Assembly (NCBI GenBank): GCA_016215335.1
Contig: JACRKE010000015.1
Span: 1-41,070 of the forward strand
DNA from: Candidatus Vogelbacteria bacterium
GTDB taxonomy: Bacteria; Patescibacteriota; Minisyncoccia; Phycocordibacterales; JACRKE01
Length of the DNA stretch: 41,070 bases
Reading direction: 5' to 3'
How positions within the stretch are numbered: position 1 is the first letter of the stretch; each line of letters opens with the position of its first letter. A program made the translations under genes and the position numbers. Below the pieces are notes generated by a model. That model saw only the letters and a list, made by a program, of their open reading frames with translations. It did no database searches and had not been told where the DNA came from. Shown here in pieces: positions 1 through 41,070 of this stretch.

Positions 1-134
1 ATTTGTGTTAGTGTAAACCGATTCTCGTTTCTTTCGTGTGTTGTGTGTGATGTGACGATTCAAAAACTCAGACGGCTGAGAGATTTTAGTGATGGCCGCA
101 AAACCGACGGAAAATTAGTTTCGTAATTCACAGC
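1..134. repeat. Left arm of a perfect terminal inverted repeat (partner 40932-41065)
   Basis: Bases 1-134 are the exact reverse complement of 40932-41065, compared base by base. The repeat runs off the left window edge, so its true length is at least 134 bp. It contains the TG-rich tract gtgtgttgtgtgtgatgtg and the small hairpin ctcagacggctgag. Confidence 0.95.
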
Positions 135-310
135 ACGGAGGGTTAGACAAGGTGCTACTACTGAAGGTTAAACGGATGACTACCTCCAAACGTCATCCAC
201 CCACCAAAGAAGAAGTCCATCTCCTTAAAAAACAAAAAGGAAGGACGTCTTTTTTGTTTTTCTCCTGTCACCAATCTCAATATCTGGTGTTTTTTCAAAT
301 TAACACTATA

Positions 311-337
311 CTTACGATCGTATCTAAGTTGTTAATT
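311..337. promoter_or_regulatory. Operator-like site overlapping the putative promoter of the PaaX-like regulator gene
   Basis: cttacgatcgtatctaagttgttaatt shares the core TACGATCGTA-N3-AAGTTGTT-R-ATT with the right half of the 957-1004 palindrome. It abuts a TATAGT -10-like hexamer at 337-342. Confidence 0.4.
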
Positions 338-353
338 ATAGTACTAACGCCAT

Positions 354-911
354 TTGCTTATGTCTCGAGGACTCGGCTATACACAAAAGAAGGTATTGTT
401 ACTGCTTGCAGGCGGTCTTACGCTCGGACTCACTCGTTCACCGAAACAGTATTTTCGCCTCGTCGGAGGTATTGGCAAAGAGTGGGATGAGCTAACCAGT
501 CGGCAACTCCACGACGCCGTGTACGGACTCTACGAATCCGAATTACTGACCGAAATTGAGAATTCTGATGGCACCATTACGATGGCACTTTCGGAAAAAG
601 GAAAGAAAACAGTAGTTGCGTATGATCCGGAGCACATTCGAATACCCTGGCTGGATACATGGAAAGGCAAATGGTATGTGGTGCTTTTTGATATTCCAGA
701 AAAAAAACGTCAAGGTCGAGATGCTCTTCGAGAAACACTCACCGATATCGGATTTTATGAATATCAGAAGTCCGTCTTTGTGTATCCTCACGATTGTCGT
801 CGCGAGATTAAGTTTCTTATTGAGCATTATGAAATAGCGCGATTCGTTCGTCTTATGATTGCAGACAGTATGGATAATGAGTTTGCGCTCCGTAAACATT
901 TTAAGCTATAG
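354..911 (+). CDS. PaaX-like transcriptional regulator with a Cas2-like ferredoxin-fold C-terminal domain; probable ATG at 360
   Basis: 185-aa ORF. The segment WYVVLFDIPEKKRQGRDALRETLTDIGFYEYQKSVFVYP resembles the PaaX C-terminal / Cas2-like fold. The N-terminal part looks like a winged-helix domain. Confidence 0.6.
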   Translation: MLMSRGLGYTQKKVLLLLAGGLTLGLTRSPKQYFRLVGGIGKEWDELTSRQLHDAVYGLYESELLTEIENSDGTITMALSEKGKKTVVAYDPEHIRIPWLDTWKGKWYVVLFDIPEKKRQGRDALRETLTDIGFYEYQKSVFVYPHDCRREIKFLIEHYEIARFVRLMIADSMDNEFALRKHFKL

Positions 912-956
912 CGACTCCTGTGACTTTATATAGGACAACAGTATGCTCGTTGGCTT

Positions 957-1004
957 TTACAATCAACAACTTATCTACGATCGTAGATAAGTTGTTGATT
1001 GTAA
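957..1004. promoter_or_regulatory. 48-bp perfect palindrome between the regulator gene and proS (terminator and/or operator)
   Basis: ttacaatcaacaacttatctacga|tcgtagataagttgttgattgtaa is symmetric about 980/981. It is related to the site at 311-337. Confidence 0.6.
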
Positions 1005-1049
1005 GTTTGGTGATTTTCAGTTACAATTCATTTATATTGAAACCATTTT

Positions 1050-2297
1050 ATGTTGCAATCAAAATTGTTCACAAGGCCTCGCAAAGAGGCACCTAGGGAT
1101 GAGGTTTCAAAGAATGCCGCCTTGCTAGTACGAGCAGGTTTTATAGATAAACTACACGCCGGTGTCTATACCTACCTGCCGCTTGGTCTCATGGTGCTTA
1201 AAAAAGTGGAAAATATCATTCGGGAAGAGATGAACTCAGTGGGCGGACAGGAAATATACATGCCGTCACTTCAGCCAAAAGAGAATTGGGTCAAGACCGG
1301 TAGATGGGATACGCTTGACGTTCTCTATAAGGTCACAGATCAAAGCGGAAGAGAGATGGCGCTCGGGCCGACCCACGAAGAGATCGTTGCCCCGCTCGCA
1401 AAACTCTTCGTAACTTCCTACAAGGATTTGCCTTTTTCCTGTTACCAATTCCAAAATAAATTCAGAATGGAGCTAAGAGCCAAATCAGGCATCTTACGCA
1501 CTCGAGAATTCATAATGAAGGACATGTACTCCTTCCATAGAGATGAGAAAGATTTGAAAGAGTTTTACGAAAAAATGAAAGTTGTGTATGCGCGTGTCTT
1601 CGAGCGAATAGGTATTGGTTCACAGACACACCTCACTTATGCCTCTGGTGGTAGTTTCTCTCAATTTTCTCATGAATTTCAGACAGTCACGGTAGCCGGC
1701 GAGGATATCGTATACATTTGCGGTAAATGTGGCACAGCAGTAAACGATGAGATAATAGGTATTCAAACCACATGTCCAAATTGTGGTGAGAGCAAGCTTA
1801 AAAGCGAAAAATCTATAGAAGTCGGCAATATATTTGAACTCAAAACAAAATTCTCAGAGCCATTTGATCTTATATATACTGACGAAAATGGAGAAAAACA
1901 TCCTGTTCATATGGGTTGTTACGGCATAGGGCCAGCTCGCGCCATGGGTGCGGTCGTGGAAGTATATGGCAATGAAAATGGGATGATCTGGCCGGAAAGT
2001 ATTTCTCCATTTAGGATTCACCTGATTTCAATTCTTGGATCTGCTGATAGTGGCGCGGAAGTAAGAGCGGTAGCGGAAGACATTTACAGGGAGTTGGAAA
2101 AGAAAGGGATTTCTGTTCTTTATGACGACAGAGATCTTCGAGCGGGAGAGAAATTCGCAGATGCCGATCTTATTGGGATTCCCCACAGAATAATAGTTAG
2201 TGAAAAGTTGGTCAAAGCAAGTCAGTATGAATATAAAGACAGATCTGCAGATTTAGAGAAAAATGTTTCAAAGTCAGAATTGCTTGCATTGTTTTAA
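1050..2297 (+). CDS. proS: Prolyl-tRNA synthetase, short bacterial-type form lacking the INS editing domain
   Basis: 415 aa. Class II motif 2 FRMELRAKSGILRTREFIMKDMYSF and GPTHEEIV are present. A CxxC-X14-CxxC insert sits where INS normally lies. A C-terminal anticodon-binding domain is present. Confidence 0.9.
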   Translation: MLQSKLFTRPRKEAPRDEVSKNAALLVRAGFIDKLHAGVYTYLPLGLMVLKKVENIIREEMNSVGGQEIYMPSLQPKENWVKTGRWDTLDVLYKVTDQSGREMALGPTHEEIVAPLAKLFVTSYKDLPFSCYQFQNKFRMELRAKSGILRTREFIMKDMYSFHRDEKDLKEFYEKMKVVYARVFERIGIGSQTHLTYASGGSFSQFSHEFQTVTVAGEDIVYICGKCGTAVNDEIIGIQTTCPNCGESKLKSEKSIEVGNIFELKTKFSEPFDLIYTDENGEKHPVHMGCYGIGPARAMGAVVEVYGNENGMIWPESISPFRIHLISILGSADSGAEVRAVAEDIYRELEKKGISVLYDDRDLRAGEKFADADLIGIPHRIIVSEKLVKASQYEYKDRSADLEKNVSKSELLALF

Positions 2298-2311
2298 AAT
2301 AACATGTCCGA

Positions 2312-3376
2312 ATGGCTAAGAAAATTAGAAACAGAATAAGCAAGGCTTTTTCCAACGACATTGGAATAGACTTGGGTACTGCGAACAGCCTAGTAATGGT
2401 TGTCGGACATGGAATTATAATTAATGAACCATCTGTAGTCGCCTTAAATCAAAAGACCGGACGCGTAGTCGCCATTGGCAACGATGCGAGACAGATGATA
2501 GGCAGGACTCCGCAACATATTACAGCTATCCGACCGTTAGTAAACGGAGTTATTTCAGACTTCGAAGTTACTGAGGAAATGGTGCGGTACTTTATTCGAA
2601 AAACTCAGGAAATGTTTCCACGCAAGCTCATGCGTCCCAGAGTCGTAATAGGCGTGCCATCAAATATTACAAATGTTGAAAGGCGGGCCGTAAAAGATGC
2701 CGCCATAAATGCTGGTGCGCGAGAGGTTCATATCATTGAGGAGCCAATGGCAGCAGCTCTCGGTATTCGTCTTCCTGTGCATGAGCCGATAGGTAGCATG
2801 ATAGTGGACATTGGTGGTGGAACAACTGACATCGCGGTGATGTCGCTTGGCGGAGTTGTACGCTCTAGAAATCTTCATGTCGCAGGGGATCAGCTAAATC
2901 AGGATATCATTACCTATATCCGAGAGGAGTTTAAGATTCTCCTGGGTGAAAAGACAGCGGAAGATCTAAAGATCGCAATCGCATCAGCATTTGAATTGGA
3001 TGCTCCCATGGAAGCTGCAATTCGTGGGCGTGATCTGGTCACTGGTCTACCGAGAGAAGTTATAGTAACTGATTCAGATGTGAGAGAAGCAATAGCTACG
3101 TCGATCACCAGTCTGGTGGATGCCATAAAAGAAGTATTGGAACAGACACCGCCAGAACTCATATCAGACATTATGCATCGTGGTATTGTTCTTGCGGGAG
3201 GAGGCTCGCTTCTGCACGGCTTACAGAAGCGTCTACAAAATGATTTAAAAATTCCGATTTATGTTTCAGAGGATCCGCTCACCGCCGTTGTTCGAGGTGC
3301 CGGTATAGTTTTGGAAGACATAGAGTTTTATAAAGACCTACTTATTGATAGCGATAATGAGCTACCACCACAATAG
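2312..3376 (+). CDS. mreB: Rod-shape-determining actin homologue MreB
   Basis: 354 aa with IGIDLGTANSLV, DIGGGTTDIAV and LAGGGSLL actin-fold phosphate/adenosine motifs. Confidence 0.95.
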   Translation: MAKKIRNRISKAFSNDIGIDLGTANSLVMVVGHGIIINEPSVVALNQKTGRVVAIGNDARQMIGRTPQHITAIRPLVNGVISDFEVTEEMVRYFIRKTQEMFPRKLMRPRVVIGVPSNITNVERRAVKDAAINAGAREVHIIEEPMAAALGIRLPVHEPIGSMIVDIGGGTTDIAVMSLGGVVRSRNLHVAGDQLNQDIITYIREEFKILLGEKTAEDLKIAIASAFELDAPMEAAIRGRDLVTGLPREVIVTDSDVREAIATSITSLVDAIKEVLEQTPPELISDIMHRGIVLAGGGSLLHGLQKRLQNDLKIPIYVSEDPLTAVVRGAGIVLEDIEFYKDLLIDSDNELPPQ

Positions 3377-4190
3377 AACTTTAAGTACAAAAGTTATCGC
3401 GTTGATTGCAGTCCTGGTTTTAGTTTCCGCTTTATTCATGGGATTCAGATCAATTTTGAGCGGTGCTGTGACCTCAACCGCTAGGCCATTCTGGCTTGTA
3501 TATGATGCCGTGTCTGAATTTATATCCGTACCTTTTACTTTGTTTAAAACAAAGCTATCACTTGAGCGAGAAATAGAGTCTCTCAAACAACGAGTATTGA
3601 TTGCCGAGGATAGAGAAACTCTCGCAAGGTCAATACAAATTGAAAACATTGAGCTTAAGAAAATGGCGGGCAGAAATGATATTCAGAGGAACACCTTTAC
3701 TCCAGTCGTTACTCCTCCATTTGCCGCTTCTCGTAAACCAATGCTTGCCGTTGTGATTTCAAGGCCGGGGATATCGCTTTACGATACACTTGTTGTTGAC
3801 CGAGGAGAGAATCATGGAGTTAATTCCGGCGATGTTGTCTTGTCTGCCGGTGGTACACTGCTCGGACAAATAGACGCAGTATACGCAAATAGTTCACTCG
3901 TGGTACTCATGTCTTATCCTGGCAGAAAGATTCCGGTTCTTATAGGTATTAACAGATTATTTGCAACAGCTACCGGCGTTGGAGGGGGAGTATTTACTCT
4001 CTACCTACCTGAAAGCAGTAATGTGAAAGTGGGAGATAGTGTTGAGACGGTTCATAATGAGCCGTGGGTCATAGGTGAGGTAGGCAGAGTAGATATGTCG
4101 GAGAATGAAGCGATGAAGACTGTCCGCATTAAAAGTTCAGTTAATTTTCAGCAAATGAAATGGGTGGTAATTATTGAAGATAAATTATGA
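3345..4190 (+). CDS. mreC: Rod-shape protein MreC (start may be ATG 3357)
   Basis: It follows mreB. It has an N-terminal TM helix, a coiled-coil segment (LEREIESLKQRVLIAED) and a beta-rich C-terminal domain. Its TGA stop overlaps the next ATG (atga). Confidence 0.8.
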   Translation: MIAIMSYHHNRTLSTKVIALIAVLVLVSALFMGFRSILSGAVTSTARPFWLVYDAVSEFISVPFTLFKTKLSLEREIESLKQRVLIAEDRETLARSIQIENIELKKMAGRNDIQRNTFTPVVTPPFAASRKPMLAVVISRPGISLYDTLVVDRGENHGVNSGDVVLSAGGTLLGQIDAVYANSSLVVLMSYPGRKIPVLIGINRLFATATGVGGGVFTLYLPESSNVKVGDSVETVHNEPWVIGEVGRVDMSENEAMKTVRIKSSVNFQQMKWVVIIEDKL

Positions 4191-4477
4191 CTATAAGGAG
4201 CGAAGTAGTGAATAAGGAAAGAATCATCGTTGATATAATTATAGTTGTATCAATATTCGTTTTTCCCTGGTGGTTTGCCGCTCTGATTTCAGTTTTTGCG
4301 GCAATTTTCTTAAAAAACTTTCTGGATATTATAGTAATGGCCGTTGTATACGATCTTTTGTACGCTTCATCACTTGGAATATTTGGTGGTCTACAATTTC
4401 CAACTACCATTGCGGCTTCCATTGTCTACATTGCGCTTTCAGTCCTAAAAAAATATACTCTGATTGATGTCGAGTAG
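4187..4477 (+). CDS. Small three-TM membrane protein in the MreD position
   Basis: 96-aa hydrophobic ORF translationally coupled between mreC and the PBP2 gene. The assignment rests on position only. Confidence 0.5.
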   Translation: MTIRSEVVNKERIIVDIIIVVSIFVFPWWFAALISVFAAIFLKNFLDIIVMAVVYDLLYASSLGIFGGLQFPTTIAASIVYIALSVLKKYTLIDVE

Positions 4478-6131
4478 GAGAGTAAAAAACGGCGAGATTG
4501 ATCCGGATGATATTCTTTTGGATGCAAGAAATCTGCCTTCATTTGACCTGAATCAATTCGAGGGTCAGATAGAAAAACCAATCTCTAAGAGTTCTTCAAT
4601 ATCTCTAGGGATTTTTTGTATTTTCGTGATTTTGCTAATCCTCACCAGGACTGGATACTTGCAGATTTTAAAAGGCGACGAGTTTCGTGAAAGGAGCCAA
4701 AACAATTCTCTTCATTATATTTCTGAGTATGCTCCGCGTGGAAACATATACGATAGAAACGGCGTCAGACTGGCATGGAGCGATAATGGAAGAAAATACA
4801 TTTCACTAGAGGGTCTTGGTCATATTCTTGGCTACGTTGGTTATCCGAGAGAAAATGAATTGCTTACTGATAAGTATGAGCCAAAGGAAATGGTCGGAAT
4901 AGATGGAGTAGAGTACGCATACAATGAAATTCTTGAAGGAATAAAGGGCAAAAAATATATAGAAACAGATGCGCTCGGCAAGATATTGACCGAAGCAGTT
5001 CACATAACTCCAGAACAAGGTAAGGATTTGAATCTTTCAATAGACAGTCGTTTGCAAAATGAATTGTACAAAAGTATTAGCGTGATCGCTAACGAGAGAA
5101 ATTTCACGGGAGGTGCTGGAATATTAATGGACATTAACACCGGCGAAATAATAGCTCTGACCAGCTATCCGGAATACGAACCCAAAGAGCTTAGTCCGGG
5201 AAGTGAGCCGCGCTTGAAATTATCAGAATACTTCAACGATAAACGACTGCCATTTCTGAACAGGGCTGTCAATGGATTATATACCCCGGGCTCTGTTGTA
5301 AAGCCTATTATCGCCTTAGGTGCTCTTGAAGAAAAAATAATAAGCCCCACAAAGCGCCTGCTTAGCTCAGGCGAGTTGCGTTTGCCAAATCCTTATAATC
5401 CCGGTGAAGATTCTGTGTTTAAGGATTGGAAAGCGCACGGCTTGGTAGATATGCGTAATGCAATATCGGTATCTTCCGATGAGTATTTTTACATTGTTGG
5501 AGGTGGCTACAAAACACAATCCGGACTTGGCATAGCAAATATTGAAAAGTACAGTCGCATGTTTGGACTAGCAGAAAAAACAGGAATATCTCTAAAAAAT
5601 GAACCAGAAGGCACCATTCCTTCGCCCGAATGGAAAGCCAAACATTTTGATGGTGAGCCGTGGCGCATTGGGGACACATATCACACTGCTATCGGGCAAT
5701 ATGGTTATCAGATCACACCGCTTCAAATGGTTCGCGCCACTGCTGCAATTGCGAATTACGGAAAGCTTCTCTATCCGCAATTGGTTCATCCCTCATCTAC
5801 TGAACCCCAGATTGAAAGGAGTATTAATATTAGTTCGGATAAATTTAATATAGTGCATGATGGGATGAGGCTATCAGCCACTATTGGAACAGGTACTGGC
5901 TTGAATGCTTCATATGTTGAATTTGCCGTGAAAACTGGTACTGCCGAACTTGGGGTAAGTAAGGCTTATGTTAATTCTTGGGTGACCGGTTTTTTCCCTT
6001 ACAAAAAACCAAAGTACGCATTTGTTGTAGTGATGGAACATGGCAAACGGACCAATACAATAGGGGCCACAGCAGTAGCTAGGAGATTTTTTGATTCTAT
6101 AAACCAGATCGCGCCCGAGTACTTTGATTGA
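4464..6131 (+). CDS. mrdA: Penicillin-binding protein 2 (elongation transpeptidase)
   Basis: 555 aa with an N-terminal TM, SxxK (GSVVKP), an SSD motif and KTGTAE. It lies downstream of mreBCD. Confidence 0.85.
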   Translation: MMSSRRVKNGEIDPDDILLDARNLPSFDLNQFEGQIEKPISKSSSISLGIFCIFVILLILTRTGYLQILKGDEFRERSQNNSLHYISEYAPRGNIYDRNGVRLAWSDNGRKYISLEGLGHILGYVGYPRENELLTDKYEPKEMVGIDGVEYAYNEILEGIKGKKYIETDALGKILTEAVHITPEQGKDLNLSIDSRLQNELYKSISVIANERNFTGGAGILMDINTGEIIALTSYPEYEPKELSPGSEPRLKLSEYFNDKRLPFLNRAVNGLYTPGSVVKPIIALGALEEKIISPTKRLLSSGELRLPNPYNPGEDSVFKDWKAHGLVDMRNAISVSSDEYFYIVGGGYKTQSGLGIANIEKYSRMFGLAEKTGISLKNEPEGTIPSPEWKAKHFDGEPWRIGDTYHTAIGQYGYQITPLQMVRATAAIANYGKLLYPQLVHPSSTEPQIERSINISSDKFNIVHDGMRLSATIGTGTGLNASYVEFAVKTGTAELGVSKAYVNSWVTGFFPYKKPKYAFVVVMEHGKRTNTIGATAVARRFFDSINQIAPEYFD

Positions 6132-6227
6132 GAAAATTATTGAATGATATTTTCCGGTTAAGTCAAAAAGTTGTCCACGACAGAGGGGCTTTACTTAGAC
6201 TTAAAAAACGAGTATCATACTCGCACT

Positions 6228-6692
6228 ATGACACAACAACATGACTATTTAAGTGCTGAAAAGTACAAAGAACTTGAAAAGGAGCTGGAATACTTAAAGA
6301 CCGAGGGAAGACTTGATGTTGCCGGAAGACTAGAGTATGCCAAGTCTCTCGGAGATCTATCTGAAAATGCCGAGTATGGAGAAGCGAGGGAGGCTTTCAA
6401 TAATCTTGAGTTGAGAATTTCAGACATAGAAAATTTATTGAAGACAGCGACAATAGTAAAAGCGCACCACAGCGTAAGAGTTGAAATAGGTTCAAAAGTT
6501 CTAGTCGAGAGAGAAGGCGCGGAAGCAAAATGGTACTCGGTTGTTGGATCGAGAGACGCTGACGTTTTGAAAAATAAGATATCTAATGAGTCGCCAATGG
6601 GAGCCGCCATGCTCGGCAAAAAGAAAGGAGATAATTTTGTGGTTAAAACACCGCGCGGTTCAACTACATTTACGATCAAGGACCTCGAATAA
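6228..6692 (+). CDS. greA: Transcription elongation factor GreA (longest ORF starts at TTG 6171)
   Basis: LSAEKYKELEKELEYLK...GDLSENAEYGEAREA coiled-coil finger followed by a C-terminal FKBP-like domain. Confidence 0.9.
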   Translation: MTQQHDYLSAEKYKELEKELEYLKTEGRLDVAGRLEYAKSLGDLSENAEYGEAREAFNNLELRISDIENLLKTATIVKAHHSVRVEIGSKVLVEREGAEAKWYSVVGSRDADVLKNKISNESPMGAAMLGKKKGDNFVVKTPRGSTTFTIKDLE

Positions 6693-6707
6693 GACTCGTC
6701 TTTTTCG

Positions 6708-6737
6708 TTGCTTAAACTATCTGCCTAATGCTATAGT
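6708..6737 (+). promoter_or_regulatory. Sigma70-like promoter of lysS, leaderless geometry
   Basis: TTGCTT (6708-6713), 18 nt, TATAGT (6732-6737). The ATG at 6744 is only 6 nt downstream and there is no SD. Confidence 0.5.
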
Positions 6738-6743
6738 AATTTA

Positions 6744-8210
6744 ATGGCGTTTGAAGATTTGCGGGAAGATAGACTCACAAAATTGGAGCTTTTAAAGAAA
6801 GCGGGTGTTGATCCGTATCCGGCGGTTTCTAATCGCGATACAAGCGTCCACGATGCGCTTTCATATTTTGAGAATCTTACTTCTCATACAGCTATATATA
6901 CACTTGCTGGCAGGGTAATGTCCACAAGATTTCATGGCGGAGTTGCGTTTGCGGATATATTTGACGGATCAACTTCAGCCACAATTCAGATTGTCTTAAA
7001 AAAAGACGAAATTGGAGAAAATAATTTTAATCTCTTCGAATCGACTATTGACCGAGGTGATTTCGCTGAATTTGCAGGGCTACTTTTTATTACCAACAGG
7101 GGACAGAACTCTCTGGCAGCAAAGAATTGGAGAATGCTGACTAAGTCCATAAGACCGCTTCCCGACAGTTGGTCTGGGCTTGTTGATCAGGAAGAGAAAC
7201 TTAGAAAGAGGTACCTCGATATACTTATGAATCCGGAAGTCAGGGAGATGGTCTTGAAGCGGGCCAGGTTCTGGAATTCGATGCGGTCTTTTCTTGTCTC
7301 TAAGGATTTCATTGAAGTTGAGACGCCTATTTTCGAAACAACACCTGGAGGCGCTGACGCAGAACCATTTACGACGCATCACAATGCCATGAACATGGAT
7401 GTGTATCTTAGAATTTCACAAGGCGAGCTTTGGCAGAAGAGGCTTATGGTGGCGGGACTTCCAAAAACATTTGAAATCGGTCGTCAATTCAGAAATGAGG
7501 GCATGAGTGCTGAGCATGCTCAAGAGTATACTCAAATGGAATTTTACTGGGGCTACGCGGATTACAAAAAAGGCATGGAGCTCGTGAAAGAGATGGTTCG
7601 TTATATTGCTATGGAAACTTTTGGCACACTTAAGTTTAGAATGCGAGATTTTGATGTTGACCTAGGAGACGAATGGCAGACATACGACTATGCGGCGCTT
7701 ATAAAAGAAAAGACCGGAATTGATATAGATAATGCAGGACTTACGGAAATAGAATCGAAACTCCAAGAGCTTGGTGTTCGCTATGACAAGAAAGGCTTTA
7801 ATGTAACAAGAGCAATTGATAATCTCTGGAAATACTGCAGGAAATCAATTGGAGGCCCAGGGTTTCTCATAAATGTTCCGGTGACCATGGAACCATTGGC
7901 CAAAAGAGATGAAAAGGATCCTTCCAAGGTTCAGAGATTTCAATTCATAATCGCAGGTTCAGAAATGGGTAAGGGGTATAGTGAATTGAATGATCCCATA
8001 GATCAGGCTGAAAGATTTGGTGCACAGCAAGAGATGCGAGACACAGGAGACAAGGAAGCGCAGTTTGCCGATATGGATTTCGTTGAGGCTCTCGAATACG
8101 GCATGCCACCTACCTGTGGATTTGGAATTTCCGAAAGATTTTTCTCGTTCATGCTCGGTAAATCAATTCATGAAGGCCAAATTTTTCCCCTTATGAAGCC
8201 ACGGAATTAG
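6744..8210 (+). CDS. lysS: Lysyl-tRNA synthetase, class II
   Basis: 488 aa with an N-terminal OB fold. The class II core contains FRNEGMSAEHAQEYTQMEFY and GFGISERF. Confidence 0.93.
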   Translation: MAFEDLREDRLTKLELLKKAGVDPYPAVSNRDTSVHDALSYFENLTSHTAIYTLAGRVMSTRFHGGVAFADIFDGSTSATIQIVLKKDEIGENNFNLFESTIDRGDFAEFAGLLFITNRGQNSLAAKNWRMLTKSIRPLPDSWSGLVDQEEKLRKRYLDILMNPEVREMVLKRARFWNSMRSFLVSKDFIEVETPIFETTPGGADAEPFTTHHNAMNMDVYLRISQGELWQKRLMVAGLPKTFEIGRQFRNEGMSAEHAQEYTQMEFYWGYADYKKGMELVKEMVRYIAMETFGTLKFRMRDFDVDLGDEWQTYDYAALIKEKTGIDIDNAGLTEIESKLQELGVRYDKKGFNVTRAIDNLWKYCRKSIGGPGFLINVPVTMEPLAKRDEKDPSKVQRFQFIIAGSEMGKGYSELNDPIDQAERFGAQQEMRDTGDKEAQFADMDFVEALEYGMPPTCGFGISERFFSFMLGKSIHEGQIFPLMKPRN

Positions 8211-8244
8211 GTTTTAGATAGTGTGAAATGTAACGAAATAAATT

Positions 8245-8274
8245 AGCGGCCGCGGGGTAATCCCCGCGGCCGCT
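8245..8274 (-). terminator. GC-rich perfect hairpin terminating the GC-rich ORF 8292-8876
   Basis: agcggccgcgggg-taat-ccccgcggccgct, a 13-bp stem, followed on the minus strand by aatttatttcg. Confidence 0.7.
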
Positions 8275-8291
8275 TCAATACCTAGTAGTCG

Positions 8292-8876
8292 CTACCCGTT
8301 ACCGCAACCTTTCTCGGAGTTCTGTCGTCGCTTCCTTCTGATTGCAAGAGCGAGAGCTGCGCGGAGGTCATACTGCGAAGTGATGTTCAGGCAGTCGAGA
8401 ATTGTTCCCGGATCCGCGCGCAGACTATTCGCAATTTCCTGCGGCTTGACTGCAATTGCCGCCTTGAGTGCATTACGCTCCTCGACAAGTGCGTCAATAG
8501 TTAACATCATGTTCGCAAGATCGAGCTCCTTTGCAGATGCAAGTCTCACCTTGTCCATGAAAATTTCCATGGCGTCGAATAGCGAGCTCGGTTTATCCTC
8601 GCTTGAGACACTCGATTGATACTGGACTACTGCGGCTCGAAGCATCTCCATGATCTTTCCGACTGCCTCGATATTGCCTTCAGAAGGCGATCCTGAGGCC
8701 TTCTCGGCAATCATACGCGCCCCTTTCGTGAGTGTGGTCAGGAGCGCGAACTCTGCACTTCTGAGCTGTCTAATGGGTGGTGCGACCCTGCCGTTCTTGT
8801 TAGCCTCATTCACTTCAGGACCTCCTTGGTCATTAGAATCCCAGGTACTCGGTAGTTTTAACTTCTGCATGTACAA
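8292..8876 (-). CDS. GC-rich hypothetical helical protein (island 1); likely real start GTG 8813 behind AAGGAGG
   Basis: 194-aa ORF. Composition switches from AT-rich to GC-rich near 8830. AAGGAGG (8821-8827) lies 7 nt before the GTG at 8811-8813. The C-terminus is RRKRRQNSEKGCGNG*. I recognise no family. Confidence 0.6.
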   Translation of the reverse strand: MYMQKLKLPSTWDSNDQGGPEVNEANKNGRVAPPIRQLRSAEFALLTTLTKGARMIAEKASGSPSEGNIEAVGKIMEMLRAAVVQYQSSVSSEDKPSSLFDAMEIFMDKVRLASAKELDLANMMLTIDALVEERNALKAAIAVKPQEIANSLRADPGTILDCLNITSQYDLRAALALAIRRKRRQNSEKGCGNG

Positions 8877-9070
8877 TACAATATTTGCACTAAAAATGCA
8901 AGTTTTAGTTTTAGAGCCCGCATTCCCATTTTGAACTAACGGAGTCCATGCCTTTTCGGAAACTTGGGAGGGCGAAGGCTCGAGCGCGAGGGATTTTTTA
9001 GCAAAAAAAATCCGTATTCAGGAAAAAGCATGGGCGTAGCTAACTTATCCACTTTGCACCTTTCCTTAAG

Positions 9071-9105
9071 GTGGAATAGAATGGAAGCAAGTGGTATGAA
9101 GTGGT
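9071..9105 (+). promoter_or_regulatory. MraZ operator: four direct repeats at exact 10-bp phasing upstream of mraZ
   Basis: GTGGA (9071), ATGGA (9081), GTGGT (9091) and GTGGT (9101), about 55 nt upstream of the mraZ ATG. Confidence 0.7.
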
Positions 9106-9157
9106 AAGGCCAAGCACGAGTCGCGTGCGCGGCACTGTTCGATAACTGAAGGCCTAT

Positions 9158-9592
9158 ATGCTCATCGGTGAATATCACCACACAATAGACGACAAGAAGC
9201 GAATGTCGCTTCCGTCAAAGTTCCGAAAGGAGATGGGTACGAAGGTTGTGGCTACGTGCGGTTTGGATAAGTGTTTATTCCTTTACACCGATGCGGAGTG
9301 GAGAGTGGTCGCCGAAAAACTTTCGGCCCTGTCCATGGGAGCGGCGGAACAGAGGAAATTTAGTCGCTTCATGCTCGCCGGTGCGCACGAACTGGAAATA
9401 GATGCGCTCGGCAGAATTTTGCTACCAGACTTTTTGAAAGAGTTCGCTGGCCTAAAGGAGTCTGTAGTGATTGCTGGAGTGTACACGCGAGTCGAGATTT
9501 GGGACAAAGATGCGTGGGATAAGAGTAAGTGTGAGGTTTCCGATAAAGTCGACAGTGTGGCGCAGAAATTAGGAGAGGAAGGGTTTATTTAA
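9158..9592 (+). CDS. mraZ: Division/cell-wall cluster transcriptional regulator MraZ
   Basis: 144 aa with duplicated SpoVT/AbrB-like halves and DDKKRMSLPSKFR / DALGRILLPDFL motifs. Confidence 0.93.
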   Translation: MLIGEYHHTIDDKKRMSLPSKFRKEMGTKVVATCGLDKCLFLYTDAEWRVVAEKLSALSMGAAEQRKFSRFMLAGAHELEIDALGRILLPDFLKEFAGLKESVVIAGVYTRVEIWDKDAWDKSKCEVSDKVDSVAQKLGEEGFI

Positions 9593-9601
9593 TATAGATT
9601 G

Positions 9602-9636
9602 TAGGGTATAGGGCGTAGGGCATAGGGCATAGGGAA
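9602..9636 (+). repeat. Five tandem heptamers TAGGGNN (G3N4 x5), potential G-quadruplex
   Basis: tagggta tagggcg tagggca tagggca tagggaa, in the mraZ-rsmH spacer. Confidence 0.9.
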
Positions 9637-9654
9637 GAAAAATACAGAAAGACC

Positions 9655-10542
9655 ATGACAACAGTCCATATCCCAGTTCTTTTAAAAGAGGTAATTGAAG
9701 GACTTCGCCTACGTAAAGGCGATATTGTCGTCGATGGTACGCTAAACGCCGGTGGCCACTCCAAAAAAATTTTAGAAGCAATCGAAAAAGAGGGGACGCT
9801 TGTAGGCATTGATGCAGATCCGGAGGCTATAAAGCGAGCAGAGGAAAGATTAGGGCATTTCCAAACTCGTGTTTATTACGTTAATGACAATTTTCGCAAT
9901 CTGGGAAGTATTCTGGATAGCCTGAAAATAGACAAGGTGAATGCGGTACTCCTTGATCTCGGCATGAGTTCAGATCAATTAGAGTCTGGGCGGGGGTTTT
10001 CTTTTCAGAAGGATGAACCGCTCATTATGACTTTTGGAGATTCGTCCAGATTTAGTGCAAAAGAGATAGTGAATAATTGGTCGGAAGAAAGTATTGCTGA
10101 TGTTATTTGGGGATACGGAGGTGAGAGATACGCAAGACGCATAGCTCATGAATTAGTAAGTGCACGCGAGAATAGAGAGGTGAAAACCTCGGGAGAATTA
10201 GTAGAGATAGTAAGGCGAGCATTACCCAAAAGAGCATTAAACAAGAAGATTCACTTTGCGACCAAAACATTCCAGGCGCTCCGTATTACAGCAAATGATG
10301 AGCTTGGAGCGCTTCGGGACGTTCTCCCGCAAATAGTACAAAGATTAATGGCGGGAGGAAGAGTCGCGGCCATAACATTTCATAGTTTGGAAGACAGAAT
10401 CGTCAAGCAATTTTTTAAGGAAGAGGTAAGGGCGGGAAGAATGATTTTAGTAAATAGAAAGCCGATTTATCCTAGCCCTGAAGAAGTAAAAGAAAACGCT
10501 AGATCGAGAAGTGCTAAATTGAGAATAGCAGAGAAAATTTGA
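9655..10542 (+). CDS. rsmH: 16S rRNA (cytosine1402-N4)-methyltransferase RsmH
   Basis: 295 aa with HIPVLLKEV, DGTLNAGGH and DLGMSS motifs. TGA stop. Confidence 0.93.
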   Translation: MTTVHIPVLLKEVIEGLRLRKGDIVVDGTLNAGGHSKKILEAIEKEGTLVGIDADPEAIKRAEERLGHFQTRVYYVNDNFRNLGSILDSLKIDKVNAVLLDLGMSSDQLESGRGFSFQKDEPLIMTFGDSSRFSAKEIVNNWSEESIADVIWGYGGERYARRIAHELVSARENREVKTSGELVEIVRRALPKRALNKKIHFATKTFQALRITANDELGALRDVLPQIVQRLMAGGRVAAITFHSLEDRIVKQFFKEEVRAGRMILVNRKPIYPSPEEVKENARSRSAKLRIAEKI

Positions 10543-10545
10543 GGT

Positions 10546-10896
10546 ATGAAATACGCAAAAACATTGAGACTAAAGCTGATTGAAATATCGCATGAAGATT
10601 GCAGGAGAGTGATACTTATTTCGGTTGCGTTTGCGGTTATTATGCTTGTCTCATATGGATATCTAGTCGCCGCTACGGTTTCGAATATGGTGGCGTATAA
10701 TGATGCGAAGAGCAATATATCAGAAATTAGTTCCGAACTAAGCGGACTTGAATTAAAATACACCTCACTCTCAAAGTCACTTACTGAAGAAAGAGCTCTT
10801 GAAAATGGTCTTGTAATAAATACAAACACTCATTTTATAGTCCTTGGTCCAGATGCGAAGTCATCCTTGGCAGATGCTTCTACTGTTGTAAGATAG
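10546..10896 (+). CDS. FtsL-like single-pass division protein
   Basis: 116 aa with one TM helix followed by a short coiled coil. It lies between rsmH and ftsI. Confidence 0.55.
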   Translation: MKYAKTLRLKLIEISHEDCRRVILISVAFAVIMLVSYGYLVAATVSNMVAYNDAKSNISEISSELSGLELKYTSLSKSLTEERALENGLVINTNTHFIVLGPDAKSSLADASTVVR

Positions 10897-10928
10897 TAGA
10901 GTGTTCAGTACGGGGTCTGTCGAATAGA

Positions 10929-12647
10929 ATGGCTTATAATTCACGGAACAGATTGAAGGGACTTTCGATTATCATAGTATTAGTTTCTTTGGCCTGTCTA
11001 ATTCAACTTTTTCTTCTGCAGGTTGTACGAGGTGAAAGCTTCAAGGATGAAGCGGATCGACAGTACATCTATTCTGCAAAGGACGATTTTTCCAGAGGCT
11101 CCATATTTTTCTCTGATAAGGATGGTAAAACTACAGCCGCAGCTACTTTGCGGCCATCGTTTACCTTGGCCATAAACCCTCAAAAAATCAAAGATCCAGA
11201 AAAGGTCTTCGGAGAACTTTCATTGATAATAGACCTGGACAAGACTAAATTTATAGATCAAGCCACCAAAAAAAATGATACATATGAGGTCATAGCGAAT
11301 GATATAGACAAAACAAAAGCAGATACTGTAAGCAAGGCAAAAATTACGGGCGTGTCAATTTATAAGCAAAAAAAACGTTTTTACCCGGGTGGTCAGGTTG
11401 CATCTCATGTTATTGGATTTGTTGGATGGGGCCTCACGGGTGGCAAACAAGTGTTCGGAGGTAGATACGGGCTTGAAAAATTTTATGAGGATATCTTAGC
11501 GCGAGATTCGAACCGTCTTTACGTGAACTTTTTTGCACAAGTTTTTGCAGGCCTGTCTTCATTAACGCAAAAAGAAAATTCAATTGAAGCCGACGTGGTT
11601 TTAACAATCGAGCCATCTGTACAGACAGAACTTGAAAACGAACTTCGCAAAGTGGAAGAAAAGTGGGAACCCGAAAGTACCGGAGGTATTGTAATGGACC
11701 CAAATACCGGAGAGATCATGGCTATGGCCGCTACTCCGAGTTTTGATCCTAATAGCTTTAATAAGGTAGACAACATTCTTAATTTCAATAATCCTCTAGT
11801 AGAAAACGTCTACGAGATGGGATCTATAATGAAGCCTCTCACTATGGCCGCAGCTCTTGATGCCAATACCATCACACCGGATACAACATATGTTGACAAC
11901 GGAAATGTAAAAGTAGGCATAGCCACTATATCGAATTACGACGGACGCGGGCGCGGTAAAGTAAACATGCAGGAAGTGCTTAATCAGTCACTAAACACTG
12001 GTATGGTTTTTGTGATGCAGACAATGGGTGTTCAAAAGTTTACAGAGTATATGAAAAACTATCGACTTGCAGAAAAAAGCGGAATTGATCTGCCGAATGA
12101 AGTCAACAATCTCGTTGCAAATCTTGATAGTCCAAGAGAAGTTGAACACGCGACCGCAGCTTTCGGACAGGGCATAGCGGTGACCCCAATAGCCACTATT
12201 CGCGCGCTTGCCGCCTTGGGTAATGGGGGATACTTGGTGAAGCCTCACGTAACTAAAGAGGTGAGATACTCTGAAGGGATAGTTGATGTAACCAAATTCG
12301 AAAAAGGCAAACGGATTCTTAAAGCTGAAACATCAAAGAAGATTACTGAGATGCTTGTAACCGTGGTAGATAAGGCGCTTGTTAATGGCAAGGCAAAAAT
12401 GGAAAACTATACCATTGCCGCTAAAACAGGTACGGCACAGATGTCCAATCCTTCTGGAGGATATTATGACGATAGGTACATGCATACATTTTTCGGATAT
12501 TTTCCTGCCTACAATCCACGCTTCATTATCGTTCTTTACAGTGTAAACCCGAAGGGCGCTCAATACGCCTCTGTCACAATGACTGAACCGTTTATGAATA
12601 TGGCCAAATTTTTGCTAAACTATTATCAAATTCCCAACGATAGGTGA
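10929..12647 (+). CDS. ftsI: Penicillin-binding protein 3 / FtsI (division transpeptidase)
   Basis: 572 aa with an N-terminal TM, SxxK (GSIMKP), SxN (SLNTG) and KTGTAQ. Confidence 0.88.
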   Translation: MAYNSRNRLKGLSIIIVLVSLACLIQLFLLQVVRGESFKDEADRQYIYSAKDDFSRGSIFFSDKDGKTTAAATLRPSFTLAINPQKIKDPEKVFGELSLIIDLDKTKFIDQATKKNDTYEVIANDIDKTKADTVSKAKITGVSIYKQKKRFYPGGQVASHVIGFVGWGLTGGKQVFGGRYGLEKFYEDILARDSNRLYVNFFAQVFAGLSSLTQKENSIEADVVLTIEPSVQTELENELRKVEEKWEPESTGGIVMDPNTGEIMAMAATPSFDPNSFNKVDNILNFNNPLVENVYEMGSIMKPLTMAAALDANTITPDTTYVDNGNVKVGIATISNYDGRGRGKVNMQEVLNQSLNTGMVFVMQTMGVQKFTEYMKNYRLAEKSGIDLPNEVNNLVANLDSPREVEHATAAFGQGIAVTPIATIRALAALGNGGYLVKPHVTKEVRYSEGIVDVTKFEKGKRILKAETSKKITEMLVTVVDKALVNGKAKMENYTIAAKTGTAQMSNPSGGYYDDRYMHTFFGYFPAYNPRFIIVLYSVNPKGAQYASVTMTEPFMNMAKFLLNYYQIPNDR

Positions 12648-12728
12648 TTCCGACAAACTCTCTATCGTGTCTTTGCGAGGTAATCTGAAGCAACCCAGGA
12701 ACATCTACAAATCGTAATTTACACAAAC

Positions 12729-14027
12729 ATGAAACTCCTTAAGAAAATTATCGCAGACTTACTAGAGTTCGAGGCGCGTCTCGTTCTAAAAAAATATCAC
12801 CCTAAAATTGTCGGTGTGACAGGAAACGTCGGCAAAACATCCACAAAAGAGGCGATAGCCTCGGTACTTAGAAACATAGGCACGGTGCGTGCCAGCGAAA
12901 AAAGTTACAACAGCGAGTTTGGTCTACCTCTTACAATTCTTGACTGCAAAACAGGTTGGAAAAACCCTTTTCGCTGGCTTGCGAACCTGCTTGAAGGTTT
13001 GAGTCTCATATTTTTTCCTCATCATTATCCCGAATGGCTTGTGCTTGAAATTGGTGCTGACAAACCCGGAGACATAAAGAAAGTTGCAAAGTGGTTACAG
13101 CTTAACGTTGCAGTAATTACGAGGATCGGTGAGATGCCCGTGCACGTAGAATTTTTCAAAGACGCTGAAGCGCTTGCAGCCGAGAAATCACAGATAATCT
13201 ATGCGCTCACTGTCGGTGGCGATTTAGTTTTGAACGGGGACGACTCGATTGTAAGCGATATGAAATCGATGACTCCCCTCAAGGCCACGAGCTATGGATT
13301 TAAGGATGGATCAGTCGTTAGGGCTTCAAACAATCATATGGTTTATGAGACAGTGAACGGCCTGAAAACTCCGATGGGAGTGACGTTCAAAGTGGATTAC
13401 GATGGCAAAAGCTTTCCGATTCACTTGAACAACTTTTTTGGCTCAAAAAATATTTACAGCGCACTCGCTGCGATTGCCGTAGGAGTTACCCAAAACATAA
13501 ACATTATCTCCATTATAGAGTCCATAGGTAAACTTAGGAATCCCCCAGGTCGCCTGCATCTACTCCCCGGAATTAAGAATACCATTATAGTTGACGACAC
13601 ATACAACGCATCACCAACTGCCACAAAGCTTGCGCTCGAGTCACTACATGAAGCCGAGGTGGATGGTAGAAAAATTGCTGCACTTGGAGACATGCTTGAA
13701 CTTGGTAAACTTACAGTGGAAGCACACGAGGAAATAGGCAGAGTAGCCGCTAAAAGTTGCGACATCCTTTTCGCGGTGGGTCCTCGTGCGAAACTAATCT
13801 ACGATGCGGCTCTTGGAGCTGGAATGTCTGAAGACAAAGTTAAGCATTTTGATGACTCGGTAACGGCCGGCAGGGGACTCGATAAGATTGTAGAGAAAGG
13901 GGACATAATACTTGTCAAAGGTTCCCAAAGAGTGAGAATGGAAAAGTGTGTCGAAGAGATCATGGCCGAACCGGAGAGGAAAAAAGATCTGCTTGTGAGA
14001 CAAGACCCTGAATGGATGGTTAGATGA
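12729..14027 (+). CDS. murF: UDP-MurNAc-tripeptide--D-Ala-D-Ala ligase MurF
   Basis: 432 aa with the P-loop GVTGNVGKTSTKE and DDTYNASP. TGA stop. Confidence 0.88.
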   Translation: MKLLKKIIADLLEFEARLVLKKYHPKIVGVTGNVGKTSTKEAIASVLRNIGTVRASEKSYNSEFGLPLTILDCKTGWKNPFRWLANLLEGLSLIFFPHHYPEWLVLEIGADKPGDIKKVAKWLQLNVAVITRIGEMPVHVEFFKDAEALAAEKSQIIYALTVGGDLVLNGDDSIVSDMKSMTPLKATSYGFKDGSVVRASNNHMVYETVNGLKTPMGVTFKVDYDGKSFPIHLNNFFGSKNIYSALAAIAVGVTQNINIISIIESIGKLRNPPGRLHLLPGIKNTIIVDDTYNASPTATKLALESLHEAEVDGRKIAALGDMLELGKLTVEAHEEIGRVAAKSCDILFAVGPRAKLIYDAALGAGMSEDKVKHFDDSVTAGRGLDKIVEKGDIILVKGSQRVRMEKCVEEIMAEPERKKDLLVRQDPEWMVR

Positions 14028-14070
14028 GGATGTTTGATTCATGGGGGTAAAAATGTTTTAATTCCTAAAC

Positions 14071-14142
14071 GGCCTTATCGTCTAATGGTTAGGACATCAC
14101 CCTCTCACGGTGGGAATCGGGGTTCGAATCCCCGTAAGGTCA
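14071..14142 (+). tRNA. tRNA-Glu (anticodon CUC), no encoded CCA
   Basis: A manual cloverleaf fold works. Acceptor stem GGCCTTA/TAAGGTC, D arm GTCT..GGAC, anticodon stem TCACC/GGTGG with loop cTCTCAc, 4-nt variable loop, T arm CGGGG-TTCGAAT-CCCCG. It closely resembles bacterial tRNA-Glu. Confidence 0.85.
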
Positions 14143-14156
14143 CAAAGCCGTCAAAC

Positions 14157-14184
14157 TTGCAAATATGCATGTTTTTGGTAATAT
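14157..14184 (+). promoter_or_regulatory. Sigma70-like promoter of rplU, leaderless geometry
   Basis: TTGCAA (14157-14162), 16 nt, TAATAT (14179-14184). The ATG at 14194 follows with no SD. Confidence 0.5.
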
Positions 14185-14193
14185 ATACGCACT

Positions 14194-14517
14194 ATGCAAT
14201 ATGCGGTAATAAAGACGGGGGGCAAGCAGTACGTGGTTAAACAGGGCGATTTGATATTGGTTGAGAAGCTTTCAGGATCAGAAGAGATGAAGGCTGGCGA
14301 CACTGTTGAATTCAGAGAGGTGCTTTTGTCATTCGATGGGGAAGAGGCCAAATTCGGAACCCCGAATGTTGACGGCTCAAAGGTGAAGGCTACATTTGTG
14401 AAAAACGGTCGCGGTAAGAAAATTGTCGGACTTAAATACAAAGCGAAATCGAGGTACACAAGACGCTTCGGTCACAGACAGCTAAATTCTAAGGTAAAAA
14501 TTGAATCTATAGCATAA
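14194..14517 (+). CDS. rplU: 50S ribosomal protein L21
   Basis: 107 aa starting MQYAVIKTGGKQYVVKQGD, followed by KFRRRKGYRRKLGHRQ-like RRFGHRQ. Confidence 0.95.
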   Translation: MQYAVIKTGGKQYVVKQGDLILVEKLSGSEEMKAGDTVEFREVLLSFDGEEAKFGTPNVDGSKVKATFVKNGRGKKIVGLKYKAKSRYTRRFGHRQLNSKVKIESIA

Positions 14518-14551
14518 ATCAAAAGCGCCTCGTATGGGGCGCTTTTGATTT
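14516..14551. terminator. Bidirectional hairpin terminator between convergent rplU and recR
   Basis: aaatcaaaagcgcc-tcgtatgg-ggcgcttttgattt. The 14-bp stem has A/T tracts on both sides and overlaps both stop codons. Confidence 0.8.
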
Positions 14552-15173
14552 ATGTTCTATTCTTTAGTGCGCTTGTTATTGTACTTGTATCTGAATACTC
14601 AAGCTCGGTGCCTGTGGACATTCCGCGTCCGAGCTTGGATATCTTTATATTCTTTTGGACGTACACATTTTTAAGCAGGTTTTCGAAATATTCTGTGGTG
14701 TGATCGCCTTCAGTGTTTGCAGGCATGGCTATTATAATTTCACTTATTTTTGATTCACCGTTCACCGGCTCCAATCTCTTGAGTAACTCTTTTTCTCGAA
14801 TACTTTGATCAGGTGAGTTTTCTGTGAGTGGAATAAGTCCACCAAGCACAAAGTATAGCCCATCGTAGGCATGTGATTTTTCTACAGAGTCTATGTCTGT
14901 ATCTTTTGCCACCACCATAAGCATCTCCTTGGTTCTATTGTTTGAACGACAAAGCTCACACAGCTCATCATAGTTCTCGATGGGTGGATAGTATCTAAAG
15001 CATTTTGAACATCGGTTTATCTCTTTCTTTAACCTCAATATATTTTGAGAAAGTGTTCCCAGGTATGCCGAATCCTGCTGGAGTAGGTGATATACAAAGC
15101 GTTTGGCCTGTCTCGGACCAATGCCCGGGAATTTACTAAAGTTTTCGGCAAGTCGGTCAATTATTGAAGTCAT
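14550..15173 (-). CDS. recR: Recombination protein RecR
   Basis: 207 aa with an HhH N-terminus (FPGIGPRQAKR), a C4 zinc finger (CSKC...CELC) and a Toprim domain. Confidence 0.93.
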   Translation of the reverse strand: MTSIIDRLAENFSKFPGIGPRQAKRFVYHLLQQDSAYLGTLSQNILRLKKEINRCSKCFRYYPPIENYDELCELCRSNNRTKEMLMVVAKDTDIDSVEKSHAYDGLYFVLGGLIPLTENSPDQSIREKELLKRLEPVNGESKISEIIIAMPANTEGDHTTEYFENLLKNVYVQKNIKISKLGRGMSTGTELEYSDTSTITSALKNRT

Positions 15174-15194
15174 ACCGTAAGACTAACGCAAAAT

Positions 15195-16574
15195 TTAAAA
15201 TGCGCCAAATTCAGATTCGGAGTGCGTGGTGTCAATATTTGTGAAGCTCACGTGCTTTTCATCGAAGAACAGCTCGCATTCGCCCACCGGGCCATTTCTG
15301 TGTTTGGCGATAATTATCTTTGCTACGTTCGGTCTGGCCACCGACTTATCATATTTATCTTCACGATGAATGAACATAACAACATCAGCGTCCTGTTCTA
15401 TAGACCCAGAGTCGCGAAGGTCAGATAGACGAGGTTCTCCTCCGCGCGCCTCAACTGCACGATTTAGTTGTGAAAGAGCAAGAACCGGCACGTCTAGATC
15501 ACGGGCAAGACCCTTAAGTGATCGTGACAGGTCTGTAACTTGATGCACCATTGAATCGTATTGGCGCGCCGTCACCATAAGTTGCAGATAGTCCACTACA
15601 ATCAAATCAAGTCCTTTTTCCGCCTTTAGGCGACGAGCCGCGCTTTTCATTCTTGTTATTGTATTTGATGACTCGTCGTCAATGTAGATTGGAGCCTTAT
15701 TCAAAACTCCCATTGCATTTTGAAGTCTATTGAACTCTTCGTCATTCGCAAGTCGTCCGGTACGCAACTTCCACGAGTCCACGTGTGCTTCTGTCGCAAG
15801 CATACGGTCAGTCAGTTGGGCCGCGCTCATTTCAAGTGAGAAGATCATAACCGAAGCATTGTGTCTGCACGCAGCCTGACGCGAAATATCGAGCGCGAGG
15901 GAAGTCTTTCCCATTGAAGGACGCGCGGCAAGAATGATCAGGTCTGATTTTTGCAGACCCGCAAGCTTCATGTCTATATCATTAAATCCCGTGGGAACAC
16001 CGCGCAGTTCCGCTTTGGAATTTTGAAGCTTGTCGAGTCTCTCCCATGCTTCTTCGAGCGTTTCCTTAATGGCAAAATACTTTTTCTTAGAACTAGCCGA
16101 GCTGCTCAGGTCAAAAATTTTCTTCTGTGATTGATCTATTAGGTCGTCTACGTCATCTCCCTCACCGTAACCCAGCTGTGAGATATGCTCAGCTGATTCA
16201 ATGAGCTTTCTAAGTAGACTCTTTTTCTGAACAATCTCTGCGTAGTACACTGCGTTAGAGGCAGAAGGTACTCCTTGTAATAATTCTGTAAGGTAGCTCA
16301 GGCCCCCAATTTGGCTAATTTGGTTGTTTTCTTTTAACTTAGCTGATACTGAAACAAGATCAATCGGATCTCCCTTACTGCCAAGCTCCGTCATTGCTTT
16401 GAAAATTATCTTGTGTTTCTCGGGATAAAAATCTTCGGAATTAGCAAATTCTAAAACGTCTTGAAGGATTGAAGGATTTAGCATTACAGAACCAAGCAAG
16501 GCGCGTTCAGCCTCAAGATTTTGAGGTGGCAATCTCACACCCGTTATAAACGGGGATTTGGTAGCTCGTTCCAT
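15195..16574 (-). CDS. dnaB: Replicative DNA helicase DnaB
   Basis: 459 aa with PPQNLEAERALLGS, Walker A ARPSMGKTS and RecA-like C-terminal motifs. There is no intein-sized insertion. Confidence 0.95.
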   Translation of the reverse strand: MERATKSPFITGVRLPPQNLEAERALLGSVMLNPSILQDVLEFANSEDFYPEKHKIIFKAMTELGSKGDPIDLVSVSAKLKENNQISQIGGLSYLTELLQGVPSASNAVYYAEIVQKKSLLRKLIESAEHISQLGYGEGDDVDDLIDQSQKKIFDLSSSASSKKKYFAIKETLEEAWERLDKLQNSKAELRGVPTGFNDIDMKLAGLQKSDLIILAARPSMGKTSLALDISRQAACRHNASVMIFSLEMSAAQLTDRMLATEAHVDSWKLRTGRLANDEEFNRLQNAMGVLNKAPIYIDDESSNTITRMKSAARRLKAEKGLDLIVVDYLQLMVTARQYDSMVHQVTDLSRSLKGLARDLDVPVLALSQLNRAVEARGGEPRLSDLRDSGSIEQDADVVMFIHREDKYDKSVARPNVAKIIIAKHRNGPVGECELFFDEKHVSFTNIDTTHSESEFGAF

Positions 16575-16669
16575 ATTGAGGACTATTGTACTTAAAACCT
16601 GCTCGCCAGTCAGTAGTCTGAAAAGGCTAAATAGGGGACAAGCCTGTGGAAAAGAAATTGGAGAGCAGT

Positions 16670-18067
16670 TTAGACCCTTTTGTCAACAATCTGACCTGCT
16701 TCTGTGTCACGCACTAGGTACCCGAGATCTTCAATTTTAGCCCTTAGTTCATCAGCTTTTGTCCAATCTTTAGAATTGCGTGCTACCTCTCTCTCGGTTA
16801 CAATTTTAGAGACATTTTCAGGGATTGGAGTTGTGGAATCCCTAAGCATAGTTTGGATGTTAAATCCAAGCAGGTTATCAAATGCAAGCACGGTCTTAAT
16901 CTTGTCCGCGGCATTCAAATCTTGATCTCTTAACATCTCCCACGTAGCTGCGAGTGCTTGAGGAGTATTCAGATCGTCATTAATTGTGCTCTGAAATTTT
17001 TGTAACCATGAATTACTCTGCTTCCCTTCGTCTTCCGTGTTTGTGGCACGCTTCAATTCAATAACTGTTGAATATAGTTTTCTTAATGCGCTCCTTGATG
17101 CCTCAAGGGATTCCCACGTAAAGTTAATTGTCGAGCGGTAGTGAGCCCCAAACATGAAGTATCTTAAATCAATCCCACTAAAACCCTTACTCTTGATATT
17201 CGCGAGAGTGTAAAAGTTGTTTAAGCTTTTCGACATCTTTCTTCCATCTACAAGCAGGTGCTCATTATGAAGCCACATGTCCACAAATTTTTTCCCGCTT
17301 CGTGCTTCTGACTGTGCTATCTCATTTTCATGATGAGGAAATAGTAGATCTACTCCTCCGGCGTGAACGTCCAAAGTGTCGCCAAGAATGTCTGCAGACA
17401 TGGCGGAACATTCTATGTGCCAACCCGGTCTGCCACGGCCAAGTTTGGTATCCCAGTAGACTTCTCCATCTTTTTCGCTCCAGGCCTTCCACAACGCAAA
17501 GTCAGATAGGTTTTCCTTGCTGTACTCATCTTGTACTACACGTGCTCCAACGATTAGATTCTGATTATCAAGCCTGCTTAACTTTCCGTACTCACTGAAT
17601 TTTGAAATCGAAAAATATGTTGATCCGTCCGCGGCCTTGTAGGCGTAGCCCTTCTCCAAAAGTATCAAAATGAAGTCGACTATCTTGTCTATATAATCAG
17701 TTGCGTGAGTGACGACACCGGGCTTTATAAAATTAAGCTCTGTGAGATCTGACCAAAAAGCATCCTCATATTTTTTCACAAGTTTGTAAAAATCTTTTCT
17801 GCTTCCATTTGAGCCTCGTATCGTCTTGTCATCAACATCAGTTATGTTCATTACGTGATTTACATCTAAATCGTTCATAATAAACGTCCGCTTGATGAGA
17901 TCGTAATTCACCATCGCGCGGAAATTCCCAATGTGCGCGTAGTCATACACCGTCGGCCCGCAAGTGTACATTTTGACCACCTGCCTGCCGTTTTCGTCCT
18001 TATCTAAAGAAAGAGGTTTGAAAACCTCTTTCTCCCGCGTCATTGTGTTGTAGAGCTTTAGATCCAT
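16670..18067 (-). CDS. cysS: Cysteinyl-tRNA synthetase
   Basis: 465 aa with the HIGN signature (YAHIGN) and KMSKS. Confidence 0.95.
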   Translation of the reverse strand: MDLKLYNTMTREKEVFKPLSLDKDENGRQVVKMYTCGPTVYDYAHIGNFRAMVNYDLIKRTFIMNDLDVNHVMNITDVDDKTIRGSNGSRKDFYKLVKKYEDAFWSDLTELNFIKPGVVTHATDYIDKIVDFILILLEKGYAYKAADGSTYFSISKFSEYGKLSRLDNQNLIVGARVVQDEYSKENLSDFALWKAWSEKDGEVYWDTKLGRGRPGWHIECSAMSADILGDTLDVHAGGVDLLFPHHENEIAQSEARSGKKFVDMWLHNEHLLVDGRKMSKSLNNFYTLANIKSKGFSGIDLRYFMFGAHYRSTINFTWESLEASRSALRKLYSTVIELKRATNTEDEGKQSNSWLQKFQSTINDDLNTPQALAATWEMLRDQDLNAADKIKTVLAFDNLLGFNIQTMLRDSTTPIPENVSKIVTEREVARNSKDWTKADELRAKIEDLGYLVRDTEAGQIVDKRV

Positions 18068-18978
18068 CTTTGCTCTTTAAAGTACCCAATCATTGCAATT
18101 AACGCAATAACCATGATTGTAATCACTATCCAGAACTGTTGTGGGTGATTATGTATAGGATTAGACGCAGTCGGCATGCTAAATAGTGCAACGATTAAAG
18201 CAAGAGGGAAGGTTATAAGTGCCATCATGCTTAGTGATTTCATTGTTGAGTTAATTTTTGATGAAAGCAGAGAGTCATTCGTATTTCTAAGATCATTTAG
18301 AATCTCCTTATAATCTTCCATGGCAGCACGAGTCTTGTGGTACGCATTTGTGATAGACAATACCTGGTTGCCGAATGATTCTTCCCAGAGAACTTTGCTA
18401 ATAGACTGGAAAGAAGAGAGCATATTCTCATGGTGGGAGAGAGAGCGCCTGAAATTGATCATTATTCGGTTGATCTTCGAAATTTCGCTTACCATTTTCT
18501 TCTCTTCATTTTCGAAAATTCCTGATTCCACTTTTCTTAAATGATCTCCTATGTGTTCTATCTGCGCCTCGAGTGAAAAGTACATCTCGCGCATAATTTT
18601 CAAAAAAACGTGTCCTGCGTGCAGGTCAGAATTACCGTTGTGTAAAGTTCCAGATGTCTCAAAAATTTTGATCACTCTATAGAGTGCGTCGATGGTGCGA
18701 TAATGGGTTGTGATAATCAGGTTTTTACCGATTATAAAATCTATCTCTTCATCCATGGCATTGTGTAACACCTCGCTTTTAGAAAGGGTAGGGAAGTGAA
18801 AAACCGCGTACATATAGTCGTTGTATAGGTCAGCTTTTTGACGTAGGGTTTGAGAAACTAAGTCCTCTAGTACAACTGAATGCAGGGCGTACTCTTTGCC
18901 TATCTTTGTAAGCTCATCTTTTGTGGGGGACTCAAGATCAAGCCAGGTTACATTTCCACTTTTGTATTTTGTAATCAT
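18058..18978 (-). CDS. CorA-family divalent cation transporter-like protein (longest ORF extends to 19113)
   Basis: CorA-like architecture with two C-terminal TM helices. The canonical GMN position reads SMP (18172-18180). The ATG at 18978 gives a typical N-terminus, MITKYKSGNVTWLDL. Confidence 0.75.
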   Translation of the reverse strand: MITKYKSGNVTWLDLESPTKDELTKIGKEYALHSVVLEDLVSQTLRQKADLYNDYMYAVFHFPTLSKSEVLHNAMDEEIDFIIGKNLIITTHYRTIDALYRVIKIFETSGTLHNGNSDLHAGHVFLKIMREMYFSLEAQIEHIGDHLRKVESGIFENEEKKMVSEISKINRIMINFRRSLSHHENMLSSFQSISKVLWEESFGNQVLSITNAYHKTRAAMEDYKEILNDLRNTNDSLLSSKINSTMKSLSMMALITFPLALIVALFSMPTASNPIHNHPQQFWIVITIMVIALIAMIGYFKEQRWI

Positions 18979-19090
18979 TTGCTCAATTATACCCCACACA
19001 TTAACTTTATAGAAAGCAATTATGTGGGTAAACTCAGATTGATTATACAGCTTTCCAAAATGACATTTTTTTGCAATAATTAGAAAACAT

Positions 19091-20341
19091 ATGGAACGAA
19101 AAAATAAATTCAAGGTTTTATGGTTAGTAGTAGTTTTTGTCTTAATCGGGCTCTCATTTTTCGGTGGCGTATACGCTGGTTATGAAAACAGGCCTGAAGT
19201 TAGCAAAATTACGGCTTTATATAATAAAGACAAGGGCCAGCCCGAGTCTGTAGATTTTGAAGCATTCTGGAAGGCGTGGAACCTAGTAAACGAAAAGTAC
19301 ATTCCTGCAAACTACGCCGCAACTACAAGTACGACCTCTCAAGTAAAAGTTATCACAGAGAAGGATAAAGTTTACGGAGCCATCCAGGGAATGCTTAAGT
19401 CTCTCGACGATCCTTATACTGTATTTTTCAAACCAGAACAGGCGAAAACTTTCCAGGAGGATATTAGCGGGAACTTTGAAGGCGTTGGTATGGAAATAGG
19501 TATTCGTGACGACATACTTACTGTAGTGGCACCGCTTAAAGACACTCCTGCCGAAAGAGCTGGAATTGAAGCAGGGGATAAGATATTGAAAATCGACAAC
19601 AAGACTACCGTGGACATGTCAGTCGACGCTGCTATACATTTGATTCGTGGAAAGGGTGGAACTGTGGTAAGACTTTCTCTTCTTAAAGAGGGAGCGAATG
19701 AGCCAAAAGAGGTCTCTGTAACGCGTGGTGTTATACAAATCCCCACTATTAAATCAATTGTGAAGGGTGATGTGTTTGTAATTAGTCTATATAGTTTCAC
19801 AGCCCAGTCTCCTGATCTTTTTAGAAATGAGTTACAGAAATTTGCGTCTTCGGGAAATACTAAACTTGTTTTGGATCTCAGGAGTAATCCGGGCGGATAT
19901 CTGGATGCGGCAGTCGACATGGCAAGCTGGTTTCTGCCCAAGAATTCAGTCGTAGTGTCTGAAAATTTTGGAGACAAACAGGCACCGTCGCTACACTACA
20001 GTAGGGGATACAATATATTCACGAACAATCTCAAGATGGCCATTCTTGTGAATCGCGGTTCTGCTTCCGCATCTGAAATTCTTGCAGGAGCCCTACAGGA
20101 TTATGGTATTGCAAAGCTAATAGGCGAGCGTACTTTCGGAAAGGGGTCAGTACAGGAACTCGTGAATATTAACGACGAAACGCAAATGAAGGTGACAATT
20201 GCGAGATGGCTCACAGCAAAAGGCAGATCAATATCAGTGGAAGGCTTGCATCCTGATTATGAAGTTAAGATGACGGCAGAAGATGTGAAGAAGGGAAAAG
20301 ATCCACAACTCGATAAGGCGATCGAAATTCTTAACAGATAA
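19091..20341 (+). CDS. Carboxy-terminal processing (S41) peptidase
   Basis: 416 aa with a signal anchor, a PDZ domain (GIEAGDKILKID) and the S41 catalytic region GSASASEILAGAL. Confidence 0.88.
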   Translation: MERKNKFKVLWLVVVFVLIGLSFFGGVYAGYENRPEVSKITALYNKDKGQPESVDFEAFWKAWNLVNEKYIPANYAATTSTTSQVKVITEKDKVYGAIQGMLKSLDDPYTVFFKPEQAKTFQEDISGNFEGVGMEIGIRDDILTVVAPLKDTPAERAGIEAGDKILKIDNKTTVDMSVDAAIHLIRGKGGTVVRLSLLKEGANEPKEVSVTRGVIQIPTIKSIVKGDVFVISLYSFTAQSPDLFRNELQKFASSGNTKLVLDLRSNPGGYLDAAVDMASWFLPKNSVVVSENFGDKQAPSLHYSRGYNIFTNNLKMAILVNRGSASASEILAGALQDYGIAKLIGERTFGKGSVQELVNINDETQMKVTIARWLTAKGRSISVEGLHPDYEVKMTAEDVKKGKDPQLDKAIEILNR

Positions 20342-20351
20342 GTCCAAATAA

Positions 20352-20795
20352 ATGAAGGTAATACTACTTAAAGATGTTTCCGGATTTGGAAGGAAATATG
20401 AGCTTAAAAACGTGTCCGATGGATATGCGCGAAACATGCTTTTCCCAAAGGGATTGGCGGAAATTGCGACCGATGCCACAGCTAAAAAATATGAAAAAAT
20501 AGTAGCAGAGGAGAAGGGCAAACGGGAAGCGCAAACCTCCGAGCTTGAGAAGCAGATTAAGGAACTCGGCGAGGGGTCTATTCTAATCACGGAAAAAGCG
20601 AATGACGAAGGTCATCTTTTTGCGGGTCTTAAAAAAGATGTGATTACAGAATTACTTCGCAAAAATGGCGTGCTTTTATCACCAGAACAGGTTGAGCTCG
20701 AAAAGCCAATCAAGACCACAGGCAAGCACAATATCGAAATCAAGGTTGGTAGCAAAAAAATGTCAGTGGTTGTCGAAGTAAAAGCACAAGAGTAA
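20352..20795 (+). CDS. rplI: 50S ribosomal protein L9
   Basis: 147 aa starting [36 protein letters not shown]. Confidence 0.95.
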
Positions 20796-20838
20796 ATGCT
20801 TACATGAGGTCGAATCTGTGATTAGTTGTATTCACATC

Positions 20839-20878
20839 AGGACTGCCTTCATGGGTTCAGGCCAGAGAGGGCAGTCCT
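20839..20878 (+). terminator. Hairpin downstream of rplI (possible terminator)
   Basis: aggactgcc-22 nt-ggcagtcct, followed by ctgaaatttgaagtttt. Confidence 0.4.
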
Positions 20879-20895
20879 CTGAAATTTGAAGTTTT

Positions 20896-21948
20896 ATGGA
20901 ATTAATCCGAAAGTTCAGCCAGATAAACAAGAACGACGCACCTTTGGCCGGAGGCAAAGGCGCATCGCTAGGTGAAATGTCTCAAGCGGGTTTTCCTGTT
21001 CCTCCTGGCTTTGTCGTGATTGCAACTACTTTCGATAAATTCCTACGAGAAACTGACCTAGAACAAGAAATTGAAGCAATTCTCGATACGGTAAATCACG
21101 AAGAAGTACACACAGTGGAACACGCGTCAGAGAAAATTCAGGCGTTGATATCTTCCGCAAAAATGCCAGACAATATTGCCGAGACGATTATGAGCAGCTA
21201 CCAACTACTTAGTCGTCCAACGACTAAAGTCGTTGGACGACTACCCGAGGGTTCAACCCTAGGGTTGAACCCTCGGGGCGGAGAAGACTTCTTTGTTGCG
21301 GTTCGTTCAAGCGCAACCGCAGAAGACAGTGCGAGTGCAGCATGGGCTGGACAGCTCGATACTTATCTAAACACCACAGAGGGGACACTGCTCGTAAATG
21401 TGAAGAAATGTTGGGCGTCGCTTTTTACGCCACGCGCTATTTTTTATCGATTTGAAAAAGGCCTTCGCAAATCGAAAATTTCAGTTGCAGTTGTGATACA
21501 AAAAATGGTTGAGAGTGACGTGTCTGGAATAGCTTTCTCTGTTCACCCTGTAACCGAAGACCGAAATCAACTAATTATCGAAGCAGGTTTTGGTTTAGGT
21601 GAGGCAGTAGTCTCGGGTGAAATTACTCCGGACTCATACGTAGTCGAAAAGGAACCACTTCAAATTATTGATAAAAATGTTAGTGAGCAGGGAAGAGGGT
21701 TGTATCGGGGTCAGGAAGCAAGGCTTCTAAATGCATCTCGAAGCCTTGCTTCCAAAGGGCCCAACGAATGGCGCGATCTTGGTGAAAAAGGCAAAAATCA
21801 AAAACTCACTGACAACCAAATAATTGAACTTTCAGAAATGATTATTAAAATAGAAAATCATTATGGCTTCCCGTGTGACATTGAGTGGGCGTTAGAAGGT
21901 TTAACCTTCTATATTACTCAAAGCAGACCAATCACTACATTGGCCTAA
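20896..21948 (+). CDS. PEP-utilising enzyme, N-terminal ATP-grasp (PPDK_N) half
   Basis: 350 aa with GGKGASLGEM..GFPVPPGFV and VAVRSSATAEDS motifs. It carries an in-frame palindromic insert at 21210-21277. Confidence 0.85.
   Translation: MELIRKFSQINKNDAPLAGGKGASLGEMSQAGFPVPPGFVVIATTFDKFLRETDLEQEIEAILDTVNHEEVHTVEHASEKIQALISSAKMPDNIAETIMSSYQLLSRPTTKVVGRLPEGSTLGLNPRGGEDFFVAVRSSATAEDSASAAWAGQLDTYLNTTEGTLLVNVKKCWASLFTPRAIFYRFEKGLRKSKISVAVVIQKMVESDVSGIAFSVHPVTEDRNQLIIEAGFGLGEAVVSGEITPDSYVVEKEPLQIIDKNVSEQGRGLYRGQEARLLNASRSLASKGPNEWRDLGEKGKNQKLTDNQIIELSEMIIKIENHYGFPCDIEWALEGLTFYITQSRPITTLA
21210..21277. repeat. Two adjacent 34-bp perfect palindromes inside the coding sequence
   Basis: 21210-21243 is tagtcgtccaacgactaaagtcgttggacgacta. 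21244-21277 is cccgagggttcaaccctagggttgaaccctcggg. Together they translate in frame as ...SRPTTKVVGRLPEGSTLGLNPRG... Confidence 0.9.
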
Positions 21949-21970
21949 ATTAACGTACATAATTAAGAAC

Positions 21971-22000
21971 GGCCGGCTCCTGCGAGGGGGAGCCGGCCGG
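21971..22000 (-). terminator. GC-rich hairpin terminating the island-2 gene
   Basis: ggccggctcc-tgcgaggg-ggagccggcc, 15 nt past the TAA stop of ORF 22015-22623. Confidence 0.65.
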
Positions 22001-22014
22001 TTGCCGAGTGAACG

Positions 22015-22623
22015 TTACTTTAGAAGACCTTTCTTGGGGCCCATGCCGGGGCAGACCCGAGCTACAGGCTCCGCAGCGAGCCACTCGTTGCCTGCAGAAT
22101 CGAGCACGTGAATGAGGTCAATCACGTAGCCTGCACAAGACTTGAACCCTTCGGTCATGACCTTGACTGCCTCTGTGATCTGGCCACCGCGCCAGAAGAG
22201 GTTCGAAAGGAGAAGTGGCATGTTGGGCTCGTGCCCCACCACGATCTCGGGCTTCCGACTTGGAAGAGGCTCCTCCATGATGTCGGAGAGAGCCAGATCC
22301 ATCTCGGCCACGTACTTCTGACAGAGCTTGGCGTCGTGCTTCGTGTAGTCGAGAGGAACGCCCCTCGAGAACATGTCCCACATGCCGTCCATCTTGTCGC
22401 GATCGAGGCCGAAGGTGGGAAGATAGAATACCGGCAGGGCGATATTCGGCATTCTGCTAGGATTCGAAAGGGGCTCGTATGTAGCCACTCTCATTCCTGC
22501 TTCGAAAGTACGTTGGGCGTGCGAGCTAATCAGACGTCCAAAGTTGGGAAAGCCAAGCTCTTCGGCCAGAAGCTCACATTCGATCACGCCTTGAGTCGAC
22601 AGTACGCGTTTCAGGTCATCCAT
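22015..22623 (-). CDS. GC-rich histidine-phosphatase superfamily (SixA/PGAM-like) protein; reading frame continues upstream through TGA 22633-22635 to ATG 22716
   Basis: LSTQGVIECELLAEEL, ISSHAQRT and EIVVGHEPNM resemble SixA/His_Phos_1 blocks. The catalytic RHA motif (LWIRHAEAEP) lies in the same frame just upstream of an in-frame TGA. Confidence 0.6.
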   Translation of the reverse strand: MDDLKRVLSTQGVIECELLAEELGFPNFGRLISSHAQRTFEAGMRVATYEPLSNPSRMPNIALPVFYLPTFGLDRDKMDGMWDMFSRGVPLDYTKHDAKLCQKYVAEMDLALSDIMEEPLPSRKPEIVVGHEPNMPLLLSNLFWRGGQITEAVKVMTEGFKSCAGYVIDLIHVLDSAGNEWLAAEPVARVCPGMGPKKGLLK

Positions 22624-22805
22624 GCCCTCCTTTCACGGCTCGGCCTCCGCATGCCGTATCCAGAGTTGCCGGCGCTTCTTCCACCTGAAGCGAAAGACCC
22701 GCATGTCTCTTTTCATTCTAGGATCCTTTCAGCCTTGGTCACTGTCCTACAGTAAAGTTAAGGTCACTGAAAACCAAATTTTATATTAACATAATATATG
22801 TGTGC

Positions 22806-22834
22806 TTGTCAAATAAAGCTTAAGGTATTATAAT
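22806..22834 (+). promoter_or_regulatory. Near-consensus sigma70 promoter, leaderless geometry
   Basis: TTGTCA (22806-22811), 17 nt, TATAAT (22829-22834). The ATG at 22844 is 9 nt downstream and there is no SD. Confidence 0.6.
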
Positions 22835-22843
22835 GCTAATTAT

Positions 22844-23887
22844 ATGGCCAAAAGAGTATTTAATGAGACACAGGAGTATCGTAAGTGGGAGACAATTCCA
22901 CTCGGCATTTTTGATGTAGAAGAGTGGTACGCAGGTGAGGCAGTTTCTCTATTTAATCTTACTAAAGGCGAATGTTACGGCCGTCCACTTTTCATATACG
23001 AGCCAGGTCTTGGTGTAAGTATTTGGTACAACTGGTCAGATACTAATCAGTGGGGTTCGGTAAAATGGAAGAAATATTTGCAAAAACACATGGGATTTTT
23101 CAACAGAGAGGAGATAGAATATAGAAAAGCTTGCGCTCAGATTATGGAGACAGTTAGAATTCCTAAATTTCCAACTGATTTTATAAAACTCCACAAATTA
23201 ACCTTAAGGATGTGGCCGATGCTGGCGTTTTCAAATACTTCAGGGAATCAGGTAGAAATTGATAAATCAGATCTTACCAGACGAGCTTACGAAATTCGCG
23301 CATCTACAGATAGGGTTTCCTACGCAGCCTCAGAAGCAATGCACCACATGGCTGCAGAAGCTCTGCCCGAAAAATACAAACAGCACAAAGATTTTTTAAC
23401 CTACAAAGAAATTGTTTCAGGGAAAATACCATCGATGGAAGAAGTGGAAAAAAGAAAAAGAGGCTACGTTTATTTCGAGGGTAAACTTCATGTGATAGGT
23501 CTTGTCGAAACCGGTGAGCTTTTCTCGTACAACAATGTTGTATTATTGGAAGATAAAGTGTTTCCAAAAAAAGAGTTTACCGGTAGTGTGGCATATAAGG
23601 GCAAGGTAAAAGGTATTGTACAGAAGTTGCAAGACATGAATGATTTCAAAAAGGATTTTACGGGGAAGATTTTGGTCGCATCAATGACAACACCGGATTA
23701 TTTAGCACAGATGAAGCAATCAGCGGCATTTATAACTGATGAAGGTGGCATTACTTGCCACGCAGCTATCGTTGCTCGCGAACTCAAAAAACCCTGTATA
23801 ATTGGTACAAAAATCGCAACAAAGGTTTTGAAGGATGGAGATCTTGTAGAGGTGGACGCAGATAGGGGGATAGTAAGAAAGTTGTAA
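22844..23887 (+). CDS. PEP-utilising enzyme, C-terminal half with phosphohistidine swivel (mobile) domain
   Basis: 347 aa with the C-terminal segment ITDEGGITCHAAIVARELKKPCIIG, the PEP-utiliser mobile-domain His motif. Confidence 0.85.
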   Translation: MAKRVFNETQEYRKWETIPLGIFDVEEWYAGEAVSLFNLTKGECYGRPLFIYEPGLGVSIWYNWSDTNQWGSVKWKKYLQKHMGFFNREEIEYRKACAQIMETVRIPKFPTDFIKLHKLTLRMWPMLAFSNTSGNQVEIDKSDLTRRAYEIRASTDRVSYAASEAMHHMAAEALPEKYKQHKDFLTYKEIVSGKIPSMEEVEKRKRGYVYFEGKLHVIGLVETGELFSYNNVVLLEDKVFPKKEFTGSVAYKGKVKGIVQKLQDMNDFKKDFTGKILVASMTTPDYLAQMKQSAAFITDEGGITCHAAIVARELKKPCIIGTKIATKVLKDGDLVEVDADRGIVRKL

Positions 23888-23924
23888 AAAGAATAATCTC
23901 CGCATTGGCGGAGATTATTCTTTT
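23887..23924. terminator. Bidirectional hairpin terminator between convergent genes
   Basis: aaaagaataatctccgc-attg-gcggagattattctttt, a 17-bp stem. Confidence 0.8.
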
Positions 23925-23940
23925 CAGTTTTAATCTAAAC

Positions 23941-24213
23941 CTAAACTATATGAACTATTTTAGTTCTCTTTGAATTTCCGTCGAAATTCATTTTTGTCTT
24001 GTTCGCGTATTTAACTATCCCAGATTTAAGCGCAAATAGTGTGTGATCTCGTCCGAGGCCGACGTTTTTGCCTGGCATTATGACTGTGCCACGCTGGCGA
24101 ACTATAATTGATCCTGACTTCGCTGTCTCGCCACTATAAAGCTTCGTACCTAGGTACTTTGGGTTTGAATCACGTAAGTTTTTGGTAGACCCTCCTGCCT
24201 TTTTATGTGCCAT
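23941..24213 (-). CDS. rpmA: 50S ribosomal protein L27
   Basis: 90 aa starting [24 protein letters not shown], then IIVRQRGT. Confidence 0.95.
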
Positions 24214-24289
24214 TGTTTATTATTTAGATCACTAATCTCTTATGTCCGAATCCTATATACGATATACTATTCCCTATATACTATTCGTT

Positions 24290-24733
24290 ATGAGTAAGAA
24301 GATAATACCAGAAGAGGAGGATATAATCAAGTATTCTGCGGCCGAAAAAGTGGAAGAGGGGAAGGGTAAATATCATGACTTTTTCTATGTTGCAGTTGTT
24401 CTGCTAGTAGCCGTGCTCGGATTTGGCCTTGGACGACTTTCTAAGATTGAGAGCTCTAAAACACCTATAACCATTGAGTATCCGGAAGACTCACCAGAAA
24501 CCGCCCAAAATAGCCCAAAAACAGTCCAAGATGACCACAATAGGGAATTGGCAAGGAGTTCGAATTACTCATCAAGCAGCCCTATTGTAGCCTCAAAAAA
24601 CGGTACGAAGTACTATTTCACCTGGTGTTCTGGAGCATCAAGAATCACGGCTAAAAATAGGGTATATTTTAGCACTGCCACATCAGCAGAAACAGCAGGT
24701 TTTTCTAAAGCATCGAATTGTCCTGGGCTTTAA
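24290..24733 (+). CDS. Membrane-anchored protein with a C-terminal Cys...Cys sunset-like domain (longest ORF from 24242)
   Basis: One TM helix, a low-complexity linker (SPETAQNSPKTVQD), then YYFTWCSGASRITAKNRVYFSTATSAETAGFSKASNC. Confidence 0.5.
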   Translation: MSKKIIPEEEDIIKYSAAEKVEEGKGKYHDFFYVAVVLLVAVLGFGLGRLSKIESSKTPITIEYPEDSPETAQNSPKTVQDDHNRELARSSNYSSSSPIVASKNGTKYYFTWCSGASRITAKNRVYFSTATSAETAGFSKASNCPGL

Positions 24734-24760
24734 TTCCGCGGTCTCCAATTAAAGCCCAGG
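24722..24760 (+). terminator. Hairpin overlapping the stop codon of the preceding gene
   Basis: cctgggctttaatt-11 nt-aattaaagcccagg, a 14-bp stem. A second small hairpin, aggtca-ctta-tgacct, follows. Confidence 0.55.
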
Positions 24761-24786
24761 TCACTTATGACCTGTGGACCGTTGAA

Positions 24787-25485
24787 CTACTTGATACCTA
24801 CAGTACTTGCAATGGCAGATAGGGTAGTGTCACTTGCTGGCCAGTAGATGATCTTTAGAACTTTTGTACCGGGTCCCGCTATAATAATTTCAGTATGAGT
24901 TGTAACTTTGCCGCTCACAGTGGACGAAACTTTATACCTTAGCGCCAGGCGCCCACTCAGAGAAATTTTTTCCAACTGATTTTTTGGAATTGTTCCACTT
25001 ATATAAACCTGCTCTAGAAAATCTTTCGAGGATGAAAAAGATGACCAATCGGTAAGCAGTAGCGTAAGAGCTTTGCTGTCGAAGTCCGGTAAAGAATTCG
25101 TGTTGATTGAAGATTTAGGGGCTACTACTATTCCTGAAAGAATTACCTCTCCGGCTATTGGACTTATGAGCTCGTTATCACCGATCATTTTCGCCCTGTA
25201 TTCCTTGGGGAAGCGAAGACTATAATTCCATGCGGAGTCACTGTATGCCACCCATGTAGAATTTGGAGTCTGTGTTGAGTCACCATCTGAGTTGCTCACA
25301 CCTTCACTTCCATCGTTATTAAGAGTGCTCTCGTCATTACTTGATGAAATTGACTTTATAGTGCCGCCCGTGGTTCCTGGTTCTCTGCCAACCATTTTTA
25401 CAAGGTAAACCATAAAACCAATAGCGACTATGATTAATATTATTGAGAATATTCTCCCGCTTGTGTCTGCTCCTGCGTCAGCCAT
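24787..25485 (-). CDS. Hypothetical membrane-anchored exported protein
   Basis: 232 aa with an N-terminal TM (IFSIILIIVAIGFMVYLV), an S/N/D-rich linker and a beta-rich domain. I recognise no family. Confidence 0.6.
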   Translation of the reverse strand: MADAGADTSGRIFSIILIIVAIGFMVYLVKMVGREPGTTGGTIKSISSSNDESTLNNDGSEGVSNSDGDSTQTPNSTWVAYSDSAWNYSLRFPKEYRAKMIGDNELISPIAGEVILSGIVVAPKSSINTNSLPDFDSKALTLLLTDWSSFSSSKDFLEQVYISGTIPKNQLEKISLSGRLALRYKVSSTVSGKVTTHTEIIIAGPGTKVLKIIYWPASDTTLSAIASTVGIK

Positions 25486-25562
25486 GAATTTATTTTAAAT
25501 TAATCAAACTATTTAAGCGTGATATAATAGGACAATTATACATAATTCGGATTAAAACATAT

Positions 25563-26039
25563 ATGGAAAACAGCAAGATGTGGATAATGTGGCTCGTCGG
25601 TGCAGTCTTAATAGTAATAGTAGTTGGCTTTGTGATAAAAAATTCGGCTCAGAATGAGGAACCATCAGAAGCCCCTGTTGCGGATCAAACTACAACTCCA
25701 ATTGCAATAAATACAAAACATTTATATCAAAACGGTACACATACATACAGAGGGATAGTTCAGACACCTACACCATGCTATGACGTCATAGCCAGTATCA
25801 CCCAAGGTCCTGGGTCTCTTGATAATAAAAGTATTCCCGTGCAAACAATAAATATAAATACAAAGGACAAGGGTATGAACTGTGTACAGGCTGCTACCGA
25901 CAAAGAGTTTAAGGTCAGTTTCGAAGGCCCAGTAGATTTACCGATAAATGTCACACTGAACGGCAGACCGGCTTTACTGAATATAATGGAAGTCGAGAGC
26001 GAGGCTGAACTAGAAGGAGCATTCGATTTCAAATCCTAG
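25563..26039 (+). CDS. Hypothetical membrane-anchored exported protein
   Basis: 158 aa with an N-terminal TM (MWIMWLVGAVLIVIVVGFVI). It is divergent from the previous gene. Confidence 0.6.
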   Translation: MENSKMWIMWLVGAVLIVIVVGFVIKNSAQNEEPSEAPVADQTTTPIAINTKHLYQNGTHTYRGIVQTPTPCYDVIASITQGPGSLDNKSIPVQTININTKDKGMNCVQAATDKEFKVSFEGPVDLPINVTLNGRPALLNIMEVESEAELEGAFDFKS

Positions 26040-26064
26040 AAAATAATTTTTACGAAAAATATTT

Positions 26065-26100
26065 TAGCTCCCTCATCAAATGGGGGAGCTAATGTTTTTT
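26065..26100 (+). terminator. Rho-independent terminator
   Basis: tagctccc-tcatcaaatgg-gggagcta, followed by atgtttttt. Confidence 0.75.
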
Positions 26101-26274
26101 GCAAAAATGTTTATCCGAGGCGTTTATTTTAAAGTGTGTTCTTATTGTGGGGAATAATATACTATGCGTGTCGCACAATATATCTTTAGCGACATAGCAT
26201 TGTAAATGCATGTCGTTAAAGATAGCGTCCGTTTTGCGTACACTAAAGTGTCGCAAAACGGACTTGAATCCTCC

Positions 26275-27570
26275 CTATAAGTAATCCTCAGGATTTAGGT
26301 ACGCGTTTAATGATGCAATTGGTATCGTGTATACCCCACAACCCTTTACCTTGCTTTTTAAGGATCCGATTTTCACGCCTTCCGTTGCATATATTGTGAA
26401 GTGTAAATGCGGGCCAGTGGAGTATCCAGTTTGCCCCATATAGCCCAATGTCTGACCTTTGGCCACACTTTGTCCTGTTGACACCTTAATGAGCGATAAA
26501 TGCGCGTATAGACTCGATAGGCCATTCGAATGTTCCACAAGTACCCATTTGCCATACGAGGCACCTTGGCATGTCAAATCTGTGTCCCCGGTGCCTTTAA
26601 CAGCTCCAGATTCCGCAGATAGTATTGGTGTTCCAATTGAACCTCCAAGATCGATGCCGTTGTGGCCCTTGCCGTTATAGACTGCCGAATGAGCTTTTGA
26701 GAAATCCGTATCTCCAAATTTTTGAGTGATTTTTATAACCCCATTGAGTGGCCATGAAAGTACTCCTTTTTTAGTTTCTGGTAGGCGAGACTGATCTAGC
26801 GTAATCTTCAGTGCAGATTCTTGTTTTACGAGTTCCCTCTCTACGTCATCTTTTTCTTTTTGTTTTTGGATCAATAATCTTTTGTAGGTTGCCTCTTCGT
26901 TTTGAGTTTGTTTTAAAATAGTCTCTTGTATGGTTTTCGCGCTTGCAGCAATCTTTTTTTGGTCGTTTAGAGTTTGCTTCAGTGAATTTAGTTTTGTTCG
27001 TTCTGTTTCAGTCGTATTTTTGTTTTTTTCTAGAGAGTTTTTTGTTTCGTTTAGTTTGACTATCCTGTCGCGTAACGATTCATCTAGTCTTGCAATATTT
27101 TCTACCTGCGCATTAAGGTCACTCACCGTACCCGCTTCAAGTAGTGTGGTAATGATAGTCGTAGAGTCAATCTTTGCAATCTCCTTGAACGCTTCTGTAA
27201 GTCTAGCTTTGTACGAATCAATCGTTTCTTCCTGATCGGTAATGTTGTCTCCAAGTGACTTAATTAATAGATTTGTGCGTGTTATTTTTGCTTCAGTCGA
27301 TTTTGTCTCAAGTTCGATTTTTTTCCTTGTAGCTTCCAGTGAAGCAATGGTGTTTTTAAGCGTTTTAGCTTGTCCGGAATAAGTTCCTATCTTTGAGTTT
27401 AGTTCACTAATCTGCTTTTCTAGCGCGTCAATGCTATTCGTGCTCGATTCTATTTTCACTTTAAGTTCCTCTACGGTTTCTGCATAAGATTCTAGAAAAG
27501 AAAAAACAAAAATAATCGCAGCTATAAATAGTGCGATGCTTAGGTCTAATTTCCTATAGCGATAGGGCAT
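26275..27570 (-). CDS. M23/LytM peptidase with a long N-terminal coiled coil (EnvC-like architecture, catalytic residues intact)
   Basis: 431 aa with a signal anchor, about 230 aa of heptad-rich coiled coil, then HNGIDLGG and GYSTGPHLHF metal-ligand motifs. Confidence 0.88.
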   Translation of the reverse strand: MPYRYRKLDLSIALFIAAIIFVFSFLESYAETVEELKVKIESSTNSIDALEKQISELNSKIGTYSGQAKTLKNTIASLEATRKKIELETKSTEAKITRTNLLIKSLGDNITDQEETIDSYKARLTEAFKEIAKIDSTTIITTLLEAGTVSDLNAQVENIARLDESLRDRIVKLNETKNSLEKNKNTTETERTKLNSLKQTLNDQKKIAASAKTIQETILKQTQNEEATYKRLLIQKQKEKDDVERELVKQESALKITLDQSRLPETKKGVLSWPLNGVIKITQKFGDTDFSKAHSAVYNGKGHNGIDLGGSIGTPILSAESGAVKGTGDTDLTCQGASYGKWVLVEHSNGLSSLYAHLSLIKVSTGQSVAKGQTLGYMGQTGYSTGPHLHFTIYATEGVKIGSLKSKVKGCGVYTIPIASLNAYLNPEDYL

Positions 27571-28984
27571 TACGCAGTCTTTTTAATGTCTCCTCCTTCC
27601 CTATTATAAACGCTACCTTAAATGGGTCTGGAGACTTTTCTTTGCCTGTAAGGGAGTACCGCATTGGCCAGAGTACGTTACCCCTCCCCTTCTCTGTGGC
27701 GAAATCCCATATTGCGGATTTTATATTTTCTGCGATGAAGACGTTTTCTTCAATTTTTTCAACGATAGAGATTAATCCAGGAATAAAGTCAGTGGTTTTA
27801 ATCAAATCCCTAGTAATTTGCGGTTCATGAATCACGTAGTCAAATTCTCCGTTACCAACTTGCTCTCTGAGTTCGCCAAACGTATCTACGTGCTCAATCA
27901 TAACTGGCAGTAGTTTGTCGAAAACCGAGTCGGAAATTTTGGATAACTGGGTCTTCTCTGTAAATTCTTTTACTTTAGCCTTTAAATCTTCTGTAGAGAG
28001 TCGCCTAATATGCTCCTTGTTCATCCACGCCAATTTTTCGTCATTAAATTGCGCTCCGGCCTTTTGAAGTTTGTGTATATCAAACGCCGTTACTATTTCT
28101 TCTTGCGACATAATCTCCTGCTCTCCACCTGGATTCCAACCAAGAAAAGCCAAGAAGTTAAACAGGGCTTCCGGCAAATATCCCTCTCGCATATAGTCTA
28201 GAGTATCCTTGGCGCCTTCTCTCTTGCCCATCTTTTTGTTGCCACCTTCTCCCATAATCGGCGGTGCTGTAATGTATACAGGTTGTTTGATGTTGAGCGC
28301 CTCATAGACAGCAATGTAGTTCGGCATCGAAGAGATGAACTCCTGTCCGCGTATAATGTGCGTCACACCCATCTCAATATCATCAACCAGGTGAGCAAAA
28401 TTGTAAGTAGGAAAGCCATCACTTTTTATTAGGATAAAATCATCAAGGACTTCTTGTCCCGCAGTCAATTCTCCGCGCACCGCATCGTGCCAGGTTGTAC
28501 GCTTTAGATCTACCACTTTGAATCGAAGTGGAATCCCTGGCTTCCATTCTGGCGGATTTGTGGGGCGTCGTTCACGGAATAAAAATGCCTTTTTGCTTTC
28601 CTCTGCTTGCTTTCTATATGTATTTAGCTCTTCTTCTGTTGTAGCATCTGCATACGCAAAGCCGCCCTTGATTAGTCTGTCAGCGTATTTTTTGTAAACA
28701 CCGAGTTGCTTCATGCGTTCAGATTGAATATAGGGAGCAAACGGACCGCCGACATCCGGGCCTTGGTCCCAGTCTATACCGAGCCATTTTAACGTTCTCT
28801 TGATATGATCAATAGAGCCCTCCACCTCTCTTCTTTTGTCCGTGTCTTCTATGCGTAAAATAAAGGTGCCGTTGTTTTTTCTCGCCCATAACCAAGCAAA
28901 AATAGCCGTACGCACATTTCCAACATGCATAAAGCCGGTTGGCGACGGTGCAAATCTTGTAACTACATTTTCCATTTTACTCAT
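27554..28984 (-). CDS. gltX: Glutamyl-tRNA synthetase
   Basis: 476 aa with RFAPSPTGFMHVGNVRTA (HIGH region) and a KMGKR (KMSKS-like) motif. Confidence 0.93.
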   Translation of the reverse strand: MSKMENVVTRFAPSPTGFMHVGNVRTAIFAWLWARKNNGTFILRIEDTDKRREVEGSIDHIKRTLKWLGIDWDQGPDVGGPFAPYIQSERMKQLGVYKKYADRLIKGGFAYADATTEEELNTYRKQAEESKKAFLFRERRPTNPPEWKPGIPLRFKVVDLKRTTWHDAVRGELTAGQEVLDDFILIKSDGFPTYNFAHLVDDIEMGVTHIIRGQEFISSMPNYIAVYEALNIKQPVYITAPPIMGEGGNKKMGKREGAKDTLDYMREGYLPEALFNFLAFLGWNPGGEQEIMSQEEIVTAFDIHKLQKAGAQFNDEKLAWMNKEHIRRLSTEDLKAKVKEFTEKTQLSKISDSVFDKLLPVMIEHVDTFGELREQVGNGEFDYVIHEPQITRDLIKTTDFIPGLISIVEKIEENVFIAENIKSAIWDFATEKGRGNVLWPMRYSLTGKEKSPDPFKVAFIIGKEETLKRLRNALSL

Positions 28985-30107
28985 GCTCCAACCCGATGCT
29001 TATTAATGCCCCCGCTATTTTAGAGGCCGCGTTCGGCTCAAAAAATTTCTTAGCTCCCCTTCGCATCTCTTCCTGTAGAGCAATACTCGAAAGAATTCTA
29101 TCAATTTCAGAAAGCAATATGTGCGGCGCAAGATTTTTCTCTTCTATTACAACTGCTCCACCTGAGGCAGCATAGTTGTAAGCATTTCGTCTCTGGTGGT
29201 CTCCGTGCGAGTTCTCTTTCGGAATTGGAATTATTATCGACGGGACTCCCCATGCAGATATCTCAAATATAGTTGAGCCGGCACGTGAGATTACAAGGCT
29301 ACAAGTCCCGGCAATCATTCTTTCTGCAGAAACATCAAGATAGTCATATATCTTGTAACGATTTTTCTCTGGCATTCTGTCTATGAGTACATTTGCCCGA
29401 CCTTTTATGTCCTCATAATTAACTTTGCCAACCTGATGCACTATGGTGTATTTTCTTATTAAGTCTGGCAAAACATCCAGTATCACATCATTTATGTTCA
29501 TAGCTCCAGTTGAACCCCCAGTAACATAAATTATTGGAATACCGACTTCAGCATCAAAAAACTCTCGCGCTCCCGTAGTAATTGGATCTATAAGTTCACT
29601 TCGTACGGGGTTACCGGTAACTGCAACTCGATCCTTGGGAAAATAACTTGCAGCTTCAGCGTATGATACGCCTATGTACTGAGCGAACTTCCCTGCCCAT
29701 TCATTTACTCTTCCTGGGACTGAGTCAGATTCATGCAACACGACGGGAATCTTAAGAAGCTTGGCTGCGAAAAGTGCCGGGAAACTTGCATAGCCGCCCT
29801 TTGCAAAAATTACATCTGGAAACAGCGCATACAATTTCCAGGTAGCTGAGATGAGTCCTATCCCTGTTTTAAAATAATCTAGGATATTCTTTAGTGAAAA
29901 ATAAACCCTGTTTTTACCGGCAGGTGCCTTAACGAATGTTACATGGTTTTCGAATAACGCTCGTTTATTGTACTCATCGTCAGACATGAAATATAGCTCG
30001 ATTCCGACGTATTTTTGTTCCTCTGCGATTTTTTGAATAGCCTGTACTACTGCAATAATTGGATAAAAGTGTCCTCCAGTACCGCCACCTGTAAATAGTA
30101 TCTTCAT
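28977..30107 (-). CDS. murG: Lipid II-forming glycosyltransferase MurG (longest ORF extends to 30185)
   Basis: MKILFTGGGTGGHFYPIIAV G-loop and a GT28 C-terminal domain. The ATG at 30105-30107 is 10 nt after the ftsW stop. Confidence 0.9.
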   Translation of the reverse strand: MKILFTGGGTGGHFYPIIAVVQAIQKIAEEQKYVGIELYFMSDDEYNKRALFENHVTFVKAPAGKNRVYFSLKNILDYFKTGIGLISATWKLYALFPDVIFAKGGYASFPALFAAKLLKIPVVLHESDSVPGRVNEWAGKFAQYIGVSYAEAASYFPKDRVAVTGNPVRSELIDPITTGAREFFDAEVGIPIIYVTGGSTGAMNINDVILDVLPDLIRKYTIVHQVGKVNYEDIKGRANVLIDRMPEKNRYKIYDYLDVSAERMIAGTCSLVISRAGSTIFEISAWGVPSIIIPIPKENSHGDHQRRNAYNYAASGGAVVIEEKNLAPHILLSEIDRILSSIALQEEMRRGAKKFFEPNAASKIAGALISIGLEHE

Positions 30108-30117
30108 TGTTAAGTTT

Positions 30118-31206
30118 TTAAGTGTATTTCGAAATATTAAGAAGTATGCCAACCTCGACAAATGCAAACAGAAGTGCGGTGCCACCGTGGCTTACAAATA
30201 CTAGGGGTACTCCTGTGAGTGGCAAAATACCTAGCATCGCTCCCATATTGACGAACGACTGAGCAGTAATGAGTATAACAATTCCAGTCGCGAGAAGTCT
30301 ACTAAATGGATCGGGCGCATCGCTTGCGATCTTCATGCCTCGCAGACCTAATCCCATGAACAAGAGTACGAGAATTGAACTTCCGATAAATCCAAACTCT
30401 TCACCAGCTACCGCAAATATCGAGTCTCCAATAGATTCTGGCAAATAATTAAATTTCTGAACACTTTGTCCAAAGCCTCTGCCACCTATACCTCCTGAGC
30501 CAATTGCTATTAGTGACTGTCTTATCTGATACGAGGCACCGAGGGAATCACTTTCGGGATCGATGAAGGATTGAATTCTTTGCATCATGTATGGCCTTAC
30601 AGATATGAGAATTATTAAGCCGAGGAGGCCGCATAAAATAATCGAAACAATGTGTTTCCACGGAGCGCCTGCGGCAATATAAATTCCAAATGCTGCCGCT
30701 GCCAAAACAAGAAATGATCCCGTATCAGGCTGTTTTATGATTAGCAGTGCTGCTATGCCGAGAGTAAAAATGAAGGGCAATAGGCCATAGACGATGTCAC
30801 TACTTTTGTCTTTATATTTAGAATACCAGTGTGATAGAAATAGTATAGTTCCAAATTTCAAAAATTCAGCAGGTTGGACATTAATCGGCCCAAGCACCAG
30901 CCATCTTCGCGCTCCACCAGAGGCAAAACCTAATCCAGGGACGAAAATAAGAGCGCATGCGATAATTGACGAAATAAAAACAATTACTGCTATTCTGTTC
31001 CATTTTTTGTAATGCAGAGAAGATACCGCAAATATGCCCACCATGCCCATTATGACAGCCACTGCTAACTGTTTTGTAACTACAACGCTAAAGTCTGCCC
31101 CAGCCTTAGTTAATAAGCCGAAAGCCGCAGAAGTAAAAATAAAGAATCCAAAAAAGATTAAAACTACTACAATTATAAATAACGTCTTGTCTGGTTTATT
31201 ACGCAT
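30118..31206 (-). CDS. ftsW: SEDS-family peptidoglycan polymerase FtsW
   Basis: 362 aa, about 10 TM helices, with PDTGS and AVAGEEFGFIG blocks. It lies between the ATP-grasp gene and murG. Confidence 0.88.
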   Translation of the reverse strand: MRNKPDKTLFIIVVVLIFFGFFIFTSAAFGLLTKAGADFSVVVTKQLAVAVIMGMVGIFAVSSLHYKKWNRIAVIVFISSIIACALIFVPGLGFASGGARRWLVLGPINVQPAEFLKFGTILFLSHWYSKYKDKSSDIVYGLLPFIFTLGIAALLIIKQPDTGSFLVLAAAAFGIYIAAGAPWKHIVSIILCGLLGLIILISVRPYMMQRIQSFIDPESDSLGASYQIRQSLIAIGSGGIGGRGFGQSVQKFNYLPESIGDSIFAVAGEEFGFIGSSILVLLFMGLGLRGMKIASDAPDPFSRLLATGIVILITAQSFVNMGAMLGILPLTGVPLVFVSHGGTALLFAFVEVGILLNISKYT

Positions 31207-32191
31207 CTAGATCTCTTATGACTTTTCTGTATAGATTTTCTACGCGTTCAAGTTGAACTTCGCCCATGGATGAGTAATGTTCAAGTCCTGGATGATCGTT
31301 AATCTCTATAACAGTATATGAGGATAACTCCTTTCTCAGATCTCCTTCAGTCATGATATCAATCCCGCACAATTTTAAGTTCATTTTCCTAGATACATTT
31401 ATCGCTAATCTTCTCCAGCTCTCGTGTACATGGTTTGACAAGTCTATCGATTCGCCGCCACAGGACATGTTCGCATTGTCAAGCAATTGAAGCTTCTCCC
31501 CACTTTTAGGTATAGTTGATAATTGAATATTATACACTTCACTGACTCTCTTTTTAATTCTTGGGTCTGTCGGTTCGATAGCTATATGTCTTCCAGACAG
31601 TCTTATTCCTTTTATTCTATTGTCTGCGAGCTCAAAAATCGTATCCTTATCGTTACCGATTACGCTAAATGGTACCCTTTCATACACAATTGGATTTGAA
31701 TCAGCGTAGACTATAAAGCGGTAATCTCGTCCCGGCACGATTTTTTGAATGAGTACTATATTGTCTATTAGAAAAAGATCTTCCAGCGTTGTTGTCAGTT
31801 CTGTTTCATTGTAAATCTTATTGACTCCATTTCCTTGAGCTTTTGAATTTGGTTTGATAATAACTGGATATCCAAGCTCGTGAGCGTATGCTATGGCGGC
31901 CTTTTTATTGTTACAAGTGTTATTTGCTACGCACCACTCATCGCTGAAAAAGGCCTTTCCCACCGGGACATTAAATCCAAGAGACTTCATAAAGTTGCTC
32001 GCGTAATCCTTATCAGTAGCAATTTTAGCCGCCGCGCTTCCGTTGCAATCAAGCGTTGCTAATTTGAAAAAACACGATTTTCCACTTTTGAATTCGATTC
32101 TTCCCGCCTGAGTGAAGTTAGACTCTAGGATTACGGAGTAGCCCATCTCCTTGGCCAGTCGAGCTAGGATGCTGCTTGTAAATGGTTGCAT
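31199..32191 (-). CDS. Stand-alone ATP-grasp ligase resembling the cyanophycin-synthetase/RimK-type ATP-grasp domain
   Basis: 330 aa with DKDYASNFMKSLGFNVP, GYPVIIKPNSKAQGNGV, VPGRDYRFIV, NMSCGGESIDLSN and GIDIM...IEINDHPG. It sits where murD normally lies. Confidence 0.7.
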   Translation of the reverse strand: MQPFTSSILARLAKEMGYSVILESNFTQAGRIEFKSGKSCFFKLATLDCNGSAAAKIATDKDYASNFMKSLGFNVPVGKAFFSDEWCVANNTCNNKKAAIAYAHELGYPVIIKPNSKAQGNGVNKIYNETELTTTLEDLFLIDNIVLIQKIVPGRDYRFIVYADSNPIVYERVPFSVIGNDKDTIFELADNRIKGIRLSGRHIAIEPTDPRIKKRVSEVYNIQLSTIPKSGEKLQLLDNANMSCGGESIDLSNHVHESWRRLAINVSRKMNLKLCGIDIMTEGDLRKELSSYTVIEINDHPGLEHYSSMGEVQLERVENLYRKVIRDLDA

Positions 32192-32195
32192 CTGT

Positions 32196-33251
32196 TTAAA
32201 CCTTTCCTATAAGAGCGATCGCAAGTCCAGCAACAGCAGATATAATGCTTACAATCCAAAAACGCATAACGACTTTCGTGGCAGGCCAGCCAAGCGCTTC
32301 GAAATGATGATGTATAGGTGCAACTAAGAAAACTTTTTTACCCAGAACTTTTTTTGATCCGATTTGGATTATTACTGATGCTGACTCGATCAAGAGTGGA
32401 AACGCAATAAGAATTAAAATTGGCACATTGTCCGTGAGAAAGGCAACCACGGCTAACGTTACGGTGAGACCTAGTGTTCCGGTTTCTGTAAGATAAAATC
32501 TAGCGGGTGGAATATTATACCAAAGAAACGCCAAGAGTCCGCCTACTACGACCGCACAAAAAGCTGCAATATCATACTGCTGTTGTATAAAAGCTATAAC
32601 TGCATAAGAAGCATACATTACTGAAAAAACCCCGCCCGATAATCCATCTAATCCGTCTATCACACCTCCAGAAAAAAGTGCGAGCATTACAATTACGAAT
32701 AGTGGAATAAACAGCCAGCCTAGTGCAACAGATCCTACAAATGGAATTGTTATCGCCGAAACACCTAACTTTACATAGAACCACCAAGCTCCTATGAGAC
32801 CGATTACTATTACTGATCCAATTCGTTTTGAAAGTGATAATCCTCCAGCAACGTAGCCTCCTTTCTCCTGTGTCTGAAGCAGGTCGTCAACCATTCCCAC
32901 GAAAGATGCTGCAAGCATGCTAAAAAGCAGTAGCCAGGTTTGATTTCTGCTTAGGAAAGAGAGCTTCGAAGTGACAAAACTGGGATAGAATGCAAACATC
33001 AGCCAGAAAATTAAAGTGGTTACAAATACACTCCCCCACACTATTACTCCACCCATTCTCGGCGTCCCAATCTCTTTATCCTTATGCAGTTCGTTGAATA
33101 TTGGAGTGCCACCACCTCCAAGCGCCTGTGTTCGAGCTTTCTTCTTCCACATCTTATTCTTGTACAAATAGTCGGTCAGCGGAGGGGTAATTGCCATTCC
33201 TACAAGAAACGAAATAAGAAGCGGCAGAAAAATTTTAGCTACATTTATCAT
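32196..33251 (-). CDS. mraY: Phospho-MurNAc-pentapeptide translocase MraY (longest ORF from TTG 33305)
   Basis: GTPRMGGVI, DGLDGLSGG and PIHHHFE motifs, about 10 TM helices. Confidence 0.92.
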   Translation of the reverse strand: MINVAKIFLPLLISFLVGMAITPPLTDYLYKNKMWKKKARTQALGGGGTPIFNELHKDKEIGTPRMGGVIVWGSVFVTTLIFWLMFAFYPSFVTSKLSFLSRNQTWLLLFSMLAASFVGMVDDLLQTQEKGGYVAGGLSLSKRIGSVIVIGLIGAWWFYVKLGVSAITIPFVGSVALGWLFIPLFVIVMLALFSGGVIDGLDGLSGGVFSVMYASYAVIAFIQQQYDIAAFCAVVVGGLLAFLWYNIPPARFYLTETGTLGLTVTLAVVAFLTDNVPILILIAFPLLIESASVIIQIGSKKVLGKKVFLVAPIHHHFEALGWPATKVVMRFWIVSIISAVAGLAIALIGKV

Positions 33252-33289
33252 TAAGAATGAAGAATACTCCTTACTTATAATTTGATCAA

Positions 33290-33365
33290 GCGACCTAGAA
33301 AACAAGGAGTGTAATCACGACTGTGTTTTCGGAAGTGCCCTTGTGGTGCGACCTAGAAAACAAGG
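33290..33365. repeat. 58-bp unit plus an 18-bp partial tandem duplication in the mraY leader
   Basis: gcgacctagaaaacaagg occurs at 33290-33307 and again at 33348-33365. The two copies bracket copy 1 of the 46-bp repeat (33304-33349). Confidence 0.9.
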
Positions 33366-33439
33366 TGAGAAGCGAGCAGTGCGCAGCTTCGTAAGACCTT
33401 TTGAGCTCGTATACGAGCCAAAAGGTGTACAGCTCCTGT

Positions 33440-33485
33440 AAGGAGTGTAATCACGACTGTGTTTTCGGAAGTGCCCTTGTGGTGC
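33440..33485. repeat. Second identical copy of the 46-bp repeat
   Basis: aaggagtgtaatcacgactgtgttttcggaagtgcccttgtggtgc is identical to 33304-33349. The two copies are separated by a strong hairpin, ccttttgagctcgta/tacgagccaaaagg, at about 33397-33425. Confidence 0.9.
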
Positions 33486-33489
33486 AGCC

Positions 33490-34431
33490 TCAGTCATTCA
33501 GTATGTTTGATGCAAAGTAATCTGACGTTGCATTTACTAGTTTTTGTATGTCATTGAATCTACCTGATTCCGTCGACCCCATTACAACTGCCACCATGGG
33601 ATGATTGATCCCTGCGTCGAACACAATAGCTAAATTTCCACCAGCCAGATCTGTCAAACCGGTTTTAGACACTAATAAAAGTGGAATTTTTTTCGCTACT
33701 CTGTTTGTGTTCATGACTTGTATGACCTTACCCTCAATGCTACTAAATTTAGCTTTTGACCTTTGAGTTACAATAAATTCCTCATTGTACGAATTTGCTG
33801 CATACCAGATCATCTTTGCAACATCTTCTGATGATCCTTCAGCTCCAGGGATACTCTCGGAAACATCCAGTCCGGTAGGATTTCTGAAATGTAAGGTTTT
33901 TAGGTTAAGTTCCTTTGCCTTAGCGTTCATAATATCAACAAAGTTATTTTTGTTTTTGTTTAGGTTATTGTCTTCTTCACCTAGTGGCATTCTCGCTATG
34001 GCGGCTGCCGCGGAGTTTGAGGATGACATTAGCATCCGCTCTATAAAGGAGCTCAGTTTCCATGTTGATTTGCTACCATTCTCTGTAAACTTTATTACGT
34101 TGTCCGTTTCATGATTCTCCATGGCGACCACGGCTGTCATTATTTTCGCAAGAGATGCGAGTGGCATTATTTTGTCTGATGATTTACTGAATATGATTTT
34201 TCCGCTTTCTGTATCGTATACTACGGCAACCTCAGCCTCTATTTTTGGCATATGTGCAATCTTTTTCTTTTCCACTTTGGGTAACGCGAAAAAATTATTT
34301 GGATTTTGTTCGAAATAACCTTCAATAGTCCCAGACAGCATGAGAAAAAGTGCTATCAAAACTGCAGATGATATGAGTGGTGCAATTGAATTTACTCCGC
34401 TTTTGCTATTCATTTTTACCGGTTGTTCCAT
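33490..34431 (-). CDS. D-alanyl-D-alanine carboxypeptidase (S11 family, low-MW PBP)
   Basis: 313 aa with a signal anchor, SxxK (SLAKIMT), SxN (SSN) and KTG (SKTGLTD). TGA stop. Confidence 0.85.
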   Translation of the reverse strand: MEQPVKMNSKSGVNSIAPLISSAVLIALFLMLSGTIEGYFEQNPNNFFALPKVEKKKIAHMPKIEAEVAVVYDTESGKIIFSKSSDKIMPLASLAKIMTAVVAMENHETDNVIKFTENGSKSTWKLSSFIERMLMSSSNSAAAAIARMPLGEEDNNLNKNKNNFVDIMNAKAKELNLKTLHFRNPTGLDVSESIPGAEGSSEDVAKMIWYAANSYNEEFIVTQRSKAKFSSIEGKVIQVMNTNRVAKKIPLLLVSKTGLTDLAGGNLAIVFDAGINHPMVAVVMGSTESGRFNDIQKLVNATSDYFASNILND

Positions 34432-34960
34432 CTGTATAATCTTTTATCACTTTCGAAAAGTGCTCCTTGTCTGGAAGCTCGTCGAGGGTTTTGATTCCGA
34501 GAAACGCCATGAGTTCGAGAGTGGGCTTGTATAGATAATTTTTTGTACTGTTTTCGGCCATTTTTCTTTCCACAAGGCCTCTCACCATGAGACTCCTGAG
34601 TATGTAGGTTGAGTTCACACCTCTTATTTTGTCTATTACTGACCTAGATGTTGGTCCTTCATAAAGTATGAGTGCGAGAGTTTCGAGCGCCGCGTTTCCG
34701 AGTTCAGCATCATCTTCGTTTTTGGTAAGATCCGCTACAAACTCGCTTACACTTTCTGATGTAGTCATTACTACTTTTTCGTTATTCACAATGAGGGCCA
34801 TGCCGGCGTTAGTATTTTTATATCGCTCGCCGAGGTCTTCTATGGAGTGTACTATCTGTTCTTCCGTGGCACCAATTTGTTTAGACAAATACTTGAAGCT
34901 GATTGGCTCACCCTTAACAATCAAAAGCGCTTCAATTTTTGCAGAAATAATCTTGTCCAT
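34406..34960 (-). CDS. scpB: Segregation and condensation protein B
   Basis: 184 aa with tandem winged-helix domains (EALLIVKGEPISFKYLSK...). It lies downstream of scpA. Confidence 0.88.
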   Translation of the reverse strand: MDKIISAKIEALLIVKGEPISFKYLSKQIGATEEQIVHSIEDLGERYKNTNAGMALIVNNEKVVMTTSESVSEFVADLTKNEDDAELGNAALETLALILYEGPTSRSVIDKIRGVNSTYILRSLMVRGLVERKMAENSTKNYLYKPTLELMAFLGIKTLDELPDKEHFSKVIKDYTDGTTGKNE

Positions 34961-35724
34961 TAGGCGTATCGGGGAACGTTAAACTTCTGTGATTCTATCT
35001 CTATTTCTTCAAAGTGGCTCGATTGCTTTAATGCCACTGTTCCCCTCTTTGCAAGCTCTAACAGAGCAAGGAAACTTACTATCACATGAACTTTTTCACT
35101 TTTTTCCGCTGTTCCTTTTTTTCCATGCATTTTGCTGAAGGTGGTACTCACTGCTCTTTCAAGTCTATCTACGATACTTGCCATCATTTGCTCTACGCTT
35201 ACAACTTTTTCAATTGCTTTTGATGGAATTTTATCCAGCCTTGGAACATTTAAAAGTAAATCTCTCATTGCGGCTACTATTCCACCCCACGATACCTCGT
35301 TCGTGCCATCCTCTCTATTCTTAGGAATACGGAAGGATATTTTTCTTTTGATAGGGTTTGCGAACAAGACGCGATTGTAATCGAATTGATTATGAATAAT
35401 CAGAGCCTTGTCCTTCATCTGCTTATAAATATTCAATCTTGCCTCCAAATCCTTTATATTTATTTCTTCCTCATTAGAAATTGGCAGATTTGGCAAAAGA
35501 GACCTTGATTTAATTAGCATCAAAGTGGCTGCAACGACTAGAAATTGAGCAACTTCATCCAATGGAACTGCTCGAAGAGTCTCTAAATGAGCGATGAAGC
35601 TATCTGTTATCTCTGCGAGTGACACATCGCTCACCGACATTTTTCTTTGTTGGACAAGCTCTAAAATTAGAACAAGCGGGCCATTTGAATTTCCTACATT
35701 AACCTTGAATTGGTCTTGCGGCAT
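34960..35724 (-). CDS. scpA: Segregation and condensation protein A (kleisin)
   Basis: 254 aa with GPLVLILELVQQRKMSVSDVSLAEITDSF and C-terminal FLALLELAKRG. Confidence 0.88.
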   Translation of the reverse strand: MPQDQFKVNVGNSNGPLVLILELVQQRKMSVSDVSLAEITDSFIAHLETLRAVPLDEVAQFLVVAATLMLIKSRSLLPNLPISNEEEINIKDLEARLNIYKQMKDKALIIHNQFDYNRVLFANPIKRKISFRIPKNREDGTNEVSWGGIVAAMRDLLLNVPRLDKIPSKAIEKVVSVEQMMASIVDRLERAVSTTFSKMHGKKGTAEKSEKVHVIVSFLALLELAKRGTVALKQSSHFEEIEIESQKFNVPRYA

Positions 35725-35747
35725 ATAGGTAGTATACCCCCACTACA

Positions 35748-35785
35748 ATGAAAATCGGCTGTGGATTACCACAGTCGATTTTCAT
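35748..35785. other. 17-bp-stem hairpin between aspS and scpA (terminator or attenuator)
   Basis: atgaaaatcggctgtgg-atta-ccacagtcgattttcat with one G.T pair. The T-tract lies on the plus-strand side only. Confidence 0.4.
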
Positions 35786-35798
35786 GAATTCACTTTTT

Positions 35799-37223
35799 TT
35801 ATTTGTTTTTTTCTATTGTGCGTATACCAAGTTCAGTAAGTTGTTCGTCGGTAGCAACACTAGGTGCTTCCATTATCGAAGCTTTTCCGTTTCCTGTCAT
35901 TGGGAATGCTATCACCTCACGCACTGATTGTTCTCCAAGTATTACCATGAGCAACCTGTCTATACCCGGTGCGATTCCGCCATGAGGTGGAACTCCATAG
36001 GTGAAAGCCTCGAGCATATGAGCAAACTGTTTCTTTTGCTCATCATTAAAACCGATGAGATCAAAAACTTTTTCCTGGATTTTAGATTGATGGATTCTTA
36101 CGCTACCTCCGCCGACTTCGTAACCGTTAAGCACAAGATCATGCTGAAGGCCTCTCACCTTGGTAGGATCAGTTTCGAGTAAACCTATGTCGTCTGGATG
36201 TGGAGCGGTAAACATATGGTGAGATGGAGCAAATTTGGATTTACCTGATCCGTGGAAGAAATCCTCTTCCGACTGTTCTGTGAATAATGGAAAGTCAACA
36301 GTCCATGCGAACGCTAGCTCATCTTGATCTTCTTTATTTTTGCGCAAGTCGGGTTTGTCCGTGCCGAATTTTTCCTTGGCCTCCTTGTGTGTTAGTCGCG
36401 GCCAGGGCTTTTGCATTATATGCTTCTCTGGAAAGATTGATTCCACCATTTCAGTAAACATCTTTTCCGTCAACTGCATTATCTCCTCTTGTGATGCGAA
36501 TGACATCTCCATGTCGAGTTGCGTAAACTCTCCGTACGCTCTGTCTGCTCTCGGGTCTTCATCTCTAAAGCATCTGGCTATTTGGAAGTATCTTTCAAAA
36601 CCGGCAACCATCAGCAGTTGCTTGTACTGTTGTGGACTCTGTGGAAGCGCATAAAAGTTGCCCTTGGATAATCTCGCCGGTACAAGAAAATCTCGCGCAC
36701 CCTCCGGCGTAGTCTTTGTGAGTATCGGAGTTTCGATTTCTACAAACCTTTCTTTGTTTATGAGATAGTCCCTGAAAAATTTGATTACTTGGCTTCGCAC
36801 TCTCATATTTCTTGTCATGCGCTCCCGCCTAAGGTCTAGATAACGGTATTTTAGCCGCACCTCTTCGCTCATCTGAAGCCCATCTGAATTTACATCGATC
36901 GGTGTTGTCTCCGCTTTGTTTATAACAGTCGCTTTGGTTATTTCAATCTCAAGACTGCCATTTTTTTCATTAGCATTCACAAGTTTTTCTGGTCGCTTAT
37001 TTACATTTCCTACTATTTCCACAACCCATTCACTTCTAAATGTCTCTACTGCCACCTTTGCTTCTTCGTGACTTGGAAGCAATACAGCCTGGACTTTACC
37101 GGACATGTCTCTTATGTCGAGGAATATAAGTTTGCCATGATCACGTCTCACATCCACCCAGCCTCTTATATGTACCTCTTTTCCAGTGTGCAGTGTTAGA
37201 TCTCCAATGAATACTCTCTCCAT
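35799..37223 (-). CDS. aspS: Aspartyl-tRNA synthetase, short bacterial-type form without the GAD insertion
   Basis: 474 aa with an OB fold, FYALPQSPQQYKQLLM and FQIARCFRDEDPRADR. Confidence 0.93.
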   Translation of the reverse strand: MERVFIGDLTLHTGKEVHIRGWVDVRRDHGKLIFLDIRDMSGKVQAVLLPSHEEAKVAVETFRSEWVVEIVGNVNKRPEKLVNANEKNGSLEIEITKATVINKAETTPIDVNSDGLQMSEEVRLKYRYLDLRRERMTRNMRVRSQVIKFFRDYLINKERFVEIETPILTKTTPEGARDFLVPARLSKGNFYALPQSPQQYKQLLMVAGFERYFQIARCFRDEDPRADRAYGEFTQLDMEMSFASQEEIMQLTEKMFTEMVESIFPEKHIMQKPWPRLTHKEAKEKFGTDKPDLRKNKEDQDELAFAWTVDFPLFTEQSEEDFFHGSGKSKFAPSHHMFTAPHPDDIGLLETDPTKVRGLQHDLVLNGYEVGGGSVRIHQSKIQEKVFDLIGFNDEQKKQFAHMLEAFTYGVPPHGGIAPGIDRLLMVILGEQSVREVIAFPMTGNGKASIMEAPSVATDEQLTELGIRTIEKNK

Positions 37224-37233
37224 ATAGGTTGAT

Positions 37234-38250
37234 TTAGAAATAATTTATCTGCATTGCCGTCTTCACGTCCCTAAGCGTCTTTGCTGATATATTGCAAGCC
37301 CTTTCAGTTCCTTCTTTTAGTATTTTAAGTATTTGATCTGAATTCTGCGCAAGTTCTTCGCGGTTTCTTCGAATGGGACCTATCTCATTTTCCAACACTT
37401 CAATAAGTCTCTTTTTAATGACAACATCTCCAACTCCTCCGGCCTTGTATTTTTCTTTTAGTTCCCCTAGTCCTTTCGGGTCATTGTCAAATACGTCTAA
37501 ATATTCGAAAACAACGTTGCCTTCAATGTGCCCCGGGTCTGTCGCGTGAATATGTGCTGGATCAGTATACATATTCATTACTTTTTCTGCTAAAACCTTT
37601 GATGAATCCGCGAGAAAAATAGCATTCCCAGTACTTTTGCCCATTTTGGACTTACCATCAGTTCCAGATAGTCTCGCTGCAATCCTCGGGACAATTGCCT
37701 TGACTCTCGGGAATGTTGCGGTGTAGAGTGCATTAAATTTGTCTACGATTTCATTCGTTTGTTCAATCATTGGCAGTTGATCCTCGCCAGCCGGCACGAC
37801 ACACGCTTTTACACACAATATGTCCGCTGCTTGACTTACGGGGTAACACATAAAACCTGCAGGAATATTCTGACCATAGCCTTTTTGATTAACTTCATCC
37901 TTAACCGTGGGGTTTCGAATGAGGCGCGATACTGTAACAAGATTTAGAAAATATATGGTGAGATCGGCAATCTCCGGCACCATTGACTGAATAAAAAAAG
38001 TGTTCTTGTGAGGATCTACTCCGCACGCGATATTATCTATTGTGGTCTCTAAAATATTAGCTCTAATTTTTGCCGGATTGTCGGCGTTGTCGGTGAGCGC
38101 TTGAACATCCGCGACAAGTATGAATTGATCATAATCATCCTGCATTTTTACGCGATTTTTAAAAGAGCCAACATAATGCCCCAAATGCATTTTGCCGGTC
38201 GGCCGGTCTCCCGTGAGAGCAATTTTTCTTTTTATAGTTCCATTTTCCAT
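37234..38250 (-). CDS. trpS: Tryptophanyl-tRNA synthetase
   Basis: 338 aa with GDRPTGKMHLGHYVG (HIGH region) and KMGKS (KMSKS motif). Confidence 0.93.
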   Translation of the reverse strand: MENGTIKRKIALTGDRPTGKMHLGHYVGSFKNRVKMQDDYDQFILVADVQALTDNADNPAKIRANILETTIDNIACGVDPHKNTFFIQSMVPEIADLTIYFLNLVTVSRLIRNPTVKDEVNQKGYGQNIPAGFMCYPVSQAADILCVKACVVPAGEDQLPMIEQTNEIVDKFNALYTATFPRVKAIVPRIAARLSGTDGKSKMGKSTGNAIFLADSSKVLAEKVMNMYTDPAHIHATDPGHIEGNVVFEYLDVFDNDPKGLGELKEKYKAGGVGDVVIKKRLIEVLENEIGPIRRNREELAQNSDQILKILKEGTERACNISAKTLRDVKTAMQINYF

Positions 38251-38300
38251 ATAATGTCATGATAGCAGGTTGCTGGAAGACTGCCAATCAGTCTAACAAA

Positions 38301-38342
38301 TAAAGTAAGGTTCGACCTTGCGTAAGGTCGAACCTTACTTTA
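38301..38342. repeat. REP-like hairpin, left flank of the Y1 transposase gene
   Basis: taaagtaaggttcgacctt-gcgt-aaggtcgaaccttacttta. The stem core gtaaggttcgacctt is identical to that of the hairpin at 39046-39085. Confidence 0.9.
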
Positions 38343-38370
38343 CGACTTGATTTGCTGTATACTTAAAAAT

Positions 38371-39034
38371 ATGAACAGAGTCCCCATTGAATTAGACACG
38401 TTCCACCATATTTACAACCGAGGAACCGATAAAAGACTTATTTTCATGGACGATAAAGACCGTGAGCTTTTTTCTCAAATATCTGCATATTTTGAATGAT
38501 GCAGATATTGAAAGTCCCAGTAGAAATTTATCACTGCATCTACGGCCTCAAACTGTCAGTAAAAGACTTACGAATATTTGCGCGTTTTGCATGATGCCAA
38601 ACCACTTTCACCTTTTATTGTACGAGTGTACACCCGGCGGGATTAGCAAGTTGCTACAACGGCTGGGAACTGCATTTACAATGTATTTCAACGAAAAATA
38701 TGAAAGAAGCGGGGCTTTATTTCAGGGAGGTTTCAAAAGCCGTCTTATCGAAGACGAGGTTTACCTGATGCAAGTAATCGACTACATTCATCTAAATCCA
38801 ATTCAACACAAGGAAATGGATGGTTCTAAGAAAGGTTTATTTAAAAGCGATCTACAATTTCTTGATGACTATCCGTGGTCAAGTTATAAAGATTATTGCG
38901 GAGAAGAGACCTACTCAAATATTCTGCAACGAGATGTGCTGAACGAATATTTGGAAATGCCAAAAGATTACAAAGCATGGCTTCAAGGGCAACACGACTT
39001 CGAGGACATTCGCTCATTAGCAATTGATATGTAA
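38371..39034 (+). pseudogene. IS200/IS605-family Y1 (HUH) transposase, RAYT-like, interrupted by a frameshift in a T6 run (38468-38473)
   Basis: Frame 1 gives MNRVPIELDTFHHIYNRGTDKRLIFMDDKDRE (HUH motif) and stops at 38497. Frame 2 (ORF 38462-39034) continues with FLKYLHILND...MMPNHFHLLL...FQGGFKS...YIHLNP (catalytic Tyr). Confidence 0.85.
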
Positions 39035-39045
39035 CTCATGTCCGA

Positions 39046-39085
39046 CCAGTAAGGTTCGACCTTACGAAAGGTCGAACCTTACTGG
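39046..39085. repeat. REP-like hairpin, right flank of the Y1 transposase gene
   Basis: ccagtaaggttcgacctt-acga-aaggtcgaaccttactgg. The loop is nearly the reverse complement of the left-flank loop, so the two copies are inverted. Confidence 0.9.
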
Positions 39086-39095
39086 AATCACTATA

Positions 39096-39133
39096 AAACA
39101 AAAAACGCACCAACTTTCGCTGATGTGTTTTTT
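39096..39133. terminator. Bidirectional terminator separating the transposase (+) from the GC-rich operon (-)
   Basis: Stem caccaac/gctgatgtg with G.U pairs. An A-tract lies upstream and ttttttg downstream on the plus strand. The minus strand reads cacatcagcgaaagttggtgcgtttttt. Confidence 0.6.
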
Positions 39134-39137
39134 GTGT

Positions 39138-39257
39138 GAGTCGATTGAAGGGTTACCTCCTTTCGCGTATCGACTCGCCACGCGCCACCGTTCGGTGGAC
39201 TTTGTTGTGTAGTCGTTCCAGATAGGCGACCTGTGTAGGGCTTCCACGTCGCCTATC
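39138..39257 (-). other. Structured non-coding tail of the GC-rich operon (three hairpins), candidate ncRNA or 3'UTR element
   Basis: Hairpins gagtcgat...atcgactc (39138-39176), ccacc-gttc-ggtgg (39185-39198) and gataggcgac-17 nt-gtcgcctatc (39221-39257). The last is bracketed by the 8-bp direct repeat tagtcgtt (39210-39217 and 39262-39269). Confidence 0.45.
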
Positions 39258-39260
39258 GAC

Positions 39261-39701
39261 CTAGTCGTTGCCACACAGGTCGGCGGAAACTTTTCGCCGC
39301 CTCTCGGCCTCCTTTCTCGCGTCAACGAGCTTCGTGAAGCGTTGGAGTATGTGTCTCCGCACGCTTACCAGTATCGCCTCTCGACCCGCCTCGGGTAGTG
39401 CCGCGAGGCCGATGCCCGAGAGAAGGATTCTCCTAACCTCGAGCAAAACTGCCTCTGTTCTACTTGGCTGAACCCTAGCGATAGGGTCACGCACGCAAAT
39501 GATGTTTTCGACCATCGCAATTGTGAGGTGCTTAACGTCATCGTGCAGTAACGCCTCGACTGCCTCATTCGAGACTTGCGTTAGCTGACCCATGGCTTCA
39601 TCCGCCGCAATCAGGGCTTTCATACTCCTGCGCATGTCAATCTCGCGCAGGTCATTGAAGCTGGCAAACGCCACCAAAAAGTTTTCCGCTAGTCTATCCA
39701 T
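39261..39701 (-). CDS. GC-rich hypothetical helical protein with a polybasic-CGND C-terminus (island 3, gene 4)
   Basis: 146 aa. AGGAGG lies 7 nt upstream of the ATG. TAG stop. The tail is RKEAERRRKVSADLCGND*. Confidence 0.65.
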   Translation of the reverse strand: MDRLAENFLVAFASFNDLREIDMRRSMKALIAADEAMGQLTQVSNEAVEALLHDDVKHLTIAMVENIICVRDPIARVQPSRTEAVLLEVRRILLSGIGLAALPEAGREAILVSVRRHILQRFTKLVDARKEAERRRKVSADLCGND

Positions 39702-39714
39702 CTCGTGACCTCCT

Positions 39715-40074
39715 TTACTTGGTTGTCGCTTTGGCTGGAGCGATTGCTTCGAGTAGATGCTCCACGAACTTCGGGTCGCCGCTGGTGGTGACGCTCAATC
39801 GTCCTTGCGCAACATCTGAAATATTGTAGATGTTGGCGAAGTGGACGGGCGTCAACCCGATAACGCTTCTGCCCTTGTTGCGGTTGGCCATCAGGTGTGG
39901 CTCATCATTCCAGATTACGAGCGCTCCAAGCTCGATCTGCTCAAGCGTCTTCGCGTTCGCCGTCACTCGTTCCGATGATAGCCGTTCGCGTTCGTTGGGA
40001 CGCGAATCTATGGAGGTTATGAAATACATCCAGCCTGCCATCATGGCCGCCAGCGCAACGAAGCTGGCAATCAT
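39715..40074 (-). CDS. GC-rich hypothetical TM-anchored protein (island 3, gene 3); SD-preceded ATG at 40101 is in frame but separated by TGA 40084-40086
   Basis: 119 aa with an N-terminal TM (IASFVALAAMMAGWMYFI). There is no SD before the ATG at 40074. AAAGGAG-5 nt-ATG at 40099-40101 gives MRNIM-TGA-TCFMIAS... in the same frame. Confidence 0.6.
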   Translation of the reverse strand: MIASFVALAAMMAGWMYFITSIDSRPNERERLSSERVTANAKTLEQIELGALVIWNDEPHLMANRNKGRSVIGLTPVHFANIYNISDVAQGRLSVTTSGDPKFVEHLLEAIAPAKATTK

Positions 40075-40124
40075 GAAGCATGTTCACATGATGTTACGCA
40101 TTTGCACTCCTTTATCTATGTTGG

Positions 40125-40358
40125 TCACCTGTTCATGGTACGGTACGCAGCGCTGAGGAGGCTCATAAATCTTCCCGTAGCTACGCACGGAAGTGCGAGG
40201 ACTTGCCGCTTGCCCCCGAGTTCGGGGGCGTCCATTGATAGACAAACTACGTCCGCCTGATTCTCATCGAGTTTGATCTCAAGCTCGAATACGGCAAGAA
40301 CGTAGCCTGTCGGCTCGCCGCGCTCGTCGAGCACGGCGATGGTTTCCTTGAACTTCAT
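40125..40358 (-). CDS. GC-rich hypothetical small soluble protein (island 3, gene 2)
   Basis: 77 aa. AAGGAGG lies 5 nt upstream of the ATG. It ends at TGA 40125-40127, with an in-frame TAG three codons later at 40116-40118. Confidence 0.6.
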   Translation of the reverse strand: MKFKETIAVLDERGEPTGYVLAVFELEIKLDENQADVVCLSMDAPELGGKRQVLALPCVATGRFMSLLSAAYRTMNR

Positions 40359-40382
40359 CCAGACCTCCTTGATTACCGTTTG

Positions 40383-40916
40383 CTATTCATGGTCGTTGTA
40401 ATCATTTTCGGCATCAAGATACGCAAGGGCCTCTGTTGCGAACCGCCTACACTCTAGGCGGAGCATGAGACCGAGCACGATCGCTGGCAGGCCAATCGTG
40501 CGCGCGAGGAAAATCAGCGCGAGACCGTCATCGGCCGCCACTGCCTTCGGCACTGCAAGTATATTTCCAAGCAGTACCACAACCCACGAAAGCATCGGCT
40601 CGGTGTTCTCCTCTGCTTGGAAAGCGAGGTGAATTATGAGTCGAACGTAGCCAAGAGTCATAGCGATCTGACACACGACGTATGTCGAGACCGCAAGAGC
40701 AGTTACGCGCCACCAGATAAAAGTTCCGCCTACCAGCGCGTAGCAAGCCCAGTCGAGCCAGTCGTGTTCGAGCTTGGCTCGCCGATGATTGCGTATCACC
40801 GCGGCACACATTACAAGAGAGAACGGCGCGGCAAGGTTGCCGCTCAAGTTCGCAGTGACACTCGCGCCCGGGTTGTGTCGCCAGTAGGCAAAAAAACTGA
40901 TCCAGAGCGCGAGCAC
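40383..40916 (-). CDS. GC-rich hypothetical polytopic membrane protein, about 6 TM (island 3, gene 1), possibly 5'-truncated at the inverted repeat
   Basis: 177 aa from a GTG start with no SD. The open hydrophobic frame continues upstream (KISFVIHSFWIIAV) across the repeat boundary at 40932. Confidence 0.55.
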   Translation of the reverse strand: MLALWISFFAYWRHNPGASVTANLSGNLAAPFSLVMCAAVIRNHRRAKLEHDWLDWACYALVGGTFIWWRVTALAVSTYVVCQIAMTLGYVRLIIHLAFQAEENTEPMLSWVVVLLGNILAVPKAVAADDGLALIFLARTIGLPAIVLGLMLRLECRRFATEALAYLDAENDYNDHE

Positions 40917-40931
40917 AGCGATGATCCAGAA

Positions 40932-41065
40932 GCTGTGAATTACGAAACTAATTTTCCGTCGGTTTTGCGGCCATCACTAAAATCTCTCAGCCGTCTGAGT
41001 TTTTGAATCGTCACATCACACACAACACACGAAAGAAACGAGAATCGGTTTACACTAACACAAAT
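40932..41065. repeat. Right arm of the perfect terminal inverted repeat (partner 1-134)
   Basis: It is the exact reverse complement of 1-134. Five further bases (41066-41070) have no counterpart only because the window starts there. Confidence 0.95.
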
Positions 41066-41070
41066 GAAAG

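What the first reader, a model, noticed from the sequence alone, without database searches (positions are those of the whole stretch)
22015..22716. In-frame TGA sits at the conserved Trp position of the RHGxTxW motif in a GC-rich histidine-phosphatase gene
The called ORF (22015-22623) has SixA/His_Phos_1-like blocks (LSTQG...ELLAEEL, SSHAQRT, VVGHEPNM) but lacks the catalytic RHG motif. Reading the same frame upstream gives ATG(22716) MKRDMRVFRFRWKKRRQLWIRHAEAEP-TGA-KEGMDDLKRVLSTQG. The missing catalytic segment is therefore present, separated only by one TGA at 22633-22635. In this superfamily the N-terminal signature is RHG[EQ]T.W, so the TGA falls where Trp is expected. Either this is a fresh nonsense pseudogene, or TGA is decoded as Trp or Gly in whatever expresses this gene. 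The host itself uses TGA as a genuine stop in mreC, rsmH, ftsI, murF and the S11 peptidase gene.
Basis: partly seen in the sequence, partly recalled or inferred. Interest (0 to 1): 0.75.

Follow-up and report, generated by a model that had tools for sequence, protein, structure and literature searches.

The report
Stop-broken foreign SixA-like phosphatase gene
A GC-rich, very divergent histidine-phosphatase gene in a candidate-phyla-radiation (CPR, Patescibacteria) bacterium is cut by one TGA just after its catalytic Arg-His; this is most likely a young nonsense pseudogene rather than a recoded Trp codon, so it is a fairly ordinary finding.

Summary
The sequence facts hold. Minus-strand ORF 22015-22623 continues upstream in frame to ATG 22716, with a single TGA at 22635-22633. 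A second, independent assembly has the same TGA.

The gene has no detectable homologue among 1.84 billion representative proteins and falls below Pfam's cut-off. A SixA-family profile scores the read-through at 17.8 bits, against a best of 9.3 bits in 20,000 shuffles. The 202-aa ORF alone scores 7.0 bits. All four catalytic residues are present (R21, H22, R69, H162), and R21-H22 lie upstream of the TGA.

The "Trp position" claim is off by one. The near-invariant Trp column holds Pro27. The TGA sits in the next column, which is variable (D/K/G/E/S) and never Trp in 120 family members.

The host uses TGA as a genuine stop in MreC, PBP2, RsmH, FtsI, MurF and the S11 peptidase.

The gene is a compositionally foreign cassette: 57% GC against 42%, a Shine-Dalgarno site in a host whose genes lack them, and its own promoter and terminator.

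Best reading: a recently nonsense-disrupted foreign SixA-like gene. Rare read-through, or a donor that reads UGA as sense, cannot be excluded.

New side observation: related CPR genomes repeatedly carry a histidine-phosphatase gene abutting the same PPDK_N/PEP-utilizers genes.

The parts
22783..22812 (-). Sigma-70-like promoter for the phosphatase cassette (TTGACA, 18-nt spacer, TAATAT, with an extended -10 TG). It overlaps back-to-back with the + strand promoter of the next gene.
   Evidence: 10 of 12 matches; 4 promoter-like sites found against 0.9 expected in shuffles
22724..22728 (-). Shine-Dalgarno-like AAGGA, 7 nt before ATG 22716. None of 31 host genes in the window has a well-placed SD.
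   Evidence: sequence
22636..22716 (-). The 27 codons before the stop (MKRDMRVFRFRWKKRRQLWIRHAEAEP). They carry catalytic Arg21 (22656-22654), His22 (22653-22651) and Ala23. Third-position GC is 0.77, as in the downstream ORF.
22633..22635 (-). In-frame TGA (codon 28), in the context CCG-TGA-A. It aligns to the variable column one residue after the family's near-invariant Trp.
   Evidence: the same base is present in the second assembly
22626..22632 (-). AAGGAGG immediately after the TGA and 2 nt before ATG 22623. It could be a re-initiation site or simply the Lys-Glu-Gly codons occurring by chance.
22015..22623 (-). The 202-aa ORF forming the body of the SixA-like protein. It carries the second catalytic Arg69 (22512-22510, in SSHAQR) and catalytic His162 (22233-22231, in VVGHEPN). 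It lacks the RH nucleophile motif.
21970..21999 (-). Intrinsic terminator of the cassette: an 11-bp stem with 10 G-C pairs, followed by TTCTTAATTA.
20896..21948 (+). Flanking host gene encoding a PPDK_N (ATP-grasp) dikinase domain. It is convergent with the cassette.
   Evidence: 309.5 bits
22844..23887 (+). Flanking host gene with a variable N-terminal region and a PEP-utilizers swivel phosphohistidine domain. Its own promoter lies at 22806-22834. In relatives this module is fused to PPDK_N or follows it directly.

Best explanation
The 21960-22760 segment is a compositionally foreign, self-contained gene cassette (promoter, ribosome-binding site, ORF, terminator). It encodes a very divergent SixA-type member of the histidine phosphatase superfamily. 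Its original reading frame began at ATG 22716 and ran 233 codons. A single nonsense codon (TGA, codon 28) now cuts it six codons after the catalytic His22.

This host reads UGA as stop. Translation from ATG 22716 therefore ends after 27 residues. Any product made from the internal ATG 22623 lacks the Arg-His nucleophile motif and the first core beta-strand, so it should be catalytically dead.

The gene is therefore a young pseudogene or split gene. The rest of the frame is still open and the GC content has not drifted toward the host's, which points to a recent event.

Shown: the frame, the stop, the host's stop usage, the composition, the signals and the motif alignment. Inferred: horizontal origin, recency and loss of activity.
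For: Frame and stop:
- Searches show the frame and the stop.
- The same TGA is present in a second assembly.

Family assignment:
- SixA-family HMM: 17.8 bits for the read-through, against a maximum of 9.3 in 20,000 shuffles, 7.0 for the ORF alone and -1.8 for the antisense ORF.
- Among 2009 natural six-frame segments, only true His_Phos genes score higher.
- hhalign gives two colinear matches, P = 0.007 each.
- The island keeps 15 family-invariant columns, including R21, H22, A23, D34, R37, L39, G43, R69, H162 and P164.
- Three curated models pick up the same N-terminal stretch weakly, and Pfam's does so only when the upstream codons are included: PF00300, NF045917 and TIGR00249.

Host code:
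- TGA ends six complete conserved proteins, and no conserved gene is split by TGA.

Foreign cassette:
- 56-59% GC with third-position GC of 0.68-0.77, against a host at 42% and 0.37-0.40.
- An SD sits at ideal spacing although 0 of 31 host genes has one.
- The cassette has its own promoter and a GC-rich terminator.
- No relative of the cassette is found in any related locus.

No recoding signal:
- The RNA fold around the site has z = -0.5.
- The family profile does not prefer Trp at the site.
Against: - No homologue exists, so the ancestral codon and the selection state of the frame cannot be measured.
- The 202-codon remainder is fully open and all expression signals are intact. That pattern is also what a still-used gene would show.
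- A strong AAGGAGG plus ATG directly after the stop could support a deliberate two-ORF arrangement.
- The closest relative, L029, also has a GC-rich divergent SixA-like ORF at the equivalent locus. The 'recent transfer' may therefore be older, or recurrent.
- The family assignment is below curated thresholds. The only confident structure model used a forced family alignment and is circular.
- tRNA-UCA and prfB elsewhere in the genome could not be examined.
Confidence: 0.6

Rival explanations
1. The UGA is decoded at some level, giving a full-length active phosphatase. Two routes are possible. One is near-cognate read-through by tRNA-Trp at a weak Pro-UGA-A termination context. The other is that the cassette comes from a lineage where UGA is a sense codon: Trp in the Patescibacteriota family JAKLIH01, or Gly in JAEDAM01 (Gracilibacteria and Absconditabacteria).
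For: - The frame on both sides of the TGA is in exact family register.
- The promoter, SD and terminator are intact.
- The family's near-invariant Trp is missing at +6, and the TGA is the very next codon.
- Gly occurs in the TGA column in 13 of 120 family members.
- UGA-to-Trp and UGA-to-Gly reassignments are documented within Patescibacteriota (PMC13092985).
- From my own knowledge, not tested here: a C-terminal Pro slows termination at UGA.
Against: - The host terminates six conserved genes on TGA, and none is interrupted by TGA.
- Aligning the TGA with the Trp column requires two indels within five residues. Trp at the site also lowers the profile score (16.6 against 17.8 bits).
- There is no structure or SECIS-like element at the site.
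- There is no tRNA-UCA in the window.
- Known UGA-recoded lineages are not documented here as 57% GC.
- There is only one TGA in 233 codons.
Confidence: 0.12
2. The present arrangement is functional as two ORFs. A 27-codon upstream ORF ends at the TGA and is translationally coupled, through AAGGAGG and ATG 22623, to a 202-aa non-catalytic (pseudo-phosphatase or binding) protein.
For: - AAGGAGG lies between the TGA and the ATG.
- The 202-codon frame is fully open. About 7 stops would be expected in random sequence of this composition (my calculation from the base composition).
- Gene callers accept it as a 202-aa ORF (Logan) or a 145-aa ORF (NCBI).
Against: - The SD-to-ATG spacing is only 2 nt, and host genes do not use SD at all.
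- The product would lack the catalytic His and the first beta-strand of the core.
- Met32 sits in a family column that is Leu in 111 of 120 members, so it looks like an ordinary internal residue.
- No homologue starts at that position, because no homologues exist.
Confidence: 0.12
3. The resemblance to histidine phosphatases is chance. The ORF is an unrelated orphan, or a spurious ORF in GC-rich DNA, and the upstream RHA has no meaning.
For: - All curated models are below threshold.
- No PDB sequence hit was found.
- The single-sequence AlphaFold model is uninformative, with pLDDT 33.8.
- There are no homologues.
- A 215-aa antisense ORF also exists.
Against: - 0 of 20,000 shuffles reach the observed profile score.
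- In natural six-frame segments only true His_Phos genes score higher.
- Four catalytic residues and 15 invariant columns occur in the right order and spacing.
- The antisense ORF scores -1.8 bits and has no Pfam hit.
- The codon-position GC pattern fits the minus frame.
- Relatives carry bona fide His_Phos_1 genes at the same locus.
Confidence: 0.08
4. The TGA is a sequencing or assembly error, or a minority allele.
For: This is a metagenome-assembled contig. Raw reads were not available to me.
Against: A second assembly, made by a different pipeline from run SRR12113407, is identical over 11.4 kb including this codon.
Confidence: 0.04

Closest known systems
SixA-family phosphohistidine phosphatases (Pfam PF00300 His_Phos_1, branch 1; TIGR00249). 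Solved examples matched here: 2rfl, 4hbz, 3f2i.
   Same: - The motif order and spacing match: hydrophobic strand, RHA, D..R.L..G, SS.A.R, VVGH.P.
- The size of the core matches.
- The alignment-guided model matches SixA structures, with TM-score up to 0.69 normalised to the target (this is circular).
   Different: - Only 18-28% identity in a forced alignment.
- Below all curated cut-offs.
- Lys after RHA is replaced by Glu, the near-invariant Trp by Pro, and RPL by RVL.
- Two insertions are present, of about 37 aa and about 10 aa.
- The frame is broken by TGA.
- No detectable homologue in 1.84 billion representative proteins.
His_Phos_1 genes that abut the PPDK_N/PEP-utilizers genes in related CPR genomes (L003=L019, L032, L006), and the GC-rich SixA-like ORF of L029
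   Same: - Same neighbourhood and same opposite-strand orientation relative to the dikinase genes.
- The L029 ORF is likewise GC-rich (52.5% against 42%), below the Pfam threshold, and has its own promoter and terminator.
   Different: - No pairwise similarity to the island: BLASTP E = 18 against L029; phmmer E = 0.3 against L003.
- Those genes are intact.
- The L003, L032 and L006 genes have host-like GC and clear PF00300 scores of 77-131 bits.
UGA sense-codon reassignment in Patescibacteriota: code 25 (UGA=Gly) in JAEDAM01, and UGA=Trp in family JAKLIH01 (PMC13092985)
   Same: - Same phylum.
- An in-frame UGA inside a gene with otherwise preserved family register.
   Different: - Here UGA is a working stop in six conserved genes.
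- Only this one foreign gene carries an internal UGA.
- The UGA is not at a conserved Trp or Gly column.

Membership tests
His_Phos_1 / SixA (PF00300, TIGR00249) | Score at or above the curated family threshold | tested here: not met
   PF00300 scores 12.3 bits against a 21.7-bit cut-off, for the read-through only; the 202-aa ORF alone gives no hit. TIGR00249 scores 11.6 bits against 74.5, and NF045917 scores 13.3 bits against 350. A custom SixA HMM gives 17.8 bits, with P about 1e-7.
His_Phos_1 / SixA (PF00300, TIGR00249) | N-terminal catalytic Arg-His (RH[GA]) following a hydrophobic strand | tested here: met
   LWI-R21-H22-A23 aligns to the profile's RHA. It is present only upstream of the TGA, so it is not part of the called ORF.
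His_Phos_1 / SixA (PF00300, TIGR00249) | Second catalytic Arg (S-x-A-x-R) and C-terminal catalytic His (G-H-x-P) | tested here: met
   R69 in SSHAQR and H162 in VVGHEPN align to family-invariant columns.
His_Phos_1 / SixA (PF00300, TIGR00249) | Near-invariant Trp six residues after the catalytic Arg (RHAKSSW / RHGETxW) | tested here: not met
   The column holds Pro27. Trp is found there in 112 of 120 family members. The TGA occupies the following, variable column.
His_Phos_1 / SixA (PF00300, TIGR00249) | Uninterrupted reading frame encoding the whole domain | tested here: not met
   There is a single TGA at codon 28, confirmed in a second assembly.
His_Phos_1 / SixA (PF00300, TIGR00249) | Alpha/beta histidine-phosphatase fold | tested here: inconclusive
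   The single-sequence AlphaFold model has pLDDT 33.8. With a forced SixA alignment the model has pLDDT 71 and pTM 0.70, and it matches SixA, PGAM5 and TIGAR structures. That result is circular.
His_Phos_1 / SixA (PF00300, TIGR00249) | Phosphohistidine or phosphomonoester phosphatase activity | not testable with these tools
   This needs expression and an enzyme assay.
UGA sense-codon reassignment (genetic codes 4 and 25) | In-frame UGA at conserved Trp or Gly columns across many host genes, with UGA not used as a stop | tested here: not met
   About 36 conserved ORFs in the window are intact under code 11. Six end on TGA with complete Pfam profiles; for RsmH the profile ends at the last residue.
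UGA sense-codon reassignment (genetic codes 4 and 25) | tRNA with anticodon UCA (or an altered tRNA-Trp) and loss of RF2 | not testable with these tools
   The window holds only tRNA-Glu(CTC). The rest of the genome is not available.
Bacterial selenoprotein gene | SECIS hairpin just downstream of the UGA, with the UGA at a Cys/Sec column | tested here: not met
   The fold of 22560-22785 has z = -0.5, with no distinctive hairpin after the UGA. The column is D/K/G/E/S in the family.

The most novel reading that the evidence does not exclude
The UGA is read through, or was natively a sense codon, and the cassette makes a working, fast-evolving phosphohistidine phosphatase. That enzyme would act as the antagonist of the adjacent PPDK_N / swivel-phosphohistidine dikinase. 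Under this reading the recurrent dikinase plus histidine-phosphatase gene pairing seen in several CPR genomes is a previously undescribed kinase/phosphatase module, and the leaky stop sets its dosage.
Probability: 0.08. Interest if true: 0.6.

Novelty: new member of a known kind. Interest (0 to 1): 0.3.

Why it matters
On its own, one premature stop in a foreign orphan gene of a metagenome-assembled genome matters little. It mainly warns annotators that the public 145-aa and 202-aa calls are fragments of a broken SixA-like gene, and that an in-frame TGA next to a motif is not evidence of recoding.

Two things give it modest value.

1. It is a clean example of a compositionally foreign cassette in a CPR genome. 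The cassette carries its own Shine-Dalgarno site, promoter and terminator, and the host's genes apparently do not use SD at all.

2. Histidine-phosphatase genes abut the PPDK_N/PEP-utilizers dikinase genes, on the opposite strand, in four of about 28 distinct related loci as well as in this window. The dikinase works through a phosphohistidine intermediate. This suggests a functional kinase/phosphatase pairing that could be tested biochemically.

Tried and rejected
- **Homologue searches for the island protein.** The word-indexed search of 5.8 billion proteins and the full HMMER scan of 1.84 billion representatives found only the protein itself. One further hit was a spurious repetitive 854-aa protein.
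- **Other sequence and family libraries.** The PDB sequence search, PHROGs and PADLOC gave nothing. So did the plasmid DNA search, the phage and plasmid tblastn searches and the IMG/VR viral contigs.
- **Structure.** Single-sequence AlphaFold was useless, with pLDDT 33.8.
- **Mobile-element hypothesis.** I looked for target-site duplications or terminal inverted repeats at the island borders. Only short, chance-level repeats turned up.
- **Paralogy.** The window's GC-rich orphan ORFs are not related to one another.
- **Recoding or SECIS structure at the TGA.** None was found.
- **Antisense ORF.** The 215-aa + strand ORF (22108-22755) as the real gene was rejected on three grounds: the codon-position GC pattern, no Pfam hit, and -1.8 bits against the SixA HMM.
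- **Orthology with L029.** No pairwise similarity with the GC-rich ORF of L029.
- **NCBI record.** Looking up the record through the 145-aa product found nothing on record.
- **Literature.** Nothing was found on a CPR dikinase/phosphatase pairing.

Full report
**1. The observation**

On the minus strand there is an ORF at 22015-22623 (202 aa, ATG start, TAA stop). Translating the same frame upstream gives MKRDMRVFRFRWKKRRQLWIRHAEAEP-TGA-KEGMDDLKRVLSTQG. The ATG is at 22716-22714 and the only stop is TGA at 22635-22633. The quoted blocks (LSTQG...ELLAEEL, SSHAQRT, VVGHEPNM) are all present.

The segment from about 21960 to 22760 is 54-59% GC, and the window averages about 42%. Codon-position GC fits a GC-rich coding frame on the minus strand:
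- the 202-aa ORF: 0.62 / 0.39 / 0.68;
- the 31 upstream codons: 0.55 / 0.45 / 0.77;
- host genes: third-position GC of 0.37-0.40.

The same 202-aa product is encoded on a Logan contig assembled independently from run SRR12113407. That contig is 100% identical to the window over 11,376 bp, including the TGA. An assembly or consensus error is therefore unlikely.

**2. The host and its genetic code**

The window carries core bacterial genes: MreB, MreC, PBP2, GreA, LysS/AsnS-type and CysS tRNA synthetases, MraZ, RsmH, FtsI, MurF, RecR, DnaB, CorA, an S41 peptidase, and ribosomal proteins L9 and L27. The nearest relatives of its PPDK_N protein are CPR/Patescibacteria MAGs (Uhrbacteria, Zambryskiibacteria, Taylorbacteria) at 57-70% identity.

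Of 40 ORFs, 22 end in TAA, 12 in TAG and 6 in TGA. The six TGA-terminated genes are MreC, PBP2, RsmH, FtsI, MurF and an S11 peptidase. Their Pfam profiles are complete at the C-terminus. For RsmH the profile ends on the last residue, and several genes have a second stop 1-3 codons later. No conserved gene is split by a TGA. The only tRNA in the window is tRNA-Glu(CTC).

**3. Is it a histidine phosphatase?**

By standard criteria it is not demonstrably one.
- Pfam reports nothing for the 202-aa ORF. For the read-through it reports His_Phos_1 at E = 0.13 and 12.3 bits, below the 21.7-bit cut-off.
- NCBIfam gives PspA at E = 0.048 and SixA at E = 0.19.
- The PDB sequence search, PHROGs and PADLOC give nothing.
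- The protein is an orphan. The word-indexed search of 5.8 billion proteins and a full HMMER scan of 1.84 billion cluster representatives found only itself.
- Single-sequence AlphaFold failed, with pLDDT 33.8.

To test the motif resemblance properly I collected 120 real SixA-family proteins. All carry PF00300 as a precomputed domain, and many are named phosphohistidine phosphatase. I aligned 40 of them and obtained these results:
- hhalign gave two colinear local matches: residues 16-74 at P = 0.007, and the GHEP region at P = 0.0076.
- An HMM built from that alignment scores the read-through at 17.8 bits (HMMER P about 1e-7). The best of 20,000 shuffles scores 9.3 bits. The 202-aa ORF alone scores 7.0 bits, and only six of the 20,000 shuffles score higher. 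The antisense ORF scores -1.8 bits.
- Among 2009 natural six-frame segments from the window and 35 related loci, only real His_Phos genes and the similar L029 ORF described in section 6 score higher than the island's post-TGA segment (8.1 bits).
- In a MAFFT alignment the island keeps 15 family-invariant columns in order: R21, H22, A23, D34, R37, L39, G43, S65, A67, R69, Y135, H162, P164, W212 and P227.
- An AlphaFold model guided by that alignment (pLDDT 71, pTM 0.70) matches SixA, PGAM5 and TIGAR structures. I discount this result because the alignment imposes the fold.

Conclusion: this is a genuine but extremely divergent SixA-like member of the histidine phosphatase superfamily. Its catalytic Arg-His lies upstream of the TGA.

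**4. Which column does the TGA occupy?**

All three aligners place the N-terminus without gaps:

    family  L Y L V R H A K S S W d D P x L x D F D R P L N x R G
    island  Q L W I R H A E A E P * K E G M D D L K R V L S T Q G

- Counting from the Arg, Trp is at +6, and it is Trp in 112 of 120 members. The island has Pro27 there.
- The TGA is at +7. That column is D (46), K (34), G (13), E (12), S (9), N, A or H, and never Trp.
- Substituting residues at the TGA gives these profile scores: D 19.8, K 19.3, S 18.4, R 18.1, G or X 17.8, C 16.7, W 16.6 and L 16.5 bits. Trp is among the least favoured of the one-step ancestors.
- On mutational grounds, CGA (Arg), TGG (Trp), GGA (Gly) and TCA (Ser) are all possible ancestors of TGA. 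The alignment cannot choose among them.
- A Trp reading would need two compensating indels within five residues. That is not impossible in a loop, but nothing supports it.

**5. The cassette and its signals**

The island is a complete transcription unit on the minus strand:
- a promoter at 22812-22783 (TTGACA, 18-nt spacer, TAATAT, with an upstream TG);
- AAGGA 7 nt before ATG 22716;
- the ORF;
- an 11-bp GC-rich hairpin terminator at 21999-21970.

None of 31 host genes in the window has a well-placed Shine-Dalgarno motif. The SD at ATG 22716 therefore looks like a donor feature, and it marks that ATG as the original start. Together with the GC content, the GC-rich terminator and the lack of any relative of the cassette in related loci, this points to foreign origin. 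No target-site duplications or terminal repeats were found.

Directly after the TGA lies AAGGAGG, followed 2 nt later by ATG 22623. This could permit re-initiation. However, the spacing is short, the host does not use SD, and Met32 occupies a column that is Leu in 111 of 120 family members. I regard it as probably incidental. RNA folding around the site is unremarkable, with z = -0.5.

**6. Genomic context: an unexpected regularity**

The island lies between a PPDK_N gene (20896-21948) and a gene ending in a PEP-utilizers swivel domain (22844-23887). In relatives these two parts are fused into one ORF of 750-1840 aa, or are adjacent on the same strand, often with 2-4 tandem swivel modules.

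Scanning those loci with the SixA HMM showed histidine-phosphatase genes directly abutting the dikinase genes on the opposite strand in several relatives:
- **L003 (identical to L019):** PF00300 at 131 bits, 20 bp downstream of the fused ORF, convergent.
- **L006:** PF00300 at 76.8 bits, about 5 bp downstream, convergent.
- **L032:** PF00300 at 128.7 bits, immediately upstream, divergent.
- **L029 (the closest relative, 70% PPDK_N identity):** a GC-rich (52.5% against 42%), Pfam-negative ORF carrying RH, SP.VRT and VGHAP motifs. It has its own promoter and terminator and scores 12.3 bits on the SixA HMM.

That is four of about 28 distinct loci, plus the window. No His_Phos-like ORF was found anywhere else in the flanks.

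The island protein shows no significant pairwise similarity to any of these genes. The position of the phosphatase gene is therefore probably not accidental. PPDK_N/PEP-utilizers enzymes work through a phosphohistidine on the swivel domain (established knowledge of the family). A histidine phosphatase partner is thus a plausible antagonist, acting either on the phospho-enzyme or on its phosphorylated product. This is inference only.

**7. Explanation**

Most likely (confidence about 0.6): a foreign, rapidly diverged SixA-like gene that has recently acquired a nonsense codon six codons after the nucleophilic His.
- In a host that reads UGA as stop, the 27-residue N-terminal peptide and the 202-aa body cannot be joined.
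- The body lacks Arg21, His22 and the first core strand, so it should be inactive.
- The remaining 202 codons contain no stop, although about 7 would be expected in random sequence of this composition. The signals are intact and the GC content has not shifted toward the host's. All of this argues that the lesion is young.

Rivals:
- low-level read-through, or a donor with a UGA-sense code, about 0.12. Such codes do exist in Patescibacteriota: UGA=Trp in family JAKLIH01 and UGA=Gly in JAEDAM01 (PMC13092985);
- a deliberate upstream-ORF plus truncated-protein arrangement, about 0.12;
- chance resemblance to the family, about 0.08;
- sequencing or assembly error, about 0.04.

**8. Verdict**

Its key argument for recoding, that the TGA sits at the conserved Trp, is not supported. 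The finding is a new, broken member of a known family. It has modest interest of its own. The recurrent pairing of dikinase and histidine-phosphatase genes in CPR genomes is a side observation that may deserve follow-up.

Noticed in passing
L003 9606-10220(-), L019 4401-5120(-), L006 8418-8981(-), L032 3329-3940(-), L029 2808-3572(-); window 22015-22716(-): Histidine-phosphatase (PF00300 or SixA-like) genes directly abut the PPDK_N/PEP-utilizers dikinase genes on the opposite strand. This is seen in four of about 28 distinct related CPR loci and in the window. No His_Phos-like ORF occurs elsewhere in the flanks. It may be a functional kinase/phosphatase pairing.
   Followed up: partly
window 1-134 and 40932-41065: The first 134 bases of the contig are the perfect reverse complement of bases 40932-41065, which gives the contig a 134-bp terminal inverted repeat. 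The contents are core chromosomal genes, so this is probably a repeat or an assembly-edge effect.
   Followed up: no
window 21210-21277 and 21714-21753 (inside PPDK_N gene 20896-21948): Perfect or near-perfect 34-40 bp palindromes lie in frame inside the PPDK_N gene. They add about 37 residues (..RLPEGSTLGLNPRGG..) that are absent from relatives of 311-315 aa. The independent Logan contig breaks exactly at this palindrome.
   Followed up: partly
window 8292-8876(-), 39261-39701(-), 39715-40074(-), 40383-40916(-): There are further GC-rich (52-56%) ORFs with no Pfam, PHROG or PADLOC match, and they are unrelated to each other. The 8292-8876 ORF has only one relative (72% identity) among 5.8 billion proteins. 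The last 2 kb of the contig is uniformly about 54% GC.
   Followed up: partly
window 38301-39085: An IS200-like Y1 transposase gene (38462-39034, PF01797) is flanked by two copies of a roughly 40-bp palindrome (38301-38342 and 39046-39085). It lies at the border of the GC-rich right end of the contig.
   Followed up: no
window, all gene starts (e.g. 22806-22846): None of 31 host genes has a well-placed Shine-Dalgarno motif. The PEP-utilizers gene has a near-consensus promoter (TTGTCA, 17-nt spacer, TATAAT) that ends 9 nt before its ATG. This suggests leaderless or very short-leader mRNAs in this organism.
   Followed up: partly
L002, L003, L004, L005, L015, L018 (downstream of PPDK_N): Relatives carry 2-4 tandem modules, each a variable region plus a PEP-utilizers swivel domain, after a single PPDK_N domain. 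These are often fused into single ORFs of 750-1840 aa, which is an unusual multi-swivel dikinase architecture.
   Followed up: no
window 33304-33349 and 33440-33485: A perfect 46-bp direct repeat flanks the gap between the genes at 32196-33305 and 33490-34431.
   Followed up: no

What the first reader, a model, noticed from the sequence alone, without database searches (positions are those of the whole stretch)
39096..40931. GC-rich four-gene operon of unrecognisable proteins between a RAYT element and the terminal inverted repeat
Composition jumps abruptly from the AT-rich host to clearly GC-rich DNA at about 39100, judged by eye. Four tightly packed minus-strand ORFs follow. They are a roughly 6-TM membrane protein, a 77-aa soluble protein, a TM-anchored protein of about 120 aa, and a 146-aa helical protein with a polybasic-CGND tail. 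Three of the four carry canonical AAGGAGG sites 5-7 nt upstream, whereas neighbouring host genes are essentially SD-less. The operon ends in about 130 nt of hairpin-rich non-coding sequence and a bidirectional terminator. I cannot assign any of the four to a known family. Together with islands 1 and 2, this looks like a distinct foreign gene set rather than host core genome. It is the best candidate here for an undescribed module.
Basis: partly seen in the sequence, partly recalled or inferred. Interest (0 to 1): 0.8.

Follow-up and report, generated by a model that had tools for sequence, protein, structure and literature searches.

The report
Truncated foreign gene fragment in a CPR genome
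The GC-rich stretch at the end of this contig is real foreign DNA in a small-genome (Patescibacteria-like) bacterium, but it looks like a cut-off fragment, with one truncated transporter-like gene and three genes with no detectable relatives, rather than a conserved new system.

Summary
GC content jumps from about 0.40 to 0.51-0.61 at 39100-39150. Four tightly packed minus-strand ORFs follow, with donor-type AAGGAGG ribosome-binding sites that host genes lack, then a hairpin-rich 3' region and a terminator. "Foreign DNA" is supported: GC3 is 0.63-0.67 against 0.38-0.41, and codon usage does not correlate with the host. Two similar islets lie inside the contig, and independent Logan contigs span the left junction and run 28 nt past the right one.

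"Undescribed four-gene module" is not supported. Gene 1 belongs to an unnamed ~200-aa bacterial family with a 7-TM PQ-loop/SWEET/KDEL-receptor fold. The copy here is cut exactly at the junction with the 134-nt terminal inverted repeat. It has lost TM1, its start codon, its ribosome-binding site and its promoter. In five other genomic contexts this family is a stand-alone gene with no relatives of the other three ORFs nearby.

The 77-, 119- and 146-aa ORFs found no relative in any search run. The 119-aa ORF is separated from its ribosome-binding site by an in-frame TGA. Most likely this is a recently acquired, partly disrupted fragment of a longer donor operon. Interest is modest.

The parts
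39137..40931 (-). GC-rich foreign segment (island 3), about 1.8 kb at 0.53-0.55 GC
   Evidence: Composition profiles. GC3 is 0.63-0.67 against a host 0.38-0.41. RSCU does not correlate with the host. Logan contig L001 equals window 33456-40959 with 1 mismatch.
40383..40916 (-). 5'-truncated gene of an unnamed 7-TM PQ-loop/SWEET-fold family. The ORF is 177 aa from a GTG with no ribosome-binding site. The frame stays open upstream to 40967 (40958 is where Logan contig L001 and the alignment query end), across the junction at 40931/40932. TM2-TM7 are present; TM1 and the conserved I-x-P-x-L-A-T motif are missing.
   Evidence: Exhaustive phmmer found 54 proteins at E <= 1e-3, counting the query itself. 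Query residue ~3 aligns to homologue residue ~41-44. In alignment A1 the invariant W is the second codon after the junction. 38 of 43 homologues have 23-58 residues before that W. AF2 of member P0066: pLDDT 93.4, 7 helices. Foldseek top 17 hits are KDEL receptor, cystinosin and SWEET.
40125..40358 (-). 77-aa ORF (pI 5.0, mostly soluble) with AAGGAGG at 40364-40370, 5 nt before the ATG. No detectable relatives.
   Evidence: No hit in Pfam, PHROGs, NCBIfam or PADLOC. Singleton cluster. No hit in PDB, IMG/VR or PLSDB.
40084..40112 (-). AAGGAG (40107-40112) plus a 5-codon mini-ORF ATG CGT AAC ATC ATG TGA (40084-40101). Its TGA is in frame with the 119-aa ORF's ATG and 9 nt upstream of it. This is either a nonsense mutation in the original codon 6 or a coupling mini-ORF.
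   Evidence: Read directly from the sequence.
39715..40074 (-). 119-aa ORF with an N-terminal TM anchor (residues 1-19 or more) and a soluble domain of about 95 aa. It has no ribosome-binding site of its own and no detectable relatives.
   Evidence: No family hits. No relatives in PLSDB, phages, PDB, IMG/VR or JGI metagenomes.
39261..39701 (-). 146-aa all-helical ORF ending RRRKVSADLCGND, with AAGGAGG at 39709-39715, 7 nt before the ATG. No detectable relatives.
   Evidence: No homologue among 5.8 billion proteins. AF2 from the single sequence is all-helical but low-confidence (pLDDT 47.5). No PDB, IMG/VR or PLSDB hit.
39136..39260 (-). Structured 3' non-coding region with three hairpins: 39221-39257, 39185-39198 and 39138-39176. 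The loop of the last one carries an orphan AAGGAGG(T) at 39156-39162 with no start codon after it. This may be the ribosome-binding site of a fifth gene cut off by the left junction.
   Evidence: Fold z-score of -5.2; motif coordinates.
39098..39135 (.). A-run/stem/T-run bidirectional terminator of host-like AT-rich composition. It lies between the REP hairpin and the island.
40932..41065 (.). Right arm of the 134-nt perfect terminal inverted repeat (X'). Its composition is host-like (about 0.42-0.44 GC). It abuts the island inside the membrane gene. It contains a small hairpin followed by a T-run in both directions.
   Evidence: Not unusually structured (z = +1.0 and +1.2). No Rfam match at E <= 1. 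A 33-mer from it is absent from JGI metagenomes.
1..134 (.). Left arm of the same inverted repeat (X), followed by host DNA: a PaaX/Cas2-like gene at 354-911 and proS at 1050-2297.
38301..39085 (+). RAYT-type Y1 transposase gene flanked by two 36-nt REP hairpins (38304-38339 and 39048-39083). The gene is split over two frames at a T6 run near 38470-38480.
   Evidence: Y1_Tnp hit at E = 7e-7 on profile positions 38-119 only. Repeats D4, I2, I14 and I20. ORFs 38347-38499 and 38462-39034 overlap in different frames.

Best explanation
The segment at about 39137-40931 is a recently acquired fragment of DNA from a higher-GC donor that uses Shine-Dalgarno sites. It sits in the chromosome of a Patescibacteria (CPR)-type bacterium whose own genes lack such sites.

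In the donor it was an internal piece of a longer operon. That operon began with a 7-TM PQ-loop/SWEET-fold membrane protein, probably a small-solute carrier. Three small lineage-specific genes followed: a 77-aa cytosolic protein, a 119-aa single-pass membrane protein and a 146-aa helical protein.

In this genome the right-hand breakpoint (40931/40932) falls inside the first gene. It removes the promoter, ribosome-binding site, start codon, TM1 and the TM1-TM2 loop. The DNA beyond the breakpoint is a host-composition sequence of at least 134 nt that also occurs, inverted, at the other end of the contig. It is most simply one copy of a repeated element or a rearrangement boundary. If an element inserted there, the rest of the gene may lie on another contig.

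The left-hand breakpoint falls just after an orphan ribosome-binding site. The 119-aa gene is separated from its own site by an in-frame TGA.

The cluster is therefore best read as a partly disrupted horizontal-transfer remnant and not a self-contained functional module.

Shown: the foreign composition, the family and fold of gene 1, its truncation at the junction, and the lack of conservation of the set. Inferred: recent transfer, transporter function in the donor, loss of function here, and the nature of the repeat.
For: **Foreign origin**
- GC steps from 0.40 to 0.53-0.60.
- GC3 is 0.63-0.67 against 0.38-0.41.
- RSCU correlation is r = 0.02 with the host and 0.58 with islands 1 and 2.
- AAGGAGG sites occur on island genes only.

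**Really in this genome**
- The Logan assembly of SRR12113407 gives a 7.5-kb contig identical to window 33456-40959 apart from one base. It spans the left junction and runs 28 nt into the repeat.
- Islands 1 and 2 are embedded between host genes in Logan contigs L082 and L096.

**Gene 1 family and fold**
- About 50 remote homologues of ~200 aa.
- The AF2 model has pLDDT 93.4 and 7 helices.
- The Foldseek top 17 hits are all KDEL receptor, cystinosin or SWEET (probability 0.99-1.00, TM 0.51-0.62).

**Truncation**
- Homologues carry a median of about 35-37 residues before the invariant W. Here that W is the second codon after the junction.
- The repeat-encoded residues do not match the I-x-P-x-L-A-T consensus and are preceded by stop codons.
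- No promoter-like site was found in the repeat arm reading into the island.

**Not a conserved set**
- All four proteins are singleton clusters.
- P0001 and P0004 have no homologue in the word-indexed search of 5.8 billion proteins.
- Family members in five contexts are monocistronic, with no relatives of the 77-, 119- or 146-aa proteins nearby.
Against: - The three downstream ORFs are intact, tightly packed and keep good ribosome-binding sites and a terminator. They could still be expressed and useful.
- The membrane ORF stays open with an in-frame GTG and six TM helices, so a shortened protein could be made.
- The host has no close relatives in the collections (TrpS is at most 66% identical). 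Absence of the island in sister genomes could therefore not be tested.
"No homologues" is weaker for them.
- Read-level support for the two junctions was not available. Both assemblies come from the same run.
Confidence: 0.6

Rival explanations
1. It is a functional, lineage-specific four-gene module: a membrane-associated transport, envelope or host-interaction system. It was acquired by transfer and is kept by selection. The shortened 6-TM protein works with the TM-anchored 119-aa protein and the two soluble proteins.
For: - Four same-strand ORFs with short or no gaps, strong ribosome-binding sites and a structured 3' end with a terminator.
- Coding-type GC phase in all four.
- The 146-aa protein shares a polybasic-CGNx C-terminal tail with the island-1 protein. 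This hints at a common functional signal.
Against: - No conservation of the set or of three of its members anywhere.
- Gene 1 lacks TM1 of a 3+1+3 fold, its start codon and its ribosome-binding site.
- No promoter was detected upstream.
- An in-frame stop lies between the ribosome-binding site and the 119-aa ORF.
- No PADLOC, Pfam, PHROGs or NCBIfam support.
Confidence: 0.2
2. It is an assembly or library artefact. A fragment from a different, GC-richer organism was joined to the end of a CPR contig, and the perfect terminal inverted repeat is a fold-back chimera.
For: - The segment is at the very end of the contig.
- It is bounded by a 100% inverted copy of the contig's own first 134 nt, a pattern that chimeric fold-backs can give.
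- The junction cuts a gene.
- All the proteins are singletons.
Against: - An independent k = 31 assembly (Logan) of the same run reproduces the left junction inside a 7.5-kb contig. It also carries the right junction 28 nt into the repeat.
- Two further islets with the same composition, codon usage and AAGGAGG signature lie deep inside the contig, between intact host genes. Logan also reproduces them.
- Inter-genome chimeras are not expected to be bounded by host DNA on both sides three times over.
Confidence: 0.1
3. It is part of a larger island interrupted by a mobile element. The 134-nt (or longer) repeat is the end of a multi-copy insertion sequence that landed in the membrane gene. The promoter and 5' end of that gene, and perhaps more island genes, lie on another contig.
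For: - Contigs typically end in repeats.
- The repeat has host composition and a sharp identity boundary at 134/135 and 40931/40932.
- The Logan contig stops just inside it, as expected at a graph branch.
- The gene is cut cleanly at the boundary.
Against: - No transposase, terminal inverted repeat or target-site duplication can be seen in the 139 nt available.
- The repeat is not unusually structured.
- It has no Rfam match and no copy in the fetched loci or in JGI metagenomes.
- This overlaps with the best explanation in that the gene is disrupted either way.
Confidence: 0.1

Closest known systems
PQ-loop / SWEET / KDEL-receptor / cystinosin superfamily (Pfam MtN3-like clan; 3+1+3 seven-helix fold)
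   Same: Full-length members of the family that gene 1 belongs to are about 200 aa. They model confidently as seven TM helices. Their best PDB matches are the KDEL receptor, cystinosin and SWEETs. A conserved Pro sits before TM2, and a conserved Y-x-P-T...NTEP...W stretch on TM5 and its loop recalls the PQ-loop hinge. One member hits the clan member LAB_N weakly.
   Different: No member reaches any Pfam model of the clan or any PDB sequence. The PQ dipeptide is replaced by PT. Most bacterial relatives of SWEETs are 3-TM SemiSWEETs, and 6-7-TM bacterial forms are uncommon (PMC5742349). The copy in this window lacks TM1 and so cannot form the first triple-helix bundle.
Small genomic islets and horizontally transferred ORFan genes
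   Same: Sharp compositional and codon-usage deviation, donor-type translation signals, placement in intergenic DNA next to a mobile-element gene (RAYT), and no homologues.
   Different: No integrase, tRNA target or direct repeats were found. One end lies inside a gene. The recipient is an SD-less, reduced CPR genome, which makes the foreign signals unusually conspicuous.
REP/RAYT elements (IS200/IS605-like Y1 transposase flanked by REP hairpins)
   Same: The neighbouring gene has a Y1_Tnp domain and is bracketed by two nearly identical 36-nt palindromic hairpins.
   Different: It is not part of the GC-rich segment, since its composition is host-like. Its reading frame is split. Nothing links it mechanistically to the acquisition of the island.

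Membership tests
PQ-loop/SWEET structural superfamily (gene 1) | Seven TM helices in a 3+1+3 arrangement, structurally similar to SWEET, PQ-loop or KDEL-receptor proteins | tested here: met
   Met for full-length family member P0066: AF2 pLDDT 93.4, pTM 0.87, 7 helices. The Foldseek top 17 PDB hits are all KDEL receptor, cystinosin or SWEET, with probability 0.99-1.00 and TM 0.51-0.62. The window copy aligns to TM2-TM7 only.
PQ-loop/SWEET structural superfamily (gene 1) | Complete first triple-helix bundle (TM1-TM3) in the copy under study | tested here: not met
   The window copy has one island-encoded residue before the invariant W that opens TM2. Homologues have a median of about 35-37 residues there. 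The upstream frame runs into the repeat and hits stop codons.
Pfam PQ-loop (PF04193) / MtN3_slv (PF03083) | Sequence match above the gathering threshold | tested here: not met
   No Pfam family at E <= 1 for the window protein. None of 35 family members hits either model at E <= 0.01. One member gives a weak LAB_N hit, E = 0.0086.
Pfam PQ-loop (PF04193) / MtN3_slv (PF03083) | Conserved Pro-Gln dipeptide in TM1 and TM5 | tested here: inconclusive
   The family has a near-invariant Pro before TM2 and a conserved Y-x-P-T on TM5, together with an invariant or near-invariant Gln seven residues upstream. There is no PQ dipeptide.
PQ-loop/SWEET transporters | Solute transport activity | not testable with these tools
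   Needs heterologous expression and uptake or efflux assays of a full-length family member.
Horizontally acquired genomic island | Composition and codon usage that deviate from the host | tested here: met
   GC 0.53-0.55 against 0.38-0.45. GC3 0.63-0.67 against 0.38-0.41. RSCU correlation with the host r = 0.02.
Horizontally acquired genomic island | Integrase or recombinase, tRNA target, or flanking direct repeats | tested here: not met
   The only tRNA is at 14071-14143. No integrase was found among the ORFs. No direct repeats flank the island. Only a split RAYT gene is adjacent.
Horizontally acquired genomic island | Absent from closely related genomes | tested here: inconclusive
   The closest TrpS loci in GTDB species representatives are at most 66% identical. 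None carries island proteins, but they are too distant for a presence/absence test.
Conserved multi-gene module (operon-level family) | Co-occurrence of the same genes in other genomes | tested here: not met
   All four are singleton clusters. No homologues were found for P0001 or P0004 in the word-indexed search of 5.8 billion proteins. Five contexts of gene-1 relatives lack the other three. Nothing in IMG/VR, JGI metagenomes, PLSDB or phages.
Known anti-phage defence systems / toxin-antitoxin | Match to a PADLOC or Pfam model of a defence or TA component | tested here: not met
   PADLOC gives only PDC-M10B at E = 0.044 for the membrane protein and nothing for the others. Pfam has no TA family.
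REP/RAYT element (neighbour) | Y1 (HUH) transposase domain flanked by REP palindromes | tested here: met
   Y1_Tnp at E = 7e-7. REP hairpins at 38304-38339 and 39048-39083, 94-97% alike. The gene is split across two frames, so its integrity is not met.

The most novel reading that the evidence does not exclude
The three GC-rich, SD-bearing islets of this contig, including the four-gene cluster, could be a coherent and recently imported gene set. The source might be the organism this epibiotic CPR cell lives on, or one of that organism's mobile elements. Under this reading the set encodes membrane-targeted or secreted interaction proteins. The shared C-terminal signature (polybasic run, Ser, then C-G-N-x at the very end) of the 146-aa protein and the island-1 protein would be a new sorting or lipidation-type signal. 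The PQ-loop-fold protein would act as the associated membrane component.
Probability: 0.07. Interest if true: 0.65.

Novelty: new member of a known kind. Interest (0 to 1): 0.3.

Why it matters
If the reading is right, this is an ordinary outcome: a piece of laterally acquired DNA caught before it has adapted or decayed. It should not be promoted as a new system.

Two by-products have some value:
- It gives a clear, assembly-verified case of foreign genes with strong Shine-Dalgarno sites entering a reduced Patescibacteria genome whose own genes lack such sites. That bears on how, and from whom, these symbionts acquire genes, and on whether such genes can be translated.
- It exposes an unnamed bacterial family of about 200 aa with a full seven-helix PQ-loop/SWEET/KDEL-receptor fold. 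The family has no Pfam model and occurs as a stand-alone gene, in at least two contexts that look CPR-like. Bacteria are mostly known for the three-helix SemiSWEET form (PMC5742349, PMC4309421).

Tried and rejected
**Profile libraries.** Pfam, PHROGs, NCBIfam and PADLOC scans of all four proteins gave nothing below E = 0.03.

**Large protein searches.**
- The word-indexed search of 5.8 billion proteins with the 177- and 146-aa proteins returned only themselves.
- The same search with family alignment A1 returned only 4 proteins, because of the candidate cap.
- I tried to submit the three in-frame ORFs as one translation to the exhaustive search.
- Only one exhaustive job was allowed, and I spent it on the membrane protein.

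**Structure.** AlphaFold of the 146-aa protein without an alignment gave pLDDT 47.5. It is all-helical but unusable for fold search.

**Smaller collections.**
- PDB sequence searches with the 77-, 119- and 146-aa proteins and with the family profile found nothing significant.
- tblastn and blastn against PLSDB and phage genomes found nothing; the best hit had E = 0.5.
- Pattern scans found no relatives in IMG/VR (77-, 119- and 146-aa proteins) or JGI metagenomes (119-aa protein only).
- Alignment A1 was too divergent for pattern scanning.

**The inverted-repeat sequence.**
- A 33-mer from it has no match in JGI metagenomes.
- It has no copy in the 80 TrpS loci and no Rfam hit at E <= 1.
- Its fold is not unusual.
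- Finding the Logan contig that covers the left end failed. The ProS, MreB and PaaX-like products are not on record with those exact sequences. The LysS contig starts at the 957-1004 palindrome.

**Ideas considered and dropped.**
- Paralogy between the 146-aa protein and the island-1 protein: only the 13-residue tail aligns (E = 0.084).
- A GC-rich non-coding RNA reading of the islands: the codon-phase GC is coding-like, the ORFs are long, and Rfam is silent.
- Integron cassettes: the 3' hairpins are perfect GC-rich stems followed by T-rich tracts, not attC-like, and there is no integrase.
- A CaaX-type prenylation reading of CGND/CGNG: judged unlikely from general knowledge of CaaX specificity (polar a2, with Asp or Gly at X). 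Not tested.
- A Pfam scan of a conceptually joined RAYT did not extend the Y1_Tnp match.

**Literature.** A search for the run accession SRR12113407 found nothing.


Full report
**What the window is.** The window is a complete public contig of 41,070 nt; the island proteins are on record only from a contig of that length. It carries core cellular genes. Those confirmed by Pfam or tRNA scans are proS, mreB, mreC, two PBPs, greA, lysS, mraZ, rsmH, a Mur ligase, tRNA-Glu, scpA/B, asnS or aspS, and trpS. GC is about 0.42. The closest TrpS loci among GTDB species representatives are 55-66% identical. The top hits are Nomurabacteria, Paceibacterota or "Saccharibacteria" MAGs. A PaaX/Cas2-like protein matches a Nomurabacteria contig. 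The host is therefore a Patescibacteria (CPR)-type bacterium with no close sequenced relative. None of 34 host gene starts has GGAGG in the 25 nt upstream.

**Checking the observation.** The GC step is real and sharp. Values are 0.32-0.43 up to 39149 and 0.51-0.61 from 39100/39150. They stay at 0.47-0.65 to about 40950 and fall to 0.44 in the last 120 nt. The four minus-strand ORFs are as described:

| ORF | Coordinates | Notes |
|---|---|---|
| 177 aa | 40383-40916 | GTG start, membrane protein |
| 77 aa | 40125-40358 | mostly soluble |
| 119 aa | 39715-40074 | N-terminal TM anchor |
| 146 aa | 39261-39701 | helical, ends RRRKVSADLCGND |

- All four have coding-type GC phase (GC2 lowest, GC3 0.63-0.67), against a host GC3 of 0.38-0.41.
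- Hydropathy gives about six TM segments in the first ORF and one N-terminal anchor in the third.
- AAGGAGG sits 5 nt and 7 nt before the ATGs of the 77- and 146-aa ORFs.
- The third site is AAGGAG at 40107-40112. It precedes a five-codon mini-ORF (MRNIM-TGA, 40084-40101) whose stop is in frame with the 119-aa ATG and 9 nt upstream of it. Either the original codon 6 became a stop and translation restarts, or this is a coupling mini-ORF.
- A fourth AAGGAGG (39156-39162) lies in the loop of a hairpin in the 3' region, with no start codon after it.
- The 3' region (three hairpins plus the terminator at 39098-39135) folds far better than shuffles (z = -5.2).
- All nine AAGGAGG heptamers of the window are on the minus strand. 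Six lie in the three GC-rich islets.

**Is the segment really in this genome?** An independent k = 31 assembly of run SRR12113407 (Logan) has a 7,504-nt contig that equals window 33456-40959 apart from one base. It runs from host genes (D-Ala-D-Ala carboxypeptidase, scpB, scpA, asnS or aspS, trpS) through the RAYT element and the whole island, and continues 28 nt into the repeat arm. The left junction is thus reproduced inside a contig. The right junction is reproduced up to a graph branch.

Two more islets share the same signature:
- Island 1 (about 8240-8835): ORF 8292-8870, or 8292-8813 from a GTG with AAGGAGG at 8821.
- Island 2 (about 21955-22750): ORF 22015-22623, with AAGGAGG at 22626.

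Both lie between intact host genes, and Logan contigs L082 and L096 reproduce them. Codon usage of island 3 correlates with islands 1 and 2 (r = 0.58) and not with the host (r = 0.02). A chimeric join is therefore unlikely. It is not excluded at read level, because both assemblies use the same reads.

**Gene 1.**
- Profile libraries were silent, and the word-indexed search found only the query itself.
- The exhaustive HMMER search of 1.84 billion representatives found 54 proteins at E <= 1e-3 (counting the query itself), the best at about 1e-9. They are 20-34% identical and mostly 190-220 aa long.
- Query residue ~3 always aligns to homologue residue ~41-44.
- Alignment A1 is gapless in this region. 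It places the family's invariant Trp on the TGG that is the second codon after the 40931/40932 junction.
- 38 of 43 homologues carry 23-58 residues (median about 35-37) before that Trp. The window has one.
- The frame does continue into the repeat (RKISFVIHS). Those residues do not fit the conserved I-x-P-x-L-A-T, and two stop codons lie just upstream.
- With alignment A2, AlphaFold models family member P0066 at pLDDT 93.4 and pTM 0.87, with seven helices.
- Foldseek against the PDB returns KDEL receptor, cystinosin and SWEET structures as its first 17 hits (probability 0.99-1.00, TM 0.51-0.62). Nothing comparable follows.
- No member reaches a Pfam model of that clan, apart from one weak LAB_N hit. 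No PDB sequence matches the profile.

Gene 1 is therefore a 5'-truncated copy of an unnamed bacterial family with a seven-helix PQ-loop/SWEET fold. It lacks TM1 and the TM1-TM2 loop, and with them its start codon, ribosome-binding site and promoter. No promoter-like site was found in the repeat arm. The arm does contain a small hairpin with a T-run facing the island.

**Is the four-gene set conserved?** It is not, as far as this could be tested.
- All four proteins are singletons at 90% identity among about 15 billion sequences.
- The 146-aa protein has no homologue in the word-indexed search.
- The 77-, 119- and 146-aa proteins have no relatives in PDB sequences, PLSDB or IMG/VR; the 119-aa protein also has none in phage genomes or JGI metagenomes.
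- The island DNA has no blastn match in PLSDB or phages.
- Five family members of gene 1 were examined in their genomic contexts: P0066, P0050, P0015, P0016 and P0020. The loci have GC of 0.40-0.52, and at least two contexts look CPR-like. In the four informative contexts (P0016 sits alone on an 809-nt contig) the gene stands alone, with its downstream neighbour on the opposite strand. tblastn finds no relative of the other three ORFs nearby.

**The terminal inverted repeat.** Positions 1-134 and 40932-41065 are perfectly complementary, and the right end continues 5 nt further. The repeat has host-like composition. It is not unusually structured and has no Rfam match. It is absent from the fetched loci and from JGI metagenomes.

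The same end of the repeat abuts host DNA at 135 and island DNA at 40931. The simplest reading is two inverted copies of a repeated sequence at which the assembler stopped. Whether this is the tip of an insertion element (in which case the rest of gene 1 lies elsewhere) or a rearrangement scar cannot be decided without reads.

**Interpretation.** The most likely account (about 0.6) is a recently acquired fragment of a longer donor operon that has not yet drifted towards host composition and is cut at both ends. One cut is inside the PQ-loop-fold gene. The other is just after an orphan ribosome-binding site. There is also an in-frame stop ahead of the 119-aa gene. I infer that gene 1 was a small-solute carrier in the donor, from its fold alone. 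The roles of the other three genes are unknown.

The rivals are:
- a functional lineage-specific module (about 0.2);
- an assembly artefact (about 0.1);
- a larger island interrupted by a repeat-bearing element (about 0.1), which overlaps with the main account.

**Comparison with what is known.** Gene 1 works like, and is structurally a member of, the PQ-loop/SWEET/KDEL-receptor superfamily. It fails sequence membership of the Pfam families, and the local copy fails the complete-fold test. Bacterial relatives of SWEETs are mostly three-helix SemiSWEETs that dimerise, and six- or seven-helix bacterial forms are uncommon (PMC5742349; PQ-loop relationship in PMC4309421). The island as a whole is an ordinary small horizontally acquired islet with ORFan content. 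It lacks an integrase, a tRNA target and direct repeats.

**Verdict.** Interest is about 0.3, and the novelty class is a new member of a known kind.

Noticed in passing
window 8240-8835 (ORF 8292-8870, or 8292-8813 from GTG): Island 1 is a single GC-rich (0.49-0.58) minus-strand gene between lysS and mraZ, antisense to both. AAGGAGG at 8821-8827 lies 7 nt before an in-frame GTG. A perfect 13-bp GC hairpin (8244-8275) follows the stop. The protein is a singleton with no Pfam hit. It ends KRRQNSEKGCGNG, the same polybasic-Ser-CGNx tail as the 146-aa island-3 protein (6 of 13 identical, at the extreme C-terminus of both, with dissimilar DNA).
   Followed up: partly
window 21955-22750 (ORF 22015-22623): Island 2 is a GC-rich (0.51-0.60) minus-strand 202-aa ORF with AAGGAGG 4 nt before the ATG, a GC-rich terminator hairpin (about 21969-22001) and a GC-rich leader of about 125 nt holding a 27-codon basic mini-ORF. 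It lies between a 350-aa protein that looks like a PPDK N-terminal domain (my reading of the motif, not tested) and a 347-aa protein with a PEP-utilizers domain. It has no Pfam or PLSDB hit. The NCBI record calls a 145-aa version and Logan a 202-aa version.
   Followed up: partly
window 38347-39034: The RAYT (Y1 transposase) gene is split over two overlapping frames at a T6 run near 38470-38480. The N-terminal piece contains HHIYNRG, and the C-terminal piece carries the HUH-like NHFHLL. The split is identical in both assemblies, so it is a frameshift in the reads (a pseudogene or slippage), not an assembly error.
   Followed up: partly
window 1-134 and 40932-41065 (plus 41066-41070): A perfect 134-nt terminal inverted repeat of host-like composition. 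The right end has 5 extra nt. The same end of the repeat abuts two different sequences, which implies at least two inverted copies or a structural polymorphism. The 40.8-kb segment between the copies could be invertible.
   Followed up: partly
window 957-1004: A perfect 48-nt palindrome (24 + 24, no spacer) lies upstream of proS. The Logan contig L082 breaks exactly there.
   Followed up: no
window 33290-33490: A 51-nt direct repeat (33304-33354 and 33440-33490, 96% identical) and an 18-nt exact repeat (33290-33307 and 33348-33365) lie in the intergenic region between two minus-strand genes.
   Followed up: no
loci L083-L097 (family of P0015-P0067): An unnamed family of about 200-aa bacterial proteins with a confident seven-helix PQ-loop/SWEET/KDEL-receptor fold. 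It has no Pfam model and about 50 clusters at 50% identity. Conserved positions are P31, W36, N61, W107, Q122, Y129, E144, W149 and R177 (P0066 numbering). It always occurs as a stand-alone gene, in at least two contexts that look CPR-like (sortase, DUF5671, MreB, aminoacyl-tRNA synthetases).
   Followed up: partly
loci L002-L081: The window's TrpS is 55-60% identical to TrpS of Babeliales (TM6), Chlamydiales and other symbiont MAGs. That is nearly as close as to other Patescibacteria (58-66%). This may reflect a shared TrpS type among host-associated lineages.
   Followed up: no
window 34562: The single difference between the NCBI contig (T) and the Logan contig (C) over 7.5 kb is probably a population SNP.
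   Followed up: no
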